Source of the DNA: Actinomycetota bacterium | Lineage (GTDB): Bacteria > Actinomycetota > Aquicultoria > Subteraquimicrobiales > UBA9087 | Length of the DNA stretch: 64,000 nt | Assembly: GCA_030019215.1 (NCBI GenBank) | Contig: JASEEZ010000001.1 | Coordinates: forward strand, 84,211 to 148,210 | Reading direction: 5' to 3' | In this document: one piece after another, positions 1 to 64,000 of the stretch | Numbering within the stretch: the stretch's first letter is position 1 | How the letters are laid out: each line of letters begins with the position of its first letter | Translations under genes and position numbers: made by a program | The notes under the pieces: generated by a model | The model's input: only the letters and a program-made list of their open reading frames with translations | What the model was told of the DNA's origin: nothing | Database searches by the model: none

Positions 1-343
1 CAGTCAAGGTGGCAATTCCCGAGAGATGTTGCAGGAAATTCAAGGCGGTGCGCTCGCCGAGCAAAATCACCTTGATGGATCCCTCCAGCTCGGCGATTAT
101 CTGTCCACCCTCGACTCTTTCCCCTTCCTCCACTCGAGATTGGAATGAAACCTCCCCCACGAGAGCAAAGACCCGGGTTGCGACCTCAATGCCGGCGATC
201 ACCCCCGAATCTCGGCAGAGGATGGCCGCCCTTACTTCCCTGGATGTCGGAAACAACGCTCTGGTGGTGATATCACCGACTTCGCCCAGGTCCTCTTCCA
301 AAGCCACCCGAATTATCTCGTCCAATTTTTGTCTCTCGATCAT
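1..343 (-). CDS. nadC: Nicotinate-nucleotide diphosphorylase (carboxylating), 5' part; runs off the window
   Basis: Not in ORF track; manual translation MIERQKLDEIIRVALEEDLGEVGDITTRA (ALxED..GDITT motif), downstream of nadA-nadB. Confidence 0.93.
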   Translation of the reverse strand, partial: MIERQKLDEIIRVALEEDLGEVGDITTRALFPTSREVRAAILCRDSGVIAGIEVATRVFALVGEVSFQSRVEEGERVEGGQIIAELEGSIKVILLGERTALNFLQHLSGIATLT

Positions 344-359
344 CCGCACTTCACGGATC

Positions 360-452
360 CTAACGGCGGCGCTTAAAGCGGGTTCTCTTCAGCATCTTTT
401 TATACTTGTGTCTGCGTATCTTCTTACGCCTCTTCCTTACGACCGAACCCAA
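360..452 (-). CDS. 30-aa basic protein, bS22 (AURKAIP1/COX24-domain) small ribosomal protein
   Basis: TTG start, GAGGAG RBS at about 465-470; MGSVVRKRRKKIRRHKYKKMLKRTRFKRRR resembles actinobacterial bS22 (MGSVIKKRRKRM..K.K.RK.L.RTR). Confidence 0.88.
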   Translation of the reverse strand: MGSVVRKRRKKIRRHKYKKMLKRTRFKRRR

Positions 453-499
453 ATTCTCTCACTTCTCCTCTTTCAAACTGTCGGTCGTCCGATGTTGGA

Positions 500-735
500 T
501 GTTCCTTGTTCCTTGTTCCTTGTTCCTTGTTCCTGGTTCCTGGTTCCTATTTAGCTTAGAGCTTGGAGCCAAGAGCTTAGAGAAAAATCTTTCGTCCTTC
601 GTCCTTCGCCCTTCGTCCTTCGCCCTTCGTCCTTCGCCCTTCGTCCTTCGTCCTTCGCCCTTCGTCCTTCGCCACCTGACTCTTGACCCATGTCCCATGA
701 CTCCTGGTAGCTGGAAGCTGGCCCCTGGCAGCTAC
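500..735. repeat. Mosaic heptanucleotide tandem repeat tract
   Basis: Successive 7-nt periodic blocks: TTCCTTG/TTCCTGG, GAGCTTA/GAGCTTG, TTCGTCC/TTCGCCC (about 12 units), TGACCCA-like, GGAAGCT-like. Confidence 0.9.
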
Positions 736-756
736 TCTCTTCCCCATTATAAACTA

Positions 757-2343
757 TCATCTCAAAATGATGTGCTTCTTCCAGTTCGCATCGTCCTTCT
801 CGGGAAAATCCTCCCGAAAATGCACCCCCCTGCTCTCCTCGCGCATCGAAGCAGCCCGAGCAATGAGTTTCGCCACGATGACCATGTTTTGCAGTTCAAA
901 GCCCTTGACCGAGGAGAACTCGACTTCCAAAATTTCTTCCAGGTCACCAAAAACCTCCAGGGCTTCCCCCAGACTCTCCCTGGAACGAGTGACACCCACC
1001 TTTTCCATCATGGTCTCCTGCAACAATCTCCTGCTTCCGTCGAGGTCGACCCAGACATCCCTTTTGGGGATGCTGCTCTTCACTCTCACCCCTCGCAGGT
1101 TATTCTGGGAAATCTCCTCCGTCTCCCGCCCCAGAACATCCACGATTCTCTTGCTGAACACCAAACCTTCCAGGAGTGAGTTGCTGGCGAGCCTGTTCGC
1201 CCCGTGAACACCCGTGGCCGCCACCTCCCCACTGACATAAAGACCTGGAAGGGTTGTCCTCCCATCCACATCCGCCTTAACCCCACCTATCATATAGTGC
1301 GCCGCTGGCAAGACTGGGATGAGATCGGTCGCCAGACTATATCCGCACTCCTCACACTTCTGCCAGATGGTCGAAAACCTTACCTTTAGTTTCTCGGTGG
1401 GAATGTGTGTGGCATCGAGATACACATGATCCGTCCGGCACCTCTCCATCACTTTGATCATCTCCCGAACGACCACGCCACGGGGCGCCAACTCGGCCAT
1501 CGGATGGACGCCGACCATGAATCTCTTACCCGAACAATCCCTCAAATAGGCGCCCTCTCCTCTCAGAGCCTCCGTTATCAGAAAGCGAGGCGAGTGCTCG
1601 GAGTCGAGGGCCGTGGGATGAAACTGCACAAACTCCATGTCCATCATCTCAGCACCAGCACGATAGGCCATGGACATGCCATCGCCCGTTGAAATCAAGG
1701 GGTTGGTGGTAACGCTGTAGATCTGCCCCGCTCCACCCGTGGCCAGAATCACCGCCCGGGCAAAGCAAAGACTAAATTCGCCGAGAGCTGGATCGAAAAC
1801 CAATAAACCCACGCAACGTCCCTCGGAGGTCAAAAGGTCCAGCGCAAATTGGTGCTCCTGGATTTCCAAACCGGAGCAGAGTTTGGCCATCCTGACCAGT
1901 GTCGCCTCGATAGCGCTCCCCGTAGCATCCCCGACGTGAAGGATGCGGGGAAGAGAATGTCCACCCTCTCTAGTCAATCTGATCTCCTCGCCAAGGCGAT
2001 CGAACTCTGCCCCCATATCGATGAGATCCATAACGCGCTCCCGCCCTTCGCTGACCAGAATTTTGACGACCTCCGGTTCACAGAGACCATCGCCGGCCCT
2101 CGTCGTATCCTCGAAGTGAAGTTCGGGAGAGTCGTGTTTGCCGAGGGCGGTCGCCACCCCGCCCTGAGCATACCAGGTGGTGGTCTCCCTGACCTCCCCT
2201 TTAGTTAAAAGGAGTGTTTTGTGGATATCACAAACTCGAAGGGCAGCGGTCAGCCCCGCTATCCCGCTGCCGACCACGATGAAATCGTAGAAGGACTTGG
2301 TCAACTTCTCGGAATCGAAATTCACCAGATATCGGGGGATCAT
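757..2343 (-). CDS. nadB: L-aspartate oxidase
   Basis: GSGIAG FAD motif, YAQGG, QFHPT, LITEALRGEG, AHYMIGG, HGANRLASNSLLE, ESRGVHFR. Confidence 0.97.
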   Translation of the reverse strand: MIPRYLVNFDSEKLTKSFYDFIVVGSGIAGLTAALRVCDIHKTLLLTKGEVRETTTWYAQGGVATALGKHDSPELHFEDTTRAGDGLCEPEVVKILVSEGRERVMDLIDMGAEFDRLGEEIRLTREGGHSLPRILHVGDATGSAIEATLVRMAKLCSGLEIQEHQFALDLLTSEGRCVGLLVFDPALGEFSLCFARAVILATGGAGQIYSVTTNPLISTGDGMSMAYRAGAEMMDMEFVQFHPTALDSEHSPRFLITEALRGEGAYLRDCSGKRFMVGVHPMAELAPRGVVVREMIKVMERCRTDHVYLDATHIPTEKLKVRFSTIWQKCEECGYSLATDLIPVLPAAHYMIGGVKADVDGRTTLPGLYVSGEVAATGVHGANRLASNSLLEGLVFSKRIVDVLGRETEEISQNNLRGVRVKSSIPKRDVWVDLDGSRRLLQETMMEKVGVTRSRESLGEALEVFGDLEEILEVEFSSVKGFELQNMVIVAKLIARAASMREESRGVHFREDFPEKDDANWKKHIILR

Positions 2344-3260
2344 ACCAGTTCCACCATCCGTTTGACCGCCTCTTCCGCCCTGAGACGAACGTCCTCGGGA
2401 ATGACTACGCGAGGTTCCAAGGTCTCCAGGCTCTTCACTATCTTTTCCAAGGTGATTAATTTCATATCGGGACAGATTGCGGTCTCAATAGGGTAAAACA
2501 CCTTCCCGGGGTTCTCTTTTTTGAGACGATAGACGATGCCCACTTCCGTCCCCACTATTATCTCACCGGCCACGCTTTCGCGCGCGTATCTGACCATCCC
2601 GGATGTCCCACAGACCTCATCCGCCAACCTCAAAACCTCCAGATGACACTCGGGATGAGCCATGAACCGAGCTCCTGGATGCTCTCTCTTGAGCTTGGTG
2701 ACCTGCTCCAGGGAGATCTTCGCATCGTGGACGTGACAGGCGCCATCCCAGAGGATAACCTCCTTGTCCACCCGAGAAGATACGTAGGCTCCGAGGTTCC
2801 TGTCCGGGACGAAGATAACCTTCTCCCCATCGAGAGACTCAACAATTCGGACCGCATTAGCCGAAGTGCAACAGACATCGCTCTCGGCCTTGACCGCCGC
2901 CGAGGAGTTCACATAGCAAACCACCTTTGCATCCGGATACTCCCTTCGCTTTTCCCTCAGCGCCTCCGCTGTGATCATATCCGCCAAAGGGCAACCGGCC
3001 TTGAGATCAGGTAGAATGACTATTTTCTCGGGACTGAGAATGAAGGCCGTCTCAGCCATGAAATGCACACCGCAGAAGACGATAACCGCCGCATCGGTGG
3101 CCGCCGCCAGCCGGGAGAGCTCCAGCGAATCGCCCACGTAATCAGCGATGTCTTGAATCTCACCGGGTTGGTAGTTGTGAGCCAGAATGACCGCATTTTG
3201 CCTTCTCTTCAGCTCCTCAATTCTGTCGATCAACTTCATTTCCATCCCCACATTCCTCAT
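2340..3260 (-). CDS. nadA: Quinolinate synthase A
   Basis: LAHNYQ, FCGVHFMAETA, AGCPLA, CYVNS, CCTSANA, AHPEC, CPDMK. Confidence 0.97.
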   Translation of the reverse strand: MRNVGMEMKLIDRIEELKRRQNAVILAHNYQPGEIQDIADYVGDSLELSRLAAATDAAVIVFCGVHFMAETAFILSPEKIVILPDLKAGCPLADMITAEALREKRREYPDAKVVCYVNSSAAVKAESDVCCTSANAVRIVESLDGEKVIFVPDRNLGAYVSSRVDKEVILWDGACHVHDAKISLEQVTKLKREHPGARFMAHPECHLEVLRLADEVCGTSGMVRYARESVAGEIIVGTEVGIVYRLKKENPGKVFYPIETAICPDMKLITLEKIVKSLETLEPRVVIPEDVRLRAEEAVKRMVELV

Positions 3261-3337
3261 CTCGACTCAGCAGAGATCGAACTCCTCATGATAGTCGCCA
3301 TATCGATGACCCGATTCTCCTCATCGACCAAGACATA
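3257..3337 (-). pseudogene. panD: Probable 3' remnant of aspartate 1-decarboxylase
   Basis: Reads YVLVDEENRVIDMA...SR*, like the PanD C-terminal strand VxVDExNRI; TGA overlaps the nadA ATG (ATGA); no start codon or N-terminal part. Confidence 0.5.
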
Positions 3338-3350
3338 GGATAAGACAATA

Positions 3351-3443
3351 AAGTCTTCTTGCGACCAAAAGGAGACTTAAGCGTAAGACTCAACCATTTC
3401 TTTATCAAAACCGTCCCGGTCGCCGAAGAATCCAAGCGGTTCT
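3351..3443 (-). promoter_or_regulatory. pan-like RNA leader followed by an attenuator hairpin
   Basis: Minus strand AACCGCTTGGATTCTTCGGCGACCGGGACGGTT resembles the bulged pan motif hairpin; then hairpin AAGTCTCCTT/AAGAAGACTT plus T-rich tail (3351-3378). Confidence 0.6.
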
Positions 3444-3460
3444 GGGAATAATTTTGCAAA

Positions 3461-3489
3461 AGTATAGCACTAATCCTTCAGATCTCCAA
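3461..3489 (-). promoter_or_regulatory. sigma70-type promoter for the pan-leader/nad transcript
   Basis: TTGGAG-N17-TATACT with extended -10 TG. Confidence 0.6.
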
Positions 3490-3970
3490 TTCTGACGGCT
3501 CTTTGAGGAAGAGAGTCGTCGAGGAACTCGCGGATGGAAACACCCGAGGGCATCTTTTCCTCGGGAGATATCTCCAAGAGGGGAGCGAGCACGAAAGCCC
3601 GTTTAAGCATCTCCGGATGGGGAATGACGATACCTGGCTCCCTGACCTCTTTTTCGCCATAGAGGAGGATATCAACATCGATCGCGCGCGGTCCCCACTT
3701 CACCTGCCTCTTTCGCCCCAGGATATCCTCGATAAAATGGCAGACACCGAGCAGTTCAGTAGGGGACAAGTCCGCTTCTATTTCGGCAACTATATTATAG
3801 AACTTACGCTGGTCGGCATACCCTTCCGGCTCAGTTTCGTAGACGGAGGAGATTTTGATCAGATCGATGCCCCCGTGAGCCTCGAGGATTTTAATGGCCG
3901 CTCGTAGATAGGCCTTTCTATTACCAATGTTCGATCCCAAACTCAAGTACACCCTGGGCATAAGAATCAC
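3470..3970 (-). CDS. folK: 2-amino-4-hydroxy-6-hydroxymethyldihydropteridine diphosphokinase
   Basis: YLSLGSNIG, SSVYETEP, WGPRAIDVDIL, IPHP..RAFVL. Confidence 0.96.
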   Translation of the reverse strand: MILMPRVYLSLGSNIGNRKAYLRAAIKILEAHGGIDLIKISSVYETEPEGYADQRKFYNIVAEIEADLSPTELLGVCHFIEDILGRKRQVKWGPRAIDVDILLYGEKEVREPGIVIPHPEMLKRAFVLAPLLEISPEEKMPSGVSIREFLDDSLPQRAVRIGDLKD

Positions 3971-3974
3971 TTCG

Positions 3975-4213
3975 TCTCTAGTCGAGAGTCTCTCAGTCGG
4001 CAGTCAGCAGTTTTTAGCTCCCAGTCTCCAGCTTCCAGCCGCTAAAATTGGAATTTAAGAACTAAAAATGAAGAATGATTTAAGGATTTAAAAACATTCT
4101 TAATTTTACGTTGCGTAAAGCAACGTTGTTGCCACGCAACTTTACGTTGTAATTTTTCACTTTTCATTCTCCATTTTTCATTAACTCCGACTCCCTACTC
4201 CCGACTACCGACT
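3975..4213. repeat. Nested inverted heptamer arrays with a central 36-bp palindromic micro-element
   Basis: Outer AGTCGRS-like units facing CTCCGAC-like units, middle AAAATGA-like units facing TTTTCAY units, centre element at 4111-4149. Confidence 0.75.
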
Positions 4214-5416
4214 TCTCACCATCGCATCCGTCATCCGCGCCACCCGGACCATTTCCTTCACGTCGTGCACCCTGACAATGTTTGCCCCTTGAGCGATGGC
4301 ATAAGCCACCGTGGCGGCGGTGCCCTCCAGTCTTTCCTCCACCGGTAAATCGAGAGTAAGCCCGATGAACGATTTCCTCGACGTTCCTACTAGGATGGGA
4401 AAGCCAAGGCTTTTGATCTCAGAAAGCCGACGCATTATCTCCAAATTGTGCTCCCTCGTTTTACCAAAACCGATCCCGGGATCAAGGATGATGTTCTCCC
4501 GCCGCACCCCGGCTTCCAGGGCAACTTGAGCTCTCTGTCTCAAGAACGAGATTATCTCCCCCATGAGACATTCGTATTGGGGATTTAACTGCATGTCTCT
4601 GGGCGTACCCTGCATATGCATGATGCACACGGGAACGCCTCTCCGAGCAATCAGCTCGATCATCCTCTCATCGCGAAGCCCGTTGATGTCGTTGACAATA
4701 CTCGCCCCGGCATCCAACGCTCGCTGGACTACCTCGGGCTTGTAGGAATCGATGGAGATTGGCTTATCGATCTTAGAGCTCAGCGCTTCGATGACCGGGG
4801 TCACGCGGTTTAGCTCCTCGTCCAGGCCCACGGGTTCTGCCCCCGGCCGAGTGGACTCCCCACCCACATCGATGACGTCTGCTCCCTCCTCCGCCATCTT
4901 CAAAGCGTGGGCAACCGCCCGATCCAATCGGAAGAACTTTCCACCGTCCGAGAAGGAGTCCGGAGTGACGTTCAGTGCACCCATTACGTGGGTGCGTCTC
5001 CCGAGATCGAGCTCATGCCCTCCAGCTCTCAGAACGGGTGGGGTGGATGAATAATTTTCCAATACCTCTTTTATCTCCTCGGCAACCTTGGCCAATCCAA
5101 AGGCCTGCTCGACCATTTTGGCGCAGAGCTCCTCATATTGCCTCGCGGTCCCCAGGAGGATGGCATCAGTAGTCTCCTTTTTGGTGAGATAGTAAACCCC
5201 TTTAGAGATGGCCGCCTCGCCATCCAGGGCCAACATCTCCTGTTTAAGGATGTTGGCAGCGCGGGGCTCCAGGGCCTCCAGCTTCACCAATCTGTGGACG
5301 GCCTTCGGCGCCATGATCTCTATGCCCCGCTCGTCGACTCCGGCTTTCCGCATCGCCAGCTTTATCCCAGCGATATCGGCGAGAGCCAGTACTCGGGCAT
5401 TGTGATTCGCATTCAT
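4205..5416 (-). CDS. folP: Dihydropteroate synthase with about 130-aa N-terminal extension
   Basis: MGALNVTPDSFSDGG, IDVGGESTRPG, DPGIGFGKT, GTSRKSFI, IVRVHDV. Confidence 0.96.
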   Translation of the reverse strand: MNANHNARVLALADIAGIKLAMRKAGVDERGIEIMAPKAVHRLVKLEALEPRAANILKQEMLALDGEAAISKGVYYLTKKETTDAILLGTARQYEELCAKMVEQAFGLAKVAEEIKEVLENYSSTPPVLRAGGHELDLGRRTHVMGALNVTPDSFSDGGKFFRLDRAVAHALKMAEEGADVIDVGGESTRPGAEPVGLDEELNRVTPVIEALSSKIDKPISIDSYKPEVVQRALDAGASIVNDINGLRDERMIELIARRGVPVCIMHMQGTPRDMQLNPQYECLMGEIISFLRQRAQVALEAGVRRENIILDPGIGFGKTREHNLEIMRRLSEIKSLGFPILVGTSRKSFIGLTLDLPVEERLEGTAATVAYAIAQGANIVRVHDVKEMVRVARMTDAMVRSR

Positions 5417-6007
5417 CTACTCCTCCAAACCCCTTACCCGTCCCTTGATGAGAGAGAGAACCTCTTCACGGGAAGCCTCATTTGTGCGGAAAATTCCTCG
5501 AACAGCTGAGGTCACCGTGGTCAAACCGGGGGCGCCAAGTGCATGAACCCCCCTCATGCTCATGCAGAGATGTTCGGCTTCGACGACCACCATGACTCCC
5601 AGGGGATCGAGGGCAGTAACCAAAACATCAGCGATAGTTGAGGTGAGCCTCTCCTGAAGCTGGGGCCTCTTGGCTCCCACATCGACCACCCGAGCGAGTT
5701 TGCTGAGACCGGTAACCCTGCCGCTCTCGCCCGGAATGTAGGCCACGTGAGCCCTGCCCACAAAGGGAATAAGGTGATCTTCGCAGATGGCATAGAGGGG
5801 TATATCTTTTACTAGAACCATTTCGTCGTGATCTTCGGTAAAGGTCACGGTGATCGCGCCTAGGGGCTTTACATCGACTCCGGCAAAGATCTCCTCGTAC
5901 ATATCAGCAACGCGAGCGGGGGTATCCCTCAATCCTTCTCTGTCGGCATCCTCCCCAATTCCCTCGATGATTAAACGGATACCCTGCTTGATCTTCTCCT
6001 TATCCAT
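5417..6007 (-). CDS. folE: GTP cyclohydrolase I
   Basis: [41 protein letters not shown]. Confidence 0.96.
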
Positions 6008-6027
6008 CCTTCACTCGCTGTCTAACC

Positions 6028-6058
6028 AAAAAGCCCCCGATGTATCGGGGGCTTTTTT
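6028..6058. terminator. Bidirectional terminator-like hairpin built on a CCCCCGA-N4-TCGGGGG palindrome
   Basis: AAAAAGCCCCCGATGTATCGGGGGCTTTTTT directly after the ftsH stop. Confidence 0.7.
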
Positions 6059-7961
6059 ACCCTTCGGCGGGCCGCAACTTGCCCGGTATCTTCTCCACCT
6101 TCCGGCTAGATCTCTCGCGTCTCACGGTCTCCTTCTTGGTCCTCTCCGCAACCTCTGGTGTGGGCTCGACGACGTCGCCCGCCCCCAAGAGCTTTTCCAG
6201 CTCCTCCCTTTCCAAGGTTTCCTTCTTCATCAGGTTTCTGGCAATCTCATCGAGCTTCCCTCTCTCCTTCTCGATAATCCGCTTGGCCTTACCCCAGGCC
6301 TCGTCAACGATGCGCCGGATCTCCTTGTCTATTTCATAGGCGATCTCTTGGCTATAGTCCGGTTGCGCAGCGAAATCACGCCCGAGGAATACCTCCTTCT
6401 GTTTCTGACCCAAGGTCAAGGGACCGAGCTTGTCACTCATCCCGTACTCGCAGACCATCTGGCGAGCTATCTTGGTGGTCCTCTCCAGATCGTCCTGGGC
6501 ACCGGTGGTCACATCATGGAAGATTATTTCCTCAGCCACCCGTCCACCCAAAAGCATCGTCAACTCGTCCGTGAGCTCGGATTTGGTGACCAGATAACGA
6601 TCCTCCGTGGGAAGGGTCAAGGTATAACCGAGTGCTCTCCCCCGAGGAATGATGGAGATCTTATGCACGGGATTGGTATTGGGCAAGACGTGAGCCACCA
6701 GGGCATGACCGGCCTCGTGGTGAGCGATTATCCCCTTCTCCCTGTCGCTGATAAGTCTGGCTTTTCGTTCGGGCCCAGCGATGACCCTATCGATCCCCTC
6801 CTCCAGCTCCTCCATATCAATTTGCTTCTTACCATGGCGAGCGGCCAGGAGAGCAGCCTCATTGACCAGGTTCGCTAGATCGGCACCGGTAAAACCGGGG
6901 GTTCGCCTGGCCAGTATCTCCAGATCAACATCCTTCGTCAAGGGTTTGTTCTTCACGTGAACCTCGAGTATCCCCACTCGCCCTCTGAGATCAGGTCGGT
7001 CGACCACGATCTGACGATCAAACCTACCCGGTCTAAGAAGAGCGGGATCGAGGATATCGGGGCGATTTGTCGCGGCGATGATGATGACGTTGTCCTTGAC
7101 ATCGAAGCCATCCATCTCCGCCAGCAACTGGTTGAGGGTCTGTTCCCTCTCATCGTGACCCCCGCCCAATCCGGCACCGCGATGCCGTCCCACGGCATCT
7201 ATCTCGTCCACAAAGATGATGCACGGGGCGCTGGTCTTGGCCTGCTGGAAAAGATCTCTAACCCGGGAGGCGCCAACCCCGACAAACATCTCCACGAACT
7301 CGGAGCCGCTGATGGAAAAGAAGGGCACCCCCGCCTCGCCGGCCACCGCTCGGGCAAGCAACGTCTTGCCCGAACCAGGTGGTCCGTAGAGGAGCACTCC
7401 CTTGGGTATTTTCGCACCGATTGTCTGGAATTTGCCCGGATTGGCCAGAAATTCCTTTATCTCCTCAAGTTCCTCGACGGCTTCATCAAGACCGGCAACA
7501 TCCTTGAAGGTAAGCCGGGGCTGATCCTTGGTCACCTTCCTGGGCCGACTCTTGCCAAAGGACATAACCTTGCTTCCGCCCCCCTGCATCTGCTGCACCA
7601 GGAACACCCAAACCCCAAGGATCAACACAAAGGGCAAGAGATTGGCGACAACAGACCACCACAACTTCTCCTGCTGAGGATCGACACTTGTTTTGACCTT
7701 GTGCTCAAGCAGAACTTCGGAGATATCGTAGCCTTCTTGATATGCGACTTCGAACTGCGTGCCATCCTTTAGCTTTCCCCTGATGATGTTGTCCTTATCG
7801 TAGATGGTAACGCTGCCGACCTTACCCCCTTCCACAAAGGTAACGAACTTGCCGAAATCGAGTTTTTCCTGGGCCGGGCGGCTGAAATAGCTCTGAGCGA
7901 AGAAAAGGATAAGAATCAAGAGGAGAAAGTAAAAGCCGGCGCTCTTGAGTACTCTCTTCAA
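6057..7961 (-). CDS. ftsH: ATP-dependent zinc metalloprotease FtsH
   Basis: Two TM segments, [39 protein letters not shown]. Confidence 0.98.
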
Positions 7962-8210
7962 AAAAATTCCCCCCCTTAAAGGACTAGTGCAGTTACAACT
8001 ATTTCTTATGCCACTTCTTTCAAATAATACCTTTCACCTTTTGTTTGTCAGCTGACCGACTTTTTGGGAGATCAGCCATGCACCTTCTATGTCTTTTTCT
8101 ACTAAAAAAGACGTAGATTAGTTGACAAAACGTTCTATCTTAAAGTTGTAACGGTACTAGCCTAATGATACCATAATCAGAGGGTAGGAGACAATTTGAC
8201 CGAGTGGCGG

Positions 8211-8753
8211 TCAAGCTTCACGGCAAATCTCGGGTTTAAGGGCATAAATGCAGGGGAAATACCGATACTTTTGGGCAAAGTCGAGACCGTAGCCGACCAC
8301 AAATCGATCGGGGACCTCAAAACCAAGGTACTTTATCTCCAAGGGAACCCGCTGCTTCCCCTTCTTGCTGAGAAAAGCACACACCTGAAGACTTGCGGGA
8401 TGTCGGGCCTTCAGGCTTTTCAGAAGATAACTGAGGGTCAATCCCGTATCCACGATATCCTCCACCACGAGGACATGTCGGCCCCTGATATCCTCGTCCA
8501 GATCCTTCAAGATACGCACTACGCCAGAGGATTTTGTGGCCTGACCATAACTGGAGATGGCCATGAAATCGATCTCCACGGGAACGGTCAACTCCCTCAT
8601 CAAATCGGCCAAAAAAACAATGGCCCCCCTGAGCACCCCTACCAATAGCGGGGATTTTCCTCGATAATCCCGGGAAATCTCCTCCGCCAACTCTTTGACC
8701 CTCTTCTTGATCGCCCTCTCGCCGATCAAAACCTCACCGATTTCCCCCTTCAC
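8211..8753 (-). CDS. hpt: Hypoxanthine phosphoribosyltransferase
   Basis: VLVVEDIVDTGLTL, FVVGYGLD; probable GTG start at 8753 (longer ORF-track start lies in a repeat). Confidence 0.95.
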   Translation of the reverse strand: MKGEIGEVLIGERAIKKRVKELAEEISRDYRGKSPLLVGVLRGAIVFLADLMRELTVPVEIDFMAISSYGQATKSSGVVRILKDLDEDIRGRHVLVVEDIVDTGLTLSYLLKSLKARHPASLQVCAFLSKKGKQRVPLEIKYLGFEVPDRFVVGYGLDFAQKYRYFPCIYALKPEICREA

Positions 8754-8780
8754 AACACTCCCCCTTCGTTGATTATGGAA

Positions 8781-8916
8781 GGATTCGAGGGGTCGAGGAT
8801 TCAAGTGTCGCATTTTTCTAAGATTTTCACTTGACCCCTTGATCCCTGGAATCCTTGAATCCTAAAGCTCTCTTTACGCTTTACTCACCGTAGTGGTTTT
8901 TACCCACTATTTTTGG
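8781..8916. repeat. Octamer-repeat palindromic element plus adjacent MITE fragment (copy 1; copy 2 at 30188-30429)
   Basis: GGATTCGA/GGGGTCGA units facing CTTGACCC/CTTGATCC/CTGGAATC units, then TAAAGCTCTCTT...TACCCACTATTTTTGG, which supplies the last codons of tilS. Confidence 0.85.
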
Positions 8917-10338
8917 TTTTAAATTCTCGACTTTCAACCTTAAAACCTTCCTCGTCTCGTCGGTCACTTTGAACCTATCATCGATCCTGTATCCCACAAC
9001 CCAGACGATCTGGCCATTCATCTCCAAGATGGGAACCCTATCCCTCCTCCTCCTGGGAACTTTCTCATCGACAAAAAAATCCTGAAGTTTCCTGCTGCCC
9101 TTCATCCCCAGGGGCCTGAAACTGTCCCCGGGTAAGCGGGTGCGAATCTTGAGGGTCTCGACTCTGGGGGGTCTCCGACCCTGAAGGGGGGCCTTCAGCT
9201 CATCAGCATCCAGGTAAGCTACTTCCTTTTCCTCGGAAGGCTTAAAATCTCGCGCACTACCGAGATCGGCAATGAACTTTACCCCCAACTCCCTCACCTC
9301 GGTCGCCCCGGGAATATCGAGTAAAACCCCGCCAACGGCGGGGCTTTTGAGTTTCTTTTTTTGGGCAACGATGATCGCACCATACTCACTGAAGGCCACC
9401 AGACCATGGGGTAGATCAACCTGCAGTTTCCCCTTCCCCAAGGCCACATAATCGGAGATAGCCTCGATGTGCTTGAACTCAATTCCGGTTAGATCACCCT
9501 TGACAAAGCGGATACCCTCTCGAATGACCCTCCGTCGAATCGCCAAAGGCAACTTAAGAAGAGCGGAGCGGGTGAGTTTGACCAGTTTCTCTTCAGTCAC
9601 AGCTATTCTCGTGAATTCCTCCTCGGTCACCTCCTCAAGAAACACCTGATCCGCAGCGAGGATTTCGATGGTCTTGAGGGCATTTTCCCTGAACCCGGGG
9701 CTGTACTCTTGAAGAGCAGGTATAAGCCGATGACGAACCCTATTGCGCAGATAAGAGAGGTTTAGATTGGAGGCGTCCACCCGAAACTCTATCCTCTCCT
9801 CCCGACAGTAGGCCTCGATCTCCTCTCTGCCCACCTCGATGAGGGGACGAATGTATCTGTTCCGGACAGGGGGAATTCCTCCCAAACCCTCCATCCCGGC
9901 TCCCCTTAAAATCCGCATAATGAAGGTCTCCACCTGATCGTTGGCCTGATGACCAAGAGCGATCTTGCTTGCTCCCACTTCTTCGGCGACCTCGTCCAGG
10001 AGCATGTATCTCACCTCACGTGCCCCCTCTTCGGGAGAAAGATCCCTCTCATCAATATAGGCGGGAACATCGAAGGAGCGAATCGTACAGGGCAAACCGA
10101 GTTCGCCAGCCAGTTCCTTCACGAAGAGGGCATCCCGCTCCGAAGCCTTCCCCCGCATCATGTGATTGAGATGAAAGACGTGGAGTTCAAGATCCAGGGT
10201 CTCGCGGAGGTCAAACAATACATGAAGCAAGGCTACGGAGTCCGGTCCCCCCGAAACAGCCACCAGGACCCTGTCTCCAGGAGCAAGCATCGAGTACTTT
10301 TGAATTGTCGCAAGGACTTTTTCCTTCACGCCCATCAT
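8881..10338 (-). CDS. tilS: tRNA(Ile)-lysidine synthetase
   Basis: AVSGGPDS PP-loop, HLNHMMR, AREVRY, GHQANDQVET, RNRVRH, C-terminal RLPGD..KLQDFF domain. Confidence 0.97.
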   Translation of the reverse strand: MMGVKEKVLATIQKYSMLAPGDRVLVAVSGGPDSVALLHVLFDLRETLDLELHVFHLNHMMRGKASERDALFVKELAGELGLPCTIRSFDVPAYIDERDLSPEEGAREVRYMLLDEVAEEVGASKIALGHQANDQVETFIMRILRGAGMEGLGGIPPVRNRYIRPLIEVGREEIEAYCREERIEFRVDASNLNLSYLRNRVRHRLIPALQEYSPGFRENALKTIEILAADQVFLEEVTEEEFTRIAVTEEKLVKLTRSALLKLPLAIRRRVIREGIRFVKGDLTGIEFKHIEAISDYVALGKGKLQVDLPHGLVAFSEYGAIIVAQKKKLKSPAVGGVLLDIPGATEVRELGVKFIADLGSARDFKPSEEKEVAYLDADELKAPLQGRRPPRVETLKIRTRLPGDSFRPLGMKGSRKLQDFFVDEKVPRRRRDRVPILEMNGQIVWVVGYRIDDRFKVTDETRKVLRLKVENLKPKIVGKNHYGE

Positions 10339-10382
10339 CCCCCTTTAGACAAAAGTGACCCTTCAAGGGCCACTTCAATTGC

Positions 10383-10412
10383 AGTATATTTCGTTTCAAA
10401 AGAGATTGTCAA
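10383..10412 (-). promoter_or_regulatory. sigma70-type promoter upstream of tilS
   Basis: TTGACA-N18-TATACT. Confidence 0.6.
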
Positions 10413-10428
10413 CATGAGCTCACAAGCA

Positions 10429-11337
10429 TCAAAACAGCTTATCGAGAATGTAGCCCACGCAAATCAACAACCCAACGCTTAAGTGAAGGGCGATCGTTGA
10501 GGCCATCGCCGGGATGATTTTCTGGGGCTCCGAATGGTGGGCTCTGGCCACACCAGCGGCCTTCACCGCTACGGGGGTAGTCACCAGGGCTATCAAGGCG
10601 AGCATAGGCATAATTCCCCATAACACCCCCGCAATTATCGTAAGATAAGTGAGAGCTAGAATAAAGTAATACCCACCGACGGCCTTTTCCGGCCCCAATC
10701 TGACTATCAGATGATTCTTGCCCACGGCCTTATCCGGTTCGTAATCGGGAAATTCGTTGACATAAAGTATTCCCGCCACCAGCAAGCCAACGGGCAAGGA
10801 AGCCCAAAAGCTTCCGAGGCTGAAACGCTGAGCCTGCACGTAGTACGAGCCCAAGACCACCAGTGGGCCCAGGGTCACCCCCACCAGCAGCTCTCCCACC
10901 CCACGGTAACTGAACTTCAAGGGCTCGGCGGTGTAGAAATAACCGATGAAGAGACCGATTGCCCCCAGTATCAGCACGGGCAAACCCCTAGTCAAACCGA
11001 GATAAAGCCCAATCAACAGAGCCACGGTGAAGAAGAGCAGGGCACCAATGTAGACCTCCCGAGCCGAAAGAAGTCCTTCCTGGATGACCCTGCTGCCTCC
11101 AGAGAACGGTGTAATGCTCCTATTGATATCATCATCTCGACTCAGGTGGTCGTAATAGTCGTTAGCCAGATTGGTACCGCCATTTATGGACACTACTCCC
11201 ACAAGCGTGAGGAGGAATAGGCCGAGATGAAATACCCCCTCGTGCCAGGCAACGATCGCCCCCACCGTGGCTGGAATCGCCGCCGCCTGGAAAAATGGCG
11301 CCCGGATGGCCTTTAGCCAAATCTTGATCTTACTCAT
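10429..11337 (-). CDS. menA: 1,4-dihydroxy-2-naphthoate prenyltransferase (UbiA/MenA family)
   Basis: NLANDYYD, GGSRV, YTAEP..YRGVGE, NEFPDYEPD..GK; multi-TM. Confidence 0.85.
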   Translation of the reverse strand: MSKIKIWLKAIRAPFFQAAAIPATVGAIVAWHEGVFHLGLFLLTLVGVVSINGGTNLANDYYDHLSRDDDINRSITPFSGGSRVIQEGLLSAREVYIGALLFFTVALLIGLYLGLTRGLPVLILGAIGLFIGYFYTAEPLKFSYRGVGELLVGVTLGPLVVLGSYYVQAQRFSLGSFWASLPVGLLVAGILYVNEFPDYEPDKAVGKNHLIVRLGPEKAVGGYYFILALTYLTIIAGVLWGIMPMLALIALVTTPVAVKAAGVARAHHSEPQKIIPAMASTIALHLSVGLLICVGYILDKLF

Positions 11338-11357
11338 ACCATCACCTCCTCTTTAAC

Positions 11358-11612
11358 TAAACTCTTGCGTTCTTAGACAAGAAAGCTTCACTCATCGCAA
11401 ATAATTAAGATTTAACCTAAAGCAAAGGTTAGGCCTCAAGAAAACCGTCTCGGAGGCCGAGCGGGCATGGTTTCCCCGCCGACGGCGGGGAAGAGCAAGG
11501 CCGAGAGCCGAGCAGTGACCGCCTCGCTGGGGCAGGCAACTGCGTGTTTTCGGAGGTCTGGCCTTTGCCAAAGTCAACCGTTTATCTATAGATTTAAAAA
11601 CGCAAAAGTTTA
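11358..11612. mobile_element. MITE family 1, copy A
   Basis: Terminal inverted repeats TAAACTCTTGCGTT / AACGCAAAAGTTTA; ends shared with 40090-40242, 42370-42410 and 18650-18716. Confidence 0.8.
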
Positions 11613-11615
11613 ACT

Positions 11616-12773
11616 TTAAGTTTCGTCAAGATATTCGACGATCCCATTGAACAATCCTTGTGCGGCTTTGTCTTGAAATTCACCGGTGTTCAGCAACCTG
11701 TCCTCCTCCGGATTGCTCAGGAAACCTATCTCCGTTAGAACAACTGGCACCTCCGACCAGTTGAAACCGGTGATATCGCTTCTGGCATATATGCCATTAT
11801 CCCTCAGGCCAGTCGATTTGGCCAACTCTCTCTGGACCAGTTGAGCAGCCCGGCGACTGCTCGCATGAATAGGAACAGTCCAGGAAGCATTGGCGGGGTA
11901 GAGGGTACACACGCCTCCAAGAGAGGGATTTGAGCTGCCGTTGTGGTGAATGCGGACGAAAAGGTGAGCGCCAGCCTCGTTAGCAATCTTTGCCCGCTCG
12001 ATGTTGCTTATGTCGACATCGTGCGTTTCCCTGGTCATAACCACGGTGACGCCTTTTTTCTCCAGCAAAGCCCTCAATTTCAGGCCAACTTTAAGAGTTA
12101 TCCTGTGCTCAGGGGTGCCCGAGGACACACCCGTGGCGCCCCCCCGGCATTTCTCCTTGGTTTGAGAGGAGCCCGGCCCAATAGGCTCGCGCTCCAAATT
12201 GGCCTTGGCCTGATGACCAGGGTCGATACAGATCACCTTTCCCCCCACCGTCGGCGGGGTGGTGACGGAAGTCTCGGTGGATGTAGAATCAGTTGAAGGT
12301 GGTGGGGCTGCCGGAGTGGGTAAAACTGGTACTGAGGTCCCCGCCGTCGGCGGGGTCGATGTGGTCTCCGAAGAAACCTCGGGGGACACATCCTTCCCTA
12401 CCCCTAGAGCAACTGGCTCGACTTTTATGGGCCTGGAGCCCTTGCTCACAACGACCTTTACAAGGCTGCCCTTCCTGACCCTGCTTCCTCCGGCCGGTTC
12501 CTGGGAGATTACTGTTCCCTCGGGATGAGTCTCGCTGAAAACCTCCTTTGCGATAGAAATCTTAAGCTTCGCGGAGGAGGCAAGAGACTTTGCCTCTTTG
12601 AGATCCTTTTCCGTGCACCGTGGGACCCTGGTTTGAGAAAAAGCAAGGGCCTGAAAAGCCACCAGGCCAAACAGGACCAACAGACACAGGGCAGTAAAGA
12701 GGGTCAAACTCCGCCGACGGCGGCGCCGACTGTGGCATCTTTCCAATCTTGATCGAGGCGGGAAATTGGTCAA
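11616..12773 (-). CDS. N-acetylmuramoyl-L-alanine amidase (Amidase_3) with N-terminal TM, PASTA domain and Pro/Thr linker
   Basis: GTVISQEP..GS.VKVVVSKG PASTA; ICIDPGH, VMTRE, RIHHN, VLTEIGFLSN. Confidence 0.9.
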   Translation of the reverse strand: MTNFPPRSRLERCHSRRRRRRSLTLFTALCLLVLFGLVAFQALAFSQTRVPRCTEKDLKEAKSLASSAKLKISIAKEVFSETHPEGTVISQEPAGGSRVRKGSLVKVVVSKGSRPIKVEPVALGVGKDVSPEVSSETTSTPPTAGTSVPVLPTPAAPPPSTDSTSTETSVTTPPTVGGKVICIDPGHQAKANLEREPIGPGSSQTKEKCRGGATGVSSGTPEHRITLKVGLKLRALLEKKGVTVVMTRETHDVDISNIERAKIANEAGAHLFVRIHHNGSSNPSLGGVCTLYPANASWTVPIHASSRRAAQLVQRELAKSTGLRDNGIYARSDITGFNWSEVPVVLTEIGFLSNPEEDRLLNTGEFQDKAAQGLFNGIVEYLDET

Positions 12774-12780
12774 AGACTCC

Positions 12781-13032
12781 TCACTCCGAAGAAATGGTCA
12801 CCGATTCTTCCCGGGAAAGCCTGTTCACTTCGCCCAAGATGCTCTCCAAGGAAGAGATCACCCCAGCAACGTCCTCCTGTGCCTTCTTGAGTTCCTCAGA
12901 AAGAAACTCTGAACCGAGGTGCCCGGTCACGTGCTCCCATTGCTCCAGGCTTTTTCCGTAGAGCCTCCCCTGTTCAATTAGCTGGTGGATGGAGATCTTC
13001 AGTTGAGAGTAGTTAACCCCATGTGTACACAA
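12781..13032 (-). CDS. Hypothetical helical protein
   Basis: 83-aa ORF with GAGGAGG RBS and upstream promoter; no recognised motif. Confidence 0.65.
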   Translation of the reverse strand: MCTHGVNYSQLKISIHQLIEQGRLYGKSLEQWEHVTGHLGSEFLSEELKKAQEDVAGVISSLESILGEVNRLSREESVTISSE

Positions 13033-13065
13033 ACCCTTCGCCCTCCTCTCGCACCGACTACTGAA

Positions 13066-13094
13066 ATTCTACATCCCTGCCATCCATCCTGCAA
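13066..13094 (-). promoter_or_regulatory. sigma70-type promoter
   Basis: TTGCAG-N17-TAGAAT. Confidence 0.55.
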
Positions 13095-13109
13095 ATATCA
13101 GACGACCAT

Positions 13110-13137
13110 TAAAGTTTCTTTAATTTCTTGCCGATAA
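13110..13137 (+). promoter_or_regulatory. sigma28-family (FliA/SigD/WhiG) promoter
   Basis: TAAA-N16-GCCGATAA just upstream of the riboswitch. Confidence 0.8.
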
Positions 13138-13148
13138 TGAAATTGAAG

Positions 13149-13273
13149 ACCCCTGATAAAGGCAAACTCCGAGAAATCGGGGGACGCAAAGCCGCGGGCC
13201 TAAAGTCGCCGCAAGCCCCCGACGCTGTCGGGGGAGGGGCAGGGTGAATATGGCAGCCAGGTTGCCGGGGGGT
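13149..13273 (+). ncRNA. c-di-GMP-I (GEMM) riboswitch
   Basis: GGCAAAC..GAAA..GGGACGCAAAGCC.CGG.CCTAA....ATGGCAGCC.GGTTGCC; G at the G20-equivalent position (c-di-GMP rather than c-AMP-GMP). Confidence 0.92.
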
Positions 13274-13285
13274 GAAAGATGCAAT

Positions 13286-13332
13286 TGGCCCTTTCAACCG
13301 GCAATCAAAGCAGGTTGGAAGGGCCAGTTTTT
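13286..13332 (+). terminator. Riboswitch expression-platform terminator
   Basis: TGGCCCTTTCAACC...GGTTGGAAGGGCCA followed by GTTTTT. Confidence 0.8.
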
Positions 13333-13343
13333 AAGGAGAGGAA

Positions 13344-13529
13344 ATGAGCGAGGAAACCAAAAGGGGCCGTAGGATGTGTAAGAAAATAAACTGCGAGTTC
13401 TTGAGCGCCAGTGGTTTCTTCTGTCTCAAGGGTGTACCGGCGAGGAGATGCTTGAGACTAAAAACTAAAGGGGAAAGCATCGACTTCAGGAAACTGGGTA
13501 AGATCAAAGAAAAAGAAGACTGGATCTAA
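13344..13529 (+). CDS. Small Cys-rich basic protein of unknown function
   Basis: AAGGAG RBS, directly behind the riboswitch; C-x4-C-x9-C-x8-C. Confidence 0.7.
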   Translation: MSEETKRGRRMCKKINCEFLSASGFFCLKGVPARRCLRLKTKGESIDFRKLGKIKEKEDWI

Positions 13530-16513
13530 TTTACCTTTTGCTTCGCCTGCCCAGAACGCCTCCTTGTGCTCTTGGATGGCTCAACCATCAGACCAGCTTC
13601 CTTGAATCTCTTTCCAAATTGAGGTTTCTCCAGAACTTCACAAAAGGCTTCTACGACCTTGGGATCAAACTGGGAACCGGCATTCCTCTTCAACTCCCCG
13701 ACGGCTTCAGTAAAGCTCAAGGCAGAGTGATAGGGCCTCTCCGAGATCATGGCATCAAAGGCATCGGCAACCGCCAATATTCTGGCCCCCAGGGGAATCT
13801 CCTCTCCCGCCAACCCATCCAGATAACCATTTCCATCGTAGCGCTCGTGATGGTGGGCGATGATGGGAATTACATCGGCCAAAAGTGGAATCTGCTCCAC
13901 TATTTTAGTGGCAATCAAGGGGTGCATCTTGACTATCCGATATTCCTCATCGGTCAGACTGGTGGTCTTGTTCAGGATTTCCTCCTTTACCCCTATCTTC
14001 CCCACATCATGCAGGAGGGCAGCCGTGCGGATGTCTTCCATATCCCTGCCTGAGAGACCCAACCTTTCGGCCATGGCCAAGGAGAAACTGGTAACCCTCT
14101 CAGAGTGACCACGGGTGTAGGGATCCTTGGCCTCAATGGCGGCCACAAAGGCTTTCACGGTCGCCAGGTATAACTCCTCCAATTGAGTAAACAACCGAGC
14201 GTTGTGGATGGCGATGGCAGCCTGGCCGGCCACTGTGGAAATTATCCTCAAATCACCCTCGGTGAACATATGAGGACAGACGGCTCCCACATTGAGGACA
14301 CCGATCACCATACCCTTAACCTTCAAGGGAACACACAGAGCGGAGCAGATATCCTCCCTTTTCCTCACACCCTTAAACCTCGGATCCTTAGATATGTCCG
14401 AAATAAGAAGGGGCTCTCCCTTCTCGGCAGCCAAGCCAGCTATCCCCTCCCCGAGCTTCAGCCGAGTTTGTTTGATAGCTTCCTCGCTCAAACCAGCCGC
14501 GGCCTCAATGGTGAGTTCTCCCTTCTCCTCGTCCAGGAGCATGATGGAAGCCTTATCGCCCCCGAGCATATCCAGACTCAGATGCAAGATGAGATCCAGA
14601 AGGGATTTTATCTCGAGTGTGCCACCCAGGGCCTTGCTCATCTCATAGATCGAACGGAACTCCACCGCTGCCCGTTTGGCATCGACGTAAAGTTGAGAGT
14701 TCTCGATGGCCACCGCCACCTCATCGGCTACGGCAGAAAGCAGGGAAATCTCCTCGGTAGTCCAGGGATGAGGTCTTTGCGTGCCCAGGACAAGGACGCC
14801 AACAACTTCGCCCTTGGTCATCAAGGGAAGGACAACCTGATTTTTAAGTTCGGGTTTTCTTGCAATTACGCCGCAGAGTCCCGCCTCACAGGAGGAACCC
14901 TCGGCCGTCGTCGGCCTGCATTCCAAGAGGGCTTGACCGCAGAAGCTCTCCCCTATTCCTATCTCCACATCCTGGACGGATCTTTCATCCAGACCGCAAA
15001 CGACAGCTGGCTTCAGTTTTATGCCTTTAAACAGGGGGCACCTGGCACAACAGGCCCTGATTTTATCCTCGATTTTTTCATGGACCTCATCGCGGCAGAT
15101 GGTTCCGGGGATTGCCCAGCACTCCAGATTATCGGAGCCGTAAGCGGGACACTCCTTTTTTCCGCATTTCATAAACTCCCAGCACTTCACCAGCTCCCTC
15201 ATATCCAGAAGAAAAAATCCACCAGCCTGGGCCTTGATGAGGGGAAGAACCGTATCGAGTATCTTTTTGAGCAGTTCCTCCAGCTCAAGAGTGGAGCTGA
15301 CGACCTTTGACACCTCAAACAGGGTCGTGAGCTCCTTAACCCTGTGCCTTATCTCCTCCGTCCTTTCTCCCACCTTCTGTTCTAAGGTCTTGCCCCACTC
15401 CTCCAGCTCCTCCTTCGACCTCTTCAAGCTCTCGCTCATCCGGTTGAACTCTTCCGCCAGCTCCTCAAGTTCGTCACCGGTCTTGACCTCTATTCTATGC
15501 TCCAGATCCCCTTTCTCGATTATTTCCGCCCCCTCGTAAAGGACCTCAATTGGTTTTGCAATCCGGCGAGCATAATAAATGCCCATGAACAAGGCCACCG
15601 CCAAGGTCGCCAGAAGCAAGCCCAAAGTGCGCAACCTCATCTGGTTGAGGGAGGCGTAGGCCTCGGCCGTCGGCTGCTCGACGATGATGCCCCATCCCAG
15701 CTCCTCCACAATCAGATGACTGCCGACCACGGACTCACCGCTCTCGCTGAGATACTCCTTGTAAAGGGTGTCCGACTTCCCGGCCCGAATCTCCCCGACG
15801 TGGGGATTGTCTATGATCGTTTCCTTTAAAACCAGGGAGACATCCGGGTGAGCGACGATCCTGCCTCCCTTGTCCACCACATAGACATAACCGCTCTCCC
15901 CAACCCTTAAATCGGAGACCAGGTCCCACAGGGGCTTCAAGTGGACTTCCGCTGAGAGTACTCCCATTATCTCCTTCTCGGTTAACCTCACGGGGACGGC
16001 TATGGTCAAACAGGGCTCAGCCGATTCCGATATCCAAACGGGGCTTACATAATTTTTTCCCTTGATGGCGGTGGTGAACTCATCCGCACCCGCTCGGTCA
16101 CGCAAATCCTCCGGGGTGATCAACCGATAGCGAGAAATTTTGATTTTTTCCCTACCAACCTCATCGATCAGAGAAAGCTCGATGATGTTCTCATAGCTCT
16201 TGGGGAGTTTCTCCAGGATGACCCTCTGGCGCTCCTCGTCTCCCTCCAGGAAGCCCTTTGTCTGGGTTGAGCTGGCCAAAGCCTTCGCTATACATCCCAC
16301 GATGTGGTCAGCCTCGCCGGCTACTCTGTTGGCCACCTCCAGCTGTATGCTTTTGATGTCCCTTCGAAGCACATTCTGGCTCGTTTGGATGAACAAGAGC
16401 CCGGCCACGGACAGCGGAACAGCCGCCAAAAGGAGGATCAATAGAAGTAACTTCCTCCCTATTCTGCTCCGCCTCCACAACGCAGGTTTTAGAATTTCGC
16501 CCCTCTCCGTCAT
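13526..16513 (-). CDS. Membrane c-di-GMP phosphodiesterase-like sensor: dCache-HAMP-GAF (with two-CW Cys-rich insert)-GAF-HD-GYP
   Basis: Two TM around a Cache domain, HAMP (GDLEHRI..GDELEELA), CWEFMKC..CPAY..CW..GTIC, KDPYTRGHSERV, LLHDVGKIG, HHERYDGNGYL. Confidence 0.9.
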   Translation of the reverse strand: MTERGEILKPALWRRSRIGRKLLLLILLLAAVPLSVAGLLFIQTSQNVLRRDIKSIQLEVANRVAGEADHIVGCIAKALASSTQTKGFLEGDEERQRVILEKLPKSYENIIELSLIDEVGREKIKISRYRLITPEDLRDRAGADEFTTAIKGKNYVSPVWISESAEPCLTIAVPVRLTEKEIMGVLSAEVHLKPLWDLVSDLRVGESGYVYVVDKGGRIVAHPDVSLVLKETIIDNPHVGEIRAGKSDTLYKEYLSESGESVVGSHLIVEELGWGIIVEQPTAEAYASLNQMRLRTLGLLLATLAVALFMGIYYARRIAKPIEVLYEGAEIIEKGDLEHRIEVKTGDELEELAEEFNRMSESLKRSKEELEEWGKTLEQKVGERTEEIRHRVKELTTLFEVSKVVSSTLELEELLKKILDTVLPLIKAQAGGFFLLDMRELVKCWEFMKCGKKECPAYGSDNLECWAIPGTICRDEVHEKIEDKIRACCARCPLFKGIKLKPAVVCGLDERSVQDVEIGIGESFCGQALLECRPTTAEGSSCEAGLCGVIARKPELKNQVVLPLMTKGEVVGVLVLGTQRPHPWTTEEISLLSAVADEVAVAIENSQLYVDAKRAAVEFRSIYEMSKALGGTLEIKSLLDLILHLSLDMLGGDKASIMLLDEEKGELTIEAAAGLSEEAIKQTRLKLGEGIAGLAAEKGEPLLISDISKDPRFKGVRKREDICSALCVPLKVKGMVIGVLNVGAVCPHMFTEGDLRIISTVAGQAAIAIHNARLFTQLEELYLATVKAFVAAIEAKDPYTRGHSERVTSFSLAMAERLGLSGRDMEDIRTAALLHDVGKIGVKEEILNKTTSLTDEEYRIVKMHPLIATKIVEQIPLLADVIPIIAHHHERYDGNGYLDGLAGEEIPLGARILAVADAFDAMISERPYHSALSFTEAVGELKRNAGSQFDPKVVEAFCEVLEKPQFGKRFKEAGLMVEPSKSTRRRSGQAKQKVN

Positions 16514-16525
16514 CTTCCCATCCTA

Positions 16526-17509
16526 TCAGTCAATGAGCCTATCGGCTCTGGCCACAACCTCCATGGGCAGATCCAAACCTATTTCCTCGGCGGTTTTAAG
16601 ATTTATAACGAATCTTATCTTCTCCGGATTCTCTATGGGGATATCCGTGGGCTCCGTCCCCTCGAGCACCTTCTTGGCCAGCCTGGCCGATTGCTTCCCC
16701 GACTCGTAATAGTTCGCTCCGTAGCCGGCCAGGGCACCTGCCTCCACCGCCTCCTCCATAGAGGTCATCAAGGGAAGGCGCTCCCTCCTCGCCGCCTCTA
16801 TCAGCAACCGGTTGTTGCTCATGCTCAAAACATCGCAGACCATGAAGATGGCATCGACTTCCTCCTTTTTGACCAGCTTAAGAACCTCCTTAAGCTCGGC
16901 GATGTTTCGAGCTCGTGCCTCCTTCAACTGCAAGCCAAGTTCTTCCGCCGCCTCCCTAGCTTGCTTTATGGCAAGCATAGCAGCTTTATCCCTGGGATTG
17001 TACACGATGTAAACCTTCTCGATACTGGGCTTCATCTCCTTCAGCAACTGCAAACGCTTTCCCGTGAGCTCCAAAGCCATATTGATGACCCCGGTGATGT
17101 TGTTGCCCGAACTCCGTCTGCTCTTGACCAGCCCTGTGCTCACCGGATCGCAGAGAGTCATGAAGACGATTGGCGTATCCTCGGCGATCTCGGCTACGGC
17201 CTTCGTTCCCCTCACAGAAACCGTGCAGATGCAGTCCACCTCTTCCTCGACGAGCTCCCGAGTAAAGCTCCTCAAAGCGTTGTAGTCCCCTTTGACGTTT
17301 TTGACCTTGTAGGTTACGTTCTCTCCCTCCACGTAGCCGAGGGAGATGAGCCCATCCTTCAGGCCATCCACGGTCGGAAGGGAAGCATCTCCCAAGATTA
17401 CGGCCCCCACCTTATAAACCTTCTTCTCCTCAGCCATCCGAGCACAGCCGGCCATGCTCGGCACCAATAGGCCGAGGAAGATTAAAAAGACCAACGCTCT
17501 CTTAAACAC
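16526..17509 (-). CDS. ABC-type substrate-binding lipoprotein (ABC_sub_bind family), no permease adjacent
   Basis: Lipobox MAGC; PIVF..DPV..GLV.S...GNNITG, INLKTA..IGL. Confidence 0.88.
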   Translation of the reverse strand: MFKRALVFLIFLGLLVPSMAGCARMAEEKKVYKVGAVILGDASLPTVDGLKDGLISLGYVEGENVTYKVKNVKGDYNALRSFTRELVEEEVDCICTVSVRGTKAVAEIAEDTPIVFMTLCDPVSTGLVKSRRSSGNNITGVINMALELTGKRLQLLKEMKPSIEKVYIVYNPRDKAAMLAIKQAREAAEELGLQLKEARARNIAELKEVLKLVKKEEVDAIFMVCDVLSMSNNRLLIEAARRERLPLMTSMEEAVEAGALAGYGANYYESGKQSARLAKKVLEGTEPTDIPIENPEKIRFVINLKTAEEIGLDLPMEVVARADRLID

Positions 17510-17542
17510 AAGGCGCCCCTCCTTAAAGTCAATCCCCTTTAT

Positions 17543-17570
17543 TTATCGGCAGTTGAGCTCGAAAGCTTTA
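17543..17570 (-). promoter_or_regulatory. sigma28-family promoter for the SBP/HD-GYP operon
   Basis: TAAA-N16-GCCGATAA on the minus strand. Confidence 0.8.
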
Positions 17571-17643
17571 AAATTTCCAGGATTTTTCCCAAAAAATGGG
17601 TAGAAGTTTAACGCAGAGCCCCAAAATATGGTATCTTGGTGCT

Positions 17644-17997
17644 ATGATCAAGGAGATTTTCTTTCCCGTGATAGAAGAAGCGATCTCCATTCTGGAGGTG
17701 CTCGGCCTAGTCGTCATCGTCTACGGCTCCGCCATGGCCATAGTCCAGTTCGTCAGGAATCTGGGCCGAGCCGAAAATGGGGTCGCCCGATATCTTACAA
17801 GGTATCTGACCTTAGGCCTAGAATTCCTCGTCGGAGCGGAAATTTTGAGGACGGTCGTCGTCCGCACCTTTGATGAGCTGATCAAGCTCGGAGCGATCAT
17901 CGCCCTCAGGGGTCTTCTGGGCTTCATCATTCAAAGGGAAAGGGAGACCAGGCCGGGGTTAACGGAGCCAAATCAAGAAATTCCCAAAACGGGTTGA
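17644..17997 (+). CDS. DUF1622-like membrane protein
   Basis: LTLGLEFLVGAEILRTV..T.DEL..LGAII.LR; probable ATG at 17644. Confidence 0.8.
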   Translation: MIKEIFFPVIEEAISILEVLGLVVIVYGSAMAIVQFVRNLGRAENGVARYLTRYLTLGLEFLVGAEILRTVVVRTFDELIKLGAIIALRGLLGFIIQRERETRPGLTEPNQEIPKTG

Positions 17998-18504
17998 CTA
18001 AAGCGGGGGCTCCCGAAACCGCTTAAGGTAGAAGTGCGCGTAGCCCAGAAGAAGAACCGAGACGGACGCCAGTCCAATTAGCCACCAGCGAATCCGGCGG
18101 GAGATGACCCGCAGGTCATAGCTCTTCCCCAACCTTATGAGCCAGGTGGCCTTGTTTTTCTCCACCTGATCGGCGTTGGCGTAAATTATCTGTCCGGGGG
18201 CGGTCACGCTCAAGGAGACCGGTCCGGCGACCCCCTCTGGGACGCCCGACAAATCCATCTTCAATTTGCGTTCGTAATAGACGACGAAGGCAAAATCTCG
18301 CTTGATGAACTCGCCCGAGCCCATCTCCAGGGTGTAGACCCGATCGAAGAATGAGTCGGTACTCAAGCTGACCGCGGCATCGCCAAACTGGTCGATTCCT
18401 CCCTCGACCATCTCTCGGGTATAACCCCTGGGAGCCACAACAAACAGAATTAAAAGCAGGATAAAGCTTACCCAGTATAGGATGAGTATCGTTCTTTTTC
18501 CCAT
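17998..18504 (-). CDS. Hypothetical membrane protein (two TM, LppM-like middle region)
   Basis: GGAGG RBS; VTAPGQI..NAD.....ATW. Confidence 0.65.
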   Translation of the reverse strand: MGKRTILILYWVSFILLLILFVVAPRGYTREMVEGGIDQFGDAAVSLSTDSFFDRVYTLEMGSGEFIKRDFAFVVYYERKLKMDLSGVPEGVAGPVSLSVTAPGQIIYANADQVEKNKATWLIRLGKSYDLRVISRRIRWWLIGLASVSVLLLGYAHFYLKRFREPPL

Positions 18505-18649
18505 CGCGACCTCCGAGACAAAACAATTAACTACTTATTCCACCGAAGAAGCACGAAATCCTCTTGACGGAACGGGAATGATCGATGATCTCAATCCTAG
18601 TGGCACTCTCAAAGAGACTTCAGAAAATAGTGCCCCGCCGATGGCGGGG

Positions 18650-18716
18650 GTTTTTGGGAATCTGGCCTTTGCCAAAACTAATTGTCTGCCTATGAGTTCA
18701 AAAACGCAAAAGTCTA
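18650..18716. mobile_element. MITE family 1, right-end fragment
   Basis: TCTGGCCTTTGCCAAA...AAAAACGCAAAAGTCTA matches 11557-11612 and 40188-40242. Confidence 0.75.
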
Positions 18717-18724
18717 ATTCTGAT

Positions 18725-19171
18725 TTATTTCTCTTTTTTCTCCATTAACACGCGGCACAAATCGGCCCGTCTGACTATACCCACTAACCTGCCTTCTCTT
18801 ACCACGGGGACAATTTTTTTCTTCTCCCTCACCATCAATTCCGCAAGGTGTACATCGGTATCGCCCTCGGTGACACACACAGGTTCCCTGGTCATGAAGT
18901 CCTTTACTTGGCGTTCACCAACTTGGCTTAGTCGCACATAGGTCTGAGCCCAATTGCGTATAAAAATCATGTCAACAGCTCCACCCAATTGACCAGGAAA
19001 GGCTGATTCTATTAAATCCTTTTCGGAGATAAAACCAATGACCCGCTGCTCATCATCTACTACCGGGAGCCCAGCATATCTTCCCCGGGATAAAATCCGA
19101 GCAACCTCCTCCAAAGTGGTGGTTTCAGAGACTGCCGTGAGATCCTTAGTCATTATGTCCTTAACTTTCAA
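18725..19171 (-). CDS. CBS-domain protein
   Basis: VKDIMT, GLPVVD..GFISEKD, VPVV..LVGIV.RAD. Confidence 0.9.
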   Translation of the reverse strand: MKVKDIMTKDLTAVSETTTLEEVARILSRGRYAGLPVVDDEQRVIGFISEKDLIESAFPGQLGGAVDMIFIRNWAQTYVRLSQVGERQVKDFMTREPVCVTEGDTDVHLAELMVREKKKIVPVVREGRLVGIVRRADLCRVLMEKKEK

Positions 19172-20129
19172 AACCGCTCAGCTCCTTTAACTCTATTTTA
19201 CCAAGAAACTGTTCGACCTGTTCGCGGCTTCTGACCTTCGCTTCAACCTGCAGAGTACTAGCTGCGGAAGCCGCCGCTCCAACTCTGATTGCCTCGGACA
19301 ACTCTCCATCTTGAGCCAAAACATGTGCCAGGCCCCCAATAAAGGCATCTCCCGCACCAACAATGTTAACAGCCTCCTCGAGAGGAATTGCAACCTCCCA
19401 TGCCTTATCTTGAGTCGCCACTACCTGCCCCTCTCTGGTACCACCAACAATCGCTATTTGAGCACCCTCCTTCAATATCTTTCGAGCTAATTCCACTCTT
19501 CGGGGTGTGGTATTTGGTCTTATACCCAGCAGACTATCCATCGCTCGAATATCGGGTTTAACTATAGCGGGCTGGGCTTTGATTCCCTTCAAGAGAGCTT
19601 CGCCGGAGGCATTAAGAACTGTACGGATCCCCTTCCTGCTAGCCTTATTTATCAGCTCGGCATAAATACCCGAATCAACACCTCGAGGAAGACTTCCGGA
19701 GAGCACTATCATCCCTGATCGAGAAAGTATCCTTTCGAAACGTTTTTCGAAATCCTCCAGCTCTTCCAGGAAAATCTTGGGGCCTTTCTCGTTGATTTGA
19801 GCTAGGAGTCTATTATTCCTATTCAAAACGATGTAATTGGTTCTGGTTTCACCCTCTATGTGAACAAGATCGGTAGTAATCTCGGTCTTCCAAAGCTCCT
19901 CCTGGATAAACCTACCACTCATCCCACCGATAAGCCCCATTGCCACGACATCGGTCCCCAGAGCCTGTATCGCATAAGCGGTGTTGATGCCCCCACCTCC
20001 GGGAATGGTAGCAGCCACTTCTATTCGGTTAAGCCTCTCTATTTTCCGCCCCAGAAGGACAAGCATCTTATCGACAGCAGGATTTAAGGTTACAGTTGCT
20101 ATCATCTGATACACTCCTTCGCTCGCCAA
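19161..20129 (-). CDS. 1-phosphofructokinase-family (PfkB) hexose kinase
   Basis: TVTLNPAVD, GGGGIN, LSGSLP.G, VGAGDAF; probable start at 20105. Confidence 0.88.
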   Translation of the reverse strand: MASEGVYQMIATVTLNPAVDKMLVLLGRKIERLNRIEVAATIPGGGGINTAYAIQALGTDVVAMGLIGGMSGRFIQEELWKTEITTDLVHIEGETRTNYIVLNRNNRLLAQINEKGPKIFLEELEDFEKRFERILSRSGMIVLSGSLPRGVDSGIYAELINKASRKGIRTVLNASGEALLKGIKAQPAIVKPDIRAMDSLLGIRPNTTPRRVELARKILKEGAQIAIVGGTREGQVVATQDKAWEVAIPLEEAVNIVGAGDAFIGGLAHVLAQDGELSEAIRVGAAASAASTLQVEAKVRSREQVEQFLGKIELKELSGFES

Positions 20130-20211
20130 ACTAAAGTGTGTTTGCAGTGTTCATTATTCTTCTTCTGGACAAAATAATCCTTGCCCGATATCGGGAAATT
20201 TTAAGAGCGAA

Positions 20212-21395
20212 CTACGCAGAAGCCTCTCCAGAAGCAACGAGAGCAAATCTGGTACCCATCGGTCCTATCAACTCGCAGACCGTCACCGCCGCTATCTCTA
20301 CAGCAATTATGGGTGCGGCAATCTCTGGAAATCTTGATTGAACGAGTAAGACCAAACCAATGGTCACACCGGCTTTAGAGAACATTGCAAATCCCAGATA
20401 CTTTCGCACCACCTCTGGGGCACGGGACATGTGAGCACCCATAAATGCTCCTCCCACCTTCCCTATTCCCCTCGCTACAATGTAGATCACGGCCACAAAC
20501 CAATTAGCTACTAAAATATCCAAGTGCAAACTTGCTCCGGCCAAAGCAAAGAATATTACAAAAATGGGTAACTCTATATCCTCCAAAACAGCAAATATAT
20601 GAGGATCTTCGTGCAAGTTGACGACCACGAGTCCCATGACCATGGTAACCAATAGGGCTGAAAGTTCCAACTGCTGCGAAAGCGCGCTTCCCAAAAGTGC
20701 CATTCCAATTAGGACAACCACAATTTGATGCCTATCCATAATGAATTTGAATACCCCCACCAAAACAAGGCCCAATAAGGCCCCGGCGAATATCGAACCC
20801 CCAACTTCAGCAAAAGGTGCAATCAATGTTTCTGGCAATGTTTTTGGTCCCAACTTCTCAACTCCCGAGAGCATGCCCTCTACAACCACCGCTACCAGGG
20901 AAATAGCAGGATGCAAGCAGCATCATCCAGTCCCACTACCGCCAGGAGCGTGTTGGTCAAGGGCCCTCTGGCTTTGTATTCCCGAATTACGGCGACCGGG
21001 GAGGCTGGGGCCGTGGCCGAGGCCATTGCCCCAAGCAACAAGCAAATTGGGAGCGGGATTCCGAGAATAAACCTGGTGACAAAAAACACCACCACAAAAG
21101 CCCCGAAAACCTGAACGATGGTGATGACCAAAACACTTTTTCCAAGCTCTCTCAGTCCCTTAAAGTGCAACTCACCGCCGATGACAAGCGCAATTAGCCC
21201 CAGCCCCAATACTTTTACGAACTCCAGGCTTTCATTTAGGTGAGTTGTTATTATGTTTGTTACGGAAGGACCCAAGAGGATCCCCACAATGATATAGCCA
21301 GTAACCGCGGGGATCTTGAACTTTCTGGATATCCTTCCACCAATGAAACCGGCCAGTAACAGTATGCCGAGTCCGGTAACCAGATCTGGAGGCAT
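20212..21395 (-). pseudogene. Cation:proton antiporter split by a frameshift near 20900
   Basis: Two overlapping ORFs (ATAPAS..VIREY.A.GPL...LDDA; CELIGP) join if one T is restored in CTATTTCCCTGG. Confidence 0.8.
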
Positions 21396-21472
21396 TTATA
21401 AACTTCCACCACCTCAAAGAGCGTCTTTTCGCTTCTCTGAAAAGGAAACTCAAAACCGCGATTAATAAATTC

Positions 21473-21743
21473 GGACTGTTAACAAGTTTGGTTTACACCC
21501 CACCGTTGGTGACGTGAGGACCATGTGTCGAGAAGACCGTGTCGGAGCCCCGCCAGAAAAAGTCCCATAAAACCAGAAGTCCGCGGCGGGGCGAGACCCG
21601 AGCGGCCACGAAGGACTCGTTTCACTCGCCAACGGGGTAAACGGCCGTAACCGCGCTTGCCCCGTAGACGCGACAGCGTTCTTCGGGGTGTTTTCGGAGC
21701 ACTTCACCCCGACCATAGTGTCAACTCATCTTGTCGATAATCC
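21473..21743. mobile_element. MITE family 2, copy A
   Basis: First about 85 nt nearly identical to 37100-37185; imperfect TIR GGACTGTTAACAAG / CTTGTCGATAATCC. Confidence 0.8.
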
Positions 21744-21790
21744 AATATTTCTTATTCGATAACCAGCGACATTTTCCTTGATTTATCCTT

Positions 21791-23309
21791 TTAATCGGCT
21801 CCCTTTCTCTCCCCAAAACAGTAAAAATGTCCGTTCCTGGCGCCCACAAATATCTTGCCTTTCCAGACCACGGGAGTAGACTCGATAACGGCCCCGCCTG
21901 GAATTCTTGCCTCCCACACTTCTTTCGGTTCCACCCGTGGGTTTTTCACATCGTAGGCCCGAACGTACCCCCCAGCATCGCAGGTGATTAAAACATCGTC
22001 CACGACCGCGGGCGAGCTCCAAAAATGCGGGGGAAACTCCTTCTTCCAGAGGACCTCCCCTGTCTTCGCATCAACTGCCAGCAGATCGCCTGGATTAGTG
22101 GGCACGAAAAGGACACCCCTATGCAAAGCGGGCGTGGCCCAAACGCCTCCTTTAGCCTTGCCCCTCGCCGGCACACTGATTGACCAGACGACTGGGTTCT
22201 CGGACTTTTCGGGATCGAGTTTAACCACCTGGCCCAACTCCAGCGCCCGCGAGAGACCTCTTTCAAGTTCGGCGCAGACGTAAAGCTTGCCCTCATCATC
22301 AATGACCACTGAGGCATCAACATCGTCCCCCATCCAGAATTCGAATCTGACCGGAAATTCCCCCCACCCTTCCTTCAGGCCACCGATGTCGATCCCGTAG
22401 ACCATGCCCCCGCCATTGGCAAAATAAACCGTATCGCCGAAAAGAGCAGGGGAGTTCTCGATGCTCACGTTGCGATCTCTAATCTTTCGAAAGAGGTCAC
22501 GGTCAAAAGCGGGAAAGTCGAGGAGAATCTCCGGCTCGACCCCGACCTTGCCTTCAACGTCGTATCCGCGGTTGAGCTTGATGATGAAAAAGTGGCTGTT
22601 CTCTCCCCCCTCGAAGAGATGGTCGTCGAGAATCAGTGGACAGCAGTCCCAGTCGTCATTCCAGACCCTGTTTTTGACGGAATAGGCAGAGAGCTTCCAG
22701 AGCAAGGTGGGAGAATCGTGATCAAGGGCCACGATGCGGAAGTGGTTGTCGCGGGAGCCAAAATAGATCAGTGGATAGCCGTCGGGGTCAAAGGCCACCG
22801 AGCCCTTTATGATGTCACCGGTCTGAAAGGGCTTTAAAATGTCCTTTCCGGTTTCAGCATTCACAAAATGGACCGCTCCATCAAAAGCCCCAAAAATAAC
22901 CCACGTCTTATCTTCCCACTCCACAATCACCGGCTGACCCGTCCAACCCGTGCCCGCCCAACGTTTCGTCTCGGTTTTCAACGAGGAAAGGGAGCTCATC
23001 GGTTCGCCTACTGGATAGCTCCAAAGGATCTCCGGACTTCGCGGGACGGGGCCTTGACCGTAAAAGGTGTTGGTCGAATTACCTCGGAACCTCAAAACAC
23101 CCCTTACCGCCGGCGTTGTTTCTTCCCTCTCTTCTTTTTTGGCTGGAAAGGATTGGTCCCCCGCCGACGGCGGGGTCGTCTCCTCAATGACCTCGGGTTG
23201 AGAAGGTGGCTCCCGAGATGGTTTTTTGCTTTGAAAAGTAAAGGCAAGGAGAGAGAAGAGCAACGAAGACGACAAAGATACCCAGGCAAATCCACTTGAG
23301 GTTTTTCAC
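21791..23309 (-). CDS. PQQ-like beta-propeller exported protein; N-terminal anchor appears frameshifted
   Basis: FRGN..FYG, WTGQP, ATPA/SSPA/STPV repeats; RBS plus GTG 23309 encodes hydrophobic MKNLKWICLGIFVVFVALLS in a different frame from the main ORF (to 23275). Confidence 0.75.
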
Positions 23310-23345
23310 CTCAAGTTCTCCTTTCTGCCGATTGTCGGTATCCGC

Positions 23346-24017
23346 TCAACATCTGGCTGCTCTAGTTTTCACGTGCCTGACAAACCAATCTGCCGCAAGT
23401 CTTGCAACTTCTTCGAGCGCTCCTGGTTCTTCAAAGAGATGGGTAGCCCCCGGAACAATTACAAGCTCCTTTTCCGTATGGAGTTCCTCATAGGCCCGCT
23501 GGTTGAGCTCGATTACAGGCTCATCAAAACCCCCGACGATAAGAAGAGTCGGAGCCTTTACCTTTGGAAGATAAGGCATTGCTAAATCCGGGCGCCCGCC
23601 ACGAGAAACAATGGCAAAGACTGAGGTGTCCATTGCCGCGGCTTGTAAAGCAGCCGCGGCTCCCGTACTCGCCCCAAAATAGCCAATTCGCAAACTTTCA
23701 CTTTGAGGTTGATTTTTTAGCCAGCCGGTGGCCAAGATGAGCCGATTTGTAAGAAGATCGATATCGAAACGGGTTGAATAAACCAAATCTTCCTCTTCGG
23801 TGAGGAGGTCAAAAAGGAGGGTTCCAATGCCGGTCTCTCGCAAAACGCTGGCCACAAAGTTGTTTCTCGGGCTAAATCGGTCGCTACCGCTCCCGTGGGC
23901 AAAGAGCACAACGCCTTTTGCTCTCTCGGGCAAACTCAACATACCCTCAAGAAATTCAGAATCGATGGGGATTTTCACTAATTGTTCCCGGCTACCGGGA
24001 GCTCTTTTCTCTGCCAT
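23346..24017 (-). CDS. Dienelactone hydrolase-family alpha/beta hydrolase
   Basis: FAHGSGS.R.SPRN, GYFGASTG, VSRGGRPD, GATHLFEE. Confidence 0.9.
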   Translation of the reverse strand: MAEKRAPGSREQLVKIPIDSEFLEGMLSLPERAKGVVLFAHGSGSDRFSPRNNFVASVLRETGIGTLLFDLLTEEEDLVYSTRFDIDLLTNRLILATGWLKNQPQSESLRIGYFGASTGAAAALQAAAMDTSVFAIVSRGGRPDLAMPYLPKVKAPTLLIVGGFDEPVIELNQRAYEELHTEKELVIVPGATHLFEEPGALEEVARLAADWFVRHVKTRAARC

Positions 24018-24403
24018 AATATGCCCCTTTGAATATTTCCTTAATTAAAGAATAGGTCACTGCAAAGCAGAGTTCAAGGACCTTTAAATCTGCTAAAAAC
24101 CAGATAATTTACCATTTTTATATCTTTTTTGCTCCAAGCTAATTTTGCTCCCACAGAGCTTGTTTGAGAAGAGGTGGATCAAAGAAAAAGCAAAAAGAAG
24201 AATTTGGGGATGATTTGGCCGATGAGCCAGGGGACAAATTTGCAATTATGCCTGCCCGCCACTGCGAGGCACAAGCAGGCGGGACTTATCTTTTGCAAGC
24301 TTACAGGCCTGTGCAGTGTCGGGCACCATTTTCAGGGAATAAATGCTAAAATTTTGCTGAGAAAAATACCAACAGGCAGACAAGATGTTCGGGAAGGCTA
24401 AAA

Positions 24404-24799
24404 ATGATTTACTCGGTGCCGGCAGCAATAGTTGCTATTTTCCATGGTTTAGTTGTAGTGGTTCTTTTTGTCGGAGTCTTTTTCGCCTTGCTTAATAAAC
24501 TAAAAAGGTGGCCAGTTCTGGAAAAAACTTATTTATCCTTCGCCGTTTTAATGATTGTCTCTTATGTTTTTACCGGCGGTTGTTACCTGACGAATATCGA
24601 ACAGTGGCTGTGGAGAAAAGCTCACTCGCCCTTTGCCTATTCTGGCGGCTGTATTTCTCACTACCTCGGCTTGGTCAGAATTAAAGTAGATGACGACAGT
24701 GTTTACTGGGTGTTAGTTTCCAGTCTGATTCTCGGTTTAGGTTCTTATATCCTTCGGTATTGTCTGATGAGATTAAGGAGCAGTAAGCAGCGGGACTAA
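24404..24799 (+). CDS. DUF2784-like membrane protein
   Basis: H in TM1, GCYLTNIEQWL, Y.GGCISHY. Confidence 0.7.
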   Translation: MIYSVPAAIVAIFHGLVVVVLFVGVFFALLNKLKRWPVLEKTYLSFAVLMIVSYVFTGGCYLTNIEQWLWRKAHSPFAYSGGCISHYLGLVRIKVDDDSVYWVLVSSLILGLGSYILRYCLMRLRSSKQRD

Positions 24800-25279
24800 G
24801 GCCAGAGCATTTTGATCTCTTCTTTGGGTGAGGCTGTAGAGTTTGTAGAGGATTTGGTCGATGAGCCAGCTGGTTTGTCAAATCGTTCAAACCCGACCCC
24901 CTAACTCTACATACCGTAAGCCACGAAAAGGCTGGATAAAAACCACGTGACTTGTATAAACCATTGGATACAGTATGGAACCGAAGGTTTTCTGGTCCGC
25001 AAGTGCGGAAGGGGCGGCAGCAACAAAGCCAGGCCTTGATCCAGATGGGTGACTGGTGCAGTACGTCGCTGACACCGAGACTCTAAAGAAATAACGGGAG
25101 CGGTAAATGTCTTGTCAACATATATTGGGTAAGACTTGCAGGTGATAGAGAGTCGCTTATCGCTATGGGATATTTTTTGCTCTTGACAGGAGCCTTTTAA
25201 TGGGCGACCCCTTCAGGTTCGGGTTCAGGTTAAACATAAACGCATCATATAACAGTACCAGTTAAGTGGGAATCACCTT

Positions 25280-25319
25280 AAACAAAAAAGACTGCAGCTT
25301 GTGCAGTCTTTTTTGTTTT
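25280..25319. terminator. Bidirectional terminator after the RRM gene
   Basis: AAACAAAAAAGACTGCA-GCTTG-TGCAGTCTTTTTTGTTT. Confidence 0.8.
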
Positions 25320-25333
25320 GAACGCGAAGATAT

Positions 25334-25642
25334 CTAATATCTTCGCGGGCGGTAGCCGCCTTCCCTGTAGCCACGAGCTCCAGCCGGCCGTTCCTCGCGG
25401 GGCCTGGCTACACTGACATTAAGTTTGCGTCCTTCAAGCTCAGTATCATTCAGTTTCTCGATAGCTGCTTTGGCAGCCTCGTCGCTTTGCATCTCGATAA
25501 AACCGAAACCTTTGCTTCTACCGGTATGGCGGTCGGTGATCAGCGTCACTGATTCAACTGGCCCGACTTCAGAAAAGAGCTCACGCAGCTGCTCCTCGGT
25601 CGTATTGTATGATAGATTCCCGACATATAGCTTAGTTGCCAT
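25334..25642 (-). CDS. RRM RNA-binding protein
   Basis: RNP2 LYVGNL, RNP1 KGFGFIEM; AAAGGAGG RBS before ATG 25642; long 5' leader. Confidence 0.95.
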   Translation of the reverse strand: MATKLYVGNLSYNTTEEQLRELFSEVGPVESVTLITDRHTGRSKGFGFIEMQSDEAAKAAIEKLNDTELEGRKLNVSVARPREERPAGARGYREGGYRPRRY

Positions 25643-25794
25643 TCGAATTTCCTCCTTTCTCATAAATGAATTAATGCAGCCCAATGTAGAAGGCCTGAAG
25701 ACACTCGACGGAACTAAGACGCGGAACCTAGAGGATCAGCTTACGGCCAAATCATTAGCTCTGCACGAAAACCTACGATGTTATTATATCAGAG

Positions 25795-25943
25795 TTTGAC
25801 CCCCAAGAGCAACTAGTTGCTCTTGGGTCTTGTCTTGGGTCTTGGGGGTCATGTCTTGGGGGTCAAGTCTTGAATTGTCTTGGGGGTCATCTTGGGGGTC
25901 ATGAATCTCTTCTCTTGTCTTCTCTTGGGGGTCAAGTCTTGAA
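25795..25943. repeat. Scrambled array of RAYT end-sequence fragments
   Basis: Repeated TCTTGGGGGTCA / GTCTTGAATT pieces and palindrome CCCAAGAGCAACTAGTTGCTCTTGGG. Confidence 0.8.
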
Positions 25944-26860
25944 TTATCACTTTTCTGCGCTCGCTCCTCTATCGCTTTATCACTTTGCTAATAGTAGTAT
26001 AGTGTAGGCCTAGAAAGTCAGCAATTTCTTTCAAGGTGTAACCGTATTTCAGAGCAGCTTCGCGGATAATCTGGTTTCTCTGTTGTTTACCGCTTAACTC
26101 TTTCGACCCGAATAGCTTCCCTAGAGACGGTCTGGCAAGATATCTTTGGTTACGGGGAATCTCCTTTATGTTTTCTTTTCCCCAAAGCCTTTCTTTAAGC
26201 TCACCCATGAAGGCCTCGCTTCCCAAAAAGATCTGGCCTTTTACGCTGTCCCATGGGTTCTCCTCTTCAGAGGATAAAACAAATTCACGATATCTCTTCT
26301 GAGCAGTACTTTTCTCCTTTGCGAATTGGGCTAAGATCCAATCAACACTGAGATACTTGGCTGGTTTCCTAAAACCAGCCGTCTCCAAATAGCTACTCCA
26401 TTCATAATCTTCGGGACTCTCGACAAGTCTTGCCCGAACTGGATTAAGAACAATGTATCGAGAAAGAGATAGGAGATGGCTTTCTTTTTCCACCAAAATA
26501 GCTTTGTATCTTCCCTGAAAGACGTGGCCAACCCGATGGTTAACCTTGTTGAAGCGCTGGGTGTAGAGCCCGTTGAGGTGTCTCATCCCCTTAGAGAGGT
26601 TTCCTTCGGGGGTTTCAATTATGAGGTGATAGTGGTTGCCCATCAGACAGTAGGCGTGGCAAAGAAAGTTAAAACATCCAACAGTTAAAGAAAGAATGGT
26701 AAGGAAAAGCCGGCGATCCTCGCTGGAGAGAAAAATATCTTCTCTCGCGTTTCCTCGTGAGGTTATGTGATAGACGGCTCCAGGATACTCAAGGCGTAGT
26801 GGTCTAGCCATTTGAAATAGAGCTTAACAAAGAAAATCTTATATTTCAAGACCTGACCCC
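25928..26860 (-). mobile_element. RAYT element bounded by 16-bp inverted repeats
   Basis: GGGGTCAAGTCTTGAA (25928) and TTCAAGACCTGACCCC (26845), 15/16 complementary. Confidence 0.8.
25969..26811 (-). CDS. REP-associated tyrosine (Y1/HUH) transposase with C-terminal HTH
   Basis: MARPLR..YPGAVYHITSRGN, YCLMGNHYH, FQGRYKA, YIVLNPVRA, WSSY. Confidence 0.93.
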   Translation of the reverse strand: MARPLRLEYPGAVYHITSRGNAREDIFLSSEDRRLFLTILSLTVGCFNFLCHAYCLMGNHYHLIIETPEGNLSKGMRHLNGLYTQRFNKVNHRVGHVFQGRYKAILVEKESHLLSLSRYIVLNPVRARLVESPEDYEWSSYLETAGFRKPAKYLSVDWILAQFAKEKSTAQKRYREFVLSSEEENPWDSVKGQIFLGSEAFMGELKERLWGKENIKEIPRNQRYLARPSLGKLFGSKELSGKQQRNQIIREAALKYGYTLKEIADFLGLHYTTISKVIKR

Positions 26861-26880
26861 TACCAACCAACTGCAAATAC

Positions 26881-26911
26881 AAATAAACCCCGCCATTGGC
26901 GGGGTTTATTT
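26881..26911. terminator. Terminator after tRNA-Arg, built on CCCCGCCATTGGCGGGG
   Basis: AAATAAACCCCGCCATTGGCGGGGTTTATTT. Confidence 0.75.
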
Positions 26912-26915
26912 GTAG

Positions 26916-26988
26916 TGCGCTTGACAGGATTCGAACCTGCGACCTTGAGGTCCGGAGCCCCACGCTCTATCCCCTGAGCTACAAGCGC
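26916..26988 (-). tRNA. tRNA-Arg(CCG), CCA not encoded
   Basis: GCGCTTG acceptor stem, TAGCTCAG..GATAGAGC, anticodon loop CT-CCG-GA, GGTTCGAATCC. Confidence 0.95.
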
Positions 26989-26994
26989 AAACCC

Positions 26995-27681
26995 TTAGCG
27001 CTTCCCCCTCTTTCCTTTGGGGGCAAGCGATACCTTTATCGTTTTGACCCATCGCGAAAAGGTGGGGGTCAACTCCACCACAGGTTGTTCTTTAACCATC
27101 AGTACCGGCACGTCCTTCAACTGAGAAAACAAGACATCTTTTACATTTGCCTTCAGCAAGTTGGCCATCTTCTTGGGCGCATAAAATTCCAGCCCGATGG
27201 CTATACAGACAAGCTCTCTCTCCTCCTCTTTCACCTCTTTTGCCTCTTCCGCTTCCTTTTCTTCTTTTATCTCTTCGACTTCCTTCTCCTCTTCTATCTC
27301 TTCAACCTCTTCGACTTCCTCAACTTCTTTTACCTCTTCCTCCGCCTTCATCTCGGCAATTTTCTCCCGCTCTCTCACACGTTCCTTCTCCACCTCGACT
27401 ATGCCCAAATACCTTTGGATGTTCAAAATAGAACCCTCGGTTGCTCGAAAATGTCGCACGTCTTTAAGGGAAAAGCTCCCCTCCTTGGATTTGGGAAGAG
27501 ATTTATCTCCCTCCTTGGTATATTCAAACATTATCGTGCTCTCTCCAAAATCTTCATCCACGGCAAATTCTTTAACGGTTCCAAAGTAACTTCGACCGCT
27601 CTTGAGATACAAATCTCCCCGATCACACTCTTTAAAAAATTCCCTGAACTTCTTTTCATACCATTTCATGGCCGTCTCCAA
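26995..27681 (-). CDS. Hypothetical protein with Glu-rich central low-complexity linker
   Basis: 228-aa ORF collinear with neighbours; EEV/EEK repeats. Confidence 0.7.
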   Translation of the reverse strand: METAMKWYEKKFREFFKECDRGDLYLKSGRSYFGTVKEFAVDEDFGESTIMFEYTKEGDKSLPKSKEGSFSLKDVRHFRATEGSILNIQRYLGIVEVEKERVREREKIAEMKAEEEVKEVEEVEEVEEIEEEKEVEEIKEEKEAEEAKEVKEEERELVCIAIGLEFYAPKKMANLLKANVKDVLFSQLKDVPVLMVKEQPVVELTPTFSRWVKTIKVSLAPKGKRGKR

Positions 27682-27692
27682 TGAAGTTCCAA

Positions 27693-27992
27693 CTAATAAT
27701 ATCTGATATGGAAGGAGTCGAACTCGCCTTTATCGTAGGGCTCCCACTGGACTTTCACATCGGTAACGTAGGCTCCCGGCGGACCCAGACGACACCAATC
27801 GATCATCCGATGGACATCCTTCTCTTCCCCCTCCAAAACGGCTTCAACCTGCCCATCGGGGCAGTTTCTCACCCAACCGGTGATGCCTAGGCTTTCAGCC
27901 TGACGACGAGTGTATGAACGGAAATAAACTCCCTGAACTCTGCCCTCCACCCGGACATGAGCTCGGACCCTGCTCAATCGTTCAACCTCCAA
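27693..27992 (-). CDS. acyP: Acylphosphatase
   Basis: [27 protein letters not shown]. Confidence 0.95.
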
Positions 27993-28117
27993 GATCCCTC
28001 AGCTATAAGCTTACTAGAAAAACTTCGAATATCAAATTCTTCGGAAGATCGCTCATTTCCTCTTTCCAAGAATGATTTGGCAGAGGATGAGGCCGAAAAT
28101 TCTTGACGCAGGGAAGA

Positions 28118-28651
28118 TCAAGAAACCCGTTTCAAAAAGGGCTCGATGTACTGTCTTTGAATAGGGTCGGCGGATTGTCCGAGCAAGACGAGGACGATAT
28201 AGCGGGGCTCGAAGGGGGTAGCTCGGGGATACATCTTAGCCTCGTAGGGAAGTCTATCTCCCTTCTTGTAATTGCAAAGGGAACAGGCGGTGGTAACATT
28301 GTCCCAACTATCCATGCCACCTTTGGAAATCGGCTTGACGTGTTCCCGGCTTAAATGCTCTCCCTTCCTGAACTCGCTCTTGTGACGACCACAATACTGG
28401 CAGGTATAGTGATCGCGGGCAAAGAGTATGGAGTTGGTCACCACCCCACGCAATCTGCGGGGGATCTCTATGTACTTGACGAGCCTTATAACTAGCGGAT
28501 AGGGAAACTCGCATTTCTCCGAGCGAATGCGCCTCTCCACATGCTCCTCGATAACTTCAGCCTTCTCCTTTAAAACTAGAACGACGGCGCGCCTAACGGA
28601 GACAAAAGCTAGAGGCTCCGCGCTAGCATTAAGGATCAATGTCTTTCCCAT
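28118..28651 (-). CDS. HNH endonuclease (McrA-like)
   Basis: LILNAS.EPL, RD.YTCQYCG, EHVKP.SKGG..SWDNVTTAC..CN. Confidence 0.92.
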   Translation of the reverse strand: MGKTLILNASAEPLAFVSVRRAVVLVLKEKAEVIEEHVERRIRSEKCEFPYPLVIRLVKYIEIPRRLRGVVTNSILFARDHYTCQYCGRHKSEFRKGEHLSREHVKPISKGGMDSWDNVTTACSLCNYKKGDRLPYEAKMYPRATPFEPRYIVLVLLGQSADPIQRQYIEPFLKRVS

Positions 28652-28740
28652 TTCTTCCTCGCTAGACTAGCTTGCTTACTTCTCCTATAATATGCCTAAA
28701 GAAAGTTGTCAAGTCCAATTTATGACTGCAAGGGGGGAAG

Positions 28741-29403
28741 ATGGTCGCCTCAGCAAAGAAAAAGAGGGACAAGCAAGATTATGAAGTGCTTGAGCTCTTC
28801 GGCATCAGACTAAAGGTCAAAAATCCTCAGCTCGCCGATCTTTTAACTATGGAGGCCAAAGAAGCACTCACATCCGACATCTCTGTTCTATCACAGAAGC
28901 TTCACGCGCCCGGTGAGGCCGTGGAGGAAATCATCGAAGAGGAGATACCGCTCATCTCGGAAATAGAATCTTACGACGACTACAGGCAAGCGATAAACAC
29001 CGTAGGAGAGAAACTGGGATTCGATGTTGGGCTGGGAGGACTGTGGAAATCGCCCACGAACGTTTATATCTTGATCAGAGCCATAAAAGAGGATCTTGAA
29101 TTCGAGGAAGCAAAAAAATACGTCCGCGAGCTGGAAGGACAACAAAAAAAGCTAACCAACGAAAATGTTGGCCTCTTCGTCGTGGGTAGCAATTTGGGCT
29201 GCGATATGTTTAAGGCAGCTATCCGGGGTCTAAACCTCTACAATAAAATGAGGGTCATCTCCTACGAGAACCTCAATCAGATCCTACGGTTTAAGGAGAG
29301 TGGCTACCTGGGGCACAAGGAAGTGGCAACCCTAATGGTCCCTCTGGACAATGTGGATGTCGGAGAACTGATAAACGTGATAAAAGCCGTGGTCTCCTCT
29401 TAA
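28741..29403 (+). CDS. Hypothetical protein
   Basis: 220-aa ORF with G-rich RBS, divergent from the HNH gene. Confidence 0.75.
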   Translation: MVASAKKKRDKQDYEVLELFGIRLKVKNPQLADLLTMEAKEALTSDISVLSQKLHAPGEAVEEIIEEEIPLISEIESYDDYRQAINTVGEKLGFDVGLGGLWKSPTNVYILIRAIKEDLEFEEAKKYVRELEGQQKKLTNENVGLFVVGSNLGCDMFKAAIRGLNLYNKMRVISYENLNQILRFKESGYLGHKEVATLMVPLDNVDVGELINVIKAVVSS

Positions 29404-29409
29404 TTTCCT

Positions 29410-29937
29410 TCAATAACTGGCGAGTGTCTGTGCGATCATCTCGCCAAACCGTTCGGCGGCTTCCGGACCATTAGCGGTGATAATATTCTCATCCTTCTCG
29501 ACACTATTACCAGTATAGTAAGCGCCACACGAGCCCACTTTCCCCGCCTCCGAGGGCCAGACGGTTACCCTTTTGCCAGCCAAAGCCCCCGCATTGGCCA
29601 GCGTTACCGGAGCAACACAGATCGCCCCCAAAATCTTGTTCTTCTCCATCGCCTGTTGAACAATTGAATGAGCGGTGGGATCGCCCCAAAACTCGGAAGC
29701 TCCCGATCCTCCAATGAAGATGACCGCATCAAAATCGTCCGGGGTCACTTCCTGCAGAAGGACATCTGGTTTTACCTTGAGACCAAACATTCCCGTGGCG
29801 GTTGAAGTCACCGACGAAGCCACGGTTACAGAAGCTCCCTTCCCCGTCAAAATGCTTCGAGGTTTCTGGTACTCCTCATCCCGAAAATTCCTGCTGGCTA
29901 TCACGATCAATACCCGCTTGTCAGATAAATCCACCAT
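29410..29937 (-). CDS. DJ-1/PfpI family protein
   Basis: FRDEE, FDAVIFIGG.G, GAICVAP..LA.AG, IITANGP. Confidence 0.92.
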   Translation of the reverse strand: MVDLSDKRVLIVIASRNFRDEEYQKPRSILTGKGASVTVASSVTSTATGMFGLKVKPDVLLQEVTPDDFDAVIFIGGSGASEFWGDPTAHSIVQQAMEKNKILGAICVAPVTLANAGALAGKRVTVWPSEAGKVGSCGAYYTGNSVEKDENIITANGPEAAERFGEMIAQTLASY

Positions 29938-30187
29938 TGTAACTCACCCCTTCTTATCTTAACTCCATCCCTTCCATGATTCAACTTTAAAAAAATCGCT
30001 ATTTGTAAATTATTTCCTTGATTTCACTGAGAAAGAGGGGTTAAATTAAAGTTGTCCCGAGAAGGAAGGAGAAACTTCGAAAGAAGGCACTTCAACCTAC
30101 TCGGGACATTTCTTTCTTTGGTTCTTCTCCATTTTTAGCGGGTAAACTTTTAATCTTGTTCTTTTCTCAAAAGAGCTACGCATTAAA

Positions 30188-30429
30188 GGGTTCGAGGGGT
30201 CGAGGATTCAAGGATTCGAGTGTTGTATTTTTTAACCCTTCGAATCCCTCAGGGTTACCTTGAGTTTATCGAAAGGTAAGATTTTCACTTGACCCCTTGA
30301 TCCCTGGAATCCCGTATAGGGACGTTGTCCCCACGGGACTTTACGTCCCTGAATCCTAAAGTTCTCTTCGCGCCTTACTACACCGATGGTAGGGTGATTT
30401 CTACCCACTATTTTTGGAGAAGAGCTTTA
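30188..30429. repeat. Octamer-repeat palindromic element plus MITE (copy 2) with two nested insertions
   Basis: Collinear with 8781-8916 apart from extra 41 bp (30236-30276, TAA duplicated) and 36 bp (30313-30348, TCC duplicated). Confidence 0.85.
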
Positions 30430-30446
30430 TTTTTATAGCTTTGGGT

Positions 30447-30474
30447 TCAACCAAATAGCTCAAAATGCCGATAA
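30447..30474 (+). promoter_or_regulatory. sigma28-family promoter
   Basis: TCAA-N16-GCCGATAA. Confidence 0.6.
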
Positions 30475-30643
30475 GATTAATGGAAGGAAATCCGAGAGTT
30501 TTGGCGAAGTAAAAAGTGACCCGAGAATTTGAGCCGACTCCGCCGAGAAGATCTCGGAAAAGTTACCGCAGGCCATTAATCTCGGGTCTTTTTTTGCCGG
30601 CAGTAAATAGCCGCCAGCTATCTGCCATCAGCCATCAGCTAAA

Positions 30644-30720
30644 TGGTGGCGCATGCGGGAGTCGAACCCGCGATCTCCGCCTTGAGAGGGCGGTGTCCTA
30701 GGCCACTAGACGAATGCGCC
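30644..30720 (-). tRNA. tRNA-Glu(CTC)
   Basis: GGCGCAT acceptor stem, CCGCC-CT-CTC-AA-GGCGG, GGTTCGACTCC, CCA. Confidence 0.96.
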
Positions 30721-30752
30721 ACAAAATTTTTGGAACAAAAATTTTGAGTTCT

Positions 30753-31406
30753 CTACTTTTTATTTTCGCCTGAAAGTATCCTTCTTATGGATTCTGCCTT
30801 CTTTCTGCCAACTCCTTCAACGCATTGTAAATCGTCCTCGGAGGCATAGACTACCTTCTCAATGCCGCCAAAATGCGATAGTAAAACTCTAGCGAGTTGA
30901 GGTCCTATTCCGGGAAAGGCCTCTAGAATGTGTACCTGCTGTTCAAGCGTATTCTTTGCCTTTTTCTTGGCGTGTAAGGAAACGTAATGCTTTAGACCCG
31001 ATTGCTCTTGTTTTGCAATTACACGCAGAAAACCTGCAGTATCTGTTGAATCTTTGGTAAAAAGTACGGGAATTCCGCGGACAACTGCAATGAGAGCAAG
31101 TGCGCCTCTAATAGCATCAGGGTGTATCTTTCTTCTACCGTATAGCAAATATCCTTCAATAATAAATAAAGGTTTTTCGTAGCTCTCTTTGAGATCGACA
31201 ATCTGTTTAAATAATCGCTTTTTTATTATAGAGCTCAAAAAATCATCTGCAGTCTTTCTCTCTACAGCGACTCTATCACTCAATATATAATCCCCAACCT
31301 CAAGTTCTTGAACAACCAGGGAAACTCTGCCATTTCTTAAGAGATCAGGGATTCCTGACCGCTCTTCTCCATAATCTGCGTAGATAACAAGCTCTGACTG
31401 GTCCAA
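30753..31406 (-). CDS. XPF/ERCC4 nuclease with C-terminal HhH2 (short archaeal-type)
   Basis: VGDYIL..VAVERKT.DDF, FIIEG, PGIGP and EGVGRKKA HhH; AT-richer than neighbours. Confidence 0.9.
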   Translation of the reverse strand: MDQSELVIYADYGEERSGIPDLLRNGRVSLVVQELEVGDYILSDRVAVERKTADDFLSSIIKKRLFKQIVDLKESYEKPLFIIEGYLLYGRRKIHPDAIRGALALIAVVRGIPVLFTKDSTDTAGFLRVIAKQEQSGLKHYVSLHAKKKAKNTLEQQVHILEAFPGIGPQLARVLLSHFGGIEKVVYASEDDLQCVEGVGRKKAESIRRILSGENKK

Positions 31407-31461
31407 ATAATTCCCTCACAAACTCTAATAAAGTCAAAATTTTTCCTTCGGAAAAATTTTG

Positions 31462-31535
31462 TGGCTGGGGAGGAAGGATTCGAACCCTCGCGCCAGGATC
31501 CAGAGTCCTGTGTCCTACCACTAGACGACTCCCCA
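31462..31535 (-). tRNA. tRNA-Gln(CTG)
   Basis: TGGGGAG acceptor stem, CAGGA-CT-CTG-GA-TCCTG, GGTTCGAATCC, CCA. Confidence 0.96.
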
Positions 31536-31611
31536 CTTAAACCTTGGTCAATCCCCGTCCTCAAAGATGATAACACACAAAAAATCCTGTGGACAAGGAT
31601 AACGTCTGACT

Positions 31612-33084
31612 CTAACCGATCTTGTCCGAAATCAAATTTCGGGCCTTCTTCAGCCTCTGCAGGGTCTGCTCTCTTCCCAGCAATTCAATGGATTCAAACA
31701 GGGGTGGACTAACCGTCTTGCCGGTCACAGCGACTCGAACTGGCTGAAGAGCTTTGGCCGGTTTGAGGGAAAGTTCCTCGCACATCCCCCGCAAGGCCCT
31801 CTCTATCCCGTCCTTCCGAAACCCGGGCAAGCTTGCCAATTTCTCCTCGGCCAGAGCCAAAACCCTTAGCGCCTCGTCGCTCTTCAGAACCCTTTCAACC
31901 GCCTGTGGGTCCAGTTTCACTTCCCCAAAGAGAAAATCAGTAAGAGTCACTACGTCCCCCAAGACCTTCATTCTATCTCGGATTGACACAACCACTCTCT
32001 CCAACCATGACAGCTCCTCCGCATCGGGAAAATCCTTGATCAAACCCGCCTCTCGCAGGAAGGGAACTATCCTTAGCGTCAACTCCTTGAGAGGAATCTG
32101 GCGGATGTAGTGGCCATTCATCCATTCTAACTTCGCCGGGTCCCAGATGGCCGGGCTCCGCGAAACATTGCCAAGGGAAAACTTTTCTATCAGTTCCTCG
32201 CCCGTGAACAGGGTCGTCTTCTCATCGTAGGACCACCCCAAGAGAGCGAGATAATTGAGGATTGCCTCGGGCAGGTAGCCATTCCTGCGATACTCCTCGA
32301 CAGAGGTGGCACCGTGACGCTTACTCAAAGGCTTTCTATCCGGCCCCAGAATCATCGGGAGATGGGCAAAGTCCGGGATGGGAAAACCGAGAGCCTGATA
32401 GAGAAGGATCTGTTTCGGGGTGTTTGGCAGATGATCCTCTCCTCTGATAACGTGTGATATCCTCATCGCATTGTCGTCAACGACCACGGCAAAGTTATAG
32501 GTGGGAAAGCCATCGGCGCGGAGTAGGATGAAATCATCAATCAATCTATTCTCGAACCTCGTCTCGCCCTTAATGAGGTCGTTTGCAACCGTTGTCCCCT
32601 CTCGAGGGCAGGCAAATCGAATTGCCGGTCTGCGCCCCTCCTTCTCAAACTCGTCTCTTTCCCGCGCGGTCAGTTCACGACAACGACCGTCGTATCCGGG
32701 GGTGCGACCCTCCTTCAAAGCAACCCGCCGTCTCGATTTCAACTCATCAGGAGTACAGTAACAACAATAGGTCTTCTTTTGAGCGAGCAAGCGCTGAGCG
32801 GTCTCTTCGTAAAGAGAAAGTCGCTCCGTCTGGCGATAGGGCCCAAAATCCCCTCCCGTCTCAGGGCCCTCGTCCCACTCCAAGCCCAACCAGTGCATGG
32901 AAGAGACGATAGCCTGAATTGCCTCCTCCGTTGAACGGCTGCGATCAGTGTCCTCTATCCTGAGGATGAACGCTCCTCCCTTTTGCCTGGCAAAAAGCCA
33001 GTTGTAAAGTGCAGTCCTGGCTCCTCCAATATGCAGAAAACCAGTGGGACTGGGAGCAAAACGCACCCGCACTCTTTCAGCCAT
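31612..33084 (-). CDS. gltX: Glutamate--tRNA ligase
   Basis: RFAPSPTG.LHIGG, LRIEDTD, HVIRGEDH, LSKRHG. Confidence 0.98.
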   Translation of the reverse strand: MAERVRVRFAPSPTGFLHIGGARTALYNWLFARQKGGAFILRIEDTDRSRSTEEAIQAIVSSMHWLGLEWDEGPETGGDFGPYRQTERLSLYEETAQRLLAQKKTYCCYCTPDELKSRRRVALKEGRTPGYDGRCRELTARERDEFEKEGRRPAIRFACPREGTTVANDLIKGETRFENRLIDDFILLRADGFPTYNFAVVVDDNAMRISHVIRGEDHLPNTPKQILLYQALGFPIPDFAHLPMILGPDRKPLSKRHGATSVEEYRRNGYLPEAILNYLALLGWSYDEKTTLFTGEELIEKFSLGNVSRSPAIWDPAKLEWMNGHYIRQIPLKELTLRIVPFLREAGLIKDFPDAEELSWLERVVVSIRDRMKVLGDVVTLTDFLFGEVKLDPQAVERVLKSDEALRVLALAEEKLASLPGFRKDGIERALRGMCEELSLKPAKALQPVRVAVTGKTVSPPLFESIELLGREQTLQRLKKARNLISDKIG

Positions 33085-33152
33085 AAAACTCCCCCAAAAT
33101 AAAAATGCCCAACCGGGACTTGATGAACCATTGGGTTAGTAGGAGGAAACCT

Positions 33153-33494
33153 TTAAATATCCAGTTCCCTACCGTAGTCGTCGGCCAACCGGCTGATATC
33201 ATCCTCAATGGAATAACCATAGGCAATTTCCAAAACCCTGCCCTTCTTACCGGTTGAGATTATGCGATGAACCTGACCAGCGGGGATGAGAAATTCCTCG
33301 CCCCGCTTGGCATCGTGAATTTCATCCCCTATTTGGACCCTCACTCCATTATCGAGAACAACCCAGGTGTCGGTCCTCAGATTGTGCCAGTGCAAGCTGG
33401 TCTCCTGATTGGGCTCGATGGTAATAAGCTTCACCGTACACACCTTGTTGAGGGCATATACCTTGTAATGCCCCCAAGGTTTGTCCATCCTCAT
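33153..33494 (-). CDS. Cupin (type II mannose-6-phosphate isomerase C-terminal domain-like)
   Basis: KPWG.Y, TSLHWH..R...W, HRI, LEI.YG...EDDI.RL.DDYGR. Confidence 0.85.
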   Translation of the reverse strand: MRMDKPWGHYKVYALNKVCTVKLITIEPNQETSLHWHNLRTDTWVVLDNGVRVQIGDEIHDAKRGEEFLIPAGQVHRIISTGKKGRVLEIAYGYSIEDDISRLADDYGRELDI

Positions 33495-33597
33495 TCACTC
33501 AACACCCGAGTCTACCTCACAAATAGGGTCTCTAAACCATTTATATAACGCCATGGTTCTTTTGTAAAGTCTCAGGGAATAATTCGGACAGCCCTCT

Positions 33598-34062
33598 TTA
33601 ACTCATGGTCTTCAAGAGATTCACCATCTCCATAGAGGACATGGCCGCCTGCCATCCCTTATTGCCAGATTTGGTGCCTGCCCGCTCCACCGCTTGTTCG
33701 ATGGTGTCGGCGGTGATGATGCCAAAGGCAGTGGGCACGCCGGTATCCAGATTTATCTTGGCGACTCCCTTGGCAGCCTCGCTACAGATGTACTCAAAGT
33801 GGGGTGTTCCTCCCCTCAATATCACCCCGAGGCAGATGAGGCCATCATATTTCTTGGACTCGGCCATCTTCTTCGCCACCAGGGGCATTTCAAAGGAACC
33901 TGGAACCCAGGCGACATTGATGTTCTCCTCGGAAGCTTCGTGACGCCTGAGGGCATCCAGCGCTCCCTCCAAAAGTCTGGTGCTCAAGAACTCGTTGAAT
34001 CGACTGACGACGATTCCAAACTTGAATCCCTTGGCGGTTAACTTTCCCTCATAAATCTTCAT
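33598..34062 (-). CDS. ribH: 6,7-dimethyl-8-ribityllumazine synthase
   Basis: [31 protein letters not shown]. Confidence 0.97.
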
Positions 34063-34080
34063 TCCATCTCCTTTCGGCGA

Positions 34081-35301
34081 TTATGACTCCTCCCATTCCA
34101 GCAAATGGGCAAGTTTTTCCCTTTTCGCCCGCAAGTAATCGATATTTTGAGAAGTCGGCTTGACCTCCAATGGAACTCTCTCTACAACCTTCAAGCCATA
34201 GCCCTCCAATCCAACAATTTTTGCCGGATTATTGGTCATCAGACGCATCGATGACAGACCCAAGTCAACCAAAATCTGGGCTCCAATGCCGTAATCTCTG
34301 AGGTCGGCTGGGAAACCCAGTTCCTCATTGGCCTCTACCGTATCCCTCCCTTCCTCCTGTAATTCGTAGGCTCTAAGCTTATTCAGAAAACCGATACCCC
34401 TTCCTTCCTGACCCAAGATGTAGAGGAAAACCCCCTTTCCCTCCTCGGCAATTCTTTTCAAGGCCTCCTCAAGTTGCGTTCCACAGTCACACCGGAGGGA
34501 GTGAAAGACGTCCCCCGTCAAACATTCGGAGTGGACTCTGACCAGAACATTCCTCTTTCCCTTGACTTCCCCCTTGATTAGAACGAGGTGATGCCTGCCA
34601 TCCAAGATGCTTTCATATCCAACGGCCTTGAACTCTCCATAGGGAGTGGGGAGATCGACCTCGGCGACTCGTCTGACCAGCTTTTCAGTGCGCCGACGAT
34701 AGCGAATCAGATCGGCCACGGTCATCATCTTGAGACCAAATCTCTTGGCCACCTTCTTCAGTTCAGGAACACGAGCCATCGTTCCATCTTCGTTCATGAT
34801 TTCGCAGATAACACCCGCCTGGAAGAGACCGGCCTGCTTGGCCAGATCGATGGCGGCCTCCGTATGTCCGGCCCGTTCCAAAACTCCCCCTTTCTTCGCC
34901 CTCAGGGGAAAAACGTGTCCGGGCATGGAAATGTCCTCGGGTTTGGTCTGGGAATCCACCACCGCTAAAATGGTGGCCGCTCGATCGTGAGCAGAAATCC
35001 CCGTGGTTATCTTGTGCTTGGCTCCAATGGAAACCGCGAAGGCCGTCTCATGCTCGGAGGTATTGGTGGAAACCATGACCGGTATTCTGAGCTCATCCAA
35101 CCTCTCGGGGGAGCAGGGCATGCAAATGAGCCCCCTTCCATACTTGGACATGAAATTGATTGCTTCAGGGGTTACTTTCTCCGCAGCCATCACGAAGTCG
35201 CCCTCGTTTTCTCTGTCCTCATTGTCGACGACGATGACCATCCTCCCACATCTTATCTCTTCTATTGCTTCCTCGATGGAGCTAAAAGGCACTACAACCA
35301 C
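34081..35301 (-). CDS. ribBA: Bifunctional DHBP synthase / GTP cyclohydrolase II
   Basis: [37 protein letters not shown]. Confidence 0.97.
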
Positions 35302-35304
35302 CTC

Positions 35305-35949
35305 TTAAATGAAGCCGTGTTCTCGGAGTTTGCTTAAAGTCAAATTTGAGCTTACACCGCTCGCAGTCAAAATTTTTTCGACGTACTTGCCTATGATATC
35401 CACCTCTATATTGACCCTCGCTCCTTTATCCTTAAACCCCAGGGTTGTTACCTTCGCCGTATGGGGGATTATAAAGACCGTAAAAGCCAAGCTCAGAACA
35501 TCAACAATGGTCAAACTTATTCCATCCACAGCCACGGACCCTTGGGGAACTAGATAGCGAGCAATGTTGGGGGACATCTCTATCCTTAAAAGAATTGCGT
35601 TCCCCTTCCTGGCCCTACTCGAAATCCTCCCTACACCATCTGTATGTGCGGTGACCAGGTGTCCTCCAAGCCGATCAGAAAATCTCAACGCCCTTTCAAG
35701 ATTAACCATGTCCCCGGCCTTCAGTTCGCCCAAGTTTGTCCTATCCAAAGTCTCGGGCATAACATCCGCCTTGAAACAGCTACCCCGCCTGTCAACAACG
35801 GTTAAACAAACTCCATTGACGGCTATGGAGTCACCAACCTCTAGCGCTTCGGTCACCTTTGGGGCCAAAACCTGGAGCTCGCAAGCCCCCCCACTCCTTT
35901 TCAGGGCTTGAACTCCCCCAAGCTCTTCAATGATGCCCGTGAACATCAA
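35305..35949 (-). CDS. ribE: Riboflavin synthase
   Basis: MFTGII, GDSIAVNGVCLT, VNLERAL, GSVAVDGISLT. Confidence 0.96.
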   Translation of the reverse strand: MMFTGIIEELGGVQALKRSGGACELQVLAPKVTEALEVGDSIAVNGVCLTVVDRRGSCFKADVMPETLDRTNLGELKAGDMVNLERALRFSDRLGGHLVTAHTDGVGRISSRARKGNAILLRIEMSPNIARYLVPQGSVAVDGISLTIVDVLSLAFTVFIIPHTAKVTTLGFKDKGARVNIEVDIIGKYVEKILTASGVSSNLTLSKLREHGFI

Positions 35950-35956
35950 ACCCTCC

Positions 35957-37081
35957 TCAACGATTTCCTATTGTCTCTGATCTTTTCGTCGGGTAGGCTT
36001 CGATCATCAAATCAGCGCCCACCCTTTCCACGCTGGCTATTTCAAAATCAGGATTTGAGGTGCAGTGATTCCATTCCATAAAATCCAGCGCTCCTTCTCC
36101 GATCAAAACCTTTGGAGCTATAAAAAATAGGAACTTGTCAACCAAACCCGCCTCGAGCATGGATGTGTTCAAGCACGCTCCACCCTCAAGAATCACGCTG
36201 CTTATCCTTCTCCTGCCCAGCTCGTCCATGAGCTCGAACAGATCAACCCCCGACACGTCGGGGGAACCTAAAATGAGCACCTCTACACCCGCCGCTCGCA
36301 GAACCTCTGCGGTGTTTTCGGGAACTTCCCTGGTCGTTGCCAGGATCGTGGGCACCTGTCGCGCTGTCTTCACCACATTCGCTCCCAGGGGTATAGAAGC
36401 CCCGGTGCTCACAATGAGCCGAATGGGATTCTTCCCCTCCACCATCCTCACGGTAAGCTCCGGGTCATCCGCCAGAACAGTCCCGGATCCGACCATTACA
36501 GCATCAAACTGGCTCCTCAAACTATGAACCCTCGCTTGTGCCTCCTGGCCAGTTATAATCGTTCTTCGCCCCCTCTTCTCGGCTATCTTCCCATTCAAAC
36601 TCATGGCGACCTTCATGAGCACAAATGGCCTTCCGGTGAGAACATACTTAATATAGACCTCATTTTGCTTCCTCACCTCACCCTCCAAAACCCCGCTCGC
36701 AACCTCTACTCCCGCTTTCTCAAGCTCCTCGATTCCCCTTCCGGAAACTTTCGGGTTGGGATCGACCATTCCAATGATCGCCTCGGAGATGCCAGCCTCT
36801 ATCAAGGCTTTTGTGCAGGGAGGTGTTCTTCCTTGAATGCAGCAGGGTTCAAGAGTTACATAAAGGTTAGCACCCCGCACATCTCCCGCATCCATCAAAG
36901 CATTGATCTCGGCATGGGGACCTCCTACCTTTTCGTGATAGCCCTCGCCGATGATTTCCCCATCCCTGACCAGCACAGCGCCGACAAGAGGATTGGGGTT
37001 GGTCTTTCCCCGACCACCCTCAGCCAATTCAATTGCCCTGCGCATAAATTTCTCGCAAATCATGACCCCAACCTCGCCCAA
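35957..37081 (-). CDS. ribD: Riboflavin biosynthesis deaminase/reductase
   Basis: PNPLVGA, HAE, TLEPCC..GRTPPC, GTVLADDP.L, LEGG. Confidence 0.96.
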   Translation of the reverse strand: MGEVGVMICEKFMRRAIELAEGGRGKTNPNPLVGAVLVRDGEIIGEGYHEKVGGPHAEINALMDAGDVRGANLYVTLEPCCIQGRTPPCTKALIEAGISEAIIGMVDPNPKVSGRGIEELEKAGVEVASGVLEGEVRKQNEVYIKYVLTGRPFVLMKVAMSLNGKIAEKRGRRTIITGQEAQARVHSLRSQFDAVMVGSGTVLADDPELTVRMVEGKNPIRLIVSTGASIPLGANVVKTARQVPTILATTREVPENTAEVLRAAGVEVLILGSPDVSGVDLFELMDELGRRRISSVILEGGACLNTSMLEAGLVDKFLFFIAPKVLIGEGALDFMEWNHCTSNPDFEIASVERVGADLMIEAYPTKRSETIGNR

Positions 37082-37099
37082 TAGTTCAACGCCCCAAGT

Positions 37100-37336
37100 G
37101 GACTGTTAGCAAGTTTGGTTTACACCCCACCGTTGGCGAAGTGAGGACCAAGTGTCGAGAAGACCGTGTCAGAGCCCCGCCAATAAAACCCTTGAACCAT
37201 CAAAGGATTCAGCGCGGGGCGAGACCCGAGCGGCGGCTAAGGGATAAGTCTTGATTAAACTATAAATGAGGCCGACCGCGTGTCTTCGAGACATTTGAGT
37301 CCAAACTATGTGTCAACTTATTTTTGTTAATAATCC
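37100..37336. mobile_element. MITE family 2, copy B (between the FMN riboswitch terminator and ribD)
   Basis: See 21473-21743; TIR GGACTGTTAGCAA / TTGTTAATAATCC. Confidence 0.8.
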
Positions 37337-37354
37337 ACCAAAAAAAACAAAGGA

Positions 37355-37384
37355 AAAAGCTAAGGGAGGAAGTCCTTAGCTTTT
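37355..37384 (-). terminator. FMN riboswitch terminator
   Basis: AAAAGCTAAGGAC..CCCTTAGCTTTTT on the minus strand. Confidence 0.7.
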
Positions 37385-37393
37385 CGCCGGTTA

Positions 37394-37548
37394 ACTTTCT
37401 CCCATCCAGACTATACTGTCGGCTCTGGAACTTTCCCAGATCAACCCCCGACACGTCGGGGGCTCGCGGACTTTTCCTCGACTAATTCGGGATTCACCGC
37501 CGGTCAGGAATTCCCCCGATATATCGGGGGTCACCTTGCCCCGAAAGT
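37394..37548 (-). ncRNA. FMN riboswitch with an 18-bp palindrome inserted in the P2 loop
   Basis: TTCGGGGCAAGGTGA[..]AATTCCTGACCGGCGGT..AGTCCGCGAG..GATCTGG..TTCCAGAGCCGACAGTATAGTCTGGATGGGAGAA. Confidence 0.93.
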
Positions 37549-37616
37549 TTCTCTATGCTTTTATGTTGTTTTATTTTAGCAAAATCCCCCAGGCTAAGCA
37601 ACCATACCAAAAGCAG

Positions 37617-38315
37617 TCAACGGGAAATTGCTCTTCTCAAACCCCTGATCGCCTCCGCTATATCAAAATGATTAAAGACGGCGGAGCCAGCAACCAGTAT
37701 ATCTGCTCCCGCCTTCACTACATCCAGAGCATTCTCGGGGCAAATCCCGCCATCGACCTCGATCTCGACTGAAAGGTTTCGCTCTTTGATCATATCCCTC
37801 AAAAGACAGATTTTCTTCAATGACTGCGGAATGAACTCCTGTCCTCCAAAACCGGGGTTGACGGTCATCACAAGGGCAAAATCTATCTCGTCCAAGACGT
37901 TGGCCAGATTCGTCAAAGCGGTGGCTGGATTCAGGGCCACTCCCACCTTAACCCCGTCGTAGGACTTAATCCTCTGAATGACCCGATGAAGATGCGTGCA
38001 GGCTTCGAGATGGACCGAAAGAAGATTTGCCCCGGCCCCGATGAAATCCTCGATGTAAAATTCGGGATTCGCGATCATCAAATGTACATCAAGGGGGAGC
38101 TTCGTACATCGCTTGACCGCAGAAACGACTAAGGGACCTACGGTAATATTGGGCACAAAGTGGCCATCCATCACATCGACATGGATATAGTCCGCCCCGG
38201 CCTTCTCGGCCTTCTTTACCTGTTCGCACAGGGCTGTAAAATCGGCGGAAAGAATCGACGGAGCGATCTTTGTCCCTCTTCGCCCCGCCGATGGCGGGGT
38301 AAATTTACGTTCCAC
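37617..38315 (-). CDS. rpe: Ribulose-phosphate 3-epimerase
   Basis: IAPSILSADF, HVDVMDGHFVPN, DVHLM, MTVNPGFGGQ, EVDGG; probable GTG start at 38315. Confidence 0.96.
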   Translation of the reverse strand: MERKFTPPSAGRRGTKIAPSILSADFTALCEQVKKAEKAGADYIHVDVMDGHFVPNITVGPLVVSAVKRCTKLPLDVHLMIANPEFYIEDFIGAGANLLSVHLEACTHLHRVIQRIKSYDGVKVGVALNPATALTNLANVLDEIDFALVMTVNPGFGGQEFIPQSLKKICLLRDMIKERNLSVEIEVDGGICPENALDVVKAGADILVAGSAVFNHFDIAEAIRGLRRAISR

Positions 38316-38350
38316 GGGAATCCCCTTAAACTCCTTTCGAAATTGCAGAG

Positions 38351-38504
38351 GTGGAGCCCCACGGACTGATGTCCGTGGCACCTCCACATGCTTCGTCAGG
38401 GCGGAACCCTTCCGAAGCGTACCCGCCTTCGCCGAGGCTACGGCGGGGTACCCTTTTCGCTTCATCCCCGCACTTACGTACGGGGCTTTCGCGAAGGAGG
38501 GTAA
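38351..38504 (-). mobile_element. Non-autonomous IS200/IS605-type element (PATE-like)
   Basis: Minus strand TTAC...AAAG-CCCCGTACGTAAGTGCGGGG (IS608-like target, guide, hairpin) and right hairpin CCACGGACATCAGTCCGTGG..CCAC; no ORF. Confidence 0.75.
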
Positions 38505-38554
38505 AAGAATTTTAGCATCAAGTCTCAGTTCAATTCAAGGAAAACAGGCGAAAC

Positions 38555-40021
38555 TCAACTTCGGAGAAGTCGAGCTATAAACATTCCATCGGTTCCATGT
38601 TTGTGGGGAAGAAGTTGAAACCCACCGTCAAAATTTGAATCCTGTGGCATATCCGGGACATCATCCAAGGAAAACTCTGGGTGCCCCTTCAAAAAACCCT
38701 TCACAACCTCGGTAGTTTCCTTCCTAGAGATGGTGCAAACAGAATAGACCAAAACCCCACCGGGCTTGACAAACCCTGCGGCGGACTCCAGTAGTCTCAC
38801 TTGCAAACGAGAAAGTTCCTTGATCTGACCGAGGTTTTTTCGCCACCTGGAGTCAGGGCGTTTGGCCAGAACTCCCAAACCCGAACAGGGGGCATCCACC
38901 AAGATCCTGTCCACCGGCTCTTTGATTACCCCTCCCAAGAGGGTACCATCGGCCTCAACTGTAGCTACAATCTCCACCCCCAGCTGCTTGCAGGTTCTCC
39001 TGAGCAACCTCAAACGCTGAGCATGAATATCCACGGCGATGATCAAACCCTGGTTCCCCATCAATTGGGCAAGGTGGGTGGTCTTTCCCCCGGGAGCAGC
39101 ACACACATCCAGAATCGTCTCACCGGCCTGAGGAGCTACAACTCGGCTCACCAAAATGGAGCTCTCACCTTGAACCGTAAACAAGCCCTGCTTGAACTCG
39201 GGAAGATTCAAAACCGATCTTCCTTCTCTGATGATGAGAGCCTCGGGGATCAGTTCGCTTCGAACAACCTTTAACTTTCTTTTCTCGAGAAGGGGGATTA
39301 GCTTTTCGGGGGATGTTTTTAGGGTGTTCACCCGCACTGAAAGCTTTGGGCGAAGATTATTTGCCTGACACAACTTCTCGGTCTCCTTCAAGCCTAACTC
39401 CTTCACCCACATCTTCACCATCCATCTGGGGTGCGAATACTTCAGCGAGATGAAATCGACGGGATTCTTATTGAAATCGGGCCAGGGGAGTTCGTCTTTC
39501 TTGGTGGCTACCCGTCTCAAAACGGCATTTACGAAATTCGCTATGCGCGGTGGGAAAAACTTCTTGGCCAGCTTCACCGACTCATTGCAGGCTGCATGAG
39601 CGGGGATTCTCTCGGTAAAAATCAATTGGTAGCCACCCATCCTCAGAATGTCCAAAGCCAGCGGGGAAACAGACTCCAAGCCATGAGGCAAAAATCGACC
39701 AATTATCCAATCCAGAGTGCCCTCCGACCTCAGCGTCCCATAGACAATCTCCGTTGCCAAAGCTCGGTCGCGAGCAGAAAGACTGCTCTCACTGAGCATA
39801 TGAGGCAGAAGGATGTTGGCATAGCCCTCCGTTTGATGAACCCTGTGAATTGCCTCCAGAGCCAACTCCCTGGCCGTCCTTTTGGGCTGACTTGTCCCAT
39901 CCCGCCATTGGCGGGGCCCAGTCCTTGCTTGTTCGCGGCCGGCTGGTTGCCTTTTCGCTTTTTGTCCTTTGTCGCTCGCCGTCCGCCGTCCGCCGACCGT
40001 CCTTCGTCTATCCGCCTTCAT
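38555..40021 (-). CDS. rsmB: 16S rRNA m5C967 methyltransferase
   Basis: NusB-like N-domain, DVCAAPGGKT, LVDAPCSG.G, YSVCT, DGMFIA; exact start uncertain. Confidence 0.95.
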   Translation of the reverse strand: MKADRRRTVGGRRTASDKGQKAKRQPAGREQARTGPRQWRDGTSQPKRTARELALEAIHRVHQTEGYANILLPHMLSESSLSARDRALATEIVYGTLRSEGTLDWIIGRFLPHGLESVSPLALDILRMGGYQLIFTERIPAHAACNESVKLAKKFFPPRIANFVNAVLRRVATKKDELPWPDFNKNPVDFISLKYSHPRWMVKMWVKELGLKETEKLCQANNLRPKLSVRVNTLKTSPEKLIPLLEKRKLKVVRSELIPEALIIREGRSVLNLPEFKQGLFTVQGESSILVSRVVAPQAGETILDVCAAPGGKTTHLAQLMGNQGLIIAVDIHAQRLRLLRRTCKQLGVEIVATVEADGTLLGGVIKEPVDRILVDAPCSGLGVLAKRPDSRWRKNLGQIKELSRLQVRLLESAAGFVKPGGVLVYSVCTISRKETTEVVKGFLKGHPEFSLDDVPDMPQDSNFDGGFQLLPHKHGTDGMFIARLLRS

Positions 40022-40089
40022 TTCCCGTCCTTCGCCCCGCTCGCTAGCTTTCATCCTCCACCGGATACCGAGTACATCAACTTCCCAGT

Positions 40090-40242
40090 TGAACTTTTGC
40101 GTTCTTAGAAAAAACCTCACTCATTCTGGCCGTACTGCACCTGCCCCGTGTCCCGACTTGTCGGGATTTTCGGGGTGTTTTCGGAGGTCTGGCCTTTGCC
40201 AAAATCAATTGTTTGCCCATAGTTTAAAAGCGCAAAAGTTTA
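40090..40242. mobile_element. MITE family 1, copy B with target-site duplication
   Basis: TIR TGAACTTTTGCG / CGCAAAAGTTTA flanked by CTTCCCAGT and CTTCCCAGC. Confidence 0.85.
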
Positions 40243-41186
40243 CTTCCCAGCTTTTCTCCCGCTTTAACTTCGTGTCCCCGACAAAACTCCGTCGCCGTCA
40301 TCGCCTGCCTGCCCTCAAGTTGAACCCGGCTCACCAGAAGCTCTCCTTGACCACAGGCAACTACAAATCCCCTCCTCGCATCGACCTCGAGGACAATCCC
40401 CGGTTTTAGGTCCTCCCGACTCGATACCCCACTCAGAGCCTCCCATATCTTCAACCGCTTCCCCTTATAAAATGTGTACGCCCCCGGCTGAGGGTTCAAT
40501 GCCCGAATGAGATTTCGAACGCTCTCCGCGGAAAGAGACCAGTCGATGAAGGCCTCTTCCTTCGCCACCTTTGGAGCATAAGTAGCGATCTTCTCATCCT
40601 GCTCCACCGGAGTTATCGCTTCCCTCGATAGGCCCTCGATGGTCGTCAGAAGGAGTTCTGCTCCCAACCTCGAAAGCCTCTCGCTTAAATCCCCAGCGGT
40701 ATCATCGGGGCCAACAGGAACGGCGGATTGCAAGAGGATATCCCCCATATCCAGGCCCTCGTCCATAAAAATCGTCGTAACACCGGTTATTTCACAGCCA
40801 TCCATTATCGCTCTCTGGATAGGAGCCGCGCCACGATACTTGGGGAGAAGAGAGGCATGAACATTCACACAGCCGTATCTGGGCAAACGCAAAAGCCAAC
40901 CGGGAATTATTTGCCCGTAAGCGACGACGACCACCAGATCCGGCCTCAGCTCATCAATCTTCCGCTTAAAGCTCTCATCGTTCAAAGTCGACGGTTGCAG
41001 GACGGGTAGGTGATTTTCCGATGCCAATTCCTTGACGGGAGAAGGAGAAAGATGAAGGTGTCTTCCCTTGGGGCGATCCGGCTGGGTGACCACCGCTACT
41101 ATCTCGTGTTCGCTCTCGAGAAGACCCCGAAGGCTCGGCACCGCAAATTCCGGTGTACCCATGAAGACTATCCTCAAGCAAATCAC
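40224..41186 (-). CDS. fmt: Methionyl-tRNA formyltransferase
   Basis: IVFMGTPEFA, VTQPDRP.GR, NVHASLLPKYRGAAPI. Confidence 0.97.
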   Translation of the reverse strand: MICLRIVFMGTPEFAVPSLRGLLESEHEIVAVVTQPDRPKGRHLHLSPSPVKELASENHLPVLQPSTLNDESFKRKIDELRPDLVVVVAYGQIIPGWLLRLPRYGCVNVHASLLPKYRGAAPIQRAIMDGCEITGVTTIFMDEGLDMGDILLQSAVPVGPDDTAGDLSERLSRLGAELLLTTIEGLSREAITPVEQDEKIATYAPKVAKEEAFIDWSLSAESVRNLIRALNPQPGAYTFYKGKRLKIWEALSGVSSREDLKPGIVLEVDARRGFVVACGQGELLVSRVQLEGRQAMTATEFCRGHEVKAGEKLGSKLLRF

Positions 41187-41827
41187 CCTCCGCGAGGAGA
41201 TCCCTTCAGCTTCTCCAGAATCCTCCCGATCGGCCTCAAGAGAATTCCAGTCACCTTGCCCATGACCGAAAGAGGACCAGCCTTCATAGATCGAGAAACC
41301 AAACCGGATGCCTTGCCCGGGGTAAAGGAATTAAGGCTAGTGACCTCCTCCAGATCCAGACGCGGTGGGGGCTTGGGGATCTCGGCGGGATAGCCCAAAG
41401 TAACCAGCCCCACCACGGCAAAATGATCGGGTATGTTTAGGATCTCCTTGACTCGCTCTTCATCGTATATTCCAATCCAACAACTCCCCAGACCGAGAGC
41501 ATGAGCCGCGATCATCAAGTTCTCCCCCGCTAAAGAACAATCAATCTTATACCAGTCCGATTTTCTCGTATCCCCGCAGATGACGATGAGAACGGGGACT
41601 TCCGAAACGTGATGGGACTTGAGAAAATAAAATCTAGCCCCTCTCCCTATCTCCTCCTTCAAACGAGGATCGGTGACCACCACAAATCTCCAGGGCTGCA
41701 GATTTCCCCCAGTGGGAGCCCAACGAGCCACATCGAGAATTTGTAAAATGGTCTCCCTTGAAACAGCCTTCTCTTTGTATCTTCGGACGCTTCGGCGAGA
41801 CTTTATTAGATGTAGCAGGTCAGTCAT
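41183..41827 (-). CDS. Nitroreductase family protein
   Basis: RRSVRRY, APTGGNLQPW.FVVV, GLGSCWIG, LGYP; probable ATG 41827. Confidence 0.9.
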   Translation of the reverse strand: MTDLLHLIKSRRSVRRYKEKAVSRETILQILDVARWAPTGGNLQPWRFVVVTDPRLKEEIGRGARFYFLKSHHVSEVPVLIVICGDTRKSDWYKIDCSLAGENLMIAAHALGLGSCWIGIYDEERVKEILNIPDHFAVVGLVTLGYPAEIPKPPPRLDLEEVTSLNSFTPGKASGLVSRSMKAGPLSVMGKVTGILLRPIGRILEKLKGSPRGG

Positions 41828-42362
41828 GAGATCCCCGGCGGAGAATTTCCTGTTGAGGAACGGTTTGGGCAAATCCGCTCATTTGCTGCAGAGTCTTTCT
41901 GCGTTCAGCCTTGCTCATCCGATCAAGGATGAGGATGCCATCAAGATGATCCACTTCATGCTGGATGACCCTGGCCAATAATCCCTCCGCCCTAAACTCC
42001 ACCTTTTTCCCCTCCGGTGTGAGTGCTCTCACTTTTATCTTCTCTGAACGCTTTATGGGCACTTTGATGTCGGGGACGCTCAAACACCCTTCTTCCTCTT
42101 CTTCCGTCTTCTTGCTTCGCCAGACTATCTCCGGATTGATGTAGGAGACGAGGCCCTCACCTAGATCAAATATAAATACTCGTTTGAGAACACCAACCTG
42201 AGGGGCAGCCAATCCTATGCCCTGTGCATCGTACATGATCTCGGCCAAGTTCTTGATCAGATCCCTGATTCCATGATCCACTTCCCTTACCGGAAGCGAC
42301 TTCTCATTTAACGCCGGATCGCCAAATCTCCTTATAGATAAAACAGCCATGTCTTCCTCCAC
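41820..42362 (-). CDS. def: Peptide deformylase
   Basis: GIGLAAPQVG, EGCLS, QHEVDHLDG. Confidence 0.97.
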   Translation of the reverse strand: MEEDMAVLSIRRFGDPALNEKSLPVREVDHGIRDLIKNLAEIMYDAQGIGLAAPQVGVLKRVFIFDLGEGLVSYINPEIVWRSKKTEEEEEGCLSVPDIKVPIKRSEKIKVRALTPEGKKVEFRAEGLLARVIQHEVDHLDGILILDRMSKAERRKTLQQMSGFAQTVPQQEILRRGSHD

Positions 42363-42369
42363 CTAAAAG

Positions 42370-42410
42370 TGAACTTTTGCGTTCTTAGAGAAGAAAGCCT
42401 CATTCATGCC
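42370..42410. mobile_element. MITE family 1, left-end fragment
   Basis: TGAACTTTTGCGTTCTTAGAGAAGAAAGCCTCATTCAT matches the 11358 and 40090 left ends. Confidence 0.75.
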
Positions 42411-42442
42411 AAACACTTTAAGATTCAACCCCACCATCCACG

Positions 42443-44953
42443 CTATAGCATCCAGACCGGGTCCACATCGATGGAAATATTCACATCCTCCGCACAATCT
42501 TCGGGCAACAGCCGCCTAAAATTCTCCCTTAAGAAACCTTTGACCACAGCAGGATCGCCTACCTTCAAGATTATATGCCATCTGAACTTGTTTTTTATCT
42601 TGGGGAGCGGAGCCGGAGCCGGACCAAGCATGCCCACCAGGCCATCGAGTTTAACCGAGGTGAGAAACTTACCCGCCTCACTCGCCGCCTTCTCCGTCCG
42701 AGCTTCATCCCTTCCCGAGATAAGGATGTTGACCAGATGGCAGAAGGGGGGATAGAGCAGCTCCTCCCTCAAGGGCAGCTCCTGAGAGTAAAAGTGATCA
42801 TAATCGCCCTGGGTTAGAGCCTGGATAGCATAGCTCTCGGGCAAATAGGTTTGGACAATGACCCTGCCGGGGCGTTTTCCTCGACCTGCCCTTCCGCTCA
42901 CCTGCATCAGCAATTGAAAAGTCCTCTCACCAGCTCGAAAATCGGGAAGGTTCAGAGCTGTATCGGCATTGATGACTCCCACCAAAGTAACCTCGGGAAA
43001 ATCCAGGCCCTTGGCGATCATCTGGGTGCCCAAAAGCACACTCACCTCTCGGCTCTGGAACTCCATCAACCTCCTACGATGCGATTCTCTCCGGGTGGTG
43101 GTATCAGCATCCATTCTTATCACAGCAAGTTCCGGGAAGAACCTCTTCAGCTCGTTTTCGACCTTTTGAGTCCCCACGCCGAAATACCCAATTCTATAAC
43201 CACCACATCGGGGACAAATTTCGGGAGCCGGTGCCACATAATTGCAGTGATGACACTTCAAAACCCTTTTGTCGGCATGATAAGTCAAGGAAACGGCACA
43301 CTTTTTACATTTTAGCACCAAACCACATTCCCTGCATAGGATGAAGCTGGAAAACCCCCGCCTGTTCAGAAAGAGGATCATCTTCCCCCGTGACCTTATG
43401 CACTCTTCCATCGCCTCTCGGAGACGCAAACTGAAGATGCCACGGTTACCGTTCTTCGTCTCATCGCGCATGTCCACTATCTCGATGTCAGGTAAAGGTC
43501 TATCCTCGATTCTCCTTGTCAACCTGGCCAGCTTGAACTGTCCTCTTTCGGCGCAGAACTTACTCTCCACAGCCGGGGTGGCGCTCCCCAAGATCACACA
43601 GGCGCCGCTCAACTGTGCCCTCTTCAATGCAACCTCACGGGCATGATATCTGGGATTCCGATTTTGCTTGTACGTGGTCTCGTGTTCTTCGTCCACAATG
43701 ATCAATCCCAGGTTTCGAAGGGGGGCAAAGAGCGCAGAGCGGGCCCCAACCACGACCTTGAAATCTCCCTCCTTTATCCTTCTCCACTGGTCAAACCTTT
43801 CTCCCATTCCAAGACCGCTATGAAGAACTGCCACGATTTCACCGAATCTTGCCCGGAATCGATGAACAGTCTGAGGGGTGAGAGCGATCTCGGAAACGAG
43901 AACGATGGCCGTTTTCCCCTTCGATAGGGCGTGGGCGATGGCCTGCAGATAAACCTCCGTCTTGCCGCTTCCGGTAACCCCTTGCAAAAGAAGGGTGGCC
44001 GAAATACCCTTGTCCAAAACATCTTTCACCTCACCCACGGCTTTCTCTTGTTCGCCGGTCAAGCTCGTGGGGAGCCGAACGACCTCAGGATAGTAGAAAT
44101 CCAGTTCCCGAAAGGTAGAGTATTCAAAAAGCTCAACGAGACTCTTGGTCACCAGAGAACTCAGAGAAGCACGCGGGGCATCGGCCAAGGAAAGTAGTTC
44201 GTGAACGGGCATTTGCTCGCCCTCCAGGAGTATCTCCAGAATTCTCTGTTGCTTGGGGGCCCTTGTCGTGAGATCGGAAACGACCTCCCTTGCCCTCGCC
44301 GGTGAGACCCCCAGCCTTATCCATTGTTCATGTTTGATATCAACCTTGGGCTCACTGACACAATACTTTCTGGAGACAAAGCCTTCTCCCTCAAGCTCGC
44401 CGATGAGGGAGGATGTCCGCTTTCCGAATGTCTTCCTGAGGGCTCCCGGGGAAGCCTTCCCGCCAAGCTCGGCCATCTTCCGCAGTACCTCTCGTCGTTG
44501 GCGAGCAGAGGCGGGAACCTTCTCGAGTAATTTACCGATGTCACCGTTCAGCAAAATATGTTGAGATACCCTCCTTCCCCTCCCGGGAGGAAGAGCAAGT
44601 TTAAGAGCCTCACCCAACGTGGAAAGGTAATAATCGGCGACCCAGCGGCAAAGATCGACCATCTCTCGATCGAAGGCGGGAGTCTCCTCGATGACCTCCC
44701 TGATTGGGCTGAGTCGCGGAAATAAACGTTCTGAGGTCAAAGCGATGACGTAACCTACCCTCAAGCTCGGACCAAAGGGGACCAAAACCGTGGAGCCTAT
44801 ATCAACCTTAGTGGATAGGGCAGAAGGGATGATGTATTCAAAGGGATGATCGACTTCCCGTACGGGGATATCAATAATAACCTGGGCATAGCGCTGCTCT
44901 GGAGTCAATGGGTGCGGTCCTCCATCAAGATATTTCCCGTTGATTATAACCAA
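42443..44953 (-). CDS. priA: Primosomal protein N'
   Basis: GVTGSGKTEVY, VDEEH, CxxC clusters, GTQMIAKGLDF, QVSGRAGR; possible TTG start at 44908. Confidence 0.97.
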   Translation of the reverse strand: MVIINGKYLDGGPHPLTPEQRYAQVIIDIPVREVDHPFEYIIPSALSTKVDIGSTVLVPFGPSLRVGYVIALTSERLFPRLSPIREVIEETPAFDREMVDLCRWVADYYLSTLGEALKLALPPGRGRRVSQHILLNGDIGKLLEKVPASARQRREVLRKMAELGGKASPGALRKTFGKRTSSLIGELEGEGFVSRKYCVSEPKVDIKHEQWIRLGVSPARAREVVSDLTTRAPKQQRILEILLEGEQMPVHELLSLADAPRASLSSLVTKSLVELFEYSTFRELDFYYPEVVRLPTSLTGEQEKAVGEVKDVLDKGISATLLLQGVTGSGKTEVYLQAIAHALSKGKTAIVLVSEIALTPQTVHRFRARFGEIVAVLHSGLGMGERFDQWRRIKEGDFKVVVGARSALFAPLRNLGLIIVDEEHETTYKQNRNPRYHAREVALKRAQLSGACVILGSATPAVESKFCAERGQFKLARLTRRIEDRPLPDIEIVDMRDETKNGNRGIFSLRLREAMEECIRSRGKMILFLNRRGFSSFILCRECGLVLKCKKCAVSLTYHADKRVLKCHHCNYVAPAPEICPRCGGYRIGYFGVGTQKVENELKRFFPELAVIRMDADTTTRRESHRRRLMEFQSREVSVLLGTQMIAKGLDFPEVTLVGVINADTALNLPDFRAGERTFQLLMQVSGRAGRGKRPGRVIVQTYLPESYAIQALTQGDYDHFYSQELPLREELLYPPFCHLVNILISGRDEARTEKAASEAGKFLTSVKLDGLVGMLGPAPAPLPKIKNKFRWHIILKVGDPAVVKGFLRENFRRLLPEDCAEDVNISIDVDPVWML

Positions 44954-45031
44954 TTTCTGACTCCCCCGATAGACTCCAAGATTTCAACTTCTGATATAAT
45001 CTTTTCACCAACTAACTATGGAGGGTTGAGA

Positions 45032-45979
45032 TTGGCAATCCTTTCGCCCCCAGACGCACGTTTACCCCGTAAGACCTTCGGTCTCTTATGGGGTAAACGG
45101 AGTGCATACAAACATTGGGCTGTGTTGATTGGTCTTGTCCTTGTTTTCTCCTGCCTGTCCTTTCCCACCCACTCTTCCGCCGTCACCCAAAAGGAAGTCG
45201 AGAAAGCCAAGACGGAGGCTTCTCGAGTAGACAAGCGCCTCGCCGAAATCATTGAAGAGTACACCGAGGCAACCGACGAGTTGGCAAAACTTCAAAGAAC
45301 AATCGAGCAGAATCAAAAACTCCTCAAAGAAGCCGAGATGAAATTGAATCGTGCCGTTCAAAATCTAAACCGTCGAGTCGTCAATCTGTACAAGGAAAAG
45401 CCCACCACCCTGCTCACAACCCTTCTGCACAGCCAAGACCTTCGGGAATTCCTTCTCAAGCTCGACTTCCTGATCAGAATCGCTCAGCAAGATGCAAAGT
45501 TGGTGAACTCCCTGAAGAACTCCCAGAAGGAAGTGGAAAAGGCAATCACACAAATGGAGAGCGCAAGGTTGAAACAGGAAGAAGTCGTGGATAGACTTCA
45601 GCGCCTCAAAGATCAACTCCAAAAGGAATTAGAGGCAAAGCAAGATAAAGTCGCCCACCTTCAAAGAGAACTGGAGCGCCAGCGCAAAGCAGAGGAAATG
45701 GCCAGAAAACTCACTGCCAGGAGAATTTCCATCCCTCCCCCCTCTGGGAAAACCGAGGAAGGGTGGGCCAGTTGGTATGGGATTGCGGGATATACCGCAG
45801 CTCACCGGACACTTCCCTTCAAGGCGAAAGTTAGGGTAACCAACCTCATTAATGGGAATCAGGTCGAGGTGACGATAGTGGATAGGGGACCCTTTACGTC
45901 TAGTCGAATCATTGACCTCTCCAGAGAGTCCTTCTCACAACTCGCTCCCCTAAGCCGGGGCTATGCTACGTGCGCCTAG
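45032..45979 (+). CDS. Coiled-coil plus RlpA-like lytic transglycosylase domain protein, C-terminus apparently truncated
   Basis: Signal-like segment, PcsB-like coiled coil, [26 protein letters not shown]. Confidence 0.8.
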
Positions 45980-47192
45980 AGGTTTTGTGACTCTTACAAC
46001 CCGCTTCTTTCCTCAAAACATCAGCCTTGTCCATTCGTTCCCAGGTAAAATCCTTGTCGGTTCGGCCAAAGTGCCCGTAACAAGCGGTTTTCTTGTAAAT
46101 CGGCCGCCTGAGATCCAAGTCTCTGATGATGGCCGCTGGACGGAGGTCGAAGTGCCCCATGATCAGTTCCTCTATCCATTTCGGATCTATCTTCGCCGTC
46201 CCAAAGGTGTCCACCATGAGAGAAACGGGATGTGCCACCCCAATGGCGTAGGCGATTTGAACCTCGCACTTATCCGCCAACCCAGCTGCAACCACATTTT
46301 TGGCCACGTAACGAGCGGCATAAGCACCTGAGCGATCGACCTTCGTCGGATCCTTGCCCGAGAAGCAACCTCCTCCGTGACGGGCCATACCACCATATGT
46401 GTCGACGATGGTCTTTCGACCGGTTACCCCAGTATCTCCCATCGGTCCACCGACCTCAAATTTTCCAGTGGGATTAACCAAGACCCTCACATTTTTGTAA
46501 TCTATCAATTCCTCCGGAATGACCGGTTTTATAACGTGGTCGATCAAATCGGGCTTTATTATTTGATCGACCCCTACACCGGGCCGGTGTTGGGCAGAGA
46601 TAAGAACTGTGCTCACCTTGAGGGGCTTTCCGTCCACATAATCCACTGTGACCTGTGTCTTTCCATCAGGCCTCAAGTACGGAAGTATCTTCGCCTTCCT
46701 CGCTTCAGCTAAGCGGTGGGCGAGTTTATGAGCCAGCATGATGGGCAAGGGCATGAGCTCAGGGGTCTCCCGGCAAGCGTAACCAAAGACCATACCTTGA
46801 TCTCCCGCTCCAAGCTTATCCAGCTCCCCATCTTCTACCTCACCGGTTCTATCCTCCAGAGCATGGTTGACTCCCACAGCAATGTCAGGTGACTGAGGAT
46901 CGATGGAGGTAATCACACCACAGGTGTCGCAGTCAAAACCATACTTTGCCCTCGTATAACCGGCTTCTCGAATCGTCTGCCTGATGATTTGGGGAATCTC
47001 CACATAGGTGCTCGTGGTTATCTCACCCGCTACTACAGCCAGACCTGTGGTAACAAGAGCCTCACAGGCCACCCTCCCCATGGGATCTTCGGTGTAGATG
47101 GCATCCAGGATAGCATCGGATATTTGATCAGCGATTTTATCCGGATGCCCCTCCGTCACCGACTCCGAGGTAAACTGATAGTGTTTCTTCAA
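45966..47192 (-). CDS. metK: S-adenosylmethionine synthetase
   Basis: [40 protein letters not shown]. Confidence 0.98.
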
Positions 47193-47229
47193 TTCGATCT
47201 CCTCCTCTTAAATGCTTTCCGATTTAAGC

Positions 47230-47263
47230 AAAAAAAATCCCTCTTCTGACAGGAAAAGAGGGC
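47230..47263 (-). terminator. SAM-I riboswitch terminator
   Basis: CCCTCTTTT..AGAAGAGGG followed by a T-run. Confidence 0.75.
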
Positions 47264-47271
47264 TATGTAAC

Positions 47272-47489
47272 CTCTCATCTCCCAGAAATTCTCTGCAGGA
47301 ATTGGCACCTTGTAAAAACAGTCAATGCCCATCCGCCTAAAGCAGACTGCGAAATCAATCAACCGCTCGCTCAATGGTCAAAAGTCAATTATTTCCCTTT
47401 TGACCAAGCTGGAGGCTGATTAACTCTTGACTGATTTACAGGTTGCCGAGGCTTCATCGGGCCAGTCCCTCCACCTCTCCAGATAAGAG
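47272..47489 (-). ncRNA. SAM-I riboswitch with enlarged P3
   Basis: CTCTTATC..GAGAGGTGGAGGGACTGGCCCGATGAAGCC.CGGCAACC...GGTGCCAATTCC...GATGAGAG upstream of metK. Confidence 0.94.
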
Positions 47490-47547
47490 TCTTTATGAAA
47501 TTTTCAAAAACAAACCAAGAGAAGCCTAGCAGACCAAGAAATCTCAG

Positions 47548-48747
47548 TCAACAATTTTTTAAGATTTTGGCCAACTCATCGACAATTAACCGGGCGAGCT
47601 TCGCCTTCGGCATCAAAGGCAACTCTCTCGACCTGCCCTGGGCATCTATCAAAACGGCTTCGTTTGAGTCTTCTCCAAAACCCGATCCGGGCTTTGTGAT
47701 ATCGTTGACGACGATGAGATCGAGGTTTTTCCCCTTCAACTTCCCCAGAGCATTTTCAATCAAATTTTCCGACTCCGCGGCAAATCCCACCAAGACCTGT
47801 CCCTTTTTCCTTTTACCCAGCTCCTCTAGTATATCGGGACTTCGCTCCAGCTTCAGCTCCAGCTTGGCCTCTCCCTTCTTTATCTTGCTTTGGCTATAGC
47901 TCGCCGGCCTGAAATCAGAAGCGGCGGCGGCCATGACTACCGCATCAGCTTGATCAAAGCGCTCCAACATGACATCATGCATCTCTAAAGCGGTTCCGAT
48001 GGGAATGAACTCAACCCCCCAGGGTGGACGGAGCTGTGTGGGAGCACTGATTAGGGTAACCTTAGCCCCCCTCCTCCTCGCCGAATCGGCGATGGCGTAG
48101 CCCATCTTTCCCGAGGAGCGGTTGCCCAGGAATCGAACAGGATCCAGGGGCTCCCGAGTGCCCCCGGCCGTTACAAAGATGGTCTTCCCCTTCAGATCCT
48201 CCACCTTCAAGAGCTCGGCTTCGACGATGCTAACGATTTCGCCCACCTCTGCCAATCTGCCAATTCCTTCCTCACCACAGGCGAGTTCACCCACGGTGGG
48301 CTCAATGATAACAAATCCCCCGTCTGCCAAAGTTGAAAGGTTCCTCTGAGTAATGGGGTTCAGGTACATCTTTGCATTCATGGCTGGAGCAAAGACGATG
48401 GATGCATCCGTGGACAAAAGTGTAGTGGAAAGAATGTCGTCGGCGATGCCATGGGCTACCTTAGCCAAAATATTTGCGGTTGCGGGGGCAACCAACACCA
48501 AATCCGCCTCTCGAGCTAAAGAGATATGATGAATCCTCCCTGCGGGTTCCTCATCAAAAAGAGAGGTGACCACGGGCTGTCGGGTCAAGATCCGAAAGGT
48601 TAGAGGAGTAATGAAGCGAGTTGCCGCCTCGGTCATGACAACTTTGACCACAGCCCCCGCCTCAATCAGTCGCCTGGCGATCTCAGCTGCCTTATACGCA
48701 GCGATACATCCGGTAACACCCAGAATGATGGTTTTCCCTTTAATCAT
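47548..48747 (-). CDS. coaBC: Phosphopantothenoylcysteine decarboxylase/ligase
   Basis: GVTGCIAAYK, APATAN, PAMN, TAGGTRE.LDPVRF.GNRSSGKMG, VGFAAE; probable ATG 48747. Confidence 0.96.
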   Translation of the reverse strand: MIKGKTIILGVTGCIAAYKAAEIARRLIEAGAVVKVVMTEAATRFITPLTFRILTRQPVVTSLFDEEPAGRIHHISLAREADLVLVAPATANILAKVAHGIADDILSTTLLSTDASIVFAPAMNAKMYLNPITQRNLSTLADGGFVIIEPTVGELACGEEGIGRLAEVGEIVSIVEAELLKVEDLKGKTIFVTAGGTREPLDPVRFLGNRSSGKMGYAIADSARRRGAKVTLISAPTQLRPPWGVEFIPIGTALEMHDVMLERFDQADAVVMAAAASDFRPASYSQSKIKKGEAKLELKLERSPDILEELGKRKKGQVLVGFAAESENLIENALGKLKGKNLDLIVVNDITKPGSGFGEDSNEAVLIDAQGRSRELPLMPKAKLARLIVDELAKILKNC

Positions 48748-48790
48748 GATTCCCCTTTTATGCCAGGTGTGAAAGCTAACAACCCGTGGG

Positions 48791-49033
48791 CTATTTGATT
48801 CCCTCCACCACGCGCTTGTAGGTGAGCTTGCCTTCGGCGATCTCCTCCAAGGCAATGGTGAGAGGCTTTCGGGAAATTGCCTCTACCTGAGGGGGGTTCA
48901 CAAGAGGCAACTCATGCCTGTGGATGCTACCAAAATAGTCGTTTATCTGCCTGGCCCTTTTTGCCGCAGCAATGACCAAAGTAAATTTGCTGTCCGTTTT
49001 CGTAAGTAGGTCGTCTATTTTAGGATAAAGCAC
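48791..49033 (-). CDS. rpoZ: RNA polymerase omega subunit
   Basis: IDDLL...DSKF.LV..AAKRARQINDY, KPL.IALEEI. Confidence 0.95.
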   Translation of the reverse strand: MLYPKIDDLLTKTDSKFTLVIAAAKRARQINDYFGSIHRHELPLVNPPQVEAISRKPLTIALEEIAEGKLTYKRVVEGIK

Positions 49034-49055
49034 TCGATTTCACCCATCACTTTCT

Positions 49056-49640
49056 CTACATAGTCGTTGGTTTTTTCTTGGCTCTTTCCTGCTTTACAAT
49101 ATTTACCAACCTCTCCGCTGCTCTTTCAACCTCGTCGTTTATTATAACATAGCCATATTTATCAGCGAATTTGATCTCGGCTTTAGCATTTTGAATTCGC
49201 CTCTCCACTGCCTCCTTCGTCTCCGTTCTACGTTTTTCCAGCCTCGCTTTCAATTCCTTCCAAGAAGGGGGGCTTATGAATATGAGGGCGGCTTCAGGAA
49301 CCCTCTCTTTCACCTGTAAAGCACCTTGAACGTCGATCTCCAGCACAACATCGTAGCCACCAGCCAGGAACTCTTTTACCTCATCGTAAAGGGTGCCATA
49401 CAGACAATCATGAACCTTCGCCCACTCTAAAAACTTTCCCTCCTCGACACCCTTTAAGAACTCCTCCTCGGAGAGAAAGTGGTAATCAACGCCGGGGATC
49501 TCGTCGGGACGAGGTTTTCGCGTGGTCGCCGAAACGGAAAGATGAAGATAGGGGACTCTGTTCATAAGTTTTACAACCAGTGTCCCCTTACCCGCACCTG
49601 ATGGTCCGGAGACAACAAAAATCCTGCCTTTAAACTGCAT
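49056..49640 (-). CDS. gmk: Guanylate kinase
   Basis: SGPSGAGKGT, SATTRKPR, YGT, LEIDVQG. Confidence 0.97.
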   Translation of the reverse strand: MQFKGRIFVVSGPSGAGKGTLVVKLMNRVPYLHLSVSATTRKPRPDEIPGVDYHFLSEEEFLKGVEEGKFLEWAKVHDCLYGTLYDEVKEFLAGGYDVVLEIDVQGALQVKERVPEAALIFISPPSWKELKARLEKRRTETKEAVERRIQNAKAEIKFADKYGYVIINDEVERAAERLVNIVKQERAKKKPTTM

Positions 49641-49652
49641 AAAAAACTTCCG

Positions 49653-49961
49653 CTACGAAAGCTCCTTCAGGAGAAGCTCACGCTGCCTGGAACCCAAGCC
49701 TTGTACTCGACGTGATGAATCGATACTCAGCTTCTCCATCAATCTTCTAGAGCGAGCCTTGCCGATACCCGGAAGGGACTCCAAAAGAGCGCTGACCTTC
49801 ATTTTTCCAACAATGGGATCAGAAGGCCTACTTAATACAGAAGACAGACTGGTTTGTCCTTTCTTGACGCTAGCCTTGAGTGCTGCTCTCTGTCGCCGCA
49901 CCTCCAAGGCCTTCCTCAAAGCAGCTTTCCTTTCAGCATCCGTAAGTCTTGGTAAAGCCAT
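49653..49961 (-). CDS. mihF: Actinobacterial integration host factor
   Basis: MALP.LT..ER.AAL.KA...R..RA, KMKVSALLESLPG.GK, SRRVQGLG..QR; between pyr genes and gmk. Confidence 0.95.
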   Translation of the reverse strand: MALPRLTDAERKAALRKALEVRRQRAALKASVKKGQTSLSSVLSRPSDPIVGKMKVSALLESLPGIGKARSRRLMEKLSIDSSRRVQGLGSRQRELLLKELS

Positions 49962-49999
49962 TCCAACTCCTCCTTTACTTTAATTTAAAGCTCACAGAC

Positions 50000-50028
50000 A
50001 TTATACATAGACAACAACGCGTTGACAA
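50000..50028 (-). promoter_or_regulatory. sigma70-type promoter of mihF
   Basis: TTGTCA-N17-TATAAT. Confidence 0.7.
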
Positions 50029-50072
50029 CCAAAAATAATTAACGCTGCAACTACAAACTCTTTCAACCCGAT

Positions 50073-50657
50073 TTAGTGTAACACCTCAAGCCTTCTGCTT
50101 CCCGGGATTTGTAGTGGGACTCCTTCTTTGCATAATGGGCACTCTCTGGGAGTGTACGATTCTGCTTTTACTTCTGCGAGAAAATAGAATGGTCCTCGGA
50201 AGACCCTTTTTTCACCCCTGCTCACCAGGCTACTTACTCCTATTACATCACCTCCCGCCTCCCTAACCAGATCGATGACCTGCCTTACCGACGCACCCGT
50301 GGTCACAACGTCCTCGGCCACCACAACTTTTTCTCCTTGGTTTATTCTAAATTCTCGCCTCAAGGCCATTTTTCCTGCTTCTCTTTCGGTAAAAATTATT
50401 CGACAACAAAAAATTTGGGCCAGGGCATATCCCAAGATGATTCCCCCCACCGCCGGGGCAACTACGAGATCCACCCGCTTATCCTGATAATGTTCGGCCA
50501 AGTTTAAGGCAAACATGTTGGTCAAGTCCGGATACTGAAAAATCACAGCACACTGAAGATAGGTGTCAGTGTGCCTTCCCGAAGAGAGCTCAAAATGTCC
50601 CTTTCTAATCGCTTTGTGCTCTCTTAAGATCGCAATTACTTCTTCCTCGTTTATCAT
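50073..50657 (-). CDS. pyrE: Orotate phosphoribosyltransferase
   Basis: GHF.LSSGRH..YLQC, AEDVVTTG.S. Confidence 0.94.
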   Translation of the reverse strand: MINEEEVIAILREHKAIRKGHFELSSGRHTDTYLQCAVIFQYPDLTNMFALNLAEHYQDKRVDLVVAPAVGGIILGYALAQIFCCRIIFTEREAGKMALRREFRINQGEKVVVAEDVVTTGASVRQVIDLVREAGGDVIGVSSLVSRGEKRVFRGPFYFLAEVKAESYTPRECPLCKEGVPLQIPGSRRLEVLH

Positions 50658-51394
50658 GAAATTGCCCCCTTTATTTCCTCCAGGATCTTAGAGACCGCCT
50701 CGACGGGATCGGCGGATTCGATGACCGGTCTCCCCACCACAACATAGGATGCACCCAATCGCACAGCCTGGGCGGGGGTGAGAACTCTTCGTTGGTCACA
50801 AGAGACAAACCACTCTGGACGCACACCCGGGGTGACCACAAGAAACTCTCCGCCCTCCCCACCAGTGGAAGGACCAAGGGCCTTCCTGATCGCCGATATC
50901 TCTTGAGGAGAAGCTATCACACCGTCCAGTCCAGCATCTTTGGCCAGGGTAGCCAGGTAAACAACTTGATCGGTTATTCCCCTCTCGACACCCCACTCCC
51001 GAAGTGCCGACTGATCTAGGCTCGTGAGGACCGTCACACCCAACATGAGCGGCGGAGGAACCTTTCTCTTTAAAGCTTCCGTTCTGGTGGCTTCCGCCGC
51101 CTTCTTCATCATCTCAAGGCCACCCATCGTGTGAAGGGTAAACATCTTCACACCCATTCCCACGATCTGCCAGCAGGCGCCAACCACCTGATTTGGGATA
51201 TCGCAGAGCTTGAGATCCAAAAAAACCTCCCCGCCGAGGGATTTGACAACTTGAATTATCTCCTGTCCACCCGAGAGGAACAACCGCAAACCAATCTTGA
51301 AGATTTTGACCTTGTCCTTGAGCCGATGGCAAAGCCGAATCGCCTCCTCGCTCTCGGAAACATCAAGCGCCACTATCAGCCGGTTCTCTGACAT
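50654..51394 (-). CDS. pyrF: Orotidine-5'-phosphate decarboxylase
   Basis: LIVALD, FLDLKL.DIPN, VTVLTS, VTPGVRP, DQRR, VVGRP. Confidence 0.96.
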   Translation of the reverse strand: MSENRLIVALDVSESEEAIRLCHRLKDKVKIFKIGLRLFLSGGQEIIQVVKSLGGEVFLDLKLCDIPNQVVGACWQIVGMGVKMFTLHTMGGLEMMKKAAEATRTEALKRKVPPPLMLGVTVLTSLDQSALREWGVERGITDQVVYLATLAKDAGLDGVIASPQEISAIRKALGPSTGGEGGEFLVVTPGVRPEWFVSCDQRRVLTPAQAVRLGASYVVVGRPVIESADPVEAVSKILEEIKGAIS

Positions 51395-52303
51395 CTACGC
51401 TTGCACCCTTCCTACAATCTCCCCGATACTTCTATACCCTTTTCCCCGTAAAAATCCTTCTAATCCCTCGATGATTTCCAGTGCGGCGGAGGGATTCATG
51501 AAGTTGGCCGTTCCCACAGCGATTGCCGTTGCCCCGGCGAGGAGGAATTCAACAGCGTCCCGCGCCTCAACGATTCCCCCCATCCCGATTATTGGAACCT
51601 CCACCGCCTGTGCCACCTGCCACACCATCCTTACTGCAATGGGTCGGATGGCCGGACCGGAGAGACCACCCGTGACGGTGGCGAGCCCTGGCTTGAAGCC
51701 GTCTGTATCGATGGTCATTCCCACTACGGTATTGATCAGGGAAAGAACATCAGCTCCAGCATCGACAGCACTGCGGGCCATCTCGGTGATATCGGTGACA
51801 TTTGGGCTCAACTTGACGATCAGTGGTACGCCAATAGCCTTTTTGACAGCCGAAACCACCTCCGCCACCGCCACCGCATCCGTTCCAAAAATCATCCCGC
51901 CCCGCTTCACATTGGGACAGGAGACGTTTAACTCCACGCCATCGACTTTGGCTTCACTAAGTCTTCTCGATACCGCCACATATTCCTCTATGTCGTCTCC
52001 GGCAACGTTTACGATCACGGGGATATCAAACCCCCTGAGAAAAGGGAGATCTTCCCGCAAAAAGCAATCGACTCCCTTGTTCTGCAAGCCGATCGAGTTC
52101 AGAATGCCGGATGGCGTCTCACAAATCCTCGGTGGAGAATTTCCCTCCCTCCTCTTCAGTGTGACCGCTTTTGTCACCACCGCGCCCAGCTTGCTAAGAT
52201 CGGTAATTTCGGAATACTCCCTGCCACACGCAAAGGTGCCCGAGGCCACCATCACGGGATTCTTCATCCTTATTCCGGCCAAATCAACGCTTAAATCAAT
52301 CAT
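51395..52303 (-). CDS. pyrD: Dihydroorotate dehydrogenase, catalytic subunit (family 1B)
   Basis: KNPVMVASGT, NSIGLQN, ELNVSCPNV, VKLSPN, GGLSGPAI; probable ATG 52303. Confidence 0.96.
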   Translation of the reverse strand: MIDLSVDLAGIRMKNPVMVASGTFACGREYSEITDLSKLGAVVTKAVTLKRREGNSPPRICETPSGILNSIGLQNKGVDCFLREDLPFLRGFDIPVIVNVAGDDIEEYVAVSRRLSEAKVDGVELNVSCPNVKRGGMIFGTDAVAVAEVVSAVKKAIGVPLIVKLSPNVTDITEMARSAVDAGADVLSLINTVVGMTIDTDGFKPGLATVTGGLSGPAIRPIAVRMVWQVAQAVEVPIIGMGGIVEARDAVEFLLAGATAIAVGTANFMNPSAALEIIEGLEGFLRGKGYRSIGEIVGRVQA

Positions 52304-52467
52304 CCTTCTTGCTCCCCGCTCTCTTCCTCGATGAGCCTCTTGGCCTCCTCTTTTAACTTGCTCCTCTTGTATTCGAGTTCGCCATGGATTCTGGTGCGAG
52401 GACTGATGAGCCACATCTTTCGGCGCTTCTTCGGTTTTATCCTGATCTTGTGCCGCTCCCGTCTCAC
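52300..52467 (-). CDS. Unannotated 55-aa basic protein between pyrK and pyrD
   Basis: GTG 5 nt after the pyrK stop; TGA overlaps the pyrD ATG; MRRERHKIRIKPKKRRKMWLISPRTRIHGELEYKRSKLKEEAKRLIEEESGEQEG. Confidence 0.65.
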   Translation of the reverse strand: MRRERHKIRIKPKKRRKMWLISPRTRIHGELEYKRSKLKEEAKRLIEEESGEQEG

Positions 52468-52472
52468 GTCAT

Positions 52473-53234
52473 CTACCAGATTATCTCCGAAGCATCAAAG
52501 ACCGGTCCATCCACGCAGACCCGCCTGTAGCCTTCCCTGGTTCTGCAGACACAGGAAAGACAGGCCCCGATACCACAAGCCATCTTTCTCTCCAGCGAAA
52601 CCTGGCAGGGAACCGTCCCAGCGGTCGATTCCGCCACCTTCCTCAGCATCTCCTCCGGACCACAGGCGAAGATCCGATCGGGATTATACTCCTGAAAAGC
52701 CTCGCCAAAGAACTCCGTCAACAATCCCTCGTAACCAAAGCTGCCATCCTCCGTCACTGAAAACACCTTCTGTACAACTGTACTCAAATCTTCGAGACAG
52801 ACGAGCCCCTCTCTCGTCGCCGCCCCGTAAAGAAAATGAGTCTCTTTCCCATCTTCTCTCAACCTCTCGGCGAGGAAAACGAGTGGAGCAACGCCGATGC
52901 CACCCGCCACGAGAAGGGACTTTTCGAAGTTGCCCGTAAACTCAAAACCCCGGCCTATGGGGCCCATTATGTCCAGAGCATCCCCCGATTCAAGTTGGGA
53001 CAAATAAGTGGTGCCTTTGCCCACCACCTGAATGAGAAGATCGAAGGAGCCATTTTGAACCCGATGGACGCTAAAGGGCCGACGCAGAATGTAATCCCTG
53101 TTCTCACCGCAGAGAACGTGCACAAACTGACCGGGCTCCGCTTCCAAAGCGATCTCGGACGAAGAGAGTCTTAATCGGTGAACGCCGTGAACAACCTTGG
53201 CATTTGACTCGACTCTCGCTTTAACCCTGTGCAT
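52473..53234 (-). CDS. pyrK: Dihydroorotate dehydrogenase electron transfer subunit
   Basis: PGQFV, LRRPFS, GGIGVAP, ACGP, MACGIGAC..C....VC.DGPVF. Confidence 0.96.
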   Translation of the reverse strand: MHRVKARVESNAKVVHGVHRLRLSSSEIALEAEPGQFVHVLCGENRDYILRRPFSVHRVQNGSFDLLIQVVGKGTTYLSQLESGDALDIMGPIGRGFEFTGNFEKSLLVAGGIGVAPLVFLAERLREDGKETHFLYGAATREGLVCLEDLSTVVQKVFSVTEDGSFGYEGLLTEFFGEAFQEYNPDRIFACGPEEMLRKVAESTAGTVPCQVSLERKMACGIGACLSCVCRTREGYRRVCVDGPVFDASEIIW

Positions 53235-53249
53235 CTCCCTCCTGGTTCC

Positions 53250-56200
53250 TCAACGCTTTCTTTTCTTCCTACGATGGTAGTCCTGAAGTGCATGAACCGA
53301 TAATTCCTTTGACTTCATGGCCTCAATCGCTTTTGCGGCAGCTGTGGCACCGGCGATCGTTGTAATCGAGGGAACGCCGCAAACCGAGGCCGCTGTACGG
53401 ATATAGTACCCATCGGTACGCGGGCCCCTGCCCCACGGTGTATTTACGACCAACTTTATCTCCCCATTTTTTATCAAATCAACGGCGTTAGGTCGCCCCT
53501 CGCGAACCTTCAAGATCTCCCTTACCTTTACACCGTTGGCGGCCAGCACCCCACCTGTCCCCCTGGTCGCAACCAATTCAAAACCCATCTCTACAAATTT
53601 TTTGGCTATGGGAACGATGGTCGGTTTATCACGGTTGCAGACGCTGATAAAGACCTTGCCCTCGGTCGGCAATTCTTGCCCGGCTGCCATCTGAGACTTG
53701 GCAAAGGAGAAATCGAAGGTCTTATCGATTCCCATTACTTCACCTGTGGATTTCATCTCTGGTCCCAGCACCGTATCCACCTCCGGGAATCGCCTGAAAG
53801 GAAGGACGGCTTCTTTCACAGCTATATGTTTTAGGATTGGAAGCTCCCCATCCCACTTATAGCCCAAATCCTCAAGCGTCTTGCCCATCATTAACCGCGT
53901 TGCTAGTTTCGCCAGTGGAACACCCACGGTCTTGCTTACAAAGGGCACCGTCCGAGACGCTCTGGGATTGACCTCCAGAACATAGACCACCCCATCCTTC
54001 ACAGCATATTGAATGTTTATGAGGCCAACCACGCTGAGCGTCTTGGCCAGTCTAACCGTGTACTCTTTTATCGTTTCAAGTTGCTCTTTTGCTAAGGAGA
54101 ATGGCGGCATAGCACAGGCACTGTCCCCGGAATGAACACCCGCTTCTTCGATATGCTCCATTATCCCTCCAATGAGCACATTCTTGCCATCACACAAGGC
54201 ATCTACATCTACCTCTGTTGCCCCTTCTAAAAACTTATCTATCAAGATCGGTCGATCGAAAGAAGCTTTTACCGCCGAGGCTATGTACGTCTCCAGCATC
54301 TCCTCCGAATAGACGATTTCCATTGCCCGTCCCCCCAGAACATAGGAGGGTCTCACTAGCAAGGGATAGCCTATCCTTCTGGCAACGGCCAGCGCCTCTT
54401 TGTAAGAAGTGGCGGTTCCATGGGACGGGGTGGGAATCTTCAGTTTCTTGAGAAGCTGGCTAAACCTCTTTCTGTCCTCGGCCAGATCGATGCTGTCTGG
54501 GGATGTCCCCAATATTTTTACGCCCGCTTCCTCAAGAGGAACGGCGAGCTTTAGGGGGGTCTGCCCGCCCAGCTGGATAATCACTCCTTCCGGTTCCTCT
54601 GCTTCAATCACGCTCATGACGTCCTCAAAAGTTAGGGGTTCAAAATAGAGTTTGTCCGCCGTATCATAGTCGGTGCTAACCGTCTCAGGATTGCAGTTGA
54701 TCATTATCGTCTCATAGCCATCTTCCTTCAAGGCGAAAACCGCGTGGACGCAGCAATAATCAAACTCAATTCCCTGGCCAATCCGATTGGGACCGCCCCC
54801 CAAAATCACCACCCGTTTTTTGGTCGACGGTTTCACCTCGGTTTCATTTTCATAGGTCGAATAGCGATACGCTGTGTAGACCTCCATTTCGCCACCGCAG
54901 GTATCCACAGCTTTGTAAGCGGGCTCAATCTTCTCCTTCTTCCTTTTCTCCCTAACCGCCTTCTCGCTAGATTTAGTAAGGTAAGCTATCTGGACATCAG
55001 AGAAACCAAATCTCTTCGCCTCCCGGAGCAAGTCCAAGGGCAAGTTGGAAAGGCGATGTCCTGTTATCTTTCCTTCCATCAAAACTATTTCGCGGATCTG
55101 ATTCAAAAACCACCAGTCTATCTTCGTGAGATCGTAGACCTCATCCACGGACATCCCCTTAAGAAATGCATATCTTATGTAAAACACCCGGTCGACATTG
55201 GGGATAGCCAGTTTTTTGTAAAGCTCCTCATCGGTCAATTCATCCCTACCATCTGCCCCTACCCCATACCTGTCTATCTCCAGAGACCTGATGGATTTCT
55301 GCAAAGCCTCCTTAAAGGTTCGCCCGAGGGACATCACCTCCCCCACCGACTTCATCCTTGTGGTGAGAGTAGCATTAGCCTCGGGAAACTTCTCAAAAGC
55401 CCAACGCGGCGTCTTGACCACGACGTAGTCAATAGCGGGCTCAAAGGCTGACGTTTTCCTGGTCATGTCGTTCATTACCTCATCAAGGGTATAGCCAACG
55501 GCTAGCTTCGTTGCCATTTTGGCTATCGGGTAACCCGTTGCCTTTGAGGCGAGAGCTGAGCTTCGGGAAACCCGAGGGTTCATCTCGATCACCACCATGC
55601 GTCCCGTCTCTGGGTGCACCGCAAACTGTATGTTGGACCCGCCAACGACATCGATTTCCCTCATGATATCGATGGAGGCATCCCGGGTGATTTCCCATTC
55701 CTTTGCCGTTATTGTCTGCGCTGGAGCCACCGCGATGCTGTCACCAGTGTGAACACCCATGGGGTCGAAATTCTCAATGGAGCAGACGGTGATGATATTG
55801 TCCCTGCAATCCCGCATCATTTCGGTTTCAATCTCTTTCCAACCAATGACCGATTCCTCGACGAGAACCTCAGAGATCGGGCTGAGTGCCAGACCATAGG
55901 CGACCATATCAATGAATTCCTCTTTGTAATAGGCGATACCGCTTCCCGTCCCTCCGAGCGTGAAACTGGGGCGAATCACAAGAGGGAAACCAAGCTCCTC
56001 AATCTGAGCAAGCGCCTCGTCCAAGCTGTAAGCAAAGCTACTGCGTGGTAAGTCCAGCCCAATTTTTTCCATGGCTTTCTTAAACAAGCTTCTGTCCTCG
56101 GCTTTTTTGATGGTCTCAAAGCTCACCCCGATCAACTCGACTTTGTATTTATCCAAGACGCCAGCTTCTGCCAGGGCAGCGGCAGTATTCAGGCCAGTTT

Positions 56201-56477
56201 GACCCCCCAGGTGAGGAAGGAGTGCATCCGGTCTTTCTTTTTTGATAACCTCCTCTAAGATCAGGGGCGTGATGGGCTCAACGTAAGTTCTGTCGGCAAA
56301 CTCCGGATCGGTCATTATCGTCGCGGGATTGCTGTTAACAAGCACTATTTCATAACCATCCTCCTTCAAAGCCTTGCACGCCTGTGTGCCGGAGTAATCA
56401 AACTCGCAAGCTTGACCAATGATGATCGGCCCAGAGCCAACTATCAAAATCTTTTTCAGGTCGGTTCTCTTTGGCAT
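53250..56477 (-). CDS. carB: Carbamoyl-phosphate synthase large subunit
   Basis: [40 protein letters not shown] domain. Confidence 0.98.
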
Positions 56478-56518
56478 ATATCCCCTCTTCCTCCTAAAAC
56501 TATTTTCGTATGCGAAAT

Positions 56519-57649
56519 CTAAGCATGCTTTTCCATAAGCTCAACGAATCCATCAAACGCAGTTTTTCCTCCCGGAACGCTCGGTCTCACCTTGGGGTAA
56601 AACTGCACCGAAAGAGCTGGCGTGTCCAAAAATCTCAAACCCTCGATCGTCCCATCGTGCAAATTCAGATGTGTGACTTCAACGCGCCCAGATTTAGATT
56701 CGATCGTCTCTGCAGTTTTACTCTTCACCTTCGGCGATGATTCGGCCTCCACTACAAACCCGTGGCTCTGCGTCGTTATCTCAATCTGATCCGTTTCGAG
56801 ATTTCTCACCGGACAGGAGCCGAAGTGCCCAACACGCATCTTCCCTGTCTTGAGATCAGCTGCCAAAGCGAGCAAAAGATGGCCCAGGCCAATTCCAAAG
56901 ACGGGCCTGTTGCCCAGCAAATTCTCAACTGTCTCGACTGCGTAGTTTAATGAAGTCGGATCGCCCGGCCCGCTAGAGAGAACAATTCCATCCGGCCTAA
57001 GTGAAAGTATCTCCTTCGCTGAAGTGCTCGCCGGCATCACCATAACTTTGCAACCAATTGATTCCAGACACCTCAGAATGCCCCGCGTGATGCCAAAGTC
57101 CAGGGCAACAACGTTAAAGCGCATCACCTTCTTCGTCTCCCACCAGATATAAGGTTTTTCCACCGTCACATCTTTGACCAGGTCTCTTCCCACAAGTCCA
57201 GCTGATTTTTTAGTCTTCTTCATCAGATTTTTGTGGTTGAGGTCCGTTGAGGATAAGACCGCTTTCATTGATCCCTTGTCTCGAATGTGTCTTGTCAAAG
57301 CGCGCGTGTCGATATCCTCTACACCCACTATGCCAAAATTTATCAAGAATTCCTCAAGTGATCCTTCAGCACGCCAATTACTGTACAACCGGGAATACTC
57401 TCGAACCACTAGTCCCTCCAAGAATGCCCCCCTCGATTCATAATCCTCGGAGTTTACCCCACAGTTTCCGATGTGAGGATAGGACATTGCCAATATGAGC
57501 CCCGCGTAAGACGGATTGGTTAAAATCTCCTGATAGCCAAGCATGCTCGTGTTAAAAACCACCTCACCGGCAGCCTCACCCAAAGCGCCAAAGGCAGTGC
57601 CTTCAAATATGGCTCCATCCTCTAAAACCAGGACCGCTTTCTTCTTCAT
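56519..57649 (-). CDS. carA: Carbamoyl-phosphate synthase small subunit with degenerate glutaminase site
   Basis: [28 protein letters not shown]; but GIGLGHL and QFYPK replace GICLGHQ and QxHPE. Confidence 0.93.
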
Positions 57650-58950
57650 GCAACCCTCCCATCCCTCAAAACCAACTTCCCATCGACTAAAACGTATTTT
57701 GCCATCCCGATCAACTCCCAGCCGCTAAGGGGAGAGTTCCTGCTCTTGGACTCGAACGAGCTTACATCAACCTTAACTTTAACTTTAGGGTCAAATACCG
57801 TAACATTTGCTGGGCTTCCGACAGATAAGGATCCTGCCTCGAGGCCCAAAATCCTTGCGGGGTTGCAACTCAACTTCTCAATGAGCTGGGTATAGCTCAA
57901 CTCGCCGCTCTCTACCAGCTCCGTTAGCATCAGAGGCAGGGTGGTCTCCAATCCAACGATGCCGAATGGTGCATAGTCAAACTCTCGCTCCTTCTCATGA
58001 AGGGCATGGGGAGCATGATCACTGGCGATGGCGTCTATCGTCCCCTCCTTTAGGCCTTCCCTTAGGGCCAGAACATCGACTTCCGTTCTGAGCGGTGGAT
58101 TCACCTTGTAATTGGTATCGTAGGATTCCAGAAGAGCCTCGGTGAGCACCAGGTGATGAGGGGTTGCCTCACAAGTCACCCTCACCCCCCTTTCCTTGGC
58201 CTGCCTGATTAACCTCACCGAACCCGCTGTGCTCACGTGAGTGATGTGAACTCTCGCCTCGATCATCTCGGCTAAGATCATGTCTCTAGCGATCATGATC
58301 TCTTCTGCGGCCACCGGGACACCTTTCAATCCCAGCAAGGTGGAGTAAAAACCTTCATTCATCTGTCCCCGCCCCGAGAGATTCATATCCTCTGCGTGAA
58401 CGATGATCAAGGCATCGAGCATCACAGAATATTCCAAAGCCCTCCTCATTACCTCAGCGTTCATCACCGAATTTCCGTCGTCCGAGAAGGCGACCGCACC
58501 AACTCTTATCAGCTCTCCCATCTCCGAGAGCTCTTCCCCCTTCAATCCCTTTGTGATGGCACCGACAGGGAGAACGTGGGCAACCCCCTCATTCTGTGCC
58601 CTTTCAAGGATGAGCTCAATCACCGAAGCGTTATCGACAACGGGATCGGTGTTGGGCATGCAAGCCACCGCGGTAAAGCCACCCTTCACCGCCGCCCTGG
58701 TACCGCTGGCGATGGTCTCCTCATCCTCCCTCCCGGGTTCCCTCAGATGCACGTGCATATCGATCAGACCCGGACAGACGATTAAGCCGGAGGCGTCGAT
58801 CACGTCCGCAGACTTCACCGAGATATCCTTTTTTACCATCTTGACCTTTCCGTCCTCGACCAGGACATCCAGAACAGCATCGGTCTTGTTCGCTGGATTA
58901 ATGACCCGCCCGCCTCTGATCAAAACATCAGGCACCCTCCCCACCCCCAA
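57646..58950 (-). CDS. pyrC: Dihydroorotase
   Basis: DMHVHLREPG, MPNT.P, HVST, KVNPPLR, ASDHAPH. Confidence 0.96.
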   Translation of the reverse strand: MGVGRVPDVLIRGGRVINPANKTDAVLDVLVEDGKVKMVKKDISVKSADVIDASGLIVCPGLIDMHVHLREPGREDEETIASGTRAAVKGGFTAVACMPNTDPVVDNASVIELILERAQNEGVAHVLPVGAITKGLKGEELSEMGELIRVGAVAFSDDGNSVMNAEVMRRALEYSVMLDALIIVHAEDMNLSGRGQMNEGFYSTLLGLKGVPVAAEEIMIARDMILAEMIEARVHITHVSTAGSVRLIRQAKERGVRVTCEATPHHLVLTEALLESYDTNYKVNPPLRTEVDVLALREGLKEGTIDAIASDHAPHALHEKEREFDYAPFGIVGLETTLPLMLTELVESGELSYTQLIEKLSCNPARILGLEAGSLSVGSPANVTVFDPKVKVKVDVSSFESKSRNSPLSGWELIGMAKYVLVDGKLVLRDGRVA

Positions 58951-59896
58951 TCAGGAGATATAGAATGGCCATTCTAACGGCTACCCCGTTGGCCACTTGA
59001 TCGGTAACTACAGACTGAGGTAGGTCAGCCACCTCCGCGGTTATCTCTATTCCCCGATTCATGGGACCCGGGTGCATGATTAAAGCATTTTTCTTGAGTC
59101 TGCCCGCCCGCTCCTCATTCAGACCAAATAAGGCAGCGTACTCCCTCAGTGATGGAAAGAGGGTCTCAGTCTGGCGCTCCAGTTGAATTCGCAGAGCATA
59201 GACCACGTCAGCCTGGCCCAAAACGGTGTCCAGATCATAGCTCACCTCACAGCCCATCTCCCCTATCCCCATGGGAATGAGAGTAGGTGGCCCCACGACC
59301 GTCACCCTCGCCCCCAGCTTAGTCAGAGCCAGGATGTTCGAGCGAGCAACCCGACTGTGGGCAATATCCCCAATGACGACAACTTGCAAACCCTCAATCT
59401 TTCCTAATCGCTCTTTGATCGTGAACAGGTCCAAAAGCGCCTGGGTGGGGTGCTCATGAGCTCCATCGCCCGCGTTAATCACCCCGCACTCAATCAACTT
59501 AGCGAGAAAATGGGGAGCGCCAGCGGCGGAATGCCTCATCACCACCAGGTCGGCATTCATTGCCTCGATGGTCTTGGCGGTATCTTTCAGACACTCCCCT
59601 TTGGCCACTGCACTGGCCCTAGCCGAGATATTTACCACATCAGCGCTCAGGCGTTTCCCTGCCAGTTCGAAAGACACCCTGGTTCTGGTGCTAGGCTCCA
59701 AGAAGAGACTGACAATGGTTCGACCGCGGAGAGTCGGGACCTTCTTTACCGCCCGGGTGGATATCTCCCTAAATGACTCCGCCGTATCCAAGATGAGTTC
59801 GATCTCCTCCCCATCCAACTCCCTGATGCCCAATAAATCCTTGCTTTTAAGCTGCATCCTGCCTCCAGTTTCCATAAAAATACCCCCGATGGACAT
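58928..59896 (-). CDS. pyrB: Aspartate carbamoyltransferase
   Basis: EPSTRTR.SFE, NAGDG.HEHPTQALLD, HSRVARS, MHPGPMNRG. Confidence 0.97.
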   Translation of the reverse strand: MSIGGIFMETGGRMQLKSKDLLGIRELDGEEIELILDTAESFREISTRAVKKVPTLRGRTIVSLFLEPSTRTRVSFELAGKRLSADVVNISARASAVAKGECLKDTAKTIEAMNADLVVMRHSAAGAPHFLAKLIECGVINAGDGAHEHPTQALLDLFTIKERLGKIEGLQVVVIGDIAHSRVARSNILALTKLGARVTVVGPPTLIPMGIGEMGCEVSYDLDTVLGQADVVYALRIQLERQTETLFPSLREYAALFGLNEERAGRLKKNALIMHPGPMNRGIEITAEVADLPQSVVTDQVANGVAVRMAILYLLIGGGEGA

Positions 59897-59903
59897 CGGG
59901 GGC

Positions 59904-60458
59904 TCAAGTCACTTCCTCTCCAAGGATAACGGCATCGATGCCGTCTTCTTCCTCAAGGTTCACCCTCACTTCCTCTCGCTGAGAGGTGGGGATGTTCTTC
60001 CCCACAAAATCGGCCCGAACGGGAAGCTCTCGATGCCCCCGGTCAATCATCACCGCCAACTGAATCGTGGTCGGTCTGCCGAGGTCAAATATCGCATCCA
60101 TGGCCGCCCGGACACTCCTCCCCGTGTACAGGACGTCATCCACCAGAATGATGTCTTTGCCCGTAACATCGAAAGTGATCTCCGTGACGGAGGCCTTCGG
60201 CTGAGGACGGGTGCCTATATCATCTCGGTAAAAGGTTATATCCAGTGCACCCAAAGGCGGGGTTATCCCCTCTATCTCTCCAATCTTTCGAGCCAACCTA
60301 CTGGCGAGATGCACTCCGCGACTCCTGATGCCAACCAGGGCCAAATTTTCAGCGCCTCCGCTTCTCTCCACAATCTCATGGGCAATCCTGGTCAAAGCCC
60401 TCTGAATGGCACCCCTATCCATGATGGTGGTCTTTTCCTTGAAAGCCATCTCAAACAC
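59904..60458 (-). CDS. pyrR: Pyrimidine operon regulator / uracil phosphoribosyltransferase
   Basis: [34 protein letters not shown]. Confidence 0.97.
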
Positions 60459-60469
60459 TCCCCATGCAT

Positions 60470-60562
60470 AAAAAAACGCCTCCTACGAGACGGCAAGAGG
60501 CATTTTGGTTTCGCATATTCTTTTCACTCTCCTTGCTAGCCTCACAGGACTAGACTTAAAGG
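60470..60562 (-). promoter_or_regulatory. PyrR-binding attenuator
   Basis: TTTAA..TAGTCCTGTGAGGCTAG binding loop, then terminator GCCTCTTG..TAGGAGGC-GTTTTTTT. Confidence 0.88.
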
Positions 60563-60567
60563 TTTTT

Positions 60568-61221
60568 TTAAGGATAGCAGAGAAACACCGAGACGTCAAC
60601 AAAAACAAGAACCTCACCAAAAAGGGCACCTTCCGGATTCCCGTCACGCTTTATCGCAGAACCTGAACTGATTGCTGCGGGGTCGATTGGCTGGCGTATC
60701 CGCTTGAGCCAGCTATCTAAGTCCAGTCCGGTTTCGTTGGACGCCGCTACAAGAATATGGGCGGCCGCTTTCGCATCTTCTAAAGCATCGTGATGCGTAA
60801 ATTCGTGCCCAAGCATTCTGCAAACATCATATAGGCCATATCCTTTCCATGCGCACTCTGTCCAAGTACGCCGGGCTACTCGCGCCGAATCGAGCCATAT
60901 GCATTCTGGCGCAGTGATCTCGTAGCGCTGGGCTGCCTGGAGGATCGCCACCCGATCAAAGTGCGTGTGGCAGACAACTACTGTGTCTACAAGATAAGAA
61001 CGAAGCGTATCGGCCAATTCCGGGAACGTTGGGGCACCCTTCACCGTAGACTCGTCGATCCCATGGATTGATACGTTTATATCATCGAAGTAGTCTTCTG
61101 GATCGATATAGCTTTTCCACTCGTCCGCAAGCAGGCCATTCTCGTACTTCGCAAGCCCGATCTGGCAAATCGATGCCATATCAGCATTTGCTGTCTCAAC
61201 GTCGATGGCAACGAAATTCAT
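60568..61221 (-). CDS. DEDDh 3'-5' exonuclease (DnaQ-like), truncated at the start of a BRCT domain
   Basis: FVAIDVETAN, H..FD, HHDALEDA; ends GNPEG.LFGEVLVF then runs into the pyrR promoter. Confidence 0.85.
   Translation of the reverse strand: MNFVAIDVETANADMASICQIGLAKYENGLLADEWKSYIDPEDYFDDINVSIHGIDESTVKGAPTFPELADTLRSYLVDTVVVCHTHFDRVAILQAAQRYEITAPECIWLDSARVARRTWTECAWKGYGLYDVCRMLGHEFTHHDALEDAKAAAHILVAASNETGLDLDSWLKRIRQPIDPAAISSGSAIKRDGNPEGALFGEVLVFVDVSVFLCYP
60571..60599 (-). promoter_or_regulatory. sigma70-type promoter of the pyr operon
   Basis: TTGACG-N17-TATCCT with extended -10 TG. Confidence 0.7.
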
Positions 61222-61245
61222 GGTTTGACCTTACTCCCGATTACT

Positions 61246-61489
61246 CTAAAAGTCAGAGGTAATTTCCAAGGTGGCAATGGTTTCCGATGCCGGACCCCTC
61301 TTGAACTTTAGATACGGAGTCCCATCGTCAAGACAAAGCCGTTCTGCCTCAGTCGTGCTAACAGCCAGGATATCGAACAGAATAAAGCCCCGACCTTCAA
61401 CCAAAAGCTTCTCGTCTTCGCTGTAGCACAAGCACGTCCAGTTCCGGATCAAGTTTGCTGAGCCGTTCCTGAAGCTCTCGAACCTTCAT
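61246..61489 (-). pseudogene. Frameshifted small hypothetical cassette gene
   Basis: GAGGAGG RBS plus MKVRELQERLSKLDPELDVL; continues as CYSEDE...ITSDF in another frame (one extra base near 61429). Confidence 0.55.
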
Positions 61490-61526
61490 TTGTCCTCCTC
61501 CCCTCATAGTGGGGTCGCTTCATACC

Positions 61527-61598
61527 GCCTAACGACCAAGCTCACCTGCCGCTATGGAGCGCAGCGGAATAGCGGTCGGCTGGAGCTCCTTGTTAGGA
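61527..61598 (-). mobile_element. Integron attC site
   Basis: TCCTAAC (R'') ... imperfect palindrome ... GTTAGGC (R'), 72 bp, just after a stop codon. Confidence 0.88.
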
Positions 61599-61604
61599 GG
61601 CTTT

Positions 61605-62012
61605 CTATCCAATTTCGAATTGAACTGACTTGAATGCCTCTTCAAAGTAACGCTTCGGTCGATCTCTGCTGATAATGTACTCGACCAAGTCGAACAGGAA
61701 CAAGATAAGGAAGAAGCCCGTGAAAAAACCCAGGATGAACCAAACCCACGGCCAGCCCCCTAGGGATGAATCACCGTCGACCCGATAGGTCAGTTGATTC
61801 CCTTCTATCTTGATCTTGGCCTCAGCCTTGGTTATCGCTCGTTCCCAAATGGACTTGAGATTGCCCTTTACAGTGATGCCTGTAGGCGTGATCGTGATAT
61901 TCTCGTCCTTGTAGTACTTGGCAAGACTGGTCTTGAGCAATTGGGCTATTGTGTCAACCGTTACGCCATCCTTCTTGATCTCGCATTTTCCGTACACTTC
62001 GAAGTTTGCCAT
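61605..62012 (-). CDS. Hypothetical membrane protein (gene cassette)
   Basis: Bounded by GTTAGGAGGC upstream and its complement GCCTCCTAAC downstream; one hydrophobic segment. Confidence 0.75.
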   Translation of the reverse strand: MANFEVYGKCEIKKDGVTVDTIAQLLKTSLAKYYKDENITITPTGITVKGNLKSIWERAITKAEAKIKIEGNQLTYRVDGDSSLGGWPWVWFILGFFTGFFLILFLFDLVEYIISRDRPKRYFEEAFKSVQFEIG

Positions 62013-62061
62013 TTCTCTTGCCTCCTAACAATAATTAGGTACGCATCATGGATGATTCACG

Positions 62062-62934
62062 CTACGACTCGGGCTCTGGCGCCACACGCCACGAGGCAAG
62101 GCTGGCCCGTGCTTCCTCTTTGGTCTTGAGCCAGCCGTACTCGTGGATCGCCGGTGACCGCCTGAATGTCTGAAGCATCTTCAGATTAAAGCCGAAGCGA
62201 AGGAAGAGTCTCCACTTCTTCCAACGGGTCAGGCGCTTGCCGCCCCCGCTCTTGAACGAGACCACCCGAAACGCATCGTCATAGGCGAAGACTGCGCATG
62301 CGAGGTACAGCACCGGGATGAACATCGCTGACATCACGAATGGCAAGCCAAACGCGAAGAGTGCTTGGGTGTTCAGTAGTTGTTCGTAGTTCCTGACGGC
62401 TTGCCACACCACATAGCCGATCAACGCGAAGCCAACGAATGCCTGAACCCCGCTGAGCAGTCGGTGGGCTGGCTCAGCTCCCTCTTGGCGCTCTGTGACC
62501 GCGACAAGCATCACGAGAATGGTGATTCCGGGAACCACAAGGAGGAATTCGATCCAGAAGTTGAACGGGAAGAGGTCGGACAGGAAGGCAAACAGGACCA
62601 TGACCTCGAGATTCACTAGAACAGTCTTGAGGAAGAACCGCAGGTCATACGTTACGCCTTGGGTAGCCGCGCGGGACACCGAGCCGACGGCGCCGACCGC
62701 GAAGAAAGTCAGCGTGTCGTAGAGCATCGTCGAATCCCAGTATCCAATCCGCCAGAGCCACCAAACCACGGCGACGTTGTAGGCGATGATGACTGTGAAG
62801 AGAGCTAGAAGCTTCGGCGAAAGAAGCGTCTTCAGTAATGACCCGATAGACGAACGAACGCCGTCCATGGTCAGTGCCCACACGATGAATATCGCGAGCC
62901 AAAGCACGATTGCGAGCTGGCGTGAGGTCAGCAC
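62062..62934 (-). CDS. Hypothetical multi-pass membrane protein (gene cassette)
   Basis: About 7 hydrophobic segments; follows an attC R' box. Confidence 0.75.
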   Translation of the reverse strand: MLTSRQLAIVLWLAIFIVWALTMDGVRSSIGSLLKTLLSPKLLALFTVIIAYNVAVVWWLWRIGYWDSTMLYDTLTFFAVGAVGSVSRAATQGVTYDLRFFLKTVLVNLEVMVLFAFLSDLFPFNFWIEFLLVVPGITILVMLVAVTERQEGAEPAHRLLSGVQAFVGFALIGYVVWQAVRNYEQLLNTQALFAFGLPFVMSAMFIPVLYLACAVFAYDDAFRVVSFKSGGGKRLTRWKKWRLFLRFGFNLKMLQTFRRSPAIHEYGWLKTKEEARASLASWRVAPEPES

Positions 62935-63016
62935 TACAGAACCCCCGTGCCGAATGATCGCTACCGCAACAGGATAGCGAGGTGCACTGACATCTCGCGG
63001 CCGGCACCAATGCTGT

Positions 63017-63074
63017 GCCTAACGGGCTGCTCAGCCGCAGCGTTTAAGCTGTCGGCTGGACTAGCGGGTTATGT
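63017..63074 (-). mobile_element. Integron attC site
   Basis: ACATAAC (R'') ..CAGCCG.CAGC-TTAAAC-GCTGCGGCTG.. GTTAGGC (R'), 58 bp. Confidence 0.88.
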
Positions 63075-63088
63075 GCTAAAAGATGGAA

Positions 63089-63844
63089 CTAATCAAGAAT
63101 GACGAATTTCTTCAACAATCCTTGTTGTTCAACATCAGCTTGAATATCGTATCGAATAGCAGCAATAAAAAATTTCGCTTTTCTTTGCCGACGGGAAATT
63201 ACGTTCTTTCCCCATTTCGAGACCAATTTACTGCAGCCTAGAGTACCCATTGGGCCAATACCAGAAAGAACCAATACAGTTTTTTTAGCATCCCACGGCG
63301 ATTCATGGCAAACTACTACACCTTCATTTCCAGAAGCAAATTGTTGCTCGTTCAAAACGAAAGCATTATATCCTTCTCCCCAACGAAAATGGTCGTTTAT
63401 GATTGGTTCCAACCGCCCGAAAATTTGACCCGAAATCATGTTAGAGGAGGGGCTTCCAAAGCAGATAAGGTTATTCTCGAAGCTGAAATTGGGATCAGAA
63501 TCATATGAAACAGTAAAAGTTTTTCGTAGGCTTCCCAAGGTATGCCCGAGCTCAACTTGCCCAATCGCATCCCATGTTCCTGTTACCGGATAGCCACTGT
63601 GTATAAGTACTGCTGATCCATCAGACCTTGGTTTTAATAAAGGAGCTGCTCTTAGGACGCCACCAGGAGTTGGGACTTCTGTGCCTTCCTGAAGCGCATA
63701 TAGATTGCTCGAAACTAAAGTAATTGGGCCTTTAAGTCTAGCGAGAGGATCCCGTTTTCTGAAAAGATTTACATGACTGGCTGCTGTGATCAATATAGGA
63801 GTAACATCAAATTCGATTTCTATATCATGATACCTTACAATCAT
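63089..63844 (-). CDS. Hypothetical protein (gene cassette, AT-rich)
   Basis: GAGAGG RBS; NLICFGSP.SN and SPW....VLVLSG....GT motifs; attC downstream. Confidence 0.75.
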   Translation of the reverse strand: MIVRYHDIEIEFDVTPILITAASHVNLFRKRDPLARLKGPITLVSSNLYALQEGTEVPTPGGVLRAAPLLKPRSDGSAVLIHSGYPVTGTWDAIGQVELGHTLGSLRKTFTVSYDSDPNFSFENNLICFGSPSSNMISGQIFGRLEPIINDHFRWGEGYNAFVLNEQQFASGNEGVVVCHESPWDAKKTVLVLSGIGPMGTLGCSKLVSKWGKNVISRRQRKAKFFIAAIRYDIQADVEQQGLLKKFVILD

Positions 63845-63875
63845 AATTTCCTCTCCCAGTTATGCGTTTCTCGAT

Positions 63876-64000
63876 TTATTTAAGGCCATAGTATTTCAAT
63901 GCAGCTTCACTCAATACCTTTGTGGCTACAGTTACACCCATTTTCCACGTGCCTTGAGCGGCCTTCTTTAAATTTAATGCAATCCAATTTTTTGCTTTCT
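63876..64000 (-). CDS. 3' end of a probable AbiTii-domain-type protein (partial)
   Basis: KAKNWIALNLKKAAQGTWKMGVTVATKVLSEAALKYYGLK*; followed by a lone GCATAAC R''-like box. Confidence 0.55.
   Translation of the reverse strand, partial: KAKNWIALNLKKAAQGTWKMGVTVATKVLSEAALKYYGLK

Follow-up and report, generated by a model that had tools for sequence, protein, structure and literature searches.

The single-copy, essential gene tilS, which encodes tRNA(Ile)-lysidine synthetase, has gained a new peptide from an in-frame insertion of 33 nt, and the insert, a recent arrival, is 33 bases of a small hairpin repeat of the dispersed kind. The tilS case is real and well documented. With both the filled and the empty allele present in a single natural population, it demonstrates that a repeat of 33 nt can insert into an essential gene of translation and be retained as new peptide. 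Nor is it isolated, since several hairpin families of 21 to 63 nt do likewise in the same genus (in the genes for RNase R, a B12-radical SAM enzyme, a PBP, and an amidohydrolase) and since gatB of three other genera holds a relative of the tilS repeat family.

The tilS insertion and its empty alleles

Coordinates below are those of the window, by which we mean the whole stretch of 64,000 nt that was analysed. The features around the insertion are as follows.

8881..10338, minus strand: tilS, tRNA(Ile)-lysidine synthetase, the host gene; a 485-aa ORF with Pfam domains PF01171, PF09179, and PF11734
9148..9153, minus strand: right-hand target flank CTCAAG, which together with the lost T makes the TCTCA of the empty site (G001, X4 contig)
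9154..9187, minus strand: inserted segment, 34 nt where the empty allele has a single T, which lengthens tilS by 33 nt or 11 codons (LQGRRPPRVET region)
9155..9170, minus strand: unit 2 of the insert, 16 nt (C-run, AGAG, linker TCGAGA), aligned with the family copies
9171..9187, minus strand: unit 1 of the insert, 17 nt (C-run, short loop, G-run, linker TCGGAGA), aligned to the first unit of 11 other copies
9192..9198, minus strand: host flank CTGAAGG, whose 7 bp are perfectly reverse-complementary to the insert's first 7 nt

We looked into the position of the insert within the gene, which has a single match in the source genome (G000, 1.63 Mb). The minus strand at 9152-9187 is exactly the sequence quoted in the original prediction. 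The 485-aa ORF comprises a PP-loop ATPase domain (residues 24-204), a TilS substrate-binding domain (257-313), and a TilS_C domain (396-465), all by Pfam. TilS_C has the insert at its N-terminal border, and 385 codons precede the insert and 89 follow it.

We then aligned TilS from 29 of the 30 loci found in 41 related genomes, leaving out one partial locus without a usable ORF. Eleven residues between KAP and LKIR were present in 1 of the 29 aligned orthologues, that of the source genome, and removing the 33 nt restored KAP-LKIR. The DNA alignment showed one clean 33-nt gap in G001, a genome of the same genus whose TilS is 88% identical to that of the source at the protein level, and in three order-level relatives. 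The original prediction had described the segment as an in-frame 33-nt insertion in tilS whose removal leaves KAP-LKIR, and had proposed an alignment of orthologues as the check; the alignment confirmed both points, the orthologues not broadly carrying the segment. Because the 28 outgroup TilS sequences are without the insert, the insert is the derived state.

The insertion also differed between very close relatives. In a cluster of TilS proteins at 90% identity (n = 5), an identical QGRRPPRVET insert was present in three members and absent from two, and these two, which are 97% and 96% identical to the TilS of the window, are without exactly those residues. We placed contigs of four runs (X1 to X4) from one groundwater study on the stretch. 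Contigs of X1 (2,516 nt) and X2 (2,987 nt) cross the tilS insert with 4 to 5 differences per kb. In the X4 contig, position 9153 is joined to 9188 with one letter between them, which is an empty allele; in the X3 contig, ten diverged letters link 9144 to 9188, so that this allele too is empty, and the site reads TCTCAGGGTG on the minus strand. On that strand the empty tilS allele reads GGCCCC-T-CTCAAG, and the T is exchanged for 34 nt (9154-9187), so the event was not a pure 33-nt insertion. Contigs X1 and X2 carry two substitutions near the insert: T>C at 9163, which is synonymous, and T>C at 9194, which changes a flank codon from K to R and weakens the pairing between flank and insert. The insertion is polymorphic among nearly identical strains, and the filled allele persists beside the empty allele in this one groundwater study. 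The source organism is itself an uncultivated groundwater actinobacterium.

These contigs also bear on whether the 33 nt are truly in tilS. Short repeats often confuse or break assemblies, and several G001 arrays of the family adjoin runs of N, as would be expected if the insert were an artefact of assembly or binning. However, X1 and X2 cross the insert independently, X3 and X4 cross the empty site, the reading frame is uninterrupted, and three members of the protein cluster have the very same 11 residues; we regard the chance of an artefact as negligible.

We evaluated the effect on the protein by comparison with Geobacillus TilS (PDB 3a2k, chain 3a2k_A), in which position 383, where the match to the C-terminal domain begins, aligns to the residue that directly follows the insert, and by an AlphaFold2 model built from a 42-sequence alignment. 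The numbering of the model, which has 482 residues, starts at codon 4. Its mean pLDDT was 90.3, and residues 381-390 (384-393 of the 485-aa ORF) had pLDDT values below 50 between the confident strands 370-374 and 394-396. The simplest reading of the model is that the 11-residue insert would form a tolerated surface loop; the new loop may be tolerated rather than useful.

A family of small tandem hairpin repeats

The family to which the insert belongs was first seen in a list of indels between G000 and G001 and was then followed with motif, nhmmer, and covariance-model (R1) searches. All 130 contigs of G001 (821,844 nt) were aligned to G000, giving 375 alignments with a mean identity of 86.6%; G001 is 76% complete, and about half of G000 was comparable. 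The indel list held two insertions with sequence like the tilS insert, one of 33 nt in G001 (L134:1207-1244) and one of 18 nt in G000 (C11:63988). Twelve two-unit copies could be aligned, with 14 invariant columns and the consensus nnnCCCCTCGGGTCGGAGnCCCCTnCGGGGTGAGACCC, and the tilS insert scored 41.1 bits with R1 (E = 5.2e-6). In its usual form the repeat consists of two direct tandem units of about 16 nt, the whole being ~33 to 40 nt and bounded by GGGTC...GACCC, and each unit consists of a C-run, a 2- to 4-nt loop, a G-run, and a purine-rich linker ending in AGA(C). Unit 1 and the start of unit 2 in tilS hold the small palindrome GGGTC-GGA-GACCC. The linkers differ across the family (TCGGAGA, TCGGAA, TCGTAGG, GTGAGA, TCGAGA, and TTGTAGA).

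Matches to R1 were found in 5 of the 41 related genomes: 11 in G000, 7 in G001, 3 in G028, and 1 each in G024 and G018, the last three genomes belonging to another family-level group of the same class. Among the genomes searched, the six order-level relatives G002 to G007 had no R1 match. The distribution of the family across relatives is patchy.

The repeat family proposed in the original prediction was therefore real as a family, with 12 aligned copies and with R1 matches in 5 of 41 genomes, but the fixed linkers ascribed to it were wrong, since linkers vary. Its supposed layout, a triplet X alternating with its reverse complement (X/rcX/X/rcX/X), did not hold up as a pattern beyond chance: we counted 11 such layouts of exact triplets in the window and 1 to 7 in five shuffles, and the tilS copy fits the layout only with two mismatches. 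The proposed search with the linkers as a regular expression recovered only the tilS copy in the window, where 0.12 matches were expected and one or more turned up in 12 of 100 shuffles; such an expression would miss the family because the linkers vary. The slots were also said to mirror the target, and in the 12 aligned copies they are nearly always CCC/GGG whatever the flank, which makes them mostly constant hairpin arms. One of the two mismatched slots, AGA, is a strain-level substitution, because in the X1 and X2 contigs it reads AGG. A first family of 36 nt, also proposed there, was not identified in the window, part of which is covered by G001.

Seventeen family sites in G000 were examined for gene context, and tilS was the only clear mid-gene copy among them. 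Three of the 17 overlap the last 13 to 15 codons of a gene (an Orn/DAP/Arg decarboxylase, a CLP1_P P-loop protein, and a UDP-GlcNAc 2-epimerase). Another five (C12, C10, C2, C51, and C19) are intergenic and lie just upstream of plausible start codons, the neighbours including adenylate kinase-like, PurE-like, and LeuA-like ORFs, named from N-terminal sequence alone. The copy at C11:63988 lies outside any long ORF and was counted as intergenic, which brings the intergenic sites to six of 17, and the other seven copies are in short or unresolved ORFs, including those of C8, C52, and C9. Across the family, copies are mostly found ahead of start codons or at the 3' ends of genes. Longer tandem arrays occur as well, such as four units at C22:39709-39772. 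Arrays in G000 and G001 differ by whole units (15 and 30 nt), and one array gained exactly two units (30 nt).

We saw no evidence for a structured RNA. In the consensus fold, GGTC/GACC forms the outer stem and CCC/GGG the inner one, and of the seven pairs, one has a compensatory change. Predicted single-strand folds were not more stable than shuffles (z = -1.03, -0.34, +0.15, and +0.44), and a search of seven loci with family copies against Rfam 15 gave, as its best match, a chance-level hit to RsmY (17.5 bits, against a gathering score of 57).

Small repeats in frame in other genes

Next, we looked into family copies and other repeats within genes. The R1 matches of G028, G024, and G018 are one orthologous place in gatB, where a 30-nt copy on the opposite strand encodes LAPEGSDPRG in frame in these three other genera. 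Across 31 aligned GatB sequences, 3 had the LAPEGSDPRG insert and 25 were without any insert; in G008 and G032 the site is occupied by another insert, likewise of 10 residues. GatB of G036 is without an insert although this genome is in the same genus as G018, and gatB of G001 has 181 N at the exact insert site, so that its state is unreadable.

We also compared indels of 12 to 120 nt between G000 and G001, 28 of which were cleanly flanked and deep within long ORFs. Of these 28 intragenic indels, 22 had a length divisible by three, while the other 234 indels split 85/77/72, a contrast that indicates selection on frame and not elements built in threes. Length in multiples of three, which the original prediction had presented as a property of the elements, thus looks like selection. 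In line with its further point on new peptide in essential genes, small repeats do lie in frame in housekeeping genes of this genus, as the gatB case and six G001 genes confirmed by Pfam bear out; the six are listed here with their inserts.

B12-binding radical SAM enzyme (G001): 63-nt insert; host gene confirmed by Pfam
GNAT acetyltransferase (G001): 24-nt insert; host gene confirmed by Pfam
Glycosyltransferase family 9 (G001): 21-nt insert; host gene confirmed by Pfam
RNase R (G001): 27-nt insert, inside the RNB domain; host gene confirmed by Pfam
PBP dimerisation domain (G001): 36-nt insert; host gene confirmed by Pfam
Amidohydrolase (G001): 57-nt insert; host gene confirmed by Pfam

With tiny repeats in RNase R and the other Pfam-confirmed genes, the proposal that such elements create new peptide holds. 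The six inserts contain 11-mers that occur 9 to 45 times in G000 and G001 together, and they represent other small hairpin families, for example 21-nt CCTGCC...GGCAGACACGG and CCCCGCC...GGCGGGG hairpins. These other families (21 to 63 nt) show clean presence/absence between the two genomes. Short lineage-specific inserts in conserved genes may accordingly be repeat copies and not alignment noise, which is a lesson for annotation, and this uncultivated Actinomycetota lineage offers a compact natural system for studying how REP-like or "small dispersed" repeats move and how often they seed new protein loops.

Junctions, origin of the copy, and likeness to known repeats

Three clean, polarised de novo events of the family were available: tilS, the C10 site (L134:1207-1244, filled in G001), and C11:63988. 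Their empty sites read GGCCCCTCTCAAG, CGTCTCTCACTCC, and AACCTCTCACCG, respectively. The word TCTCA was at the junction in 3 of 3 clean empty sites, a motif noticed post hoc with n = 3; when trios of random sites were simulated 200,000 times, 115 trios had any 5-mer in common at such offsets (P = 5.8e-4, the motif again being post hoc). The tilS event in G000 and the C10 event in G001 each exchanged one T for 34 nt in the same unit phase, and both 34-nt pieces begin with CC and end with GAGACC. Neither event had a target-site duplication. The C11:63988 event added a single 18-nt unit. The tilS insert is bordered by identities of CCCC on the left and CTC on the right, the identities at the G001 junction amount to only about 1 nt per side, and outside the element there was no constant sequence 5' of all copies.

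One possible source of the insert is tilS itself, with slippage or fold-back synthesis making the 33 nt on the spot. The predicted fold pairs the host flank CTGAAGG with the first 7 nt of the insert, a perfect 7-bp inverted repeat that would be the footprint of such synthesis, and the native PL(K/R)(V/I)R codons are loosely unit-like, as in the X3 empty allele. The tilS left flank was the sole nominally significant one among 26 flanks tested for complementarity to the element (P = 0.016), but it was not significant after correction for the 26 tests, complementarity is not a family-wide property, and the 7-bp match is probably coincidental. Furthermore, the insert fits the consensus of a family present at 10 or more other loci, including the 14 invariant columns, the inserted units are not copies of the adjacent tilS sequence, and the likeness of the empty tilS site to the family was not significant (P = 0.13). 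Because strains that are 96 to 99% identical are without the insert, a local duplicate would not have had time to diverge so far. We consider a local origin very improbable. Two related candidates were rejected: simple tandem duplication or slippage, on the grounds that the insert is unlike flanking tilS and the empty-site likeness is not significant, and the idea of a native unit-like stretch in tilS attracting further units, on the grounds that empty sites score like random 40-mers (P = 0.13, 0.31, and 0.31 for the three sites).

We tentatively favour, at a little under even confidence, the mobilisation in trans of a discrete, single-stranded hairpin element of one or two units. On this reading, the tilS segment would be a recent copy of a very small, nonautonomous, hairpin-forming dispersed repeat; the copy would have been made as discrete single-stranded DNA of one or two units and not generated locally, and a trans-acting enzyme would have pasted it into its target. 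A two-unit copy would have entered tilS at the TCTCA site, one T giving way to 34 nt, and the net gain of 33 nt would have kept the frame. We favour this reading because independent events have identical length and phase, because a target word is common to the events, because the distribution of the family is patchy, and because the genus has other tiny hairpin families that likewise insert as exact pieces.

The obvious candidate enzymes would be the transposases encoded by six Y1 (HUH) genes of the REP-associated type in G000, which has six matches to PF01797 (Y1 transposase) above the cut-off. One of them is in the window.

25969..26811, minus strand: Y1 transposase; scores 85.4 bits (cut-off 80) with NF047646, the NCBIfam model of the REP-associated tyrosine transposase

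A search with R1, filters off, over the six Y1 loci (19,566 nt) had a best E value of 1.3 and gave no family copy, and two of the six genes have another inverted repeat, GGGGTCAGGTC, on their flanks. A donor was likewise not found. The 25-nt core of the tilS insert had no second copy in the 1.63-Mb G000 with up to 6 substitutions allowed, and the insert sequence had 0 exact matches in the metagenome contigs. A looser family pattern gave at least 120 stretches in those contigs; 80 loci were fetched, and since only one of them (L372) gave marginal model matches (E ~8e-4), nearly all of these stretches are chance occurrences. Against mobilisation in trans stand the lack of a donor copy and of a link to an enzyme, and a junction unlike that of classical transposition, with no duplication, one base lost, and no constant 5' sequence. 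The ordinary stability of the predicted folds and the single compensatory change also count against it, and the case is limited by its three clean events, by the 76% completeness of G001, and by the half or so of G000 that was comparable.

The same junction features agree with a serious rival, polymerase template switching or microhomology-mediated copying without a dedicated enzyme, which we rate as possible though rather doubtful. The nascent tilS strand would have come off its template within the C-run, paired over a few bases with an array elsewhere, copied two units, and returned at CTC(A) with the T skipped, and the family would spread through the recurring microhomology of its C-runs and loops. 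The nonconservative junction suits this course of events, with one T replaced, no duplication, and the CCCC and CTC identities at the insert borders, and the replacement of a T by 34 nt was seen in G001 too. The lengths gained are whole units (about 18, 30, and 33 nt), as exit and re-entry in the same phase would give; TCTCA is the loop of many units (CCTCTCAGG), so that the "target" could be microhomology; and no transposase association was found. Yet the identities at the G001 junction are those of about a single nucleotide per side, the empty sites are overall unlike the family, and the assembly holds no template with the tilS sequence. Moreover, the other hairpin families insert as exact 21-nt pieces whose flanks have no obvious junction identity by eye, and switching between loci on 1 to 4 nt would have to recur often.

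We also compared the family with known repeats, of which REP/BIME repeats and cyanobacterial small dispersed repeats come nearest, together with Rickettsia palindromic elements as regards the effect on proteins. According to Bertels and Rainey (2011; PMC3116915), REP, BIME, and REPIN repeats, which are associated with RAYT transposases, are short imperfect palindromes of about 20 to 40 nt, dispersed in tens of copies and mostly extragenic, that lie in clusters with other small repeats and at times build tandem arrays, and the tilS family resembles them in these respects. It also resembles them in that G000 has RAYT-type Y1 genes and the element is nonautonomous. Like REPs, the family is short, repeated, palindromic, and mainly extragenic (11 R1 matches and 17 sites in G000). 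Unlike REPINs, which in the same source are inverted doublets, its units are in direct tandem in 12 of 12 aligned copies, and no copy lies beside any of the six Y1 genes, so the defining REP-RAYT association is lacking. The family differs from REPs further in its units of about 16 nt with stems of 3 to 6 bp and in the tilS copy, which is intragenic and in frame. Overall, the family is REP/BIME-like in form and location and lacks two defining REP features.

The effect on proteins recalls the Rickettsia palindromic elements, which, as reviewed in PMC10969869, lie in frame in unrelated housekeeping genes and add a peptide that the fold tolerates. Those elements, as described there, are about 150 bp long with a conserved peptide, whereas the tilS-family element has 33 nt and is about five times shorter. 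The tilS family is also read in different frames and on both strands (PLQGRRPPRVET in tilS, LAPEGSDPRG in gatB), and most of its copies are outside genes.

The family shares with MITEs its nonautonomous nature, its short terminal inverted repeats (GGGTC/GACCC), and its presence/absence polymorphism, but the comparison of empty with filled alleles at tilS and C10 gave no target-site duplication. MITEs are usually roughly 50 to 500 bp, and the tilS-family element is below that size. No parent insertion sequence with ends matching the family was identified. Elements of the IS200/IS605 family insert 3' of a fixed 4- to 5-nt target, which every copy then keeps unaltered at its left end; in contrast, the target T was lost at tilS, and from copy to copy the sequence to the left of the element varies.

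The cyanobacterial small dispersed repeats described by Elhai and colleagues in 2008 reportedly have units of about 20 nt, in tandem with varying copy number, and form defined families of approximately 21 to 27 nt with their own structure and nesting rules; their mobility is said to have been inferred from filled and empty sites in related genomes without an identified enzyme. Small dispersed repeats are also described briefly in PMC2884548 and mentioned in PMC3116915. Compared by description only, the tilS family is like them in size, tandem behaviour, and apparent mobility and unlike them in belonging to another phylum, with no known sequence relationship; set beside them in the same way, it has a documented TCTCA target and one-base replacement. 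That it represents a new class of ultrasmall modular mobile elements is a speculative and unlikely reading. Such elements would have units of 16 to 17 nt, inserting one or two at a time at TCTCA with one base removed and no duplication, perhaps guided by a Y1/HUH enzyme through pairing of the GAGA linker with TCTC, and would give standing protein-length polymorphism in essential genes (tilS, gatB, and RNase R) of natural populations.

Finally, REP palindromes have a conserved GTAG at the 5' end. In the tilS family, GTAG was present as TCGTAG in the first linker of 4 of the 12 copies and as TTGTAG in the second linker of 2 more, and the linkers of the tilS copy have TCGGAG and TCGAG.

Hairpin-repeat copies in gatB and at gene 3′ ends

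A 30-nt copy of the two-unit hairpin repeat found in tilS (the tilS family) lies in frame in gatB in three genera (L276:390-1868, the gatB of genome G028; loci L290 and L291). The gatB genes of G008 and G032, two other related genomes, carry a 10-residue insert that is unrelated to the 30-nt copy and occupies the same loop; on this comparison of sequences, insertions seem to have a hotspot there. In the same-genus genome, G001, the gatB gene (L072, contig 42) has a run of 181 N exactly at the loop that is filled by an insert in the other genera, and directly after this run stands AGGGTCTCAC, which resembles a unit end.

In the genome of the window (G000), three real genes end in tilS-family copies, which provide their last 13 to 15 codons ahead of the stop and may represent C-terminal replacements through insertion:

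C14:14152-14184, decarboxylase
C33:52810-52845, CLP1_P protein
C13:3328-3363, UDP-GlcNAc 2-epimerase

In-frame inserts from other families

Other small hairpin-repeat families have supplied in-frame inserts to six Pfam-confirmed genes of G001.

In-frame inserts in G001 genes (reference, G000)
L128:3980-4042, B12-radical SAM enzyme
L092:1399-1425, RNase R, inside the RNB domain
L082:412-432, GT9
L073:2111-2134, GNAT
L052:212-247, PBP dimerisation domain
L046:8121-8177, amidohydrolase

Repeats and a Y1 transposase-like gene in the window

Three further features of the window were recorded:

7984-8160, 177-nt element bounded by 17-nt terminal inverted repeats of 88% complementarity; it lies between ftsH and the hpt-like gene
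8814-8915, tilS-hpt intergenic region, with a (CTTGAACC)n array and a 68-nt segment that G001 lacks
25969-26811, minus strand, Y1 transposase-like gene (280 aa), which scores above the cut-off of the NCBIfam model for REP-associated tyrosine transposases

The 177-nt element is absent from G001, which has a 173-nt gap at the site. Its end word is the commonest 16-mer in the genome (39 copies), and for this reason the element looks MITE-like. In the tilS-hpt intergenic region, contig depth piles up in the four groundwater runs, as is typical of a multi-copy repeat. The Y1 gene, one of six of this type in G000, is flanked by 25821-25927 and about 26830-26900; GGGGTCAGGTC lies upstream of it, and downstream there are several occurrences of the word GACYTGACCCC together with a tandem array of (TCTTGGGGGTCA)n.

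Intergenic tandem arrays with units of 7 to 8 nt were also observed at 500-671, 4152-4213 and 30615-30639 of the window and elsewhere, examples being (TGTTCCT)7 and (TTCGTCC)11.6. Genome-wide, the 16-mer spectrum is dominated by arrays with an 8-nt period, such as GAAGGACG repeats. Such short-period arrays call to mind the heptamer repeats of cyanobacteria.

Follow-up and report, generated by a model that had tools for sequence, protein, structure and literature searches.

Predicted WhiG-type promoters head a putative HD-GYP phosphodiesterase operon and a c-di-GMP-I riboswitch unit in a deep-branching actinobacterium

The RsiG-WhiG switch is, to our knowledge, the sole known case of c-di-GMP arming an anti-sigma factor. 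Two convergent units in a 64-kb window (the whole stretch of DNA that was analysed) from a deep-branching actinobacterium, whose genome of 1.63 Mb is 94% complete, raise the question of whether c-di-GMP may also govern its own removal. A first-pass annotation had proposed that both units are transcribed from WhiG-type promoters, and that the phosphodiesterase encoded by one of them would lock in a low-c-di-GMP state. The analysis presented here suggests two levels at which c-di-GMP controls its own degradation.

Both convergent units were indeed found to be headed by TAAA-N16-GCCGATAA. The predicted sigma-28/WhiG-type promoter of the plus strand (TAAAGTTTCTTTAATTTCTTGCCGATAA, 13110-13137) is an exact match with N16; its -35 element lies at 13110-13113 and its -10 element at 13130-13137. 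An extended -35, TAAAGTTT, is visible in its sequence, giving the extended form TAAAGTTT-N12-GCCGATAA. Transcription from this site is predicted to start at about 13144-13146, i.e. 5-7 nt ahead of a c-di-GMP-I aptamer, which is separated from the end of the promoter (13137) by 13 nt. The predicted promoter of the minus strand, also an exact match (TAAAGCTTTCGAGCTCAACTGCCGATAA, 17543-17570), has a -10 element that ends 33 nt upstream of the start codon of a gene for a substrate-binding protein (SBP). These are the 2 exact matches in the whole window, where 0.02 were expected from 100 dinucleotide shuffles, and no shuffle contained two or more. In a genome of the same genus (G001) the plus-strand promoter is kept with one change (GTCGATAA), and in a genome of another family (G002) the sequence TAAA-N15-GCCGATTA is placed immediately upstream of the orthologous HD-GYP gene.

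The first-pass annotation had suggested scanning the genome for the motif. Across the whole genome (1,627,767 bases) there were 5 exact matches at N15-16, the reversed pattern giving 1. Of the five, one falls within the coding sequence of a GGDEF gene and, since GCCGATAAA codes there for a conserved A-D-K, this match is probably incidental. When up to one mismatch was allowed, the non-coding DNA gave 8 sites with a spacer of 15 and 12 with a spacer of 16, whereas the same search with 20 other spacers (6 to 27) gave 0-5 each, with a mean of 1.5. The scan thus produced a sharp peak at spacers 15-16 in non-coding DNA, and the motif reappears ahead of HD-GYP homologues from other families of the class. 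With one mismatch the reversed pattern gave 15 non-coding matches as compared to 18 for the true motif, and hence single sites with one mismatch are not safe individually. The reversed pattern seemed to us to make a poor control, its fixed core AGC being a commoner triplet than CGA, and the spacer control was put in its place. That both motifs are chance matches or pieces of housekeeping promoters is very improbable in view of the low chance expectation and the spacer-specific excess, the conservation of the sites at orthologous places in G001 and G002, and an extended -35 that is conserved class-wide; moreover, no sigma-70-like site in the right orientation was found at either promoter. We infer from sequence that both sites are targets of the actinobacterial sigma-28 factor WhiG.

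The genome encodes a sigma-28-family factor (TIGR02479, 280 bits; cut-off 189.6), the very protein whose absence would have spoken against the first-pass proposal, and it is assigned to the WhiG equivalog NF004935 with 373.8 bits (cut-off 343). Its gene lies in the context xerC-whiG-rpsB-tsf. FlgM, flagellin and FlhA (FHIPEP) had no match in the 94% complete genome, and a FlgM-controlled flagellar motility regulon was rejected on this ground; WhiG here is predicted to be of the RsiG-controlled kind, with no tie to a flagellar cluster. An RsiG homologue of 96 aa is also encoded (G000:C22:87631-87921). A strict search for E-x3-S-x2-R-x3-Q-x3-D gave only a spurious ORF, and the homologue surfaced when one mismatch was allowed: it carries a single motif, E-x3-S-x2-R-x3-H-x3-D (E38, S42, R45, H49 and D53). 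The RsiG of Conexibacter, which has this His form of the motif, binds c-di-GMP with it (PMC8325347).

In an alternative reading the promoters depend on WhiG, but the RsiG-like protein binds neither ligand nor sigma factor, so that the phosphodiesterase and the riboswitch are plain outputs of a sigma-28 regulon for pili and autolysins and no loop exists. In line with this reading, no NCBIfam model names the protein, and its predicted complex has weak support. WhiG with two RsiG and two c-di-GMP scored 0.54 (runs 0.54, 0.55 and 0.50; best of 3 controls 0.02), and passing scores of up to 0.60, which were obtained for 7 of the 80 solved complexes and for both of the passing mismatches, are more often wrong than right unless the complex is likely beforehand. 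In all, the mark used was passed for 58 of the 80 solved complexes, as against 2 of 110 mismatched pairs. At least 60% of contacts agreed between runs and the partner pLDDT was at least 67; since a like complex has been solved (7lq4), the pass may reflect that known structure. Against this reading, the five motif residues are invariant across 25 aligned homologues, and searches of the PDB matched RsiG chains only, both with the single sequence (6pfj_T at 6e-8; 7lq2/3/4 at about 8e-6) and with the family profile (1.6e-13 and about 1e-11), the latter matching both repeats of the Streptomyces protein. WhiG and RsiG also co-occur: 38 of the 41 class genomes have the one and 38 the other, and the five-residue motif was present in all 30 RsiG loci examined. 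We therefore regard the absence of c-di-GMP control as quite improbable. Most likely, as judged from these sequence matches, WhiG is sequestered at high c-di-GMP by a homodimeric single-motif RsiG that is inferred to bind the ligand.

The minus-strand unit comprises an SBP gene and an HD-GYP sensor gene, as first annotated. The former (16526-17509) encodes a PF04392 substrate-binding lipoprotein (211.6 bits; cut-off 25.9) whose signal peptide ends in MAGC, and which matches the TrpX model with 180.4 bits, below the cut-off of 390. It is located 12 nt upstream of the HD-GYP gene. The operon holds these two genes alone, with no permease or ATPase gene, and its neighbours are a DUF1622 gene and an LppM-like gene. 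Since no transporter partner is encoded with it, the SBP is probably a co-sensor.

The HD-GYP gene (13526-16513, minus strand) encodes a membrane sensor of 995 aa, a predicted phosphodiesterase with dCache_1, HAMP, two GAF and HD_5 (PF13487, 151.9 bits) domains. It has a Cys-rich, two-CW-like insert, which scores 32.5 bits with the NCBIfam two-CW model, below the cut-off of 35. The translation contains the motifs LHDVGK (HD), HHHERYDG (HHHE) and ADAFDAM (DAFD), which we take to be metal ligands. The GYP motif was not found in the domain, which reads GYL both here and in G001; we have therefore named it an HD-GYP-type (HD_5) domain, of unproven activity, and the protein is a putative c-di-GMP phosphodiesterase. 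Its orthologue in G002 is 48% identical over residues 13-968, and has neither an SBP nor a convergent riboswitch beside it. Upstream of four homologous HD-GYP genes, tblastn of the fetched stretches revealed no homologue of the SBP and none of the N-terminal 320 residues of the phosphodiesterase. A conserved pairing of SBP and HD-GYP genes was rejected on this basis, and outside the genus the module does not retain this set of parts.

The link between the promoter motif and phosphodiesterase genes extends further. Within the genome, three of the eight HD-GYP genes are preceded by the motif with at most one mismatch. The best HD-GYP homologues from 30 class genomes provided 20 loci at which the motif could be tested, and it was found at 8 of these with at most one mismatch and at 10 with at most two, as compared to 0/20 for the reverse-complement control; the G002 orthologue is one of the loci that carry it. 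The rsiG gene itself has a site with one mismatch, TAAG-N15-GCCGATAA. This was seen at 2 of 30 rsiG loci, both in the present genus, and rsiG autoregulation was rejected as a conserved feature. One DUF4118-GAF-GGDEF gene also carries the motif with one mismatch. The sequence-level predictions of the first-pass annotation that lent themselves to testing all held. The proposed positive feedback is partly supported, in that a predicted WhiG-type promoter heads the HD-GYP operon in a genome that has both whiG and rsiG; its purely positive character is not, since rsiG and one GGDEF gene carry the motif too. Such wiring might lock in a state of low c-di-GMP.

WhiG-driven c-di-GMP turnover genes, and feedback through them, are not new: they are in print for Rubrobacter (PMC8325347) and phylum-wide (PMC13595943). 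Rubrobacter radiotolerans has an (RsiG)2-(c-di-GMP)2-WhiG switch and WhiG promoters of the form TAAA / GCCGATAA; among its 12 start-site-verified WhiG promoters, three serve type IV pilus genes and five c-di-GMP turnover genes (PMC8325347). It resembles the present organism in being a non-sporulating actinobacterium of unicellular type with a single-motif RsiG (PMC8325347), and here too the motif precedes pilin genes, along with three HD-GYP genes. Unlike the Rubrobacter system, which PMC8325347 describes, ours has predicted phosphodiesterases of HD-GYP type, one of them paired with an SBP, and is known from sequence alone; a further difference is that the pilin unit and two others have a c-di-GMP-I riboswitch between promoter and gene. 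The main text of PMC8325347 contains neither the word riboswitch nor HD-GYP. The lineage also differs, the nearest named relative of the WhiG studied here being that of Ca. Subteraquimicrobium, class Ca. Aquicultoria.

A phylum-wide prediction of WhiG regulons by Denis et al. (bioRxiv 10.64898/2026.01.14.699351, PMC13595943), made with a motif search of like kind, reports c-di-GMP metabolism as the most widespread target, with 307 genes, and states feedback loops for genomes whose only WhiG is the RsiG-controlled WhiG2. [quoted passage not shown] Riboswitch, HD-GYP and Aquicultoria have 0 occurrences each in its main text, and its supplementary tables could list such genes (PMC13595943).

The plus-strand unit is, as had been annotated, a riboswitch followed by a small ORF: a c-di-GMP-I aptamer, a terminator and an ORF of 61 aa are arranged in this order. 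The aptamer (13151-13269) matches RF01051 with 66.8 bits (gathering threshold 35; E 6.7e-11) over positions 1-87 of the 87 of the model, and has a 36-nt insertion in its second hairpin. Its orthologue in G001 was assigned by cmscan to the variant RF03167 (64.1 bits; gathering threshold 59), for the ligand of which our literature search found no published statement. The intrinsic terminator (13285-13332, plus strand) has a 15-bp stem (13285-13299/13313-13327), a 13-nt loop and a T5 tract (13328-13332); its hairpin of about -28 kcal/mol is part of the full-length minimum-energy fold. A competing antiterminator is predicted at 13260-13306 (plus strand), in which GGTTGCCGGGGGGT (13260-13273), made up of the 3' strand of the aptamer and its tail, pairs with GGCCC (13287-13291) and CCGGCAATC (13298-13306), which belong to the 5' arm and loop of the terminator. 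It appears in the minimum-energy folds of transcripts ending at 13303-13316. The duplex has an energy of -23.4 kcal/mol against a mean of -15.0 in 200 shuffles, 2% of which reach it (z -2.66), and the corresponding duplex in G001 has a z of -2.36; a T to C change in the G001 loop turns a G-U pair of the antiterminator into G-C. The expression platform would thus couple to the aptamer through the terminator and the antiterminator competing with it, and the thermodynamic folds suggest that the window leader is probably an OFF switch.

With the same promoters and the same WhiG-RsiG control, the leader could instead be of the ON type. Expression of the small ORF, and of the pilin at other loci, would in that case be confined to a band of c-di-GMP concentrations, below the micromolar range in which RsiG holds WhiG and yet within the nanomolar range needed to fill the aptamer, which makes a band-pass and not a double low-pass. 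Reported affinities leave space for such a band: the RsiG-WhiG complex of S. venezuelae has 0.39 uM (PMC8325347), as compared to about 1 nM for an aptamer of the c-di-GMP-I type (PMC3627812). The class data also lend it something: a terminator was detectable in 28 class leaders, most of which are without a significant OFF-type antiterminator (z below -1.64 in 5/28), and in 5/28 the terminator overlaps the aptamer, as it does in ON designs. In the window leader, however, terminator and aptamer do not overlap, the former beginning after a gap of 17 nt, and the 3' strand of the aptamer is complementary to the 5' arm and loop of the terminator with the z given above. The folds show no linker pairing that could keep the terminator open when ligand is bound, and in C. 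difficile c-di-GMP represses the class I leaders before small-protein genes by early termination of transcription (PMC13724677). We consider an ON switch unlikely. A class-wide call of ON or OFF was dropped, given the 5/28 significant antiterminators and the 19 of 47 class leaders that had no terminator by the rule used.

The 61-aa ORF (13344-13529, plus strand) would encode a basic protein with 4 cysteines. It belongs to no Pfam or NCBIfam family, and comparison with a protein atlas was uninformative (best score 0.85, with recognition under the usual mark). The database contained just 3 such proteins, all from its own genus and with no relatives beyond it. The ORF shares 85% identity with its G001 copy, and the codon changes between the two, 4 of them synonymous and 9 non-synonymous, form a pattern that is only weakly coding-like. 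That the ORF is truly coding is probable from its sequence, though not secure. This gives some ground to the view that the plus-strand unit works chiefly as an RNA, with the ORF secondary: the terminated leader would be a WhiG-driven c-di-GMP sponge which helps to strip RsiG of its ligand, or its read-through would run antisense into the convergent HD-GYP gene and brake phosphodiesterase synthesis once c-di-GMP is exhausted. The ORF is limited to one genus and weakly constrained. The stop codons of the two convergent units overlap by 4 bases, an arrangement kept in G001, and no terminator with a score above chance was found downstream of the ORF. There are precedents as well, in the c-di-GMP riboswitch RNA of attack-phase Bdellovibrio, which has no ORF, is massively expressed in a FliA-dominated programme and has been proposed to be a sponge (PMC3627812), and in the antisense-acting riboswitches surveyed in PMC9943018. 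Yet a strong ribosome-binding site, AAGGAG, is present 6 nt before the ATG, and the 4 Cys are kept in three variants of the ORF, two of them through synonymous changes, including a third variant with an in-frame deletion of 3 aa. In addition, the two remaining riboswitches of the genome are followed by genes of an ordinary kind, for a pilin and a CAP-domain protein. A principal role as RNA thus appears improbable to us, and we continue with the reading in which the leader is an OFF switch for a coding ORF.

All three c-di-GMP-I aptamers of the genome lie behind a sigma-28-type motif, with 0, 1 and 1 mismatches. In the 41 genomes of the class, 28 of 47 aptamers were found behind the motif with at most two mismatches (0, 1 and 2 mismatches in 3, 15 and 10 cases), as compared to 0/47 for the reverse complement and 0.19/47 for shuffles. 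Positions that were not part of the search are also conserved, namely the G after TAAA in 22 of the 28 sites and the T residues that follow in 20, 17 and 21. Fourteen of the 47 aptamers are upstream of type IV pilin genes. By these sequence counts, the window module is one case of a lineage-wide design of c-di-GMP-I riboswitches behind predicted WhiG-type promoters, most often before the major type IV pilin gene. No published account of such a coupling was found in our literature search.

Parts of this design have counterparts elsewhere. The C. difficile class I riboswitches likewise combine a c-di-GMP-I aptamer with early termination ahead of a gene for a small protein, and the small proteins whose leaders c-di-GMP represses push a developmental programme (PMC13724677). 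Those proteins belong to one paralogous family and associate with the membrane, whereas here there is a single-copy ORF, basic and Cys-rich, that is limited to one genus, and for those leaders no sigma-28 promoter is reported in the parts of the paper drawn on here, unlike the present case (PMC13724677). In attack-phase Bdellovibrio, a sigma-28-type consensus TTAAG-N16-CCGATA governs a lifestyle programme that includes the highly expressed c-di-GMP-I riboswitch RNA merRNA (PMC3627812). Unlike our organism, Bdellovibrio is a proteobacterium with FlgM-type logic and a merRNA without an ORF, and a FliA promoter for merRNA itself is not stated in the parts of that paper used here (PMC3627812). The flgB leader of C. 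difficile, as here, combines a c-di-GMP-I riboswitch and sigma-28 in one circuit, with the opposite wiring: there a SigA promoter and the riboswitch control the sigma-28 operon (sigD), while here sigma-28-type promoters would drive the riboswitches (PMC7438776). The sigma-28 factor FliA of Pseudomonas putida drives the c-di-GMP phosphodiesterase BifA, as is proposed here for WhiG and the HD-GYP enzyme (PMC5300878). That host is flagellate, unlike ours. BifA is an EAL-type enzyme, and we know of no sequestration of P. putida FliA by c-di-GMP, so that no direct loop closes.

Taken together, we think it rather probable that both promoters are WhiG targets, that RsiG sequesters WhiG at high c-di-GMP, that the HD-GYP operon provides conditional positive feedback and the OFF riboswitch a two-layer gating, and that the design is lineage-wide. 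At high c-di-GMP, WhiG would be held by the homodimeric single-motif RsiG; as c-di-GMP falls, free WhiG would transcribe both units. The first would yield the orphan SBP lipoprotein and the dCache-HAMP-GAF-GAF-HD-GYP phosphodiesterase, whose activity may be gated by signals from outside and inside the cell. By degrading c-di-GMP the enzyme would release more WhiG, making the positive feedback conditional. In the second, a ligand-bound aptamer would keep its own 3' strand, allowing the strong terminator to form, and without ligand this strand would pair with the 5' arm and loop of the terminator, permitting read-through into the 61-aa ORF. Riboswitch-gated genes would thus require c-di-GMP to be low twice, first for the release of WhiG and then, at a further reduced level, for read-through of the leader.

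More tentatively, and with a fairly small chance of being right in full, this may be extended to deep-branching Actinomycetota and, more loosely, to the phylum. Here c-di-GMP would act twice on one transcription unit, through RsiG-WhiG at the promoter and a c-di-GMP-I riboswitch in the leader, and sensor affinities that are orders of magnitude apart would set up a two-threshold hierarchy. WhiG targets free of a riboswitch, such as the HD-GYP phosphodiesterases, would come first and pull c-di-GMP down, and the riboswitch-gated ones (pilin, secreted CAP protein, small ORF) would follow after the pool is cleared; terminated leaders, if abundant and each with a bound ligand, may add an RNA sponge to the feedback, and antisense read-through may then brake the phosphodiesterase gene.

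The locus carries the predicted RsiG-WhiG switch into a third deep lineage, that of uncultured groundwater actinobacteria with genomes of 1-3 Mb, and ties it to HD-GYP enzymes. The regular coupling of a WhiG-type promoter with a c-di-GMP-I riboswitch is the new element, one which we did not find in print. The sigma factor, the anti-sigma factor, the promoters and the leaders are short and defined, and so the design is testable with purified parts, with about 30 natural promoter-riboswitch pairs to compare. If true, a protein sensor and an RNA sensor would read one second messenger in series on the same genes, a simple way for nature to make gene expression ultrasensitive or ordered.

The sigma-28/WhiG-type promoter motif TAAA-N16-GCCGATAA occurs, both times exactly, where the first-pass annotation had placed it, at 13110-13137 (+) and 17543-17570 (-). 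These two matches in the whole window compare with 0.02 expected from 100 dinucleotide-preserving shuffles, none of which contained two. The units that follow are convergent, their stop codons sharing four bases, and their contents are as first described. Profile matches and translation of the minus-strand unit give a PF04392 substrate-binding protein (SBP; 16526-17509, 211.6 bits), whose N-terminus resembles a lipoprotein signal, and, twelve bases downstream, a 995-aa protein (13526-16513) with dCache_1, HAMP, two GAF and HD_5 (HD-GYP-type) domains. The latter carries the HD, HHHE and DAFD motifs, with GYL in place of GYP. As this operon lacks genes for a permease and an ATPase, we read the SBP as a putative co-sensor of the dCache protein. 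A two-CW cysteine-rich domain scores near threshold in the HAMP-GAF interval (NCBIfam 32.5 bits, cut-off 35), and the Cys-rich stretch that lies after HAMP and ahead of the first GAF (14900-15150 (-), residues ~443-540; CWEFMKCGKKECP...CWAIPGTIC...CCARCP) may serve in metal or redox sensing.

The plus-strand unit, identified by Rfam match and ORF call, has a promoter whose -10 element ends at 13137, a c-di-GMP-I aptamer of full model length (13151-13269; RF01051, 66.8 bits, gathering score 35), a downstream 15-bp hairpin with a T5 tail (13285-13332) and a 61-aa ORF preceded by an AAGGAG site (13344-13529). The ORF has no family match in Pfam or NCBIfam, and its three database entries are confined to the genus. 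Relative to G001, a genome of the same genus, it shows 15 base changes (5/3/7 by codon position; 4 synonymous and 9 non-synonymous codons), with all four cysteines retained, two of them through synonymous changes; a third variant lacks three residues through an in-frame deletion. The ORF is probably translated. A second small Cys protein lies outside the window at 28040-28330 (+) of the same contig (C11), where a zinc-ribbon-like ORF (CPKCG...CRCG) has the sigma-28-type promoter TAAAGTTT-N12-GCCGATAT 48 nt upstream. Other RNA elements in the window are a SAM-I riboswitch (47272-47489 (-), 80.2 bits) with a 119-nt insertion in one hairpin, an FMN riboswitch (37390-37552 (-), 92.8 bits) and a PyrR binding site (60469-60566 (-), 55.4 bits against a gathering score of 54).

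A sigma28-family factor, for which the first-pass annotation had advised a search, is present in the window's genome (G000; 1,627,767 bases, 52 contigs, rated 94.4% complete), in which the window spans C11:84211-148210. One protein scores above the cut-off for the FliA/WhiG subfamily (280 bits; cut-off 189.6) and also above that of the NCBI model for the WhiG equivalog (373.8 bits; cut-off 343). Its gene lies between a XerC/D-type recombinase gene and rpsB-tsf, and the nearest named WhiG (68% identity) is that of Candidatus Subteraquimicrobium carltonvillense, of the class Ca. Aquicultoria, Actinomycetota; the DNA sequencing runs containing the window stretch are groundwater metagenomes from a single study. 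The accompanying suggestion of rsiG or flgM led to an RsiG homologue, and FlgM, like flagellin and FlhA, was not found in this 94.4% complete genome. A relaxed motif search of all ORFs identified a 96-aa helical protein (C22:87631-87921) with the motif E38-x3-S42-x2-R45-x3-H49-x3-D53, whose PDB matches at E < 0.01 are exclusively RsiG chains: Streptomyces venezuelae RsiG (6pfj_T, E 6e-8) and the single-motif RsiG of Rubrobacter radiotolerans (7lq2/3/4, E ~8e-6). A profile of 25 homologues sharpened these values to 1.6e-13 and ~1e-11 respectively, and matched Streptomyces RsiG at both repeats. Replacement of Gln by His is reported to be frequent in RsiG, and the Conexibacter His variant to bind c-di-GMP (PMC8325347).

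Structure prediction for a complex of WhiG, two RsiG and two c-di-GMP scored 0.54 (runs 0.54, 0.55 and 0.50), the best of three controls reaching 0.02; the runs share at least 60% of contacts, and partner pLDDT is at least 67. Of 80 solved complexes 58 pass the mark applied, as do 2 of 110 mismatched pairs; passing scores of 0.60 or less comprise 7 of the 80 solved complexes plus both mismatches. Since a similar complex has already been solved, the pass may reflect memorisation. The prediction lends weak support to an RsiG-WhiG-c-di-GMP assembly. Among 41 genomes of the class, G000 included, WhiG was found in 38 (32 over the equivalog cut-off) and RsiG in 38, with the His-variant motif in all 30 RsiG loci examined. 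The usual form is single-motif (84-114 aa); in three genomes the frame extends to 176-185 aa and contains two motifs, both complete (G014:C1:92900-93900, L245; G035:C143, L246; G023:C45, L247), for example EKRLSQKRHFLHQKID and EAKISYKRRLIHGKID; at two further loci (L248, L249) one motif is intact and the first repeat has decayed. Both forms thus coexist within one deep class; a 2021 paper reports single-motif RsiG only from Rubrobacteria and Thermoleophilia (PMC8325347).

In G000 the exact motif with N15-16 occurs five times and the reversed pattern once. With one mismatch or fewer and the CGA core fixed, non-coding DNA (all gene calls being our own greedy ORF calls) contains 8 sites at spacer 15 and 12 at spacer 16, against 0-5 (mean 1.5) at each of the remaining twenty spacers from 6 to 27. 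The reversed-pattern control was much less clean, with 15 non-coding matches against 18 for the motif, so that lone one-mismatch sites are unreliable by themselves. One exact match (C22:55256-55283 (-)) falls within a PAS-GGDEF gene, where we take it as incidental because GCCGATAAA encodes a conserved A-D-K of the C-terminal helix of the GGDEF domain; it is a warning for motif scans outside intergenic DNA.

The predicted WhiG targets in G000 include the SBP-HD-GYP operon of the window (-) and a GAF-HD-GYP gene on C6, both with exact motifs, a GAF-HD-GYP gene on C20 (TCAA...GCCGATAA), all three c-di-GMP-I leaders, pilin-like genes of a type IV pilus cluster on C48 that also contains three PilB/PilT-like ATPase genes, an NlpC/P60 hydrolase gene, an Amidase_3 gene, rsiG itself and one DUF4118-GAF-GGDEF gene. 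A further exact motif outside the window (C11:45192-45218 (-)) heads a leader of ~130 nt with a terminator-like hairpin, a 139-aa ORF without family and a predicted target encoding a 1090-aa RHS-repeat protein; no Rfam family reached its gathering score in this locus (L002). Sites with one mismatch or fewer lie upstream of 3 of 8 HD-GYP matches and 1 of 9 GGDEF matches; the sole EAL protein has none. The c-di-GMP inventory is rich for 1.63 Mb (9 GGDEF, 8 over cut-off; 8 HD_5; 1 EAL; 3 c-di-GMP-I aptamers). A candidate for a sigma-28-dependent small RNA lies at 30447-30600 (+) of the window, where TCAA-N16-GCCGATAA precedes ~115 ORF-free nt and a terminator (hairpin plus T7); a similar short unit is headed by TAAA-N15-GCCGATAT at C3:21168-21194 (-).

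Conservation was assessed across the class and the phylum; the counts are samples in which kin genomes are not independent. G001 retains the riboswitch promoter (TAAAGTTT...GTCGATAA), aptamer, terminator and ORF, and its contig terminates within the phosphodiesterase gene. In G002, of another family, an orthologue of that gene (48% identity, residues 13-968) has TAAA-N15-GCCGATTA immediately upstream; neither SBP nor convergent riboswitch was found at that locus. We took the best HD-GYP homologue from each of 30 genomes, and ten loci were left out because the frame extended past the fetched DNA. Just upstream of the 20 testable homologues the motif was present with one mismatch or fewer in 8 and two or fewer in 10, against 0/20 for the reverse complement in the same windows. 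The window's own locus counts here as a miss, since its promoter precedes the SBP, and G024, left out of the tally, has TTAAG-N15-GCCGATAA ~90 nt upstream of its frame start in longer DNA.

The RF01051 matches number 47 (46 over gathering score), in 28 of the 41 genomes. Scanning 100 nt upstream for the best site (N15-16, CGA fixed) gave 0, 1, 2 and 3 mismatches at 3, 15, 10 and 8 aptamers, the other 11 having worse or none; the reverse complement gave 0/47 with three or fewer, shuffles 0.19/47 with two or fewer, and 12 of 605 G000 gene upstream regions have a site with two or fewer. Conservation in the 28 sites with up to two mismatches extends to positions outside the search, with G directly after TAAA in 22 and T at the next three positions in 20, 17 and 21, respectively. 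Twenty of these sites have a spacer of 15 and eight a spacer of 16, and a median of 23.5 nt (range 12-68) separates the end of the -10 element from the aptamer. Of the 47 aptamers, 14 stand upstream of a type IV pilin gene, and in the alignment of these 14 leaders the promoters are in register. Beyond the class, the aptamer is present in 65 of 151 sampled Actinomycetota genomes, a tally including five genomes flagged unpublished; nothing else reported here depends on these five, and one locus from them was left out. Among the 22 best-scoring of these aptamers, which are not a random draw, 1 has a site with one mismatch or fewer, 9 exactly two and 5 exactly three, against none with two or fewer in the reverse-complement control. 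By these site counts, promoter-aptamer coupling seems to extend past the class in a looser form.

In the window leader, the aptamer and the terminator (~-28 kcal/mol) are separate, without overlap. Predicted folds of transcripts ending at 13303-13316 show the aptamer 3' strand and tail (13260-13273) exiting the aptamer and pairing with GGCCC (13287-13291) and CCGGCAATC (13298-13306), the terminator 5' arm and loop. The energy of this antiterminator duplex is -23.4 kcal/mol, compared with a mean of -15.0 over 200 partner shuffles (z -2.66; reached by 2%). Its G001 orthologue has z -2.36, and one G001 change converts a G-U pair to G-C. A ligand-bound aptamer would retain its 3' strand and let the terminator form, the layout of an OFF switch, and these folds make that sign somewhat the likelier for the window leader. 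Class leaders with a detectable terminator show antiterminator complementarity in 5/28 and terminator-aptamer overlap in 5/28, so no ON/OFF statement is made for the class as a whole.

In R. radiotolerans, WhiG promoters with mapped start sites precede pilus and DGC/PDE genes (PMC8325347), and Denis et al. find c-di-GMP metabolism to be the most common of the predicted WhiG targets and describe feedback loops (PMC13595943); the feedback proposed in the first-pass annotation therefore belongs to a known kind. The words riboswitch and HD-GYP are absent from the main texts of both papers, supplements aside, and literature searches on c-di-GMP riboswitches together with WhiG, SigD-dependent or sigma-28/FliA promoters, or with pilin in Actinobacteria, revealed no published case of the coupling. 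Three known systems come closest. In C. difficile, c-di-GMP represses small-protein genes through class I leaders that cause premature termination (PMC13724677). The attack-phase programme of Bdellovibrio features FliA-type promoters and a riboswitch RNA (PMC3627812). Another C. difficile wiring is the opposite, the riboswitch lying upstream of the SigD-encoding operon (PMC7438776).

The dynamics that we infer for the whole WhiG/c-di-GMP circuit are as follows. At high c-di-GMP, (RsiG)2-(c-di-GMP)2 would hold WhiG, as established for Streptomyces and Rubrobacter. A drop would release WhiG for transcription of the HD-GYP operons, whose products, sensor domains permitting, would push c-di-GMP lower and so form the positive arm of the circuit. 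Opposing arms, with the potential to reset the system, would come from one GGDEF gene and, in this genus, from rsiG. OFF-riboswitch leaders would pass transcripts at still lower c-di-GMP only. The reported affinities, 0.39 uM for the Streptomyces RsiG-WhiG complex (PMC8325347) and ~1 nM for a c-di-GMP-I aptamer (PMC3627812), are far apart, so that RsiG-WhiG and the riboswitch in series could order gene expression.

Follow-up and report, generated by a model that had tools for sequence, protein, structure and literature searches.

Two gene-less hairpins nested in an ISL3-type MITE, and target selection that probably proceeds by triplet pairing

How do two short palindromes come to lie in one copy of a repeated element and not in another, each of them directly behind a copy of its own last three bases? 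The question is raised by positions 30188–30429 of a 64,000-nt stretch of DNA (hereafter the window) from the genome of an uncultured groundwater bacterium (G000; 1.63 Mb, 94% complete), whose genus-mate is denoted G001. A sequence-only reading had proposed that, relative to a shorter copy at 8781–8916, the element gained a double hairpin with a duplicated TAA and a 36-bp element at a pre-existing TCC, and that the triplets inside the inserts are tied to the target. The account which we consider probable, with appreciable room for doubt, is a three-level nest of mobile DNA in which gene-less mobile hairpins select their target by pairing. Its first level would be an ISL3-derived MITE of a 205-bp type, with a hairpin core of tandem 8-nt words; two gene-less palindromic micro-elements would have entered that hairpin in an ancestor copy, and the loaded 307-bp composite would then have transposed into this locus as one unit.

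Two inserts, their host element and its arrival at the locus

Pairwise alignment of 30188–30429 with 8781–8916 separates two clean extra blocks, of 41 nt plus TAA and of 36 nt, as had been described. The first (e41; 30236–30279, + strand) is a 44-nt block, CCCTTCGA..TCGAAAGG plus TAA, which is itself preceded by TAA at 30233–30235. By alignment and fold it is a double hairpin of two inverted half-units, in the order arm A, TTA, arm B, TAA. The second (e36; 30313–30348, + strand) runs CGTATAGG..ACGTCC and follows TCC at 30310–30312. It is a 36-nt hairpin which ends in TCC and holds GGA twice inside (−10.7 kcal/mol, z −3.2, folded as single-strand DNA). In the short copy the corresponding sequence is ..CTAA|GATT.. 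and ..GGAATCC|TTGAATCC.., and the sequences bear out both earlier observations, that TAA is duplicated and that TCC was already target sequence. Contigs of paralogous copies from four public runs lack exactly 44 nt (30233–30276, with 3 ambiguous letters) and exactly 36 nt (30310–30345, with 4 ambiguous letters). The e41 insert occupies an apical loop, and e36 lies at the 3′ foot of the stem.

The host of both inserts is, judged by its ends, an ISL3-type MITE, 307 bp long in its loaded form. The element is larger than first described and extends over 30120–30426 (+ strand), as delimited by inverted ends and by an empty site in related-strain contigs. A genome-wide end search located its terminal inverted repeats of 25 nt each at 30120–30144 and 30402–30426, the left end beginning about 66 nt to the left of 30188. 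Between them, the 5′ arm of the central hairpin (30188–30220) consists of tandem 8-nt words, GGRTTCRA / GGGGTCGA. The TAA of the apical loop (30233–30235), which is single in empty copies, is the target of the 44-nt insert. The 3′ arm of the octamer-word hairpin (30286–30312) ends in the TCC (30310–30312) that is the target of the 36-nt insert, and the next octamer word, CTGAATCC (30349–30356), abuts the hairpin foot in empty copies. All these features are on the + strand, as is the short comparison copy at 8781–8916, a MITE fragment without terminal repeats that is empty at both sites and that folds as single-strand DNA at −17.6 kcal/mol (z −4.3). It sits between tilS and a phosphoribosyltransferase gene, and the last ~11 codons of tilS with its stop codon fall within the tail of the fragment (8881–8916).

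The basic full-length MITE measures 205 bp. Fourteen end pairs were found in the 1.63 Mb of G000; 11 enclose the octamer-word core (205 to 351 bp) and 3 enclose unrelated interiors. Both window loci are members of a genuine repeat family: with a 136-nt query, 52 matches at E ≤ 10 were obtained from the same genome, and 26 loci were examined by eye. The 8-mers flanking the 14 end pairs match at 8/8 positions in two cases, 7/8 in five, 6/8 in two and at most 5/8 in five, against an average of 3.45 matching positions out of 8 for non-cognate flanks. These flanks indicate that the MITE makes a target duplication of about 8 bp; those of the window copy itself match at just 5/8, in T-rich sequence. 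The 25-nt end consensus agrees at 20/25 and 19/25 positions with the two ends of an ISL3 unit in a class-level relative (G008), a unit of ~1.6 kb with a 367-aa PF01610 frame (232 bits). No ISL3 transposase (PF01610) was found in G000, at 94% completeness, or in G001; insertion sequences are often left unassembled in such assemblies. The host MITE is ordinary in kind. Its ISL3-like ends, flank repeats of ~8 bp, lack of a gene and presence or absence between strains are those of ISL3-derived MITEs; it differs from them in that its word-hairpin core serves as a landing pad for other elements. Tandem arrays of a 7-nt word (TCCTTCG and variants) occur elsewhere in the window, at 574–685 and 39958–40034.

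Four public runs (X1–X4) were compared over 29700–30900. The X1 contig (5318 nt) covers 29700–30114 and 30431–30669 with 3 and 2 differences, respectively, and joins 30114 to 30431, skipping 316 nt and carrying one letter instead; its depth of 155, like the absence of a contig across the filled junctions, is uninformative on allele frequencies, all of these records being contigs. The X3 and X4 contigs have a join identical to that of X1, and record 8 of X2 joins 30111 to 30425. The composite is a recent arrival here as one unit, and near-identical strains have the empty site. Because the whole 307-bp element is absent from those strains, the gains arose in the lineage of the element and not at 30120–30426; both micro-inserts were most likely already aboard when it landed.

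Presence and absence between strains also bears on the idea that the locus is a structured small RNA gene with variable extra stems, which we regard as very improbable. The 307 nt, as DNA, fold at −48.8 kcal/mol (z −4.9), and the element has a terminator-like tail, a hairpin followed by a T run, as such a gene might. Its terminal inverted repeats, its 8-bp flank repeats and its copies in both orientations and as fragments argue for mobile DNA instead, and a search of the whole window against Rfam at gathering thresholds gave no match at either locus.

The spacer in which the MITE landed holds a consensus-like promoter and two long hairpins (30000–30112 and 30430–30600), the second of which ends in a T run. 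This spacer unit is conserved without the MITE in two relatives (G003 and G006), although the alignment with them is too diverged to pin down the target duplication of the MITE. In the orthologous spacer of G003 an Rfam search by E-value gave tRNAs only, and in the spacer of the window no family reached gathering score. The spacer split by the MITE may be an unknown small RNA gene.

Insertion polarity and the spread of the two inserts

The alignment of host copies comprises 21 sequences, of which G000 supplied 18 and G001 three. The e41 insert is present in the loop of three (the window copy, G000:C2:36685-37035 and one in G001:C2), and e36 in the slot after GGAATCC of five; a sixth copy has an 18-nt form there, and one G001 copy has a different 41-nt hairpin at the e36 slot. 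Between carriers the inserts are 95–100% alike, and the host copies 72–81%. Pairwise comparison of the three e41 carriers gives 42/44, 43/44 and 43/44 matching positions for the insert, and 163/210, 105/139 and 113/139 for the corresponding backbones; the window and C9 copies agree at 36/36 positions of e36 and at 137/189 of the backbone. Carriers are not grouped by backbone, and in every case the most similar backbone belongs to a copy that lacks the insert. For the long copy it is that of G000:C50:60055-60275, which has neither insert and is 86% identical to it over 209 backbone columns, and not that of the short copy at 8781–8916; one octamer unit and a 7-nt indel in the tail also separate the short copy from the long one.

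These comparisons support insertion rather than deletion. The word ‘gained’ was in this respect well chosen, but the two copies first compared are paralogues, not alleles, and the gains were not made at this locus. Derivation of the short form from a long ancestor by two precise deletions had been named as the case that would overturn the proposal, and the backbone comparison, which is unrooted, disfavours it to the point that we give it hardly any credence. Precise loss of a palindrome is a known event; yet 18 of the 21 copies are without e41 in the loop and 15 without any form of e36 (again in an unrooted comparison), carriers have empty copies as their nearest relatives, divergence is far lower in the inserts than in the backbones, and members of the e41 family occur elsewhere on their own.

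Whether the inserts reached these sites more than once is a separate matter. The bases directly flanking e41 are lineage-specific in the three carriers, and the alignment as a whole favours repeated entry at the same two sites rather than a single inheritance. The host copies are mosaics: the two window copies, ~85% alike overall, share a block identical at 36/36 positions, and short gene-conversion tracts could therefore have moved inserts between copies. Carried to its end, this reasoning denies the inserts any mobility of their own: they would have arisen once and spread by transposition of the loaded MITE and by gene conversion. The whole composite did move as a unit, both inserts recur in the same places in a G001 copy at another locus, and the mosaic block shared with the short copy fits the idea; the e36 carriers, moreover, have mostly homologous slots, with only 2–3 independent contexts. 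We nevertheless hold this account to be improbable, given the lineage-specific flanks of e41, its occurrence in non-MITE contexts, including a 23S rRNA gene that is empty in relatives, and in other phyla, and the presence of e36 in an unrelated contig of 64% GC, all of which we describe below. Independent entry of mobile hairpins is the reading that we retain.

The e41 half-unit can be written as CCYTGAG, 3–7 nt, CGAADGG. This pattern occurs 23 times in G000, against 0–1 times in five shuffles, and outside the MITE its sites include gene junctions and the 23S rRNA gene. Among 30 relatives half-units are common only in the genus of the window, G000 having 20 in this count and G001 14 in 0.8 Mb; other relatives have at most 6 (6 in G005, 5 in G003), and 17 of the 30 have none. 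A degenerate 27-letter pattern, for which our own estimate of the chance expectation is ~0.07 hits, recovered 36 stretches in species-representative genomes. At least seven phylum-level groups are represented: Patescibacteria lineages, Omnitrophota, Binatia and Pseudomonadota, together with one MAG each of Planctomycetia, Vicinamibacterales and Actinomycetota. The family thus occurs independently of the MITE.

A clean filled and empty pair from related genomes, of the kind that had been suggested as a check, was found for the 23S rRNA gene. The 23S copy of e41 (in L128, G000:C17:4900-6300) is an insert of ~46 nt near C17:5583-5630, across which the LSU model matches with 811.6 bits. The site is empty, with a 46-column gap, in G001, G003 and G025, and G006 has a different, GC-rich hairpin of ~41 nt at the same 23S site. 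Across the loci aligned here the same sites are reused, also by unrelated hairpins, with a preference for apical loops or hairpin feet.

The distribution of e36 is narrower. G000 has three full copies and a short form, G001 has two copies, and a 20-mer searched with ≤2 mismatches in 401 sampled genomes of the phylum was found in G000 and at one 2-mismatch site in G378 only. In the metagenome collection the 20-mer matched one contig, of 64% GC, which is identical at 41/41 positions over e36 together with ATCC before it and C after it, and has no other match to G000. In this contig (L085, positions 584–624) e36 lies between a CCTGCC..GGCAGG palindrome and a CCTGAGC..CGAAG-like unit. Nesting also goes one step further in the C51 copy of G000, where another 36-nt hairpin lies within e36.

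Several other repeats were noted in passing. A second hairpin family (GCCTGCC..GGCAGGC) is present at the MITE slot of e36 in L046 (G001:C6) and at the 23S site of e41 in L145 (G006:C31), and no matching triplet flanks it. A SAM riboswitch match in the window (47272–47489, − strand) spans 218 nt for a 108-position model; the loop of one helix is occupied by 119 nt of inverted-repeat words. Two blocks, one of 89 nt (92% identical) and one of 29 nt, are present both at 21473–21614 and at 37100–37242, ~15.6 kb apart; the second copy adjoins an FMN riboswitch at 37390–37552.

Triplet covariation and the choice of target

The full form of an e41-type unit is [X][arm A][X'][arm B][X]. We collected 41 elements, 11 from G000 and 29 foreign, together with an interrupted copy in C2 that was added by eye. 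The regular expression used for this set left only the middle base of the centre and right triplets free to vary, their outer letters being prescribed. Left and right triplets are equal in 34 elements of the set (permutation mean 13.8), and centre and right are reverse complements in 38 (permutation mean 14.6); 0 of 10,000 permutations reach the observed counts. The centre complements the left triplet in 32 of the 41. Four triplet types are represented, namely TCA/TGA, TGA/TCA, TAA/TTA and TTA/TAA. Twelve further units, from the Binatia genome G411, were collected with unconstrained triplets: left equals right in 11, centre and right are complementary in 10, and centre and left in 11, and this set adds a TCG/CGA/TCG type. 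Empty sites hold a single triplet, as seen in the MITE loop (TAA), at a second loop site (TTTTCA|CTTG) and where e41 is nested in e41 (CTCA|GGG), so that element and target overlap by three bases. In the predicted fold the target triplet pairs with the centre of the element and closes one of the two e41 stems.

The mirroring of the target, first noted for the 36-nt element, holds there as far as its sequences go: 6/6 copies, one in the foreign contig among them, follow TCC and 5/6 end in TCC, with GGA present twice inside. The proposed tie between internal triplets and target is borne out family-wide for the 44-nt type and recurs in the 36-nt type. As a sequence pattern, then, each micro-element is directly preceded by a triplet which recurs as the final three bases of the element and is complementary to a triplet inside it. 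No such covariation was found in the parts of PMC3733652, PMC11893778 and PMC3116915 consulted here.

A pattern of this kind might have a conventional origin. The micro-elements could be miniature cut-and-paste transposons, the triplet being a 3-bp target duplication left by the staggered cut of a DDE enzyme with a TNA preference, and the inner complement merely a part of the palindrome. Equality of left and right triplets in 34/41 elements and the single triplet of the empty sites are what such a cut would leave, and the 23S copy has CGA on both flanks, though its centre, TCA, predicts TGA. The centre, however, covaries with the flanks over four types and a fifth (TCG/CGA in G411), which a random TNA target would not bring about. 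The interrupted C2 copy has CAA on its left, as in its empty relative, and TAA on its right, which pairs with its centre; it thereby disagrees with the 23S copy as to whether the end equals the target or a 3-bp duplication is made. No autonomous element with these ends was seen at the loci examined here. We judge this alternative rather unlikely, and continue with selection by pairing as the preferred reading.

Under that reading the micro-elements would integrate on single-stranded, folded DNA, and the landing site would be read by base pairing with the internal triplet of the element. The rule is concrete, in that the target would equal the last three bases of the element and pair with its centre; if true, an exchange of three bases could suffice to give a 44-nt DNA a new address. 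The triplet specificities TCA, TGA, TAA, TTA and TCG exist already, and simple triplet changes would be expected to create new ones. A bolder generalisation, which we put forward tentatively and with more doubt than conviction, is that DNA hairpins of 36–45 nt are minimal mobile elements with an address of their own, carrying a retargetable guide triplet that pairs with the landing site, which is then repeated at the end of the element. They would have crossed phyla and entered riboswitch-like structures, rRNA genes and the hairpin loops of other elements, served by a host enzyme that acts on single-strand DNA. By entering a 23S rRNA gene and the core of another transposon, the elements seen here also shape structured RNAs and other mobile DNA; a MITE, in turn, can carry such passengers along and spread them.

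Known repeat families and candidate enzymes

REP, SRM/NTS and SDR repeats are common, and to our knowledge it is largely unknown how they choose and enter their sites. Judged by sequence features, the present inserts would work like REP/REPIN, SRM/NTS or SDR, and they lack the tag, flanking arrangement and pattern by which the first two are recognised. What is added here is a three-level nest with population evidence, landing sites common to different hairpin families, and a three-way covariation of triplets.

In IS200/IS605 elements such as IS608 the target is read by an internal guide, insertion takes place directly 3′ of a short specific sequence, and hairpins lie at the ends. The micro-elements are alike in that the target lies directly 5′ of the element and is complementary to an internal sequence. 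They differ in that the whole element is 36–44 nt, that a single central triplet would serve both ends, and that the last three bases of the element also repeat the target. The small dispersed repeats (SDR) of cyanobacteria, of which Elhai and colleagues wrote in 2008, are reportedly very small, have two hairpins and are nested in larger repeats and in each other. Size, two hairpins and nesting are shared with the present inserts; lineage and sequences differ.

REP and REPIN sequences are, according to Bertels & Rainey (2011; PMC3116915) and Di Nocera et al. (2013; PMC3733652), gene-less, dispersed imperfect palindromes of 20–45 nt, often in inverted doublets that make up a larger hairpin, and are thought to move as single-stranded hairpins; the REP tag is a conserved GTAG or CGTC which stays unpaired at one end of the repeat (PMC3733652). 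The present inserts are alike in size, in being palindromes and in having no genes, and e41 is an inverted doublet that folds into a hairpin. They differ in lacking such a tag (the first bases of e36 are CGTAT, and e41 is untagged), in their low copy number, and in that no RAYT gene is flanked by them.

The enzyme acting on the micro-elements would be supplied in trans, and one candidate is encoded in the window itself, by a REP-associated tyrosine transposase gene (RAYT-type Y1; 25969–26811, − strand; NCBIfam NF047646), one of six Y1 genes in G000. Neither e41 nor e36 was found within 300-nt flanks of the six genes, and local alignment over 500 nt on each side gave nothing better than shuffles. 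A Y1_Tnp was found in 2 of 5 foreign genomes that carry e41, and none in G411, where e41 is abundant (88 half-units), a further difference from REP/REPIN. A resemblance of the e36 left arm to the ends of the C12 Y1 unit, striking by eye through a shared TAGGG(G)ACGTTGT, does not exceed chance and serves at most as a lead, the score being 13 against a null maximum of 15 and the motif count 14 against 6–14 in shuffles.

The surroundings of the window Y1 gene (the 25820–26880 region) have features of their own. Its product has 280 aa with an HTH-like tail, and the gene adjoins a tRNA gene, is bracketed by inverted ends of the GGGGTCAGGTCTTGAA type (GGGGTCA-type) and is followed by tandem GACCCCCAAGA words, which resemble the octamer words of the MITE core. 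TIRYT units and a GGGGWSAS motif, as given in PMC3733652, resemble these surroundings.

A second group of candidates is suggested by the Ssn GIY-YIG single-strand nucleases with their NTS/SRM hairpin repeats, for which the consulted part of Chenal et al. (2025; PMC11893778) reports cleavage and an effect on transformation, not insertion. Short hairpin repeats over many phyla and a small GIY-YIG gene in the genome are points of likeness. G000 has one such gene, of 85 aa and UPF0213-like (PDB 1zg2, E 4e-8; L122, G000:C1:31828-32085), but, as a point of difference, no e41 unit lies beside it, the nearest half-unit being ~14 kb away. No GIY-YIG frame was found within 400 nt of the foreign e41 loci (0/36), nor any e41 half-unit within ~300 nt of the small GIY-YIG genes (0/10) of five foreign genomes. 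The published SRM pattern gave 9 hits in G000 against 8–15 in shuffles, and none in the composite or at the foreign e41 loci (0/36).

Two further observations concern small genes and the repeats near them. The motif ATGGCAGGCCATTCGAC occurs upstream of small GIY-YIG genes in G000 (L122) and in a Binatia MAG (L160, G411:C76), and has CCATTCGAC in common with the arms of e41-type units. G000 also has five 23S-rRNA-IVS-protein genes (PF05635; L154–L158), at G000:C44:56579, C7:11509, C7:24183, C2:80 and C33:68701. At least three of them (C7:11509, C7:24183 and C33:68701) are flanked on both sides by inverted arrays in which a short word, different at each locus, is repeated in tandem, and the C44 gene has a tandem word array upstream.

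Follow-up and report, generated by a model that had tools for sequence, protein, structure and literature searches.

The closest described counterparts of the gene reported here are the short XPF of Aeropyrum pernix (PDB 2BGW/2BHN) and the nuclease and HhH2 parts of P. furiosus Hef (1J22-1J25 and 1X2I). They belong to the ERCC4 family, whose nucleases are structure-specific rather than sequence-specific. The gene studied here encodes the same two domains, has the same length, is colinear with these proteins over residues 8-212 and shares their catalytic residues, and with 247.5 bits for the nuclease part of Hef and 155.5 bits for crenarchaeal Xpf, the profile scores place it nearer to the former. 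Unlike archaeal XPF and Hef, it resides in a bacterial host, which hence has no PCNA, a clamp-binding motif is not evident at the C-terminus of its product, and a helicase domain is lacking.

A survey of PD-(D/E)XK nucleases from 2012 (PMC3424549) describes ERCC4/XPF with the words 'Archaea & Eukaryota, no HGT observed'. We found no characterised bacterial short XPF/Hef-type nuclease in the literature searched. Uncharacterised genes for short ERCC4+(HhH)2 proteins of 212-236 aa, similar to the one described here, are present on plasmids (Polaromonas sp. JS666 plasmid 1, WP_011485916.1; pQBR103, WP_011922936.1; megaplasmids of Pseudomonas aeruginosa) and in MAGs. Unlike our locus, these genes have ordinary or hypothetical genes as neighbours and no tRNA or hairpin flanks. 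The ERCC4 catalytic domain is also shared with a large ERCC4-only nuclease family of Actinomycetota, which differs in that its members mostly come from ORFs of 200-450 aa, have other architectures and show no full-length similarity.

With regard to its position between tRNA genes, the gene resembles segB, described as a homing endonuclease gene within the T4 tRNA gene cluster (PMC2330249). However, SegB is a site-specific GIY-YIG enzyme for which homing has been demonstrated, while the gene found here encodes a member of a structure-specific family, is single-copy and has homologues that do not recur at tRNAs. Mixed tRNA-mRNA transcription units are known from Escherichia coli, where thrU-tyrU-glyT-thrT-tufB is an example. 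According to the mitochondrial tRNA punctuation model, excision of tRNAs defines the ends of mRNAs (PMC5474008, PMC5716156). The locus is akin to both in that coding RNA is bounded by tRNAs, whose excision would set the mRNA ends; it is unlike both in that the gene is foreign and has a tRNA on both sides, with a stem-loop in between on each side.

The gene between tRNA-Gln and tRNA-Glu

The window, i.e., the whole stretch of 64,000 nucleotides that was analysed, stems from an uncultured groundwater actinobacterium. On its minus strand, which carries all parts of the locus, gltX is followed by tRNA-Gln(CTG), a 27-nt AT hairpin (H1), a gene for a 217-aa protein with ERCC4 and (HhH)2 domains (referred to as the XPF gene in the following), a 25-nt AT hairpin (H2) and tRNA-Glu(CTC). 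The gltX gene for glutamate--tRNA ligase (31612..33084, minus) is a 490-aa ORF (Pfam tRNA-synt_1c, 5e-103, and Anticodon_2) with orthologues in 38 of 40 class relatives. Both tRNAs were detected by ARAGORN and have an encoded CCA. They are located at 31462..31535 (tRNA-Gln, minus; Rfam tRNA, 60.3 bits) and 30644..30720 (tRNA-Glu, minus; Rfam, 66 bits) and are the only Rfam matches above threshold in 29900-31700. The tRNA-Glu gene is the sole one for tRNA-Glu(CTC) detected in the genome and, read by eye, is identical in sequence to tRNA-Glu of the relative G003. The XPF gene occupies 30753..31406 (minus), starts with TTG and follows a 28-nt leader (31407..31434, minus), in which a Shine-Dalgarno-like GAGGG (31417..31413) can be read from the sequence 6 nt upstream of the start codon. 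Leader, 654-nt ORF and a 6-nt trailer make up the 688 nt inserted between the hairpins. The neighbouring genes are housekeeping genes, among which no transposase or integrase was found.

The arrangement recurs in metagenome contigs. A 3043-nt contig from run X2 spans 30683-32400 with tRNA-Glu, the XPF gene, tRNA-Gln and gltX, and short contigs from run X1 bridge each hairpin. Both junctions between the XPF gene and the tRNAs are thus real and not an assembly artefact, noting that the runs confirming them may include the sample of the genome's own assembly. Contigs carrying the XPF gene were retrieved from runs X1 to X3. Two variants from other samples (P0089 and P0090, contigs of 2440 and 1267 nt) are 90-91% identical and have kept the open frame and the catalytic residues.

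The initial annotation, made from the letters alone, had recognised an XPF-type ERCC4-HhH2 gene between tRNA-Gln and tRNA-Glu, and this is borne out by Pfam, NCBIfam and PDB matches as well as by ARAGORN. The ERCC4 domain (Pfam PF02732) covers residues 11-128 with a score of 112 bits (cut-off, 24), while the C-terminal (HhH)2 region covers residues 161-212 (Pfam HHH_5, 38.3 bits; HHH_2, 34.1 bits; HHH, 35 bits). The best NCBIfam match is Hef nuclease NF010337 (2.5e-73, profile positions 569-778 of 781); its 247.5 bits lie below the equivalog cut-off of 610, and the helicase part is not covered. For archaeal Xpf (NF040956), 155.5 bits compare with an equivalog cut-off of 300. Judged by these profiles, the predicted protein is a member of the ERCC4 family and an equivalog of neither Hef nor archaeal Xpf. 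A. pernix XPF (2bgw/2bhn) is matched at full length (query residues 8-212, E 1e-35), and so are the nuclease and HhH2 domains of P. furiosus Hef, the HhH2 structure 1x2i at 5.7e-11. Residues G38, D39, E49, R50, K51 and D55 are invariant across an alignment of 17 sequences. Their role is supplied by the motif GDXnERKX3D, which we take to be the catalytic signature of the XPF/Hef/Mus81 family. With this motif present and the frame open over its full length, the gene is intact. By analogy with the short XPF of archaea and the nuclease domain of Hef, its product may form a homodimer that cuts branched DNA such as 3' flaps and forks, in repair or fork rescue. No further copy was found in the genome; a separate, weak ERCC4 member is located on contig C18. 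The gene has no match among the PADLOC defence families, and its protein yields only weak matches in PHROGs.

Base composition sets the gene apart. Among the 1387 ORFs of at least 200 aa in the genome, its GC content of 0.413 falls into the lowest 4% and its GC3 of 0.349 into the lowest 1.4% (genome mean GC3, 0.573). Along the window, GC is about 0.38-0.43 in the XPF gene and about 0.52-0.55 in gltX, in agreement with the original description of the gene as AT-richer than its surroundings. An orthologue was not found in the 40 class relatives, which gave only weak partial matches (best E 1.3e-6); these fall in ORFs of 216-740 aa, with about 610-740 aa for the top ones. Because GC3 is low and the 40 class relatives lack an orthologue, we conclude from these sequence comparisons that the XPF gene was acquired horizontally. 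The order gltX-tRNA-Gln-tRNA-Glu had been taken to be normally contiguous. Both tRNAs are indeed present at five of 29 gltX loci of relatives, with spacers of 0, 3, 3, 23 and 260 nt, but 14 loci have tRNA-Gln alone and ten have neither tRNA. In G001, the sole genome of the same genus (76% complete), gltX and these tRNAs are not assembled, and only a 316-bp repeat (30115-30430) was matched; for this reason, no empty site came to light within the species. Family f1 is represented by only two genomes in the set searched.

Short XPFs that carry bacterial labels are the nearest relatives, with MAG genes (L052, L072 and P0008) at 43-56% identity. Homologues occur on 159 of 72,556 plasmid records; in 154 of them, the match extends over 80% of the query or more, and identity is about 39-41% among those listed. 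None of these plasmid and MAG homologues is close enough in sequence to be named as donor. IMG/VR contains one distant relative only (28% identity), and matches in the phage collection are limited to the HhH of uvrC. PF02732 is matched in 49 of 401 Actinomycetota genomes (28-74 bits), and in this set short ERCC4+HhH2 forms occur only in G331 (36% identity) and G248 (34%). A tree built from 92 rows places the query with rows labelled bacterial (SH-aLRT 93). The bacterial grouping is weak: a second tree with 71 rows leaves the deep forks without resolution, and the branch splitting off the archaeal labels has a support of 68 there. The query is placed outside all sampled archaeal clades in both trees. 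Since the nearest relatives are labelled bacterial and 159 plasmids carry homologues, the immediate donor is likely to have been a bacterial genome or plasmid, i.e., the mobilome, rather than an archaeon.

Alternatively, the acquired gene may be a passenger, neutral or in decay, whose protein serves no function in the host, irrespective of whether the gene is transcribed. The composition has not been ameliorated, the start codon is TTG, and to our knowledge bacteria have no known XPF partner such as PCNA. Furthermore, two of the three polymorphisms in the XPF gene among contigs from X1 to X3 alter the protein (R27G and H140R); the picture for gltX is similar, however, with four protein-changing polymorphisms out of eight. 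Considering also that the ORF extends over its full length and retains all catalytic residues, that frame and motif are retained in the variants with 90-91% identity, and that related short XPFs persist on 159 plasmids, we regard a functionless passenger as quite improbable.

Hairpins at the tRNA boundaries and the 14-bp inverted repeat

The first base of H1 (31435..31461, minus; CAAAATTTTTCC-GAA-GGAAAAATTTTG, 12 bp) directly follows the CCA of tRNA-Gln, and H2 (30722..30746, minus; CAAAATTTTTG-TTC-CAAAAATTTTG, 11 bp) ends 1 nt ahead of position +1 of tRNA-Glu. Note that a stem right against the RNase P cleavage site is of no obvious help to processing. The claim that each side is a local hairpin was confirmed. 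As RNA, H1 and H2 have a predicted dG of -9.8 and -6.2 kcal/mol, respectively, and in the computed fold of the 892-nt precursor their pair probabilities are 0.97-0.995 and 0.68-0.92. Their 10-nt stems are identical, while the loops differ (CCGAAGG vs GTTCC).

The perfect 14-bp inverted repeat overlapping the tRNA ends, to which the initial annotation had pointed, is likewise real. Its left arm GCCACAAAATTTTT (30718..30731) consists of an H2 arm, T30721 and the first three bases of tRNA-Glu, and its right arm AAAAATTTTGTGGC (31452..31465) of an H1 arm and GCCA, i.e., the discriminator and CCA of tRNA-Gln; the two are perfect complements. At no more than one mismatch, there are two matches in the window compared with a mean of 0.04 in shuffles. 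Four of the 14 bases belong to tRNA ends: in addition to GCCA on one side, GGC within TGGC on the other represents the first three bases of tRNA-Glu, which are the same in relatives. It is two palindromes of the same kind, standing beside tRNA termini, that give rise to the inverted repeat as a by-product.

An alternative that takes the repeat at face value is excision in the manner of the ORF-bearing intervening sequences (IVS) of 23S rRNA, with the arms pairing in the transcript, the gene being closed into a loop, the tRNA ends being joined and RNase III cutting the duplex. The perfect complementarity, corresponding to a duplex dG of -15.9 kcal/mol, and the presence of an RNase III gene would fit. 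In the 892-nt precursor, however, the long-range stem reaches a predicted pair probability of 0.002 compared with 0.68-0.995 for the local hairpins, and three of its 14 pairs require opening of the tRNA-Glu acceptor stem. In general, 14 bp are short for RNase III. The same hairpins also stand singly beside other tRNAs. On these grounds, we consider IVS-like excision extremely unlikely.

The CAAAATTTT hairpin indeed also adjoins two other tRNA genes of this genome. The pattern CAAAATTTTN{3,11}AAAATTTTG occurs at four genome sites, all of which abut tRNA ends: the 3' end of tRNA-Gln and the 5' ends of tRNA-Glu, tRNA-Gly(TCC) and tRNA-Val(TAC). Of the 20 AT-rich perfect hairpins in the genome, four are no more than 5 nt away from a tRNA end, and these four at a distance of 0-2 nt; since tRNA flanks account for about 0.2% of the genome, only about 0.04 would be expected near tRNA ends. 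The hairpin preceding tRNA-Val(TAC) on contig C12 is nearly identical to H1; it was not found upstream of tRNA-Val in G002, G003 and G007. The tRNA-Gly hairpin is the only copy shared beyond this genome, being identical in G006 and nearly identical in G001; no XPF gene was found in either, noting that G001 is only 76% complete. In G006, the spacer between tRNA-Pro and tRNA-Gly already shows a two-hairpin layout. The hexamer GAGAAC, which together with one further nucleotide (T) stands just 5' of H2 (30747..30753, minus) and overlaps the final base of the stop codon TAG, also precedes the tRNA-Val(TAC) hairpin at the same offset (GAGAACtCAAAATTTTT vs GAGAACgCAAAATTTT). We therefore infer that a native leader module begins at GAGAAC and that foreign DNA ends approximately at the stop codon. 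Because hairpins of this type stand at tRNA-Gly and tRNA-Val without an insert, and because the tRNA-Gly copy is present in relatives in which no XPF gene was found, sequence comparison identifies the flanking hairpins as a native type abutting tRNA ends in this lineage and not as the ends of a mobile element. A transposon or cassette with terminal repeats of its own was rejected, with the same hairpins at insert-free tRNAs and no transposase or integrase nearby.

These data also bear on the proposal of a selfish element bracketed by repeats, which in its homing form would imply that the XPF nuclease recognises and cuts hairpins or cruciforms between tRNAs, whereupon its gene is copied into unoccupied sites; H1 and H2 would then represent a duplicated target. 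A promoterless nuclease gene in a conserved tRNA spacer brings to mind segB in the T4 tRNA cluster (PMC2330249). The identical 10-nt stems of H1 and H2 are compatible with a duplicated palindromic target, and four hairpins of this type in the genome compare with none or one in each of 40 relatives. One contig from run X4 even joins tRNA-Glu to tRNA-Gln with just six other letters between them. This joint probably derives from another organism, because its short side measures 23 letters, its depth of 31.6 does not match the 6.4 of the close strain, and the encoded CCA is absent. In the same run, the flanks are covered at 99% identity while no contig falls on 30740-31411; this gap is uninformative, because contigs in other runs also break at palindromes. 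Homologues elsewhere do not share the setting either. A tRNA lies within 300 nt at one of 160 homologue loci only, and this one encodes a long-form Hef; none of the 49 short forms having both flanks shows a flank repeat of more than 9 nt; and the two closest loci are embedded among ordinary genes, 12 nt from or overlapping their neighbours, with no space for flanking hairpins. Homing is further at odds with the single copy of the gene, with loops that differ despite identical stems, with cleavage by structure instead of sequence in ERCC4 enzymes, and with hairpins of the same type at tRNA-Gly in G006 and G001, in which no XPF gene was found, and at insert-free tRNA-Val and tRNA-Gly in this genome. 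The selfish-element proposal is thus not upheld, and a homing origin is very unlikely. The initial annotation had named vertical conservation of the gene along with non-conserved hairpins as the outcome that would speak against it. What we find is a gene that is not vertically conserved, which favours insertion, and hairpins that are conserved independently of it, which counts against an element carrying its own ends.

Proposed expression together with the tRNAs

The foreign XPF gene sits as a compact insert in the spacer between tRNA-Gln and tRNA-Glu and has no promoter that could be recognised. On balance, we lean towards the view that it is transcribed along with the tRNAs and released by tRNA processing. 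The proposal of the initial annotation that an mRNA is cut out of a pre-tRNA is thus plausible and fits the layout. The gene and both tRNAs would be read from a putative promoter-like site between gltX and tRNA-Gln (31567..31596, minus; TTGTCC-18 nt-TATCAT with TG ahead of the -10 element), the only minus-strand match in 30300-33300. The mRNA would then be freed by 3'-end processing of tRNA-Gln and by an RNase P cut at +1 of tRNA-Glu, and it would start and finish with a stem-loop, H1 and H2. Terminal stem-loops shield RNA from 3' exonucleases as well as from RNases E/G and J, which depend on the 5' end. The genome encodes RNase P RNA along with RNases E/G, J and III. A candidate end of the transcription unit is a terminator-like hairpin followed by a T run (30518..30535, minus) about 110 nt past tRNA-Glu, which falls within a larger inverted repeat (30511-30526 / 30580-30595). 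Promoter and terminator calls are consensus matches, whose counts are no higher than in shuffles. Among the sequencing runs listed for the locus, none is an RNA run. A precedent for the layout exists in the same genome, where a gene for a TadA-type deaminase lies co-oriented between tRNA-Arg(ACG) and tRNA-Ser(CGA).

The same scan flagged H1 as terminator-like. Efficient termination at this site would leave the XPF gene and tRNA-Glu in need of another promoter, and none was found. H1 has 12 bp with only three G-C pairs. Given its AT stem, a dG of -9.8 kcal/mol, a broken T run and the fact that hairpins of the same type directly precede tRNAs, it is unlikely to be a true terminator.

The XPF gene could also be an ordinary acquired gene with an unrecognised promoter of its own, the tRNA neighbourhood being a merely permissive insertion site without any role in expression. 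Actinobacterial promoters fit the sigma-70 consensus poorly, and a consensus scan can therefore miss them. Within this genome, tRNA clusters are hot spots of insertion, as seen from duplicated tRNA halves with GC-hairpin elements, and the XPF gene has a good Shine-Dalgarno sequence and start. However, the start codon comes just 55 nt after the CCA of tRNA-Gln, a distance taken up by H1 and the 28-nt leader, and the scan detected no -10/-35 match in this interval. Moreover, tRNA-Glu(CTC) downstream of the XPF gene is likewise without a promoter-like site of its own, so that read-through across the XPF gene is the simplest route for its expression. An independent promoter therefore appears rather unlikely to us, and transcription with the tRNAs remains our preferred reading.

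If the gene is no more than a repair nuclease acquired in the ordinary way, its description amounts to a modest addition to the annotation. The locus adds evidence for short XPF/Hef-type nucleases circulating among bacteria. Beyond that, it offers a compact natural test case of about 1.1 kb for asking if a bacterium can obtain a foreign mRNA through tRNA processing and what role conserved hairpins at tRNA boundaries play. A bolder idea, to which we assign only a small chance, is that in this actinobacterial lineage, the paired AT hairpins insulating neighbouring tRNAs serve as sites where foreign genes without a promoter land and are expressed. A gene placed between the 3'-trailer hairpin and the 5'-leader hairpin would be transcribed with the tRNAs and processed out with protective stem-loops at its two ends. 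If true, this would constitute a bacterial counterpart of mitochondrial tRNA punctuation, by which acquired genes such as that for XPF would be domesticated.

Layout of the locus and its nuclease gene

In the 1.63 Mb genome from which the window was taken (G000, 94% complete; contig C11, 84211-148210), four genes follow each other on the minus strand. gltX (33084..31612) comes first, followed by tRNA-Gln(CTG) (31535..31462) with an encoded CCA. The base after this CCA is the first base of the AT hairpin H1 (31461..31435; CAAAATTTTTCC-GAA-GGAAAAATTTTG). Next comes a 28-nt leader, in which GAGGG stands 6 nt upstream of a TTG start, and then an XPF/Hef-type ORF of 217 aa (31406..30753), which is separated by six bases, AGAACT, from the second hairpin, H2 (30746..30722; CAAAATTTTTG-TTC-CAAAAATTTTG). 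One T then precedes tRNA-Glu(CTC) (30720..30644), and the spacer between the tRNA genes amounts to 741 nt (27 + 688 + 25 + 1 nt). The assembly across the locus is sound: a 3043-nt contig from metagenome run X2 covers 30683-32400 continuously and each hairpin is also crossed by short contigs from X1, although both runs may include the source sample of the genome. All runs containing the locus are groundwater metagenomes. The neighboring genes are all housekeeping genes (acylphosphatase, HNH protein, DJ-1/PfpI, gltX, cupin, ribH, ribBA), with no integrase or transposase among them.

The initial annotation had placed an XPF gene between the two tRNA genes, and this proved correct. The Pfam search yielded ERCC4 with 112 bits (cut-off 24) plus HhH motifs. 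The best NCBIfam match (247.5 bits) covers positions 569-778 of 781 of Hef, its nuclease end; crenarchaeal Xpf comes second (155.5 bits), and both scores lie under the equivalog cut-offs. Residues 8-212 align with A. pernix XPF (E 1e-35), and also with structures of the nuclease and HhH2 domains of P. furiosus Hef. The residues of the family signature GDXnERKX3D are invariant in a 17-sequence alignment. Variants in other samples are 90-91% identical (215 aa) and keep reading frame and catalytic residues. The product is a complete short-form XPF/Hef-type nuclease, consisting of ERCC4 and (HhH)2, and is apparently active. The gene is present in a single copy. Contig C18 (12603-12947) carries another, weak ERCC4-like match of 36.7 bits in a 358-aa ORF; similar matches occur in the class relatives G024 and G007, and this looks like a separate, vertically kept ERCC4-like family.

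Further features were noted nearby. A stand-alone HNH endonuclease gene (28118-28651, minus strand, 177 aa; PF01844, 1.6e-12) lies 2 kb away. Heptamer-type repeats (TAGCTGA TGGCTGA TGGCAGA ...) directly follow tRNA-Glu (30600-30643), and an X3 contig is 7 bases shorter at 30624. Just downstream, a multi-copy 316-bp repeat (30115-30430) is exactly missing in X1, X2 and X4 contigs, with one letter between, and is therefore a presence/absence polymorphism; it is probably a MITE-like element and has 14 partial copies in the relative G001.

Foreign origin and probable donor

No XPF orthologue was found among 40 relatives of the same class. Matches at E <= 0.001 in 18 of them were all weak and partial (best 1.3e-6, 28.5 bits). 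The ORFs concerned are 216-740 aa long, those of the top matches about 610-740 aa. As initially annotated, the gene is AT-richer: GC is 0.413 versus a mean of 0.514 (lowest 4% of 1387 ORFs of at least 200 aa) and GC3 0.349 versus 0.573 (lowest 1.4%). The XPF gene is foreign.

The surrounding arrangement had been described as normally contiguous. gltX is present in 38 of the 40 relatives. Among 29 gltX loci scanned for tRNAs, five contained both (spacers of 260, 3, 3, 23 and 0 nt), 14 tRNA-Gln alone and ten neither. The two tRNA genes are therefore neighbors in the order, but across the class this is not the "normal" arrangement. In family f3 (L024 and L025, from G003 and G006) the pair, with a 3-nt spacer, lies downstream of gltX on the opposite strand, so the order also includes an inversion of the pair with respect to gltX. 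Across runs X1-X3, three sites vary in the XPF gene (R27G, S43S, H140R) and eight in gltX, four of the latter protein-changing. Since this divergence is similar, the XPF gene is no younger than the strain split. In X4, a contig connects tRNA-Gln and tRNA-Glu with six other letters between. It probably stems from another organism, given a short side of 23 letters, a depth that differs and the lack of CCA.

The annotation as archaeal-type holds for the family. In a 92-row tree, the protein groups with P0002, P0008 (from a Bacillota MAG) and a clade with rows labeled "bacterium" or "uncultured bacterium" (SH-aLRT 93, not starred). The other side comprises 83 rows, and the labeled ones are all archaeal except one titled Bacteroidetes, which is nested among Methanosarcinales and probably misbinned. 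A second tree of 71 rows, with five plasmid proteins and two actinobacterial short forms added and 28 near-duplicate archaeal rows removed, leaves the deep forks unresolved, while one branch (support 68) can still set apart all archaeal-labeled rows. Of 72,556 plasmid records, 159 carry homologues (136 from Pseudomonas; mostly large plasmids). In 154 of the 159 the match extends over at least 80% of the query, and those listed share about 39-41% identity. Viral contigs yielded a single, distant homologue. PF02732 matches were obtained in 49 of 401 Actinomycetota genomes (G000 included; G057 and G178 used in this count only), most with other architectures; G331 and G248 encode short ERCC4+HhH2 forms with 36% and 34% identity. 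We conclude that the family is archaeal in type, while the donor was more probably bacterial. One survey gives ERCC4 as occurring in Archaea and Eukaryota, with no HGT (PMC3424549), and no characterized bacterial XPF was found in the accessible parts of the literature searched. The plasmid genes (e.g., NC_007949.1 172373-173026 and NC_009444.1 136603-137304) encode short ERCC4+(HhH)2 forms; no literature was found on them.

Hairpins as native tRNA-boundary features

The gene is flanked by a perfect 14-bp inverted repeat that overlaps the tRNA ends and exceeds chance (2 matches versus a mean of 0.04 in shuffles), with each side forming a hairpin of its own, just as annotated. Of the 14 repeat positions, four belong to tRNA ends: on one side GCCA of tRNA-Gln, on the other, within TGGC, GGC of tRNA-Glu. 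In principle, such repeats could bracket a selfish element, and T4 segB, a nuclease gene in a tRNA cluster, is the nearest selfish-nuclease analogue (PMC2330249). However, the same hairpin type occurs at other tRNA ends without XPF. The pattern CAAAATTTTN{3,11}AAAATTTTG has four sites in G000, all abutting tRNA ends: H1, H2, one on contig C1 whose last base is +1 of tRNA-Gly(TCC) and one on C12 ending 1 nt before tRNA-Val(TAC); a reversed control pattern had no site in this genome. Across the genome there are 20 AT-rich perfect hairpins, four of which are no more than 5 nt, in fact 0-2 nt, from a tRNA end; tRNA flanks make up about 0.2% of the genome. The pattern is absent from 38 relatives and occurs once in G024, inside a coding region, and once in G006. 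The G006 site lies at tRNA-Gly(TCC) and carries the identical 26-nt hairpin; the 55 nt between tRNA-Pro and tRNA-Gly there are made up of a pair of AT hairpins, the first following the upstream tRNA and the second preceding the downstream one. The tRNA-Gly hairpin is nearly the same in G001 of the same genus and half kept in G007; G003 has a different one there. XPF was not found in G006 (97% complete) or G001 (76% complete). H2 and the tRNA-Val leader share the hexamer GAGAAC at the same offset, suggesting that the final base of the XPF stop codon is where the native leader module starts. The hairpins flanking XPF are native tRNA-boundary features.

Folding of the 892-nt precursor gave pairing probabilities of 0.97-0.995 for H1 and 0.68-0.92 for H2, and 0.002 for long-range pairs of the 14-bp repeat, which on this modeling is best regarded as a by-product of two similar palindromes. 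The homologues occur in other surroundings. Among 160 homologue loci (80 genome and 80 metagenome contigs, some from the same record; 58 short forms, 102 long Hef forms), a tRNA lies within 300 nt of only one, which is a long form. In the 49 short forms with both flanks, flanking inverted repeats do not exceed 9 nt, compared with 14 nt at this locus. L138, the closest homologue at 56% identity, has a radical-SAM-like ORF on one side and a MazG-like ORF further downstream, named by eye from translation; the next closest (L052 and L139, 52-53%) overlaps its neighbors in a bacterial context. A hairpin-bounded mobile element was therefore rejected, given native hairpins and homologues without such context. 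The locus carries a real foreign XPF/Hef-type gene.

Elsewhere in the genome, on C4 (4424-4454), the whole 31-nt tRNA-Met to tRNA-Val(CAC) spacer is a perfect hairpin, CGTAAAAATGTGGC-TT-GCCACATTTTTACG, from CCA to +1. A tRNA-Arg/Gly/Pro cluster on C1 (27150-28090) contains duplicated 3' halves of tRNA-Gly and tRNA-Pro adjoining a GC-rich hairpin repeat (CCTGGGGGAAATCCTTCCCCC...) that recurs in C12 tRNA spacers.

Probable expression from a tRNA context

The initial annotation is thus confirmed in what it observed and partly supported in its interpretation, which had included an mRNA cut out of a pre-tRNA. gltX, both tRNA genes and XPF are co-oriented. The only minus-strand promoter-like site in 30300-33300 (31596..31567) lies between gltX and tRNA-Gln, and a terminator-like site lies 3' of tRNA-Glu, both being consensus matches at chance frequency. 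H1 was also flagged as terminator-like, though it is AT-rich with a broken T run. RNase P RNA (297 bits), RNase E/G, RNase J and RNase III are encoded in the genome. In the simplest model, tRNA-Gln, XPF and tRNA-Glu would form one transcript, from which tRNA processing would release an XPF mRNA with a stem-loop at both ends. There is a native precedent in this genome: on C33 (22424-22870; L277:725-1171), a TadA-type deaminase gene (PF14437, 8e-45) is located between co-oriented tRNA-Arg(ACG), the expected TadA substrate, and tRNA-Ser(CGA). Judged from gene arrangement, the foreign nuclease gene occupies an unusual, probably tRNA-driven expression site.
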